DNA of 63,799 nt, the filler included, from Octopus bimaculoides (Eukaryota): assembly GCF_001194135.2 (NCBI RefSeq). It is 7 parts of 6 records of this genome, joined end to end, with 100 filler letters (N's around TTAATTAATTAA, not from the genome) between each part and the next. Parts side by side here need not be neighbours in the genome. Positions count along the whole stretch, not along the records: positions 38,552 to 48,815 come from NC_068984.1; 6 more parts are not named here. One strand, written 5' to 3'. Under the pieces are notes generated by a model. It did not search any database. It was not told the DNA's origin and was given only the letters and a program-made list of their open reading frames with translations. How positions within the stretch are numbered: the stretch's first letter is position 1; each line of letters opens with the position of its first letter. Shown one piece after another: positions 1 to 63,799 of the stretch. Both the position numbers and the translations under genes were made by a program.

Positions 1-27404: not shown

Positions 27405-28857
27405 TACAAGAAAGGGACAACCAAACATCTAGATAGATGATACAAAGAAAACAAAGACAGGTCATTCAGAGTTTTTTTTCATCAGTCGAGATCCAGATTA
27501 TCTTTGCAATTTCGGCTGGTTATACTCGATATTGCTCCAATCTGGCCAGCCCCAAAGAAAAACTAAGCTAAGAGCATTAGATTCCTTGGAAGAAAGCAGC
27601 GAATGTATACAAAAACAAGGACGGAAAACAAACGAATAATGTTACACAAATACAATAAAAATAATAACAGGACATAACAAAAGGTGTCTTTCAACTAAGG
27701 ACAAATTGAATTAAGCTGGCGTGTGTGGAAATAAAGCCTTACAGCAGGGATACGGCATTTCACAGGCACAGGGAGGAATATCGATGTTGCATGCACAATG
27801 GCCAAACCAAGAAAGAAAGGTCAGGCTTGGCCAAACACCGGTCACATGGGGAGAGAAGAGAGAGAGGTAGAGGCAGAGGGACAAAACATTAAAGGAGAGG
27901 CGAGAAAAAATGACAGGAACACAGTGAAGTGAAAAGTGGAGGGAAAGTGAGCAAGAAGAGAAGGCAAGGAAATGTGAGCGAGGGGAACGAAGAATGGAAT
28001 GAACAAATAAGGGTGAAAGGGCTGACAGACAGAAATAGTTGTACAAGATTTAGAAAAATGTATACTTACATATAAGAGACAAAGTGTATGTACGCCACTA
28101 TATATATATATATATAAATAATACAAAATGGGACATGAACACAAAACATCCAGACAGTTAGGTGATTACAAGAAAGGGACAACAAAACATCCAGATAGAT
28201 GATACAAAGAAAACAAGGACAGGTCATTCAGAGTTTTCTTTCATCAGTCGAGATCCAGATTATTTTTGCAATTTCGGCTGGTTATATTCAATATTGCTCC
28301 AATCTGGCCAACCCCAAGGAGAAACTAAGCTAAGAGCATTAGATTCCTTGGAAGAAAGTAGCAAATGTATACAAAAACAAGGACAGAAAAAAAAACGAAT
28401 AATGTTACACAAATACAATAAAAATAATAACAGGACATAACATAAGGTGTCTTTTGACTAAGGATGAATTAAATTAAGCTGGCATGTGTGGAAATAAAGC
28501 GTTATGGCAGGGATACAACATTGCACAGGTACAGGGAGGAATATCGATGTGCACATACAATAGCCAGCCAAGAAAGAACGGTCAGGCTTGGCCGAACGCT
28601 GGTCACATGGGAAGAGAAGAGAGAAAGGTAGGGGCAAAGGGACAAAAGAATAAAGGAAGGGCGAGAAAAAATGACAGGGACACAGTGAAGTGGAAAGTGG
28701 AGGGAAAGTGAGCAATAAGAGAAGGTAAGGAAATGTGAGCAAGGGGATCGAAGAGTGGAATAAACAAATAAGGGTGAAAGGACTGATAGACAGAAATAGT
28801 CATACAAGATTTAGAAAAATGTATACTTACATATAAGAAAAAAGTGTACATAGACGG

Positions 28858-28860
<3 letters not shown>
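27405..28860. repeat. Two diverged tandem copies of a ~762 bp unit
   Basis: TACAAGAAAGGGACAAC at 27405 and 28167; collinear similarity to the (TA)n ends at ~28100 and ~28860. Confidence 0.9.
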
Positions 28861-28894
<34 letters not shown>

Positions 28895-28897
<3 letters not shown>

Positions 28898-31770
28898 GGG
28901 TTGGACAAAATGATGGAAATACCTAGCATCATAGCCTCATAGTTTTGAAATATCTATAAAACCGTCAAAAGCTTGTTTACTTTTATGTTTTTTTTTATTT
29001 ATTATTAGCGTTGTTTAATATGTTTTGCTAAAATTGCTGTTTCTTTTCAGATGTCATNNNNNNNNNNNNNNNNNNNNNNNNNNNNNNNNNNNNNNNNNNN
29101 NNNNNNNNNNNNNNNNNNNNNNNNNNNNNNNNNNNNNNNNNNNNNNNNNNNNNNNNNNNNNNNNNNNNNNNNNNNNNNNNNNNNNNNNNNNNNNNNNNNN
29201 NNNNNNNNNNNNNNNNNNNNNNNNNNNNNNNNNNNNNNNNNNNNNNNNNNNNNNNNNNNNNNNNNNNNNNNNNNNNNNNNNNNNNNNNNNNNNNNNNNNN
29301 NNNNNNNNNNTCCTCATCAAAACAAAATTCTGGAAAAAAACCAAAACTTTCAGATAAGAACCATCGGACTCTTGCGCAAATTGTTAGAAAGGATCACAAA
29401 AGTACAGCTCCCAAAATTACTGCAGAACTTAATGACCACCTCAAGAATCCAGTTTCCACAATAACTGTTTGCCGAGAGCTGCACAAAGCCTGATTTCATG
29501 GGAAGGCTGCAATCAGAAAACCACTGCTTTCAAAAACAAACGTTGCAAAGCGTTTCGAGTGGAGTAAAAACCCACAGAATTGGTCCCTAGAGCAGTGGAA
29601 GAATGTTATTTTCTCGGGTGAGTCATCCTTTACCTTATTTTCAACCACCGGCCAAGTATCCGTGTGGAGACAGCCAAAAGAAGCATTTGACCCAGACTGC
29701 CTTCTTCCAACTGTTAAACATGGAGGAGGATCTGTGATGATCTGGTGGTGTTATATCTTGGAAATCCACTGGCCCAATCGTTTCCCTTCATGGCAGAATT
29801 AATAGTCAAGACTAATTAAGCATTTTATCTAATCAAATTCATCCTATGTTTGGGGAACTGTTTCCAGTGGGAAATGCAATCTTTCAGGATGATAATGCAC
29901 CAATTCACACAGCTAAATTTGTTACTGAATGGTGTGAGGAACATTCTTGTGAAGTTAGGTAGAAACTCTATAAGATGTACCCAGTGCAAGCTATGGACAC
30001 ATAAGAGGTGCAACAATATCAAAGGCACGTTAACTAGGAAGTTAGTTTTTGTATGTGGCAGATGTTCAGGTGCAATAAACACTGAAAATATGCAGAAAAC
30101 AACTTCTGTCTCATTCCAGGGAGAAAAACTAGAGGTAGTTGATAGCTTCCGCTATCTGGGTGAACAAGTTAGTAGTGGGGGTGGGTGCGCTGAAAGTGTA
30201 GCTGCTAGAATAAGAATAGCCTGGGCAAAGTTCAGAGAGCTCTTACCTCTGCTGGCGACAAAGGGTCTCTCGCTCAGAGTAAAAGGCAGACTGTATGACG
30301 CATGTATACGAACAGCCATGCTACATGGCAATGAAACATGGGCCTTGACTGGTGAGGACATGCGTAAGCTCGCAAGGAATGAAGCCAGTATGCTCTGATG
30401 AATGAGTAATGTCAGTGTGCATACCTGACAGAGTGTAAGTATCTTGAGAGAAAAGTTGAACCTAAGAAGCATCAGTTATGGTGTGCAAGAGAGACGATTG
30501 CGCTGATATGGACATGTGGCAAGAATGGATGAGGATAGCTGTGTGAAAAAGTGCCACACCTTAGCGATTGAGGGAACCCATGGAAGAGGCAGGTCCAGGA
30601 AGACCTGGGATGAGGTGGTGAAGCATGACCTCCGAACTTTAGGCTTCACCAAGGCAATGACTTCTGACCGAGACCTTTGGAAATATGCTGTGCGTGAGAA
30701 GACCCAGCAAGCCAAGTGAGACCAAAATCCAAGGCCTCTGCCAGGGATGTAGCCAGCCCACTTATGCGTAACATTCCTTCTTTGGACANNNNNNNNNNNN
30801 NNNNNNNNNNNNNNNNNNNNNNNNNNNNNNNNNNNNNNNNNNNNNNNNNNNNNNNNNNNNNNNNNNNNNNNNNNNNNNNNNNNNNNNNNNNNNNNNNNNN
30901 NNNNNNNNNNNNNNNNNNNNNNNNNNNNNNNNNCTAAACTCCGCTTGCGAAGACCTGTTGAGGCAAGTAAAATCGAAATCGAACTAAATTTGTAGACTGG
31001 CACCCATGCCAACGTCTTCATTGAGCACTAAACTCGGCTTGCGAAGACCTGTTGGGGCAAGCAAAAGCGAAATCGTGATGGCACCAGTACCAGTAAATCA
31101 CTAAGAGCAGAGCACTGTCCGAGCATGATCATTGCCAGAGCGCCAGCCGTCTGGCTTTCATGCCGGTGGCACATAAATAGCACCATATGAGCATGAACAT
31201 TATCAACGTCACCTCCCTGGCACTTGTGCCAGTGGCACATGAAAAGACATTCGAGCGAGTTCTTTGCCAGTACCGCTGGACTGGCTCCTGTGCAGGTGGC
31301 ACGTAAAATACACCATTTCGAGCGTGGCCGTTGCCAGTACCTCCTGACTGGCATTCGTGCCGATGGCACATAAAAGCAACCACTACACTTTCTGAGTGGT
31401 TGGCGTTAGGAAGGGTATCCAGCTGTAGAAACTCTGCCAAATCAGATTGGAGCCTGGTGTATCCATCTGGTTCACCTGTCTTCAGTCAAATCGTCCAGCC
31501 CATGCTAGCATGGAAAGCGGACATTAAACGATGATGATGATGATGATGATGATTTATGGTGCGTTTTATGGTGCGTTTTAGAAAATCAAGTCATCACTAC
31601 AAGAACTGGAGACTGTTTTAGGTGAAGAATGGACAAAAATTCCTTTGCACGAGTCCATACCTCATAGAATTCAAGCTGTAATTACTGCCAAAGGCGGTCC
31701 TACCACATATTAAAATAAATTTGTTTGTTTGAAATTTTAAGGTGTTTCCATTATTTTGTCCAACCCCTCG
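28895..31770 (+). mobile_element. Tc1-like transposon interrupted by an RTE LINE
   Basis: TIR CATGGGTTGGACAAAATGATGGAAATACCT after TA (28895) and inverted AGGTGTTTCCATTATTTTGTCCAACCCCT (31740-31768); IFQDDNAPIHTAK at ~29878-29916; C-terminus IQAVITAKGGPTTY-stop at ~31670-31713. Confidence 0.9.
29957..31553 (+). mobile_element. 5'-truncated RTE-clade LINE with long 3' UTR and (GAT)n tail
   Basis: LEVVDSFRYLG, ARIRIAWAKFRELLPLL, MLHGNETW, YGHVARMDE, GRGRSRKTW; tail GACATTAAAC(GAT)n. Confidence 0.92.
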
Positions 31771-32640
31771 TGTCCTTGCCCCCTAGTGGCTTCCCTCTCC
31801 TCTCACATCCACCACACTGACCATGCTCTTCATTTTTTCAACTCTTTCTCCTTCCCTCCTGGCCCCTCTAAACTCCTCTTCACTCTTGATATCAAGAGCC
31901 TATATAGGGTGATTTCACACCACGAGGGGCTTCTTACCCTCAAACACTACCCAGACCTTCGACCTAACCCCCAACCCAACACGTCCATACTTCGTCTTCT
32001 GGCTGAACTTGTTCTCTCCCTTAACTGCTTCTCATTTGCAGGTGAGTTTTATCAACAGATCTCAGGAGTAGCCTGCCGTTACCCATCTTCCATTTCCCTT
32101 CACCTACTACTCCTCCAATGCACCATTCTCCGAGCCTTCTGGCGACTCTGGTCCGACCCCTCCACTTCACACATCTTCCCCAACCTACCCTTCCCCTCCT
32201 TCAAATTAACTCACAACCTACATGACCTTCTGGTCCACAGTTTCTTCCCTAACCCCACCTCCCAACCCAGCTCGTTCCCCTGTTCCCGCCCATGCTGCCA
32301 TACTGGCCCCTATCTCTCCAACACCACCCTCCTCACAGGTACCCATCATCATCCCCATCATATCACTGACTCCTTCACCTGCACTTCTAGCAACGTCATT
32401 TACTGCATCTCCTGCTCTTTCTGTTCTTCTCTATACATCGGTCAAACGGGACACTGCTTGGCTGACCGGTTTGTGGAATACCTCCGAAACATCAGACTCA
32501 GCAACGACACCCCTGTCTTGTGCCATTCCGCTCTACCGGTCATTCATTACAACACCTGTCTATGTTCAGATTGTCCTTGCACAGGGGTCATCCTCTCTCC
32601 TGCCTTCGCCATGAACAGGATTTAATCTTCTCTCTTCACT
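31770..32640 (+). mobile_element. Internally deleted Penelope-like element (Neptune/Poseidon-like), RT N-part plus GIY-YIG
   Basis: LFTLDIKSLY, FYQQISGVA, FPCSRPCC, FTCTSSNVIYCISCSFCSSLYIGQTG; RT catalytic core absent. Confidence 0.85.
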
Positions 32641-33999
32641 CCTTTGTGTCACATGTGCTCAACTCTCCTTCTCTCTTCATCTGACTCCCCTCCCCTCTTC
32701 ATCTGATTCCCCTCCTCTCTCCTCTCATACCTACTACCTCTCTTCACTCCCACCACCTCTCCTCCTCTCTTGCCCTGACACCTACTTCCTCTCTCCACTC
32801 CTACCCACCTTCTCCCTTCATCATTACCCCATCCATTCACCCATACACATCCCAACCTCACCATCCCTATACATCCCAATCCCCCACCCATCCCACTCAC
32901 CCCACCCTTGCATCTCCCCACCCTCACNNNNNNNNNNNNNNNNNNNNNNNNNNNNNNNNNNNNNNNNNNNNNNNNNNNNNNNNNNNNNNNNNNNNNNNNN
33001 NNNNNNNNNNNNNNNNNNNNNNNNNNNNNNNNNNNNNNNNNNNNNNNNNNNNNNNNNNNNNNNNNNNNNNNNNNNNNNNNNNNNNNNNNNNNNNNNNNNN
33101 NNNNNNNNNNNNNNNNNNNNNNNNNNNNNNNNNNNNNNNNNNNNNNNNNNNNNNNNNNNNNNNNNNNNNNNNNNNNNNNNNNNNNNNNNNNNNNNNNNNN
33201 NNNNNNNNNNNNNNNNNNNNNNNNNNNNNNNNNNNNNNNNNNNNNNNNNNNNNNNNNNNNNNNNNNNNNNNNNNNNNNNNNNNNNNNNNNNNNNNNNNNN
33301 NNNNNNNNNNNNNNNNNNNNNNNNNNNNNNNNNNNNNNNNNNNNNNNNNNNNNNNNNNNNNNNNNNNNNNNNNNNNNNNNNNNNNNNNNNNNNNNNNNNN
33401 NNNNNNNNNNNNNNNNNNNNNNNNNNNNNNNNNNNNNNNNNNNNNNNNNNNNNNNNNNNNNNNNNNNNNNNNNNNNNNNNNNNNNNNNNNNNNNNNNNNN
33501 NNNNNNNNNNNNNNNNNNNNNNNNNNNNNNNNNNNNNNNNNNNNNNNNNNNNNNNNNNNNNNNNNNNNNNNNNNNNNNNNNNNNNNNNNNNNNNNNNNNN
33601 NNNNNNNNNNNNNNNNNNNNNNNNNNNNNNNNNNNNNNNNNNNNNNNNNNNNNNNNNNNNNNNNNNNNNNNNNNNNNNNNNNNNNNNNNNNNNNNNNNNN
33701 NNNNNNNNNNNNNNNNNNATACAAGCAAATATTAAAATGTATCTATATATATAACTTTATATCTATAAGTGAGTGGACAAAATAAGTGGTGCTGAACACA
33801 ATTAGTAGGAGTTGATAACTGTTTGATTCAACTCCATGCAACTTAAAATTTCATAGGCTTGCAGAGCAAAATTGGCTCATCAGCAAACTGCTATTAAATA
33901 ATACATGTAAGCAAAATTTTCTTCCTTTGCATAGCACTCACTGAAATGCATCTAAGGTGTGATGCCAAAGTATTTTGTTTTATGAACTTACAGAAAAAA

Positions 34000-34650
34000 G
34001 GATCATAGTGGAGATGCAATGTACATCCATGAAAACCTTATGCTCCAGGCCCTGTTGTCATACTCAAACTCAATATGTGACACACTAATTGTATATATAA
34101 GGCAACTCAATATAATTATATAAATTGCATATTAGTCACCAGATACTCCAAATCAAACAGACAAGTTTGAAGATGACCTCACCAAAATAGAAGTTCTAAC
34201 CAAATTAGAATAACACATCAATGTACTTCTTATAAGAGAATTCAACTTATCCAGCATGGGATGGCCTGAGGGCCTTTCTTTTGCTGGAATGATGTGGCAC
34301 AAACAAGAACAGGTGGAGTCCCTGCTTTCAATCACACCAGCATATTACTCATGGAACATATAGCACTCCAGCCAACCTATACTGGATCTCAGCTTCACAA
34401 ATAATATGGTAAAAGTGACACTTGGATCACAATACAGTGATCATGTACAGACCAAAGGAAGACACAGACACACAGTATATAAGAAACACCCTAAATCAAT
34501 CCAGTCTGAATTTCCATAAAATAAATTAGAAATTAATTCAGAAAGAGATCCTCAAACAGAATGTCTCCCCACACATGTCATTCACTTGAAACTTAAACAA
34601 ATCATGTCCATAGTGCTACAAACTTGTCCCAGAGAGGAAGACAGTTGTGC
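34000..34650 (+). mobile_element. Decayed APE-endonuclease region of a CR1-type LINE
   Basis: NVLLIREFNLSSMGWPEG (GDFN-like), QVESLL, ILDLSFTNN. Confidence 0.55.
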
Positions 34651-34789
34651 TCAAGAAAAAAATTCCCAACAAGAGGAAAGTTCTTATGAGACACTGTACA
34701 AAGATTGTGAATGTATATATCTATGTGAGTGAGTGAGTGCATGAACTGAACTGTTCAGTTCAGTCCACTCCAGTCCAATCCAATCAGGT

Positions 34790-35880
34790 TGTTCTTCTTG
34801 CCAATAGAGAAAGAGCCAGTTTCTAACCTACATTCAAGGCACCTTCATTGGAATTTAAACATCAACAACAGGGTATTTTTGTATGTATACATGCAGATTT
34901 GTATGTTTTGTTTTATGTATGTCTTCTCATGCATATAGTTGCATATCTAGACATGCTCATATATACTTAAATGATAAACTGCTGGCAAGTTTTACAGATT
35001 TTTACAGTTCCAGTGATGGATTAGATCTGTAGTCTTCGAATCAGCCTTCTCCTTTCTGGTTTTGAGAAGCCTAATTTCTCAAGATTGATATTTAGACAGT
35101 GTGTTACATATCCCAATGCCCCAATAATTACATTTGTAAGTCTCAATTTGTAATCTGGATAGAGTAACTGCAGTTTTCCCCATAGTTCAGCATGGGTAGT
35201 CTCTTTTACACTGACTTTCAGCTTTGTGTTAATCTCTGCTGAGAGCTGATTTCCACAATTGTATACAGTTTCTCTTCTCCATCCCAAATCATTATATCAG
35301 ATCTATTGTGGTTACATTTTGAGGTTTTCACTGCGACATTCCACCAGTACTCCTTTTAATTATGAGTGACTTTGACCTCCACCATACTGTGCATTCTCTG
35401 AGTTATCCTTTTGATGGATCTCATTATACAGTGTCCTAGCTACAATATAATGCCTCATCAGTAGATGACATCTTCAGACAACTGCTTATGATGCAGGTGA
35501 TATCTTCAGGGTTAACTCCACAAAGTCTGCAGTGGTTATCACATTTTGCTGCTTTTCCTGCATCTCTGTACATTTTGTGCATCAGATATTTGGTTGATAT
35601 TTCCTGTTCAAGGATTGCAAACAAATACCGTTCAAAGTGGGAAATAGTAATCTGGTTGCTGGTCCATGACAGACTGCTTTGATGATCAATGTTACTATCA
35701 TCTTGAAGCTTTCTACTAACATATCCATGCATGGTCTTCTGCTCATATATGCTCATCCTTTATACAGGTAGCTTCAAATCCTCCATGTCAGCTAGCTGCA
35801 ACTTTAATCTTTATGCTCACCAATACATCAAACTATCCCTGAAAAAAGGAGTCATTAAAAAAAACATCAAATTTTGCCTA
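34790..35880 (-). mobile_element. RLE-type LINE 3' part, same family as 3900-4940
   Basis: GYVSRKLQDDSNIDHQ...CRLCGVNPEDITCIISSC; QLLYPDYKLRL...LGFSKPERRRLIRRLQI. Confidence 0.88.
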
Positions 35881-36234
35881 AATAACTTGTATATAAATAT
35901 ATACACGTGCGTGTGAATGCATGCACACACATACACACATGTATGTATGCATGTGTATGTGTGTGTTCTTATATGTATGTATATTTATGTTGTTGTATAT
36001 CATTGCTTATGGCATATGACCAATCAGAAAATTACAGTTAGTGTCATGTCTACTATCACACTTGGCAATATAGGCAACTCATCAGACCTGCTGGCCAGAA
36101 GCACATAGCCTCTTTACTAATGGAGGTTAAATATACAGTCTTGGACAGCTTGGTGGTTGAAAAAAAAAGCAGGATGAAAAGACCCATTCTGAGATGGTAT
36201 GTTTCCTTATTCTTCAGTCCAAAAACAGGTAAGA

Positions 36235-36545
36235 CCACATTTCCAAAATGAATTTTCTGTCACGAGGGCATCAGCCAAAAATTTCACTTTTTGAAATCAA
36301 GAATGCACTTTTCAGCCAAGCAAAGTTAGTACCATCTGCTTCTGTTGAGGTATGGCCTAAGTTGTTTCAGCAGCTTCCAGTTAATTCTTTTGATTGCTGG
36401 CTAATGTAACATTGTGCCTCTCAGGGATCATAAAAGAGGACCTGTTGTTATTTAGCCTGGCCTTAAAGGGGCTCTCTGTTGCTCCAACATATTTGTGTGT
36501 AAGTTTGCTGCTACTGTTAGACACCACCTTTGCTTCATAGTTCAC
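36235..36545 (-). mobile_element. Penelope-like GIY-YIG C-terminal fragment
   Basis: Minus strand YEAKVV...KYVGATESPFKARLNN; INWKLLKQLRPYL...LCLAEKCILD. Confidence 0.75.
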
Positions 36546-36559
36546 AGCCTTGGTTTATT

Positions 36560-36850
36560 AGGGCTACAGCTAAGGTTTCCACAGGAAGAGTTTGATACAA
36601 AGGAAGAGAACAAATAATTCTGGTGCTGATAAATTTGTAAGAAACAAAGTTAAAAAAACATTTGAACAAGTTCATAATTTGAAAAGAAGGGAATTGCATA
36701 ACAAAAGCATAAGAATATATAGAATAAGAGACAAAGAGCATGATGTAATATCAGAAGAATTGAAACAAAGAACAGTAGCAATCAAGGCAAATGAATCAGA
36801 GGTGTAGAGGAATAGTCACTAGGCTTCTAATTCAGTCTAATATCTCATCT
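36560..36850 (+). mobile_element. N-terminal fragment of an R4/Dong-like ORF
   Basis: YRIRDKEHDVISEELKQRTVAIKA resembles the conserved IEELKQR motif upstream of the RT. Confidence 0.55.
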
Positions 36851-37074
36851 GTGTCCAGTATGATAAATTACCAGATCTGCAGTAGCGTTTTATCTAATAT
36901 TCTTTTACTGAGCCCACATAGTTCTGATATAGACAGACATTTTAGCCTGATATTGTACACACACACTCACACATGCATTTTCTTTGATCATATTTAAACC
37001 ACACATACATTAAATATAAACTTTTAACCAACACTAATTGTATGGATATATGTATGTATATACCTTATCCGTAG

Positions 37075-37337
37075 ATTCCTTGCTCACTCAATGGAGAAGG
37101 GATTGGGCTGTCGCTGAGTAATGGCTCATTATCTGGTGTGAAGTGCACAGTGCATATCAAGTGCTTTGTGGGCGCCAGCGCAGCCGATGCATGACCCTTA
37201 GTTGAGAACAGTGTTGGCCAGGGAGTTTGACTGGGGCAGTACGTCTGTCAAATGGTAACGCAGGTGTCCCAAGGCGACCTCAGTGTGGATGGAAACCACA
37301 CATCAAGCAAAGGGGCATAAGCTCACTCTATCTTGAT
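37075..37337 (+). pseudogene. Dispersed, decayed 28S rRNA fragment (domain V, P-loop region)
   Basis: GGGAGTTTGACTGGGGCAGTACGTCTGTCAAATGGTAACGCAGGTGTCC...AAGCTC...TCTTGAT matches the 28S core; upstream part matches only weakly; A7 follows. Confidence 0.88.
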
Positions 37338-38551
37338 AAAAAAAGAGATCAACTGGTTGAGTTTCAATCCTCTCTTGGGATATCATCAGCAATTTTATAT
37401 TTAAACTGGATAGACTATAAAAATGGTCTATCCAGTTTATTTAAGCACTTCACTAATAGTGGGTTTATTAGCAGTGTCTCTGTGAACAATAATAGAGGAT
37501 CATTCTGTTTCTGGTGAAATCCAGATACAGGATTGATTGTAGTTTAAATGATCCCATTTTTTCTGTCCACAATGAGACTATGTAATAGGCGAAGTGTTTC
37601 CATCTGTCTATGCATACAGTGTTGACTAAAAACTATACAATCTGGTATACGGTATAACTCTTTGCTCTAAGGGAGATAATTCATTCACCAGTTTTTTTTA
37701 TTTGTAATTTTTGTAATAAAATACCTGAAATAAAAAAATTAAATTAATATTGCCTTCAGTATCAATAAAATTCAAATTTTTTCTTCTGAGGAATGAAAAG
37801 TGGAATTGCTAATTGAGGTTGAGCTTACATGGAATTCAAAAAAAACTAAATGATTGTAACTATAAGTAAAATTCCTTAAGTATATAACTAAAGTAGCTGG
37901 CATTTTTCATGATATACAAAATGTTATATATATAGTTTCTATAAAAATTAAGTTTGTAACAAAAGCAAACAAAAATAGTTGGGGCAAGGATTTTTTTAAA
38001 AATATCTACTCATTTATTTTATTTGTCTTGTGACATTCACACATCTGGAGATTATTGACTAGAGTAGTGTGTGGGAATCTTAAAATAAGCAAATCTGGTA
38101 CACTACACAACTTTTGTGAAAAGCATTAGGATAATGGTGTTATGATGATAATGATGATGATAATGTAATAGTGATGATTATGATGATAATGATGATGATG
38201 ATGATGGTTTGCTTATTTTCCCTTGGCTTTTCAATTTCGATAACACCCAGAAGCCACTTATCATAACAAAGAGGAATAAGGTCACTTGTAAGGTAACAAT
38301 GACTGCCAGGTAACAAAAGATCAGCTACTCAGCTTTGCCTATCTTAGCAAGTGGCCTGTAATAAATATATTAAAATTACAACTACTACAACTGCCACAAC
38401 TATAGCCATACTACTACTATACATAACATACTACTGCAAGACATACTACTGNNNNNNNNNNNNNNNNNNNNNNNNNNNNNNNNNNNNNNNNNNNNTTAAT
38501 TAATTAANNNNNNNNNNNNNNNNNNNNNNNNNNNNNNNNNNNNNNNNNNNN

Positions 38552-39562
38552 ATGTTCAATAATATTGAGATCTGGAGACTGTGGTAGCCAGATAAGATGT
38601 TCAACTTCACTAAAATGTTCCTCGTGCCATTCAGTAACAACTTTAGCTGTGTGAATTGGTGCATTATCATCCTGAAAGATTGTGTTTCCCTCCGGAAACA
38701 GTTTTGCAACCATAGGATGAATTTGATCAGATAAAATGCTTAAATAGTTTTGACTATTAATTTTGCCATGAAGAGAAACCATTGGGCTGGCAGATTTCCA
38801 AGATATAGCCCCACCACTCGATCATCACAGATCCTCCTCTATGTTTAACAGTTGGAAGAAGGCAGTCTGGGTCACATGCTTCTTTTGACTGTCTCCACAT
38901 GTATACTCGGCCTGTGGTCAGAAATATGGTAAAGGATGACTAGTCCGAGAAAATAACATTCTTCCACTGCTCTAGAGACCAATTCTGTAGGTTTTTACGC
39001 CAATCTAAATGCTTTGCAACATTTGTTTTTGAAAGTAGTGGTTTTCTGATTGTAGCTCTCCCATGAAATCTGGCTTTGTGCAGCTCCCGGCAAACAACTT
39101 TTGTGGAAACTGGGTTCTGAAAGTGGTCATTAAGCTCTGCAGTAATTTTGGGAGCTGTACTTTTCATGATCCTTTCTAAGTATTCATTTAAGAGTCCGAC
39201 AGTCCCTATCTGAAAGTTTTGGTTTTCTTCCAGAGTTTTGTTTCAACAAGGAGGTTTTTCCTTCTTTCTCAAAGGCTGTCATTACTTTTGAGACAGTACT
39301 TCTTGATACACCAAACATTTTAGCTATTTTCATTATGCTAGCATCTGCCATACTAGCACCAACAATTTGACCTCTTTGAAAGTCTGATAGATCTGTCATT
39401 TTAATGAATTTTAATTACTTTTTTCTGATGATATCTGAAAAGAAACAGCAATTTTAGCAGAACATATTAAACAACACTAATAATAAATCAAAAAACATAA
39501 AAATAAACAAGCAAAATTATGATGCTATGATACTAGGTGTTTCCATTATTTTGTCCAACTCC

Positions 39563-39564
<2 letters not shown>
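38552..39564 (-). mobile_element. Tc1-like transposon copy (DD36E), 3' end in a gap
   Basis: MTDLSDFQRGQIVG HTH, GRKPKLS, NVIFSD, FQDDNAPIH...SPDLNIIE; TIR at 39535-39564; stop and frameshifts. Confidence 0.92.
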
Positions 39565-39607
<43 letters not shown>

Positions 39608-39659
39608 ATCTGGAGATAAGCTATCAACACCTTTGGAGACATGCTACCAAGACCTTTGG

Positions 39660-40120
39660 AGATATGCAGTGTTTGAGAAGACCTGGCAAGTCAAGTGAGA
39701 CTGTAGCCATGGCCAACGCCAGTGTCGCATAACCAGACCAATTAAAAGTACCTTCAATTGTCAGGCAATATGCTGTGCTTGAGAAGACCTGTCAAGTGAA
39801 ATTGTAGTAGTGGCTGATGCCAATGCCAGTGGCACATAAAAAGCACTATTCAAGAGTGGGCAATGCCAGTGCTGGTGAAATGTAAAAACCACCATTTGAG
39901 CGTGGCTGATACCAGAGCCACCTGACTGGTCCCTGTGCTGGTAGCATGTAAAAAGCACCCACTACACCCTTCGAGTGGTTGGTGTTAGGAAGGGAATCCA
40001 TCGGTAGAAACCTTGTCAGATCAGATTGGATCCTGGTGCAGCTTCCTGGCTTACCAGTCTGCAGTCAAACTGCCCAACCCATGGCAGCATAGAAAGCAGA
40101 CGTTAAACATTGATGATGAT
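39660..40120 (+). mobile_element. RTE LINE 3' UTR/tail
   Basis: gagtggttggtgttaggaaggg...gacgttaaacattgatgatgat, homologous to 31380-31553. Confidence 0.8.
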
Positions 40121-40886
40121 GATATATATATGTGTACACACACACACACACACACAAACACACGCAATCATGTGCAACCATATTTAATGTTTGTGGAAAT
40201 AGGAATACTATTCAGTGCAGAAATAAGTCCTGGAGTAAAATTCTCCCCACAGACAAAATGTGTAAAACACATTAGGCTATGAATGATGTCAGCAGACTCC
40301 ATGATGCATGCATTTTTGCATCATTGTCTGTCATCAGCTATGAATACAAAATTTGTCATTCACTGTCCTATAAGAACAAGAGTTATTATTTATAAGAACA
40401 ATAAATAGTACATTTGTGATTGTAAATGCTGCAATTACTGTTTAACAAAGAGTTAATGATAAAATATTCATTAGTCCTCAGATATGCTTCTGCTGTTGCT
40501 TTTTGCCGGAATAGTTCTTGTTTTAATATTTTTTGTTTAGAGTTCTTGAATTTAAATTATAGATGTCAATGATTGAATATCATATTGAGTTAAATCTGTC
40601 TCAATATGACAAAGCGATTTTCCACATCAGCCACAATCTCTGAATAGAATGTTTCACAGGTTACTATGACATTGTTATCCTGAACTGATTCCAAACTACA
40701 AAATCCATCTGCATTTTACTGAACAGTATTTTAAGGGGACAAATCTGCAATAGAGGAACTGATGTAAAATTATCTGCAGTCATAATGTAAGTTCTTTTTA
40801 AAATTCAAATATTTAAGTATAATAATCATGTCATGCTATTATATATCAATAAAACTAATCCAATGACTATTTTTATATAATTACAG

Positions 40887-40948
40887 GAATTCCATTTACA
40901 GATCAGGAATTTATAGAAAGGATTAAGATTAAACTGATACAACCCTAT
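40887..40948 (+). CDS. Candidate internal exon (xIPFTDQEFIERIKIKLIQPY) of the HtrL-like gene
   Basis: ttttatataattacAG acceptor and GTAAGA donor; one open frame ending in phase 0, compatible with 46033. Confidence 0.3.
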
Positions 40949-41624
40949 GTAAGAATTTTTGAAATTTCTTCTCAACATATTGTTTCAGTTAAAAAAAGGA
41001 AAGAAAGAAAAAAATTAAACCATAAAAATCAGAATAGTGTTGCATTATTTAAAAATGTTTTTGATATAAATATCAACTTAAAGAAACATTTGCTATTGTT
41101 TTTACTTTCCAACATCTTTTAAATCAGTTATATGTAACATCTTTAGATAAATATTTTTTATCAAAACAATAATAACACTGGGTAACAAAACTTTCATTAT
41201 TTTTTTCTCTGGTCAGTAAGTGTTATTTCCTATTTACTTATATCTAGAAATCAAAGGAAATGACTACTATTCCCTTCAAACTTTGCTTTTGTGATCTGGA
41301 CATCAATGTTTTGAAACTGACCTATTTTCCATTACATTTCAGACAGATTTAGCACTGAGTTACTGAAGCAGAAATGCCATATTACCAAATATTCTGCTCA
41401 GTACCACAGATTTGCTTGTCAGTTGCTTGACCATAACCACTTGAGCATGTCATTTAGTGGCTGATGATATGTGCATCTCTGATCATGAGCAGAAGTAGTG
41501 TGGCGGGGAGCATCATAGCCATGTGTTGAGAGGGATCTTTAGGGTTTGAATAAATGTTACAAAAGCAAAGTTTGAAGGAAATAGCCATTTTTCACACTTT
41601 TGTGGAATGAGGTTAGTCAGTTAC

Positions 41625-41770
41625 AGTGCTGAACTGGTACTTATATCATTGACTCTGAAAAGATGGAAGGCAATGTTGACCTTGAGGGAATTTGAACTCA
41701 GAATGTAAAAAATGGACAAAATGCTGCTAAATATTTTGTTGAATGATTCTGCTAGCTTACTGCCTTACAA
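41625..41770 (-). mobile_element. SINE family A
   Basis: ctggtactt...gaatttgaactcagaatgt...attctgctagcttactgcctt. Confidence 0.7.
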
Positions 41771-42129
41771 CAGGAAGTAGGTGATAGTACAGGAACACCA
41801 CTGTGACACACTGACTGCCATGTGCTGGTGGTGGTGGTGGTGGGGGGGGGTGCAATGAAAGTCACTGTGAGGAAGGAGGGGGACTCTCTTCAGTTAATTT
41901 TTTAGACATGCTTTACAATTTTTATGTGTACAAAATACTGTAACATGAGCATTTGGAAAGTGGTTATCCAGTAGAATGAGGAAACTGCAGGAAAAATATG
42001 TCATTCAATCAATTCCTTTATTCATTACTCTGACAATAACAACAACAATAATAATAATCCCTTAATAACCACAAAGTTTCAAACAAGTAATTCAAAAGAT
42101 CATACATAAAGAGTTACAAAGCATGTGGG

Positions 42130-43420
42130 GATGTTCATATGTATAGTGGGGTTGTGAGATATGTGAAACAAAATATGTTTACAATATATTAAGACAGGTT
42201 ATGATTTAGAAGCTGAATTTTTACTGTTTTCTGAAAACTGGGGGTTCCAAAATTACCCCTGAGCAATTTTGGTCTTAACTGAGTTGAAAGCCCCAAATCC
42301 TCTGGGCCATAATATCTCAGCTGTTCATATACTACTGGCCTAATCTTTCTTGACCATCTATCATCTAAGGGTACTTGGTTCTTCTTCAATCAGCACAGTA
42401 ATTTACTTGTCTTCTTTTAAAGTCATCTTTAAATCTAATAGACTGGCATTCTCCCATGGGACTATCATAATCATAGAGTTCAAACACTCTGTGGAAGTAG
42501 GCCCCTCTTCATGAGGAACTTTTGCTGTTTTTGTCTGACATTTTTGTCTCCTCTTTCTTTTCTTAGTAGTTCCCCCTACCATTCTCAATTTTTGAGCTCC
42601 TTCCTCACAACCATTGATGATGTTATGCTTTATGGTATTGCTTCCCATAAGCTCTGGCTGGTCTTGTGCTAGAAAAGGGTACCCCTTGGGTTCTGAGTCA
42701 TCATCTACCCTTTGCATTAGTGTTATTGAGAATGAGGCAATTTTGCTTGCCTGTAATTTGACTTGTCCTGGATGCAGCTGGTGGTGCTCTTGAAATAGTG
42801 ACAGCAGCTACAATTGTCTTCACTTAGGAACAACCATTGTTATTGCTAGTATCTCTGCTGTTGGCAACCACTCTCTCTTTTCCCTCTGATTTTTCAGACT
42901 TTTGAGTGACTGCAATAATGCTTTCTGACTTTTACAAACATTCTGATTAAATCCTCTACTCTCTGAAAAGAGTACAATTCTAGTATATCCTTTTGGCCCT
43001 TGGGGATCAATAGAACCTGGATGCTCGTATAGAATTCACCAAACCAAATGCTGTTGTAAGTTACCCACACACTCAAAACATATCTATACTATTATGCAAA
43101 GATGATGACCTGTAAAGGGTCGAGATCCATGACAATATCTCTGGCCATGATTCTATCATTCCCAAAAGTTATGTACTGTGATAGCAGCCTTTGGGTAGGT
43201 ATGTAGGTATGTAGCTTTACCTATTTCATCTTGTATTTTATCTTCTATATACTCTTGGTTGAAGCACATATCCTTCGACATACCAACCAAAGTCTCTTTC
43301 AGCTCTTCCTTTGAAGGTCTATAGAAGCCTTTTAATTTTATGTAAAACACTGGTTTGTTACCTTCCTCCTCGCTCTTTCCTTGGTGAAAATCTTTGGACA
43401 AGAAAACAATATGCTTTGTG
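42130..43420 (-). mobile_element. Decayed gag/ORF1-like region of a LINE
   Basis: Several broken minus-strand ORFs; IRMFVKVRKHYCSH resembles the VEGRKPxCxxC zinc-knuckle context of LINE ORF1. Confidence 0.35.
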
Positions 43421-43424
43421 ACAT

Positions 43425-43668
43425 AGTTAGCACATAAAATACACCATTTGAGCGTGGCCGTTGCCAGTACCGTCTGACTGGCCTTCGTGCGGGTGACACG
43501 TAAAAGCACCCACTACACTCTCAGAGTGGTTGGCGTTAGGAAGGGCATCCAGCTGTAGAAACTCTGCCAAATCAGATTGGAGTCTGGTGTAGCCATCTGG
43601 TTTCACCAGTCCTCAGTCAAATCGTCCAACCCATGCTAGCATGGAAAGCGGACGTTAAACGATGATGG
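43425..43668 (+). mobile_element. RTE LINE 3' tail
   Basis: Close match to 31300-31535, ending GGACGTTAAACGATGATG. Confidence 0.88.
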
Positions 43669-44149
43669 TTAGCAGTGCATTTTCTTTTAGATGGTTCAAG
43701 TTCAGTTGTTCCTTTTGTCCTTCCACATCAGCAAATGATAGAAATTGTTGCTGTTGTTGTTAGTTGGGTTACCTTTGCTTCTTGAACTGTTTATTTTCAT
43801 CATTCAAAAAAATGTTTCCAACACTATGTGCCTTCTGATGTACAGTGTAGATGTCTTACTTCAAAGTTCCATCTGTGTGTTTTTTTTTGTTTGAATATAT
43901 TTTGGGGGCGTGTTTGTTTGCATTACTGCAACAACCAGTATGATAAGCATCATAACATACCATCTCTGAGGCAGTGAATGAGTAAATGTTGCACATGAAA
44001 ATTTGTAAAAAATGTGTAAAGCAGTTTAAAATGTTTTAAGACAAACCTTTTCTTTACTCCAGGTAATGAAATAGACATTCAAATGTTCCTAAGATATTTA
44101 GTAGTTAAAAGAACAAATCCCTCTTTCTGCTCCTACTACTGTTACTACT

Positions 44150-44625
44150 AAATTATAATCCTTTCTACTAAAGGCACAATGCCTGAAATTTGTTGGAAGG
44201 GGACTAGTTGATTACGTCAACCCCATGTTTCACTGGTACTTAATTTATTGACTCTGAAAGGATGAAAGGCTAACTTGACCTTGGCAGGATTAGAACTCAA
44301 AATGTAGCAACAAACGAAATACTGCTAAGCATTTCACCCAGTGTGCTAACAATTCTGCCAGCTCACCACCTTAATAACAACAACAACAACAACAACAACA
44401 ACAATAATGGTGATGATGATATTTTTTCTAATTTTATCACAAGATCAGCAAATTTGAGGGGAAAGGGCTAGTCAACTACATCAAATCCAGTACTTGATAC
44501 TAGTACTTTATTTTATCCCTGTAAAGATGAAAGATATATAGTTGTCCTCAGCAGGATTTGAACTCAAAATGTAAAGATCTATAACAAATGCCATTGATGA
44601 TTCTGCCAGCTAGCCACCTTAATAA
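44150..44625 (-). repeat. Two head-to-tail SINE family A copies with an (AAC)n/(GAT)n spacer
   Basis: Heads ccagctcaccacctt (~44360) and ccagctagccacctt (~44606). Confidence 0.75.
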
Positions 44626-45034
44626 TTATACTAACAATTATAACTAGCTGGAACCGTAGGTATTCCATGGAGTAGGCAAGCTCTACAACTTTCTTATTGT
44701 ATTTTATATTTGAAATATATATATATATACAAAAATAGCTCAAACTGAAAGAATTATTTTAATGCAGAGCAACATATGAAATGCAGCAACACTTTCTGGT
44801 GTGTAGTAGATTTTTGGTGAAAAATTGTTCATGAAGTTTCACTGTGGTTAGATAAATTTCATGGATCTCTGTGAAATGTGACTATTCACATTGAACAATA
44901 AACATGATAGAAGTCTTTTAACTTTTACTTGCTTCAGTCATTAGAATGTGGCCATGCTAGGGAGAATTTTTAGCCAAATGAATTGCTTTCAGTACTTATT
45001 ATATTGGTCTCTTTTGCTGAACCACAAAGTTACA

Positions 45035-45260
45035 TGGATGTAAACACCAACATTAGTTGTCAAGTGGAGGTAGGGGACAAACAAACACACACACACACAC
45101 ACTTCTTTCAGTTTCTTTCTATAAATCCACTCACAAGACTATGGTCAGCCTGAAGCAAGCTATAGCAGAAGACACTTGCTCAGAGGTTCCACATAGTGAG
45201 ACTAAATCTGGAACTATCTGGCTGGGAAGCAAGCTTCTGACCACACAGCCATGCCTGCAC
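45035..45260 (-). mobile_element. SINE family B
   Basis: ttgtcaagtgg...(CA)n...aaatccactcacaag...accacacagccatgcc. Confidence 0.8.
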
Positions 45261-46032
45261 CTATAAACATTTGCTTTTCTGAATATCCTTGACATATAAG
45301 CATGAAGGTGTTTTGATTTACTGTTGACATATTTTTTCAGTGTTACATGTACAACATTTCATCTATTTGGCCATGTAGCTATCATATCTGTTAAAACAAA
45401 CTTGTTAAGTTCAGTCTCTGTTCATGTATCCTGTTCTTCCATCTCAGATAAAGAATAGAGAAAATATATTGATTTGAGATATATGTTTTTATATATTTAC
45501 AGTTTAGAAAATAAAACTTTTCTATTAATCTTCCTCTAACATCATTTTACTCCTTATACATGAATTAATATTAATACTATATCACTCATTAACATCTTCC
45601 CATTGCATCTTGGTCTTATATGTAATTTTACATACTATCATCACTTAATTGTAATTATTGCTTTTCTGTGTTGATTGTGTTTAGATTGATCTAAATAATT
45701 TCAAAGTTGATTATCTATTGTTGTTATTGAGGTCACTGAAGGGTGATAGTATTTTATACTAACTGAAATTTTCTTAGATATAAATATTTCCTTATGATAT
45801 TAATTATGATAATGCCTGTATATATTTGTTAAAAAGATTTCCCTCTTTCATTTAGGCCAAATGATTCACTCAATCTTATAATTTTATTTGTAGTCATTTG
45901 TTTTATAATATATATATATATATTGTGATTTTCAATGATGAGAATATGACACTATAAAGATATGACCTATTTTGAATTGTTTTTCTTGAATGTCCTATCT
46001 TAATATAATTTTAACTATTATTTATTCAACAG

Positions 46033-46968
46033 GATCCTCAGACAAAATTGATTAATGACTTGAATATAACATTCACAACACCAAACATCATTCAAAATTC
46101 TACAGAAATATCTTCAATTCAGGAAGACATTTTCTCTTTTAAAACGGAACTTCCAAAAAATTCTATGAACCTTTCCAATGAAATCTCAGTATTGACTGCA
46201 TATTTCAATTTAGGAGCCTTTGCAAAAGGAAGTCCTGGACATAAGTATACTCCAAATGGCTATTACAAATGGATGTCTATATTTGGCAGCATGACTAATA
46301 ATCTAATTGTTTATACAGATGATAAAACTGCATACGAATATTTCCAAAAATTAAGGGAAAAGTTTCCTAAAGAACGAACGAAGTTATTTCTGATAGACAA
46401 GAAAGAATTGTGGTCATTTAATATAGAAAAAAATATTTCTGATATATTTAAACAGCCTGGTTACCCACGATTTCTTCCCAATACTGTTGTGCCTGGATAT
46501 TCTTGTGCCATGCATGCAAAATTTGAAGTTCTTAACCGGGTTATAAGAAAGAACTATTTTCATACTAAATACTTTATGTGGTTAGATATTGGACTTTTTC
46601 GATCTCTCACTAGAACTCCTAAATTTGAATTGAGAGTACCTACAAATTTTGATGATACTAAAGTTGCTTACAGCTTTGTATTTGATTTTAAGAAGGATGT
46701 AACTTATAAAGACATTATTTATCACAACATGGTGTGGGTAGGAGGTGCCAGCAATCTTGGTAAATATGATGTTTTGTACAAATTTACTCAAGAGTATTTG
46801 AACTTTGTTAACAAGTCTTTGTCCATAAAACTAATGAGTACAGATCAACAGATAATATATGGAATGTATGTGGATAAACATAAACCAGAAACAAAACTTC
46901 AACTTTATAAAACAGGTTGGTTTAAATTGGGTTATTTATGCTATGCAGCTAAAAATACACCAACCTGA
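46033..46968 (+). CDS. HtrL/YibB-family protein (PF09612-like), putative glycosyltransferase-like; large terminal exon
   Basis: Intact 311-codon frame after acceptor tttattcaacAG; motifs VLTAYFNLG, LIVYTD, YSCAMHAKFE, YFMWLDIG, VWVGG, MSTDQQII; sequons NIT, NST, NLS in the N-terminal stem; family assignment from recalled motifs. Confidence 0.82.
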   Translation, partial: DPQTKLINDLNITFTTPNIIQNSTEISSIQEDIFSFKTELPKNSMNLSNEISVLTAYFNLGAFAKGSPGHKYTPNGYYKWMSIFGSMTNNLIVYTDDKTAYEYFQKLREKFPKERTKLFLIDKKELWSFNIEKNISDIFKQPGYPRFLPNTVVPGYSCAMHAKFEVLNRVIRKNYFHTKYFMWLDIGLFRSLTRTPKFELRVPTNFDDTKVAYSFVFDFKKDVTYKDIIYHNMVWVGGASNLGKYDVLYKFTQEYLNFVNKSLSIKLMSTDQQIIYGMYVDKHKPETKLQLYKTGWFKLGYLCYAAKNTPT

Positions 46969-47169
46969 TGTGTATATACATGTGTATAAGATAATATGAA
47001 GATATCAGCATCTTGTTCACACACACACACACACACACACACAATTCATCTTTCACCTGGGGCATAAATCACCTTTGTTCAGCATTCTTGTTTTTACAGC
47101 TTTGTTCTTTCATATTTCCTCTGTCTCTCTATCTCTCTCTGCATATATATATATATATATATATATATG

Positions 47170-47492
47170 AGCGTTGGGCCTCACAGAGGCAAAGTGGCTG
47201 AGTTCCTTTCGAGTGATATGCCTCACGGAGGCAATGACCTTTGGCATTATGTTGTGCTTGTGAAGAAGTCCCATCAAGCCAAGCAAAACCGCAGTCATGG
47301 CAGATACTGGTGTCCTGCAAATGGCACTCATTACACCCTCAGAGTGGTTGGCATTAGGAAGGGCATCCAGCCATAGAAAACTATGCTAAATCAGACTGGA
47401 GTTTGGTTGCAGCCTTCCAGCTTACCAGCCAAAGTCAAACCGTCCAACCCATGCCAGCATAGACAGCAGACGTTAAATGATGATGATGATAC
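47170..47492 (+). mobile_element. RTE LINE 3' UTR/tail
   Basis: agagtggttggcattaggaagggcatcc...gacgttaaatgatgatgatgat. Confidence 0.8.
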
Positions 47493-48949
47493 ATAATGAG
47501 GACTAAGATTGAAATCATTGAAAAGTCAGTACAATGATGCTAATAGAAATATAGGAGTGAAAAACAGAAGACAGCTTGTACTTTACGCTATATGTCAATA
47601 TTTCAAGGTTAATATCTCTCATCTGGAGAAAATGCAAGATGGTGTTCAGCTGGCATGCTTTGCTCAGATGTATTGGGAAGAGGTTGGGGGTTGAGACCTG
47701 CATTGAACAATCTGTCTTGCATAACTCTAGTTTTGTCAGAAGCACCATCTGGAGGCTACATATCAGTATCAAGGAACATATGCAGACAAACACATCATTC
47801 AAAAAAACACTTGGAGAAATGCCACACTCAGGTCTTCACAGTTACAACAGAGCATAATACTGGTAATTTGAAGATTAAAGAAGTCCATCATTAATAAAAG
47901 GAAACTATTGATCAATAAAACTGAGTTACAAGTGGCAGATTGGTTATTGTAACAATACCTACCATTCTGCACATATCACAAACCATCTTCCTATACATTT
48001 GAGCTAAAGATACCAGCTGACATCAACCTCTATTTTTCCCCTGATAAAGAGGTATTGAGCCCAAAATATAGAAATATGAAATAAAGGGCAAACTACTTTT
48101 CGGTCTTTTTTATTTGTTTTCGCACCCATATTTCAATTTGCATGACATTAGTTTTTGAACAATTTCAGTCTTAATTTTGAATATCACATAATGCTTCACT
48201 CAGATATATCTGTAAAAAGAGAATGTTTTTGATGTTTGTTATTGTTTTATATATATATATATAACAATTACAAACATCAAAAACTATCTCTTTTTATAGA
48301 GTCAAACTAATACATTCCATGTGCACATTCTCTTGTTTGTAATTGTTAATTTTAATGATTATTTATTTGATTTGACTATGTGTGTATTTTTCATGCTATG
48401 CTTAGAAGCAATGCATGTAACCAGAATCTCCAACTTGAGCTGAAGGGAACAAACCATTCCAAATTCTTGTTATAGTATTTGTGTGGATGAAGCTAGGACT
48501 GACCAGATTGTACTGGCATAGAATCATATGATGTATAATAATGAAGTCAGATTAAATAATGATATTTTGAATGCATTTGGTACATAGATTTCAGATGATT
48601 GTGTAATAGACAAAAAGGGAATTTTGTGTCATATACAAAGTTTTCCTCAATTAAGACATACCAAAATATAGAAATATATGGCTTAACTGAGGAAAATTTT
48701 GCTTAAGAGATGGAATTCCTTTCTTATCTGTTGCACTATTATCTGAAATGTACCTATTAAAACATTAAAAGCATCACTACCCAGCATGGATGATATATAT
48801 ATATATATATATATANNNNNNNNNNNNNNNNNNNNNNNNNNNNNNNNNNNNNNNNNNNNTTAATTAATTAANNNNNNNNNNNNNNNNNNNNNNNNNNNNN
48901 NNNNNNNNNNNNNNNATATACACAGACACACACTCACACACACACAGAG

Positions 48950-49090
48950 GATGGGCTTCTTCCACACTACTATAGCCTCGGGTGTTGGTCGACCCGAGTT
49001 TATAGTAGACGACACTTGTCCAAGGTACCATATAGTGGTGCTGAACCCGGAACCATTTGTTTGTGAAGCAAAGTTCTTACTACAATGCCA
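48950..49090 (-). mobile_element. SINE family B 5' half
   Basis: gtagacgacacttgtccaagg...gaacccggaaccat. Confidence 0.7.
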
Positions 49091-49302
49091 CGCTTGTCAT
49101 GTGTGTGTAAATGTAAGCATGTATGTATGGATGGATGGATGTATGCATGCAGACAGGCAGGCATTCAAACAAATTTACATACATAAATACATTAATACAA
49201 TTAAGTCAACCATTTTCCCCTACCACCACCATCTACCACTCATTACTAAATCCTTTCCCTTTGTCCTCTCTATTATTTTGGGGCTTTATATCTCCATCCT
49301 CA

Positions 49303-49322
49303 CCTAACCCTAACCCTAACCC
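49303..49322. repeat. Short interstitial (CCCTAA)3 telomere-type repeat
   Basis: CCTAACCCTAACCCTAACCC. Confidence 0.6.
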
Positions 49323-50282
49323 TTAATAATTCTCGTTTTCCTCAGTTACTGACAGAGGTTGTTATGTTGTCACATGGCCAGTAGAGCACCGTAGCGTAGA
49401 ACCTGCTTCTAGAGGCTATGTCTATACTTTCATATAATTCTACAGATCCAACTGGACGGCTTTTCAAACGATTTGTTTTTGAAGCTCTTGATGCGATGAC
49501 CGAAATTCTGCTGAAGCATACTTGCCCATTTCGTTTTATACACAGATCGATCGATAGCCGAATACAACGATCTCAATACTTGAACGTTAGTCAATAGTTT
49601 TCGATTTTTAGCAAGAAAGATAGAAAGTAGATTTGATTCGGCGGTAATTTGAATTTGGTAAGTCAAGATCAGCGACAAAAGTCGATGTTCTAATGATTCT
49701 GGCAAATTAACTGCCTTTTGTGTATATATATATATATNNNNNNNNNNNNNNNNNNNNNNNNNNNNNNNNNNNNNNNNNNNNNNNNNNNNNNNNNNNNNNN
49801 NNNNNNNNNNNNNNNNNNNNNNNNNNNNNNNNNNNNNNNNNNNNNNNNNNNNNNNNNNNNNNNNNNNNNNNNNNNNNNNNNNNNNNNNNNNNNNNNNNNN
49901 NNNNNNNNNNNNNNNNNNNNNNNNNNNNNNNNNNNNNNNNNNNNNNNNNNNNNNNNNNNNNNNNNNNNNNNNNNNNNNNNNNNNNNNNNNNNNNNNNNNN
50001 NNNNNNNNNNNNNNNNNNNNNNNNNNNNNNNNNNNNNNNNNNNNNNNNNNNNNNNNNNNNNNNNNNNNNNNNNNNNNNNNNNNNNNNNNNNNNNNNNNNN
50101 NNNNNNNNNNNNNNNNNNNNNNNNNNNNNNNNNNNNNNNNNNNNNNNNNNNNNNNNNNNNNNNNNNNNNNNNNNNNNNNNNNNNNNNNNNNNNNNNNNNN
50201 NNNNNNNNNNNNNNNNNNNNNNNNNNNNNNNNNNNNNNNNNNNNNNNNNNNNNNNNNNNNNNNNNNNNNNNNNNNNNNNNNN

Positions 50283-50339
<57 letters not shown>

Positions 50340-50577
50340 TGATATAATATATATATATCATATTATATATATCATCTCTCTCTATATACATACATATATA
50401 TATATATATATCATATTATGATAAGTGCCAACGCATGAAACTCTCGGACCTTGAGTCACTCTGTTGCTTCTGCTAAATATTTATTAAAATATATATATAC
50501 TCATATTTTGAGTTCTATTTTTCCTGTTTGCATCACCACACATTATATATATATATATATATATATATATAGATATA

Positions 50578-50955
50578 CTCTTTTACTCGTTTCAGTCATT
50601 TGACTGCAGTCATGCTGGGGCACCGCCTTCAGTAGTCGTAGAAATCGACCCCAGTACTTATTCTTTGTAAGCCTAGTACTTATTCTATCAAAATCTTTTG
50701 CTGAAACCCTAGGTTATGGGGACGTAAACACACCAACATCGGTTGTCAAGTGATAGTGGGGAGGGGACAAACAAAGACACACAAACATATATACGACGGG
50801 TTTCTTTCAGTTTCCGTCTACCAAGTTCACTGACAAGGCTTCGGTCGACCCGAGACTATAGTAGAAAACACTTGCCCCCAAGGTGTCACGCTGTGGGACT
50901 GAACCCGGAACCATGTGGTTGAGAAGCAAGCTTGTTACCACAGAGCCACGCCTGC
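50578..50955 (-). mobile_element. SINE family B, full length
   Basis: Complete tail, centre and tRNA-like head (minus strand GGCGTGGCTCTGTGGTAACAAGC...CCGGGTTCAGTCCC). Confidence 0.9.
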
Positions 50956-50999
50956 GTCTATGCATGCATGCATAGATGCATATGTTCTTATTTTGGTTC

Positions 51000-51180
51000 C
51001 AAATTTTTACACAAGCTCAGTAGTTTTATGGAGGGAGTAAGTCCATTACATCGATCCCAGTGCTCAACCAGGCCTTAATTCATCGACTCCGAAAGGATGA
51101 AAGGCAAACTCGAACTCAAAACGAAATACCACTAAGCATTTTTCCCGGTGTCCTAACGGCTCTGCCAGCTCATCGCCTTT
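51000..51180 (-). mobile_element. SINE family A
   Basis: catcgatcccagtgctc...gaaaggatgaaaggcaaa...tctgccagctcatcgcctt. Confidence 0.75.
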
Positions 51181-52211
51181 TCTTCTTACAATATAATATA
51201 TTGTATTGTATTATAACTGTGTTTGAGCTTGCTCTTTTTTTTACATTAAAATGGTTTTGCATATTCCTTTATTTGTCCTTTATATTTAGTCAGGAATAAT
51301 AGCGTTTCTAAATCCATTAGTCCATTAAAGCTTCAAGACTTTGCTGGTCTTATCATTAGAATGAAAAGATGGTGATAATGGTGTGCTATTATTTACTTTC
51401 ATATAAACACGAAACAACTTTTCTCCTAAACACAATAAACCGCAAAAAAAAATTAAAATAAAGAAAATTAAAAGAAATGCAAACTCTATATCCGAATTCA
51501 ACGGAAATACATGATTAAACGTCAAGTAGACAAAAACAAAAACAAGCTCATTTTTATTAACATCACTTCAGCCCGATGCCTGGGTCGGTATTGAATTTAT
51601 GAACGACGTTATTGTTTCAAACGAAACAAAAGGCTAATAGCTGTATAAGGGGAAAGACACAAGAAAAGTCATTAAATCCTAAGTCTTGTTTTTAACATTT
51701 TTAAAAGATGATCTTTTTTCCTATTTACACAAATGTGTGTGTATAATTATTCGTGCGTACATATATATTTGCATAATAACAAATGAATACATTTATACTT
51801 AATTACGTATATATATATATACATATATAAAGATTAAAGCTAGTAGCCGTGTATATATATATATATATATATATACAGCGTCAAGACTATTGAAAAGGTT
51901 GCAAGATGCAACGAAAATTTTAGGAAAATAAAAATAAGGAATAAGTGGAAATTTTACCGGTGAGTGTTAAATTATAAGGCACAAAAAGAAAATGACTCTC
52001 CCCAGACACAACAGAATATGCTTCAACACACGAACTCACATAAAGAATCTTGCAAACCAAATCCAAAAACGAAATATATATATNNNNNNNNNNNNNNNNN
52101 NNNNNNNNNNNNNNNNNNNNNNNNNNNNNNNNNNNNNNNNNNNNNNNNNNNNNNNNNNNNNNNNNNNNNNNNNNNNNNNNNNNNNNNNNNNNNNNNNNNN
52201 NNNNNNNNNNN

Positions 52212-52264
<53 letters not shown>

Positions 52265-52604
52265 GGTAAAGCTCCCTTCAGTCATGAATGACCATGAGAT
52301 TACAGCAAAGAAGTTCCTCTCCGATGCATAAGTCCGAGCAAGGTTGTTAATGTAAAACCAGCAGTTTATCTAACAGGTCGATAAACCACGTAAAGGTGTT
52401 GTCTTCGTTGTATGTGTCCATCGTAGTGGTCTTCATAGTAATTTCTAAGGCAGTGGAGATCAGTATACATGATGTGTCGGTACTTGGAGGTTTTCGATTG
52501 ACTAAAATAGCGTAACTTTAAATGATTGTGTAACTTCTTTTATTGAAAAATAAACGCGAGTTTCGTTATCAACAAGCACAACCACATCAAAAATACATAT
52601 TGAC

Positions 52605-52785
52605 AACACCGGTTATCAAGCGATGGTAGGGGACAAACACAGACCCAAAGGTTCCGTTTAACAAATCAATTCACAAGGCTTTGGTAGACCCAATGTTAAA
52701 GTGAAAGACGCATGCTCAAGGTGCGACACAGTGGAAGTGAACCCGGAACTACGTGCTTGGGAAGCAAACTTCTTACCACACCTAC
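52605..52785 (-). mobile_element. SINE family B fragment
   Basis: tcaagcgatggtaggggacaaacacagac...gaacccggaac. Confidence 0.75.
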
Positions 52786-53167
52786 GCTAGTCTAATCGTA
52801 GAATAGATAAGTATCTAATTACTGTTCAGACAAGTCAGGCTCTTAAATTCCAACTTCCTAATCAGGGAAACAAGGCAAAATATAATCCAGCAGAACAACA
52901 GTTGACCATTAGAAAGAACATAGCTCAACCGACTAATAAAGAGACAGAAAATAGACAAACAATTATACGCGGCAGGGATTCATTGATATGTATGTTCATA
53001 TGTATGTAGACGATAAAGATAACTCTTTACAGCTGTTTCGAAGATGCGGCAACAGGGTGACGCTATAATTCGTATTATGCAAACAGTTACACGTAATTAG
53101 GTAATAATAATACTAAGCAAATAAGCAAAAATATTATCAATAATATCATAAGAACGTAATAGGAATG

Positions 53168-53244
<77 letters not shown>

Positions 53245-54209
53245 AGTAGGTAGGTAGGTAGGTAGGTAGGTAGGTAGGTAGGTAGGTAGAAAGATATGTA
53301 GGTAGGCAGAGAGATAGATAGAGAGAGAGAGAGGGAAGGAGAGGGAGCGAGATCTATGTGTGTGTCTTCGTGTTTGTTTGCCACACACCCCCGCCGCTTA
53401 ACACTAGCAGTTCGGCAAAACGGACCGATAGAAAACTACCAGGATNNNNNNNNNNNNNNNNNNNNNNNNNNNNNNNNNNNNNNNNNNNNNNNNNNNNNNN
53501 NNNNNNNNNNNNNNNNNNNNNNNNNNNNNNNNNNNNNNNNNNNNNNNNNNNNNNNNNNNNNNNNNNNNNNNNNNNNNNNNNNNNNNNNNNNNNNNNNNNN
53601 NNNNNNNNNNNNNNNNNNNNNNNNNNNNNNNNNNNNNNNNNNNNNNNNNNNNNNNNNNNNNNNNNNNNNNNNNNNNNNNNNNNNNNNNNNNNNNNNNNNN
53701 NNNNNNNNNNNNNNNNNNNNNNNNNNNNNNNNNNNNNNNNNNNNNNNAAGGACTGTATCTATAGCAGTACCGTAAATTCAATCCGCCCTCTCGACTCTAG
53801 ATCTGCTTCAGGTCTGTCTCAGTTTACAAGAATTTTGATGTGAACTTGGTGTATTTTTTCCTACTTTAGGCACAAGACCCGAAATTTAGCGGGAGGGGCC
53901 AGTCGATTAGATTGACCTCAATACACAGCTGGTACTTAATTTGTCTTCAGATAATTGGATTTTTTAAACAGCGAATAGCTTAGAGGATCCATCTGAGTGA
54001 AACAGAAATCAAAAAGGTCCTTAGGTAAAAAAAAAAAAAATGGTTGAAAAACACTGAAATAAGCAGGGATTTTGTAGAAGGAAGGAAAGATGGTGTCTTC
54101 AGACTGGAGATCTGGCTTTAATGCTTCCTACAGACTGGAATTCAGTAAAGGCAGCCAAGGACAAGACAGTACAGTTTAAACTTAGCGACAGATTGATAAC
54201 AAGAACGGT

Positions 54210-54351
54210 GCACAAATGGCTATGTGGTAAGAAGTTTACTTCCCAACCACATTCTTTCGGGTTCAATCCCACTACATGACTCCTGGGGAAACCGTCTTCT
54301 ACTATGGCCCCGAGCTGACCAAAGAGTAGATTTGGTAGATGGAAACTAACA

Positions 54352-54386
<35 letters not shown>

Positions 54387-54650
54387 ANNNNNNNNNNNNN
54401 NNNNNNNNNNNNNNNNNNNNNNNNNNNNNNNTTAATTAATTAANNNNNNNNNNNNNNNNNNNNNNNNNNNNNNNNNNNNNNNNNNNNTATATATATATAT
54501 ATATATATGTATGTATACATATATACGACGGGCTTCTTTCAGTTTCCGTCAACCAAATCCATTCACAAGGCTTTAGTAGAAGACACTTGCTCAATGTGCC
54601 ACGCAGTGTGACTGAACCCAGTAGCTTGCTTACCAACCACATAGCCAATG
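54210..54650. mobile_element. Two SINE family B 5' halves in opposite orientation, separated by a scaffold gap
   Basis: + head tggctatgtggtaagaag (~54217); - head accaaccacatagcc (~54632-54646). Confidence 0.7.
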
Positions 54651-54659
54651 CATGTACGA

Positions 54660-54692
<33 letters not shown>

Positions 54693-56454
54693 TGTATGTT
54701 TGTATGTATGTATGTATGTCACATGTGTAGATATGTATGAATATGTATATATATATATATACATAAATATGTGTGTTTGTATGTATGAATATGCATATAT
54801 ATAATATATGTATATATATATATATACATAAATATGTGTGTNNNNNNNNNNNNNNNNNNNNNNNNNNNNNNNNNNNNNNNNNNNNNNNNNNNNNNNNNNN
54901 NNNNNNNNNNNNNNNNNNNNNNNNNNNNNNNNNNNNNNNNNNNNNNNNNNNNNNNNNNNNNNNNNNNNNNNNNNNNNNNNNNNNNNNNNNACAGATATAC
55001 GATTAAAGATGTTTTTTCTTATATATCTATGCGTGTGCGCGCGTGTGTGTTTGTACGTATTGTTGCGCAGACGCGTTTTAGAATCTAGCTACATAAGAAA
55101 AAAAAATGAGGGCCCAGAATGTTGTTGCCTTAAACTCCTCTTATCATTACAAAAATTTGGAGATATTCTGTGTTGCTTGCCACCATCTAACCTCGCTCTT
55201 TCAGAGAATCTGAAATACAAATGCAAAACTAAATTTTTTAAGCAAATTAGCTAGCTGGAAAATATCTAAGATCTTTTCTGTTTGCCTGCTAATTTCCAAT
55301 TTTTAAAATTTCTATTCAAATTGATTTCGTATTCGGTGTAATGATGTAGTTTTATATGCTAATCAATGCCATGAAATTCATTTCTCCATAAATCGATAAA
55401 TAGCTTTTAAAGTACGCAAATTCTGAGCAATTATAGCCAATCGTAAACCACAGACACATTCATATTTGTTTCCATAGTATCAAACCAAGCACGAGAACTC
55501 TTTTGTCTGCGGGAAAGCACGTGCTGAAAAATATATTTTACTCATTGAAGTGGTCGTGAAATGTGCTAAAAATAACGGCCATATAGGCCTTAAATCACGC
55601 AATCACGCACTCACAATTTTTTTTTTTTTTTGTATATTCGTATGAATTCCCATGTGTAGAATACAAATTCGCAAAAATTTTCTGAAAATTCCCAAAGAAT
55701 AAAACAAGGTATGTGGGGATTATATGGCGTGCGTAAAACAGAATTGCGCCAATATTTCATTGGTTTACAGTTGATAAAATGTGCTGTCACGCACAAAATT
55801 ATCAAACTTTAAACCTCTATAACTTTTTTATTTTTTCTGGAAAAAGTGAAATATTTCCTCAGATTTGACTTAGAAAATTACATTAATACACCAAATTTTT
55901 CAGCTTTTAATAAACTTTGAAATTTCCACAAGTGCAGCCAAACAGAAAAGATCCAATCTTTACAAGAGATGAAAACAGTAACAATACTGAGAAGTAATGT
56001 TTATCGTCACTTCAACATGACTGTTTTTCCAGTTACGAGACCACCACACCGTACGGTTTCGAGCTGTTTGAGCTCATCTTCGGTGGTAGATACTCGTCCA
56101 CTAAAGATAGCTGTAGTTCACTCCATTTTTCAACTTGTACTATATGATTCTATGGTCGCTCTGCTCAAAGATAGTGATAAGAGGCACAAAGGGAGAGAAA
56201 ATGATTAAAATAGAGATATTTTGAATATAATAGCCTGTGGTTATTTATGTCCGCTATATTTTGTTCTAGACATCAAGCGCTTCAGCTCGCCTTTGAATTT
56301 TATTGTGTCTGTGGGAAAATCATTCTCTATTAGTGCCTTATCAATTTAACTCAGTCACTGGTCCGATTTCCACTCATTAACTTATTTATTTTTACTAAAT
56401 TTTCGTTGCGTCTTGCAACCTTTTCAATAGTAGTTCACTCTATCTTCCATCTTT

Positions 56455-56870
56455 TACCTGTTTCAATCATTAGACTGCGGCCATACTGGGGCACCACCTT
56501 GAAAAGTTTTAGTCGAATGAAAGGACCACAGCACATTTCTTTAAACCTGGTGGTACTTATTCTATTGGTTAATTTTGCCGAATCGCGAAGTTACAGACAC
56601 AAAGATACAAACATAAGCGCGCGCGTGTGTGTGTTTGTGTATGCTACAGGCTTGTTTCAGTATCCGTCAACTAAATCCACTCACAAGGCTTTGGTCCACC
56701 CGCGGCTATAGTAGAAGACACACTTGCCGCGCAATGGGACTGAGCCGAACCCGGACGTATGTGGCCGAGAATCAAGACCCTTGCCACACAGCCACGCACG
56801 CAAACGTGTTTTTAAAGCAGAATAGAACAAAAAAAAGACAAAAAATTGCAATGGAACAGATGCACTCCCA

Positions 56871-56926
<56 letters not shown>

Positions 56927-57115
56927 TGTGTGTGTTTGTCCCCTACTACCGCTTCACAACCGGTGTTCATGTGTTTGGGGCGCGAAACTTAATGATTCGG
57001 CAATCGATTGAATAAATACAAGGCTTTAAAAATAAACAAAAGTACTGGGGTCAATTTATTCGAATAAAATCTCTTCAAGGTGGTGCTCCAGCATAGCCGC
57101 AGTCTAATTACTGAA
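56455..57115. mobile_element. Inverted pair of SINE family B copies around (CA)n
   Basis: ttagactgcggccatactggggcaccaccttgaa (~56470, -) versus ttcaaggtggtgctccagcatagccgcagtctaa (~57075, +). Confidence 0.85.
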
Positions 57116-58039
57116 ATGAATAATAATAAAAAAAAAAAGATTGTGTTTATAGTAGAAATCTAACAACTATTTTATTTTTTATTGCTTTTACTCTATCGTA
57201 TCGACCTAGAAGTGATATATGACAAAGTTGACCTTGTCTGGATTTGAAATCTGGGATCTTTTTTAAAACGGGGGCCACATTTTTCATTAACGAAACACTT
57301 TGAAACTTGGAACACTGGNNNNNNNNNNNNNNNNNNNNNNNNNNNNNNNNNNNNNNNNNNNNNNNNNNNNNNNNNNNNNNNNNNNNNNNNNNNNNNNNNN
57401 NNNNNNNNNNNNNNNNNNNNNNNNNNNNNNNNNNNNNNNNNNNNNNNNNNNNNNNNNNNNNNNNNNNNNNNNNNNNNNNNNNNNNNNNNNNNNNNNNNNN
57501 NNNNNNNNNNNNNNNNNNNNNNNNNNNNNNNNNNNNNNNNNNNNNNNNNNNNNNNNNNNNNNNNNNNNNNNNNNNNNNNNNNNNNNNNNNNNNNNNNNNN
57601 NNNNNNNNNNNNNNNNNNNNNNNNNNNNNNNNNNNNNNNNNNNNNNNNNNNNNNNNNNNNNNNNNNNNNNNNNNNNNNNNNNNNNNNNNNNNNNNNNNNN
57701 NNNNNNNNNNNNNNNNNNNNNNNNNNNNNNNNNNNNNNNNNNNNNNNNNNNNNNNNNNNNNNNNNNNNNNNNNNNNNNNNNNNNNNNNNNNNNNNNNNNN
57801 NNNNNNNNNNNNNNNNNNNNNNNNNNNNNNNNNNNNNNNNNNNNNNNNNNNNNNNNNNNNNNNNNNNNNNNNNNNNNNNNNNNNNNNNNNNNNNNNNNNN
57901 NNNNNNNNNNNNNNNNNNNNNNNNNNNNNNNNNNNNNNNNNNNNNNNNNNNNNNNNNNNNNNNNNNNNNNNNNNNNNNNNNNNNNNNNNNNNNNNNNNNN
58001 NNNNNNNNNNNNNTGCTACTGCTGCTGCCGCTGCTGCTA

Positions 58040-58895
58040 AAAGAGGGCGGTTGATGGTAGAGAATCAGTAGAGCATTGAATAAAATAGCATTTCCTATTT
58101 ACTCATGGCCCTTTCCAGTCTGACATAAAATCCAGCTGAGATCGACGTTGCCTTTCATCTTTCTTCTATCGATTATATCAAGCATGAGCTAATTTGTGGG
58201 GTCGATCTAATTAACTTTAGTCTCCACCCTTCGTGTTAACTTTTTGGCCTTGCACGCGTCATCAGCCAGAATCATTAGCACTTCAGATAAAAAAAAAATT
58301 AGCGAGATTTCGTTCTTCCTTACGTTCTGAAGTCAAATTCCGCCTTTTCGAGCCAATAAAATAAGTACCAGTTGACTACTGGGGTCGATATAATCGATTA
58401 GTCTCCTTCCCAAAAATACATCAGGCTTTGTGCCTATTGTAGAAAGAACCTATTATTAAGAGGGGCGGCGTTAGCCTGCCAGGCGAAATGCTTAAAGGCA
58501 TTTTCGTCCATCTTTACGTTCTGAGTTCAAATTCCGCCGAGGTCGATTTTGCCATTCATCCTTTCGGGGTCGTTAAATTAAGTACCAGTTTAACACTGGG
58601 TCGATGTAATCGACTATCCCCTCCCCAAAAATTACTGGCCTAGTGCCAAAATTTCAAACCATTGTTATGAGGGCGGCAAGCTGGCGGAATCGTTAGCTTG
58701 CCGTACAAAATTCTAAGCAGTATTTCGTCTGTCGCTACGTTCTGAGTTCAAATTCTACTGAGGTCACCTTTGCCTTTCATTCTTTTGGGGTCGGTAAAAT
58801 AAGTACCAGCCAAGTACTGGGCTTTATATAATTGATAGTCGCTTCCCACTAAATTTCAGGTCACGTGACTATTGTAGAAAGGATTATTATTATTG
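58040..58895 (+). repeat. Second head-to-tail array of about 4 SINE family A copies
   Basis: Copies at ~58042, 58262, 58460, 58670 with short (ATT)-type spacers. Confidence 0.8.
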
Positions 58896-58959
58896 TTATT
58901 AAATTCATTGGATTTTCAATGTTATCTAACATTTCTCCTGCCAATATTTCATGCGTTGG

Positions 58960-59330
58960 AGGAGCAATGGCCCAGTGATTAGGGCAGCAGACTCGCGGTC
59001 ATAGGATCGCGGTTTCGATTCCCAGACCGGGTGTTGTGAGTGTTTATTGAACGAAAACACCTAAAAGCTCCACGAGACTACGGCAGGGGATGGTGGCGAA
59101 CCCTGCTGTACTCTTTCACCACAACCTTCTCTCACTCTTACTTCCTGTTTCTGTTGTGCCTGTAATTCAAAGGGTCAGCTGTGTCACACTGAATATCCCC
59201 GAAAACTACGTTAAGGGTACACGTGTCTGTGGAGTGCTCAGCCACTTGCACGCTAATTTCACGAGCAGGCTGTTCCGTTGATCGGATCAACTGGAACCCT
59301 CGACGTCGTAAGCGACGGAGTGCCAACAAG
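58960..59330 (+). mobile_element. tRNA-derived SINE family C
   Basis: GGAGCAATGGCCCAGTGATTAGGGCAGC (A box) ... GGTTTCGATTCCC (B box) followed by a ~300 bp body. Confidence 0.8.
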
Positions 59331-59383
59331 AAAATTTCATGCGTACACGTATTTTGACTCTTTTTCCTCTCTTTTACTCAAAG

Positions 59384-59754
59384 CTGGGGTTCTCAACAAC
59401 TATTTTATCGATGGACTCCTTTGATTACCATTTTATTCTGGTGGACCCCTTTAGCCATTTTGATGTTTAAAGACTAATTTTATAGGCACTTCTTTCAAAA
59501 TTCCTGTTTTGCTTTTCACACATTAACTCGTGTAAGTTGAATTATATAAAATGTTTGAGAAAAAAAAAATAACGTAGCTGTTTTTTTTTGTTGTTTTTTT
59601 TTGCGATGCACATCCATAAATACATCTTTAGCAAAAATTTTTTTCAGGGGTCCTAAAATACTATTGTGAATTCCCAATTTACTATTTTGTTGTAGACCCC
59701 AAAAATTTTATATGGACCCTCAGTGTTCATATAGACCCTGGTTGAGAACCACTA
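59384..59754. mobile_element. hAT/Charlie-type MITE
   Basis: TIRs CTGGGGTTCTCAAC and GTTGAGAACCACTA; 8-bp TSD only partly conserved. Confidence 0.6.
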
Positions 59755-59959
59755 CACTAAACTCTGCTAGTAAGTCGTATATGATCGTAGTTCGTCCACT
59801 ACCCTGCCTACTACCCATCATCAAAATCTGACGTGATTAAAATTTGGCTGCTTGATGGTTCCAGATGCCTGTTGAGGTATTATATTCAATTTGGTCTAAA
59901 TTCTTCGAATAACTTAGCACAGCTGCCAAATAAGTTGCCAGTTGTTTTGTAGTGACTTT

Positions 59960-60540
59960 TGTGTATGCGTATGTGTGTGTGTGTGTGCGAGCGTGTGTGT
60001 GTGTGTGCGCATGTCTGGGTGGGTGTGCATGCGCGCGAAAGAATCTGATGCGTGTGAGTGTGTGTACGTGTGTGTCTAACATGTATGAGCGTGTGCATGC
60101 ATGTGTTTGTGTGTGTGTTTCCGTGAGTATATGTGTGTGAGCGCGTGTGTGGATGCGTATGTGTGTATTTCTGTAAGTATGTGTGTGTGTGCGCGCGCGC
60201 ATGTGTGGGTGCGTATGCGTGCAATGGTTGTTTGTGTATGCGCGGGGTGTCAGTCTGTGCGTGTGTGTGTGTGCGCGCGCGTGTTTGTGTCTATTCCTGA
60301 GTATGATTGTGTTTGTGCACGCATCTGTGTGTGTGGAAAGGAACGCGTTTCTAAGTATACTGGGTTTGAAACTGCGTGCATTTGTACAAGTATATAGATG
60401 TGCATAGTATACGTGCAAGCATGTGAGTGTGTGTGTGAGTGTGTGTGTGTGTGTCTGGCTGTCTGCCTGTCTGTATCTGTCTGTGTGCGTGTGTGCGTGT
60501 GTGTGTGTCTGTGTGTAGAAAGAGACGTGTGTATATTGTA
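59960..60540. repeat. Long degenerate alternating purine-pyrimidine (TG/CG/TA) tract; representative of many microsatellites in the window
   Basis: Direct reading; other tracts include (TA)n, (CA)n, (GA)n, (GATA)n, (GGTA)n, (CATA)n, (ATT)n and (TTC)n, many next to gaps. Confidence 0.95.
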
Positions 60541-60570
60541 CCTGATGTCGTTGTTATTTTTTTTATAGAA

Positions 60571-60601
<31 letters not shown>

Positions 60602-61029
60602 NNNNNNNNNNNNNNNNNNNNNNNNNNNNNNNNNNNNNNNNNNNNNNNNNNNNNNNNNNNNNNNNNNNNNNNNNNNNNNNNNNNNNNNNNNNNNNNNNNN
60701 NNNNNNNNNNNNNNNNNNNNNNNNNNNNNNNNNNNNNNNNNNNNNNNNNNNNNNNNNNNNNNNNNNNNNNNNNNNNNNNNNNNNNNNNNNNNNNNNNNNN
60801 NNNNNNNNNNNNNNNNNNNNNNNNNNNNNNNNNNNNNNNNNNNNNNNNNNNNNNNNNNNNNNNNNNNNNNNNNNNNNNNNNNNNNNNNNNNNNNNNNNNN
60901 NNNNNNNNNNNNNNNNNNNNNNNNNNNNNNNNNNNNNNNNNNNNNNNNNNNNNNNNNNNNNNNNNNNNNNNNNNNNNNNNNNNNNNNNNNNNNNNNNNNN
61001 NNNNNNNNNNNNNNNNNNNNNNNNNNNNN

Positions 61030-61235
61030 GTTGTCAAGCGATGTTGGGGGGGACTAACACAGACACACACACATATAAATATATATACATATATACGACG
61101 GGCTTCTTTCAGTTTCCGTCTACCAAATCCACTCACAAGGCTTTGGTCGGCCCGAGGCTATAGTAGAAGACACTTGCCCAAGGTGCCCCGCAGTGGGACT
61201 GAACCCGGAACCATGTGGTTCGTAAGCAAGCTACT
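61030..61235 (-). mobile_element. SINE family B, young-looking copy with 3' part in a gap
   Basis: tatacgacgggcttctttcagtttccgtctaccaaatccactcacaaggctttggtcggcccgagg. Confidence 0.9.
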
Positions 61236-61853
61236 TTATTTCATAAATATTTGCCATAAATGCATTACAAAGAGGGGACGAACAAGGACAGACAAACATA
61301 AAAGGGGTGAAGTAGCTGTATCGATTAAATATTTACAATTTTAAATATACAATAATAATTTGATTATATTTACTATGTTCGATTAAAGCATTGCTCATAA
61401 CAGATGCAATTTGGAGAAGGATAGGCATCCGACCACCAAGGTAGACCCCTTGCTTTTTCTTTCCCTTGTTTTTAGCCACTCCTACTCTTATATATATATA
61501 AACAAAACATTCAAACACTAAGATTTGAAATAAGATGTCACTACTATTAATATCATGTGTGGATAAAATTTAAAACTGATGGTATCAACAGTAGTAACAT
61601 AGGTGGTCCTCAGTCAAATAGCATTATTTAGCTATAAATTACAAATTTGCACGAAGCGTGTTTTTGGCGCAAAACAAAACCAGTATCCTAGCGGAGTTTA
61701 TTGTGACAGCCTTGAATTTTTACTCGGTAGTACACACTACATGGCTGCGTATTACAAGGCTGCGTATACCTAGATGAAAATATACACCTTGCTGTATATA
61801 TTATATAGGTGTATATACCCAGCTGTAAATACGCACCCGGGGTACATACTCTC

Positions 61854-61909
<56 letters not shown>

Positions 61910-62172
61910 GAATGTGTTGTGTGAGCGGTCAGAGGGTCAAGGATTAAATTTCCAAAAGCCGAAATCCGGGTATGTGGATGTCCTAAACTGCATAATCTTT
62001 TTTAGTTGTGCTTTTAAATGTATTAATTCTTTCCTTTTTCCTCGCCTACTGTTATTTTTCGGTTATCTTGGTGCTGCACGGTGGTTTAATTAAGACTTTA
62101 GCTATTATTTCTAGCAGGTGTACGTTTTTATGCATTCTTACCTTTCGTGCAAATTTACATATGTATATATAC

Positions 62173-62219
<47 letters not shown>

Positions 62220-62319
62220 NNNNNNNNNNNNNNNNNNNNNNNNNNNNNNNNNNNNNNNNNNNNTTAATTAATTAANNNNNNNNNNNNNNNNNNNNNNNNN
62301 NNNNNNNNNNNNNNNNNNN

Positions 62320-63799
62320 GAGACGACGGACGAAAGTTGCAAATCGACTCAACCAGCATCCCAAAAGTAACAAAAGGTCCCGCGTAAAAACGACACTGAT
62401 GGAGATTGATAAAAGGCTGCAACAATCCTATGTGAGGGAGAGAGCAAACAAAGAAGCCTGAGTTATAAAAAACATTAAGTCAAACCCAAAGGCCTTCTTT
62501 CATTACGCGAAAGAAACAACCTCAGTACGCTGCAAGATTGGACCCCTCTTCGAAAAGGATAGCTCCCTCACAGACAGTCCAACTAGGATCAGTGAGGTAC
62601 TGAATGAGCAATTCAAAAGTGTCTTCACCACTCCGTTGGAGCACATACAAGTGAACGAACCAGTGGACTTCTTTCCTACATCCCCTATAACCAGAGAGGC
62701 AGTTACGATGGAATACATCAACATTAGCGAAGAAGATGTACTACTAGCTATAGATGAAGTGGACACAAACTCAACTGCTGGTCCTGATGGTTTCCCAGCA
62801 ATCCTCCTTAAATCGTGTAAGCATGCCCTGGCAAAACCCCTCCAGATCCTTTTCCAGAGCTTTCTTGCAAATGGCAGACTGCCAAGCAAGCTGAAGGAGA
62901 GAATAATATGCCCAAAACTATAGCAGATGCCAAAAACTATAGGCCTATCTCTCTGACTTCACACATCAGCAAAGTCATGGAAAGGATAGTCAGAGGAAAA
63001 CTAATCGCATTCCTTGAAGAAAATAACTTGCTGAGTGATATCCAACATGGCTTTCGACCAGGTAGGAGCTGCCTGACCCAGCTCTTACAACATTATGACT
63101 GGGTGTTGAGGCAGTTACTCAACAACTCAAATGTGGACGTAATATACCTTGATTTTGCAAAAGATTTTGATAAAGTGGATCATGGTGTGATATGCCACAA
63201 AGTGCGTGATCTTGGCATAGCTGGAAAAATTGGAGGGTGGTTACATGATTTTCTGAAAGATAGAAGTCAGGCAGTAATGGCTAAAATGGAGCCACCTCTA
63301 TGAAAACACAAATAGTGAGCGGTGTTCCACAGGGCACTGTCTTGGGACAATTGCTTTTTATAGTCGCCCTATCAGATATGCCCTCAAGTGCCCGAATAGC
63401 CACCCTTGCAAGCTACGCAGACGATACGAAAGTCTCCCAGAAAATACAGAACTCCAGTGATTTTGCACACCTGCAGCAGGATTTGGACTTAATTTACAGA
63501 TGGGCTGAGGATAATAATATGCAGTTTAATGCTGAAAAATTCCAAGCCCTGCGCTACCAACGTCCAAAACTGAATATGAAACTTACAGAGTACACTGGTC
63601 CGCAGGGAATTTCAATCCCAGAGAGACCTGGATATCGACCTGGATGGCGACAAACTGCAGACGACTGGTTGGCTGGATCCTGAGAACATTCAGAATCAGA
63701 GATAAGGGAACCATGATGGTCCTCTGGAGGACATTCATCCGCAGCCGCATGGATTACTGCTCACAGCTATGGTCACCCACCAGTGTGAAATTAACAGCG
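62320..63799 (+). mobile_element. CR1-clade LINE ORF2 (RT) with frameshifts, running off the window
   Basis: IKSNPKAFFHY, AGPDGFPA, NYRPISLTS, QHGFRPGRSC, VIYLDFAK, SGVPQGTVLG, YADDTK, ILRTF...MDYCSQLWSP. Confidence 0.95.

What the first reader, a model, noticed from the sequence alone, without database searches (positions are those of the whole stretch)
46033..46968. Intact HtrL/YibB-like gene: a bacterial LPS-locus orphan family in a cephalopod
Seen: the only clean long host ORF in the window, with the whole domain in one exon, a WLDIG motif at the position of a GT-A DxD-like site and a stem with N-glycosylation sequons. Established: E. coli htrL (yibB) lies in the waa LPS-core region and the family is functionally uncharacterised; homologues exist in some invertebrates. 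Inference: a type II Golgi glycan-modifying enzyme for an undescribed invertebrate glycan pathway, possibly of old horizontal or retroposed origin.
Basis: partly seen in the sequence, partly recalled or inferred. Interest (0 to 1): 0.7.

Follow-up and report, generated by a model that had tools for sequence, protein, structure and literature searches.

The report
Octopus HtrL-like putative Golgi glycosyltransferase gene
This is the intact last exon of an already catalogued Octopus bimaculoides gene for a membrane-anchored enzyme-like protein of the uncharacterised HtrL family, which looks like a sugar-transferring enzyme and is common in molluscs, worms and sea anemones, not peculiar to cephalopods.

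Summary
Window 46033..46968 (+) is a 311-codon open frame plus stop, far longer than chance allows. It passes Pfam's own threshold for PF09612 HtrL_YibB.

It is not a whole gene. It is the last of three coding exons of O. bimaculoides LOC106877989 (360 aa, 100% identical). Exon 2 is at 40887..40948. Exon 1, with the start codon and membrane anchor, lies about 9.8 kb before the piece.

The gene is intact and under purifying selection (dN/dS about 0.2 against Argonauta). Three octopods share the same exon plan.

An AlphaFold model (pLDDT 86) matches GT-A glycosyltransferases, best the retaining families GT6 and GT8. The residues conserved from bacteria to animals sit where those families bind donor and metal: WLD234-I-G in place of DxD, VGG287, and D320-Q321 (compare LgtC D188-Q189).

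The family is not an orphan in a cephalopod. Named homologues come from many molluscs, annelids, a nemertean and a cnidarian. The nearest bacterial and viral relatives are only 21-27% identical. That rules out contamination or recent transfer and leaves ancient transfer open.

No member of the family has a defined activity. Verdict: a catalogued member of a known, uncharacterised family, of modest interest.

The parts
40887..40948 (+). Coding exon 2 (62 nt). It supplies the last two bases of the R29 codon and residues 30-49 (IPFTDQEFIERIKIKLIQPY), the start of the stem. AG acceptor at 40885-40886, GT donor at 40949-40950.
   Evidence: tblastn of P0001 to the piece: aa 30-49 at 40889..40948, 100% identity. 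Splice sites read.
40949..46032 (+). Intron 2 (5084 nt, phase 0). AT-rich, with simple repeats. It ends in a pyrimidine-rich tract and a CAG acceptor at 46030-46032.
   Evidence: The two minus-strand ORFs inside it (42403..42717 and 43156..43509) have no Pfam hit.
46033..46968 (+). Terminal coding exon: residues 50-360 of LOC106877989 plus the TGA stop (46966..46968).
   Evidence: The 317-codon stop-free stretch compares with a maximum of 159 in shuffles.
46033..46173 (+). Stem region, aa 50-96. Predicted disordered. It carries three N-glycosylation sequons: N60 (46063..46071), N71 and N95. It evolves faster than the domain.
   Evidence: pLDDT below 50 for aa 45-79. Sequons. dN/dS 0.60 in the stem against 0.17 in the domain, versus Argonauta.
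46180..46929 (+). HtrL_YibB domain, aa 99-348. Predicted GT-A-like alpha/beta fold.
   Evidence: Pfam hit. AlphaFold pLDDT mostly 92-98 across the domain. Foldseek matches to GT6 and GT8.
46195..46215 (+). TAYFNLG motif (aa 104-110), at the end of the first beta strand and the loop after it. Inferred to be the nucleotide-binding end of the Rossmann-like half.
   Evidence: A105 is invariant and G110 is 92% conserved across 24 animal, bacterial and giant-virus sequences. Strand 97-106 in the model.
46579..46593 (+). WLDIG motif (aa 232-236). D234 directly follows strand 227-233, where GT-A enzymes carry DxD. Here the pattern is D-x-G.
   Evidence: W232, D234 and G236 are 100% invariant. Secondary structure. 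The (non-significant) hhalign path puts it on the GT8 DxD.
46837..46851 (+). STDQQ motif (aa 318-322). D320-Q321 are inferred to be the donor-sugar-binding and catalytic-centre residues, like D188-Q189 of LgtC (GT8) and D302-E303 of human GTA (GT6).
   Evidence: D320 is 100% and Q321 96% conserved; one bacterial homologue has E there. The spacing from D234 to Q321 is 87 residues. The matching spacings are 84-86 in LgtC and 90-92 in GTA.

Best explanation
The feature is the terminal exon of a functional, spliced Octopus bimaculoides gene, LOC106877989.

Shown here:
- The predicted protein has a six-residue N-terminal tail, then a 19-residue hydrophobic stretch (L7-L25, inside a predicted helix spanning aa 2-28), then a disordered stem of about 65 residues with N-glycosylation sequons, then a 260-residue HtrL_YibB domain.
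- The domain model has a GT-A (nucleotide-diphospho-sugar transferase) fold.
- The gene is under purifying selection.

Inferred:
- The protein is a type II membrane protein of the secretory pathway, most likely the Golgi, with the catalytic domain in the lumen.
- It transfers a sugar from a nucleotide sugar to a glycan acceptor, probably with retention of anomeric configuration, as GT6 and GT8 enzymes do.
- D234 (WLD-I-G, the DxD position) and the basic invariants K212 and R239 would hold the diphosphate. Because the second acidic residue of DxD is a glycine, this may work without the usual two-carboxylate metal site.
- D320-Q321 would hold the donor sugar at the reaction centre.

Donor, acceptor and product are unknown. 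No family member in any organism has a defined activity.
For: Gene and family:
- 100% match to the 360-aa RefSeq protein.
- Exons mapped in the chromosome-scale assembly.
- PF09612 above the gathering score in all 39 animal homologues aligned.
- E. coli HtrL aligns end to end at 22% identity, E 5e-6.

Functional gene:
- Same three-exon plan in O. sinensis and Argonauta.
- dN/dS 0.22 over the exon and 0.17 over the domain, against Argonauta.

Fold:
- AlphaFold pLDDT 86, pTM 0.78.
- Foldseek against the PDB: top hits are GT6 enzymes (BoGT6a, human ABO transferases, bovine alpha-1,3-GalT), E 2.5e-6, probability 1.0, TM-score 0.52-0.59 by target length. The GT8 enzyme XXYLT1 is also hit.
- Viral library hits are labelled glycosyltransferases.

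Motifs:
- A105, Y126, K212, W232, D234, G236, G287 and D320 are invariant and Q321 is 96% conserved across animals, bacteria and a giant virus.
- Motif order and spacing match LgtC (D103xD105, N153AG, D188Q189) and human GTA (D211xD213, E303), as verified on PDB sequences.

Context in bacteria:
- HtrL genes sit between GT4, GT2 and GT8 genes.
- HtrL domains are fused to GT31, GT11, GT14 and GT32-type domains and a methyltransferase domain.

Topology: the N-terminal helix has pLDDT 88-96, the stem is disordered, and there are five sequons.
Against: - No enzymatic activity is known for any HtrL protein.
- There is no sequence-level link to GT6 or GT8. The profile search against PDB sequences found nothing. 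The hhalign probabilities were below 1%. The residue equivalences therefore rest on fold, motif order and spacing only.
- TM-scores are moderate.
- The canonical DxD is incomplete (D-x-G).
- Gln at the catalytic-centre position matches GT8, but in GT6 a Glu-to-Gln change was made in BoGT6a to trap substrates (the 4cj8 title).
- Golgi residence, membrane orientation, expression and glycosylation were not tested.
- In C. elegans an HtrL-domain protein was described as a secreted protein (PMC8989417).
Confidence: 0.6

Rival explanations
1. The GT-A-fold domain transfers something other than a plain sugar from a nucleotide-activated donor. Candidates are a sugar-phosphate or a phospho-substituent such as phosphocholine or aminoethylphosphonate. 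Alternatively it is an inverting rather than a retaining transferase.
For: - The DxD motif is incomplete (D-x-G), and several basic residues are invariant within the 39 animal homologues (K114, R157, K212, R239). K212 stays invariant and R157 96% conserved when bacteria and a giant virus are added.
- No donor is known for any member.
- From my own knowledge, not tested here: the phyla in which named homologues were seen (molluscs, annelids, nemerteans, cnidarians; nematodes per PMC8989417) overlap with animals known for phosphocholine-, phosphonate- or methyl-decorated glycans.
Against: - The best structural matches are classical retaining sugar transferases.
- The D-Q motif is the GT8 hallmark.
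- Known phosphocholine and ribitol-phosphate transferases use other folds (my own knowledge).
Confidence: 0.15
2. The protein is a non-catalytic or secreted glycan-binding or immune-related protein that merely keeps a GT-A scaffold. An antimicrobial role was suggested for C. elegans HTRL-1.
For: - PMC8989417 groups htrl-1 with antimicrobial defence genes and calls its product secreted.
- A peptide matched to an HtrL_YibB protein was reported from snail mucus (PMC11206429).
- The N-terminal hydrophobic stretch could in principle act as a cleaved signal peptide.
Against: - The residues at the presumed active site are invariant from bacteria to animals. That is not expected for a scaffold that has lost catalysis.
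- The 19-residue hydrophobic core is long for a signal peptide and fits a signal anchor.
- Bacterial homologues sit among, and are fused to, glycosyltransferases.
- Golgi enzymes are often shed by stem cleavage, so presence in mucus is compatible with an enzyme.
Confidence: 0.1
3. The ORF is bacterial contamination, a recent horizontal acquisition, or a dead retrocopy.
For: - The family was first described in bacteria.
- The domain is intron-free.
- The piece holds transposon debris.
Against: - The coding sequence is split by two introns with canonical splice sites.
- It lies on a 148-Mb chromosome scaffold.
- GC content is 31%, like its surroundings.
- Orthologues in two other octopods have the same structure.
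- dN/dS is about 0.2.
- The closest bacterial and viral relatives are only 21-27% identical.
- Animal sequences cluster together in 227 of 300 bootstrap trees.
Confidence: 0.01

Closest known systems
E. coli HtrL (YibB, b3618) and bacterial HtrL_YibB proteins (Pfam PF09612, TIGR02192)
   Same: - Homologous over the whole domain: 22% identity over 281 columns.
- Shared motifs TAYFxxG, WxDxG, GG, DQ and WF.
- Linked to glycan biosynthesis by context.
- Activity undefined.
   Different: - The octopus protein scores 49.8 bits against the 264.9-bit cut-off of the YibB equivalog model.
- It has a eukaryotic signal anchor and a glycosylated stem, and its gene is spliced.
- It carries animal-specific motifs such as PNT and YSCAMHAKFE, which the sampled Verrucomicrobia share only in part.
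Animal 'protein HtrL-like' paralogues (molluscs, annelids, nemerteans, cnidarians) and C. elegans HTRL-1 (T11F9.12)
   Same: - Same subfamily, at 35-82% identity to the octopus protein.
- Same layout: hydrophobic N-terminus, variable stem, domain.
- The domain is encoded by one exon in Haliotis, Lineus and Exaiptasia.
   Different: - None is characterised.
- HTRL-1 is described as a 736-aa secreted nematode protein. Its sequence was not compared here.
GT6 retaining glycosyltransferases (human ABO GTA/GTB, bovine alpha-1,3-GalT, Bacteroides BoGT6a)
   Same: - Best structural matches.
- Same order of motifs: first-strand loop, DxD position, GG, acidic/amide pair.
- BoGT6a, titled a metal-independent glycosyltransferase in its PDB entry, also lacks a true DxD by my recollection (NxN, not checked here).
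   Different: - No detectable sequence similarity.
- D-x-G instead of DxD.
- Q321 where GT6 has the essential Glu (E303 in GTA).
GT8 retaining glycosyltransferases (LgtC, XXYLT1, glycogenin)
   Same: - GT-A fold hit to XXYLT1.
- D-Q pair like LgtC D188-Q189, at the same distance from the DxD position.
- An NAG/VGG motif in between.
   Different: - Pfam Glyco_transf_8 is not hit.
- hhalign probability below 1%.
- The second Asp of DxD is missing.

Membership tests
Pfam PF09612 HtrL_YibB | Score at or above the curated gathering threshold over most of the model | tested here: met
   44.6 bits against 24.1, profile positions 2-261 of 267. All 39 aligned animal homologues also hit.
Pfam PF09612 HtrL_YibB | Family-wide conserved motifs (TAYFxxG, WxDxG, GG, DQ, WF) | tested here: met
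   A105, W232, D234, G236, G287 and D320 are invariant, and Q321 and W345 are 96% conserved, across 24 animal, bacterial and viral sequences.
NCBIfam TIGR02192 (protein YibB, equivalog) | Score at or above the equivalog cut-off, meaning the same function as E. coli YibB | tested here: not met
   49.8 bits against a cut-off of 264.9. The protein is a distant homologue, not an equivalog.
GT-A fold nucleotide-sugar transferases | Rossmann-like alpha/beta/alpha fold matching solved GT-A enzymes | tested here: met
   Model pLDDT 86. Foldseek found 148 PDB matches at E <= 0.001; the 50 listed are GT6 enzymes apart from one GT8 (XXYLT1). Probability 1.0, TM-score 0.52-0.59 by target length.
GT-A fold nucleotide-sugar transferases | DxD (or variant) metal/diphosphate motif after the fourth strand | tested here: inconclusive
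   D234 is invariant at the right place, but the motif reads D-I-G and the second carboxylate is absent.
GT-A fold nucleotide-sugar transferases | Nucleotide-sugar-dependent transfer activity | not testable with these tools
   Needs a biochemical assay. No activity is reported for any family member in the papers held.
CAZy GT6 | Sequence membership (Pfam Glyco_transf_6) and a catalytic Glu in the DES-type motif | tested here: not met
   No Pfam hit. hhalign against human GTA was not significant. Gln is found at the inferred position.
CAZy GT8 | Sequence membership (Pfam Glyco_transf_8), DxD and the DQD motif | tested here: not met
   No Pfam hit. hhalign probability 0.4-0.7%. The D-Q pair is present but DxD is incomplete.
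Type II Golgi glycosyltransferase architecture | Short cytoplasmic tail, single N-terminal signal anchor, stem, C-terminal lumenal catalytic domain | tested here: met
   Sequence and model show a predicted helix at aa 2-28, disorder at 45-79 and the domain at 97-354. Homologues share an N-terminal hydrophobic segment. Localisation itself was not tested.

The most novel reading that the evidence does not exclude
The animal HtrL-like proteins are a so far unrecognised family of Golgi glycosyltransferases with a D-x-G site in place of DxD, possibly metal-independent. The family expanded in molluscs, annelids, nemerteans and cnidarians. It would make one of the lineage-specific glycan decorations of these animals whose enzymes are still unknown. 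The family would have entered animals, or left them, by an ancient exchange with bacteria such as Verrucomicrobia, whose HtrL domains group with the animal ones.
Probability: 0.15. Interest if true: 0.65.

Novelty: new member of a known kind. Interest (0 to 1): 0.3.

Why it matters
HtrL_YibB is a large family. At 50% identity clustering, 2712 clusters match the animal profile at E <= 0.001, and 279 match at E <= 1e-30. No member has an assigned reaction, even in E. coli K-12.

The analysis gives a concrete hypothesis that can be tested by mutation: a retaining-type GT-A enzyme with D234 and D320-Q321 at its centre. It also shows that animals hold a well-conserved, multi-copy branch of the family. 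That corrects a published statement that, outside nematodes, the domain occurs only in bacteria (PMC8989417).

For the octopus genome itself the gene is ordinary. It is already a RefSeq model with the Pfam domain on record.

Tried and rejected
- Sequence searches of the PDB found nothing useful, with either the exon or the 39-sequence profile.
- Profile comparisons with human GTA, a Clostridium GT8 and a four-sequence GT8 mini-profile were not significant. I use them only to note that the motifs line up in the same order.
- The paper on Campylobacter WlaTC (Holden et al. 2012) is not held. My recollection that InterPro names the family 'WlaTC/HtrL glycosyltransferase' could not be checked.
- A Biopython neighbour-joining run timed out. 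A Kimura-distance run gave undefined distances and a meaningless tree. Both were replaced by a Poisson-distance tree.
- Rfam and tRNA scans of the piece found nothing.
- The other ORFs in the piece have no Pfam hit, except a transposase remnant.
- The second large protein search returned only 48 proteins. They added bivalves and a chiton but no new phylum.
- Contamination, recent transfer and a dead retrocopy were considered and rejected (see the rival explanations).
- Logan contigs that carry the related protein P0008 could not be used as evidence of expression, because the nature of those sequencing runs is unknown.

Full report
**1. The observation**

In the piece 38552..48815, the longest ORF by far runs to a TGA stop at 46966..46968 on the + strand. 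The stop-free stretch is 317 codons. In 200 shuffles of the piece the longest stretch averaged 104 codons and never exceeded 159. About 3e-6 such frames are expected by chance.

The translation hits Pfam PF09612 HtrL_YibB at E 1.8e-11. The score is 44.6 bits against a gathering score of 24.1, over profile positions 2-261 of 267.

**2. What the ORF is**

There is no ATG at 46033. The frame opens directly after a pyrimidine-rich tract and a CAG at 46030-46032, which is a splice acceptor.

The protein search returned Octopus bimaculoides LOC106877989 (P0001, 360 aa), 100% identical over the whole query. Mapping that protein back to the sequence gave three coding exons:
- Residues 50-360 map to 46033..46965.
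- Residues 30-49 map to a 62-nt exon at 40887..40948, with AG and GT splice sites.
- Residues 1-28 are not in the piece.

In the chromosome-scale assembly (CM046604.1, locus L009) exon 1 is at L009:10001-10085. The piece begins at L009:19788. The exon holds part of the stem and the whole catalytic domain.

**3. Is it a working gene?**

O. sinensis (L010) and Argonauta hians (L011) have the same exon plan: a membrane-anchor exon, a small exon and a large terminal exon. All three terminal exons are open.

Nei-Gojobori dN/dS for the terminal exon:
- O. bimaculoides against Argonauta: 0.22 overall, 0.17 in the domain and 0.60 in the stem.
- O. bimaculoides against the O. sinensis copy: 0.41. That copy may be a paralogue.

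The domain is under purifying selection. GC content is like the surroundings. Contamination and pseudogene readings are excluded.

**4. Protein anatomy**

The N-terminus reads MGSVQK, then a 19-residue hydrophobic run (LCMIVFIFATISFIAFVTL), then KFQR.

The AlphaFold model was built on a 39-sequence alignment and has mean pLDDT 86 and pTM 0.78. It shows:
- a helix at aa 2-28;
- disorder at aa 45-79;
- a compact alpha/beta domain at aa 97-354, with pLDDT mostly 92-98.

Sequons lie at N60, N71 and N95 in the stem and at N183 and N309 in the domain. This is the standard layout of a type II Golgi glycosyltransferase. Orientation and localisation are inferred, not shown.

**5. Fold and likely mechanism**

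Foldseek against the PDB gave 148 matches at E <= 0.001. The best are:
- the GT6 retaining enzymes BoGT6a, human ABO GTA/GTB and bovine alpha-1,3-GalT, at E 2.5e-6, probability 1.0 and TM-score 0.52-0.59 by target length;
- the GT8 enzyme XXYLT1.

I aligned 15 animal sequences, 8 bacterial sequences and 1 giant-virus sequence:
- A105, Y126, K212, W232, D234, G236, G287 and D320 are invariant.
- Q321 is 96% conserved. One bacterial homologue has Glu there.

D234 directly follows strand 227-233, which comes after the long helix 203-222. That is where GT-A enzymes carry DxD. Here the motif is D-I-G.

I verified two reference enzymes on PDB sequences:
- Human GTA has D211-V-D213 and E303.
- LgtC has D103-I-D105, N153-A-G and D188-Q189-D190. 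Entry 1ss9 has Glu at position 189.

The distance from the DxD position to the D-Q/E pair is 87 residues in the octopus protein, 84-86 in LgtC and 90-92 in GTA. A Gly-rich motif lies between them in all three.

Profile-profile comparisons with GT6 and GT8 were not significant. The best hhalign path does, however, place WLDIG on YLDxD, VWVGG on YFNAG and TDQ on DQD.

My inference is a retaining-type GT-A transferase. D234, with basic residues such as K212 and R239, would act at the diphosphate. D320-Q321 would act at the donor sugar. The missing second carboxylate may mean an unusual or absent metal requirement, as in BoGT6a. This is a hypothesis and rests on fold, motif order and spacing.

**6. 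Context of the family elsewhere**

- E. coli K-12 htrL lies between kbl-tdh and rfaD-waaF-waaC-waaL.
- In uncultured Bacilli and Clostridium genomes the HtrL gene sits between GT4, GT2 and GT8 genes.
- In one Verrucomicrobia genome the domain is the C-terminal module of a 1364-aa protein that also carries GT31-like, GT11 and FkbM-methyltransferase domains. In another, an 1813-aa protein carries GT32-type, GT11 and GT14 (Branch) domains, and its HtrL-like region was detected by tblastn only.
- Giant-virus proteins, some labelled glycosyltransferase or Fringe-like, match the model at E 4e-15 to 1e-12.

All of this points to glycan synthesis. The papers held give no reaction for any member:
- A. 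baumannii outer-core locus papers list HtrL as hypothetical.
- A 2026 E. coli study calls it a putative glycosyltransferase.

**7. Distribution and origin**

Homologues that carry names come from these groups:
- cephalopods (Octopus species, Argonauta);
- many gastropods;
- bivalves;
- a chiton;
- annelids (Capitella, Helobdella, Owenia);
- a nemertean (Lineus);
- a sea anemone (Exaiptasia).

There are often several genes per genome. A coral genomics paper lists the domain, and C. elegans htrl-1 carries it.

The full-library profile search counts 2712 clusters at E <= 0.001 and 279 at E <= 1e-30. I did not test for absence in vertebrates or arthropods.

The closest bacterial sequences in a scan of one genome for each of 185,579 bacterial and archaeal species are 21-27% identical. 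The only IMG/VR hit, a giant-virus MAG, is 25% identical.

In a neighbour-joining tree with 300 bootstrap replicates:
- the animals group together in 227 replicates;
- the animals plus the two Verrucomicrobia domains group together in 296 replicates.
The bacteria in this tree were found with patterns taken from animal motifs, so the sample is biased.

The domain is encoded by one exon in Octopus, Haliotis, Lineus and Exaiptasia. This fits an old intron-less origin with later 5' exon capture, but it is equally compatible with simple absence of intron gain. Any transfer would predate the cnidarian-bilaterian split, and its direction is open.

**8. Verdict**

Three points need correction:
- the ORF is an exon, not a gene;
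- the family is widespread in lophotrochozoans and cnidarians and is already labelled in public databases;
- retroposition of this gene is not supported.

The gene is a catalogued member of a known but uncharacterised family. What this analysis adds is the motif-level hypothesis for the family's mechanism.

Noticed in passing
window 38552..38782 (-), cut by the piece's edge: Remnant of a Tc1/mariner-type transposase (Pfam DDE_3, E 2.4e-7), lying in intron 1 of the gene.
   Followed up: partly
window 39573..39609, 44376..44404, 47018..47043, 47143..47168: Microsatellites: (TA)18 and (AAC)10 in the introns, and (CA)13 and (AT)13 just downstream of the stop codon.
   Followed up: no
L002:2722-6816 and L003:1196-6637 (Verrucomicrobia MAGs): Giant multi-domain proteins string together glycosyltransferase families typical of eukaryotes. 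One has GT31-like, GT11, FkbM methyltransferase and HtrL domains. The other has GT32-type, GT11 and GT14/Branch domains plus an HtrL-like region found by tblastn only. Their HtrL domains group with the animal ones in 296 of 300 bootstrap trees.
   Followed up: partly
L005:720-7699 ('Candidatus Porisulfidus' MAG): Tandem array of at least four HtrL-like genes (277-287 aa) alternating with ORFs of about 315-346 aa. The copy aligned (L005:6848-7699) has D-E instead of D-Q at the conserved pair, which is the GT6-type residue.
   Followed up: partly
L014:2705-3664 and 8001-8960 (Lineus longissimus): Two intron-less HtrL-like genes, 97% identical, 5.3 kb apart. This looks like a recent tandem duplication.
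   Followed up: no
P0006 / P0007 (O. sinensis LOC115210785): The stem of this paralogue contains a short piece of a pyruvate kinase barrel domain (KPKIIAVAQDTKGPEIRTGLLKG; Pfam PF00224, E 8.9e-7), repeated in isoform X2. It may be an exonised fragment or a gene-model artefact.
   Followed up: no
Literature: PMC8989417 (eLife 2022): The paper states that the HtrL domain, outside nematodes, occurs only in a bacterial protein. The mollusc, annelid, nemertean and cnidarian homologues found here contradict that statement.
   Followed up: yes
L016-L019 (Logan assemblies SRR8281672, SRR8281665, SRR25158145, SRR29271456): A 331-aa relative (P0008, 62% identical) is carried whole on contigs of about 2 kb from several sequencing runs. 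It could be a transcript or an intron-less copy in another cephalopod. The source organism is not known to me.
   Followed up: no
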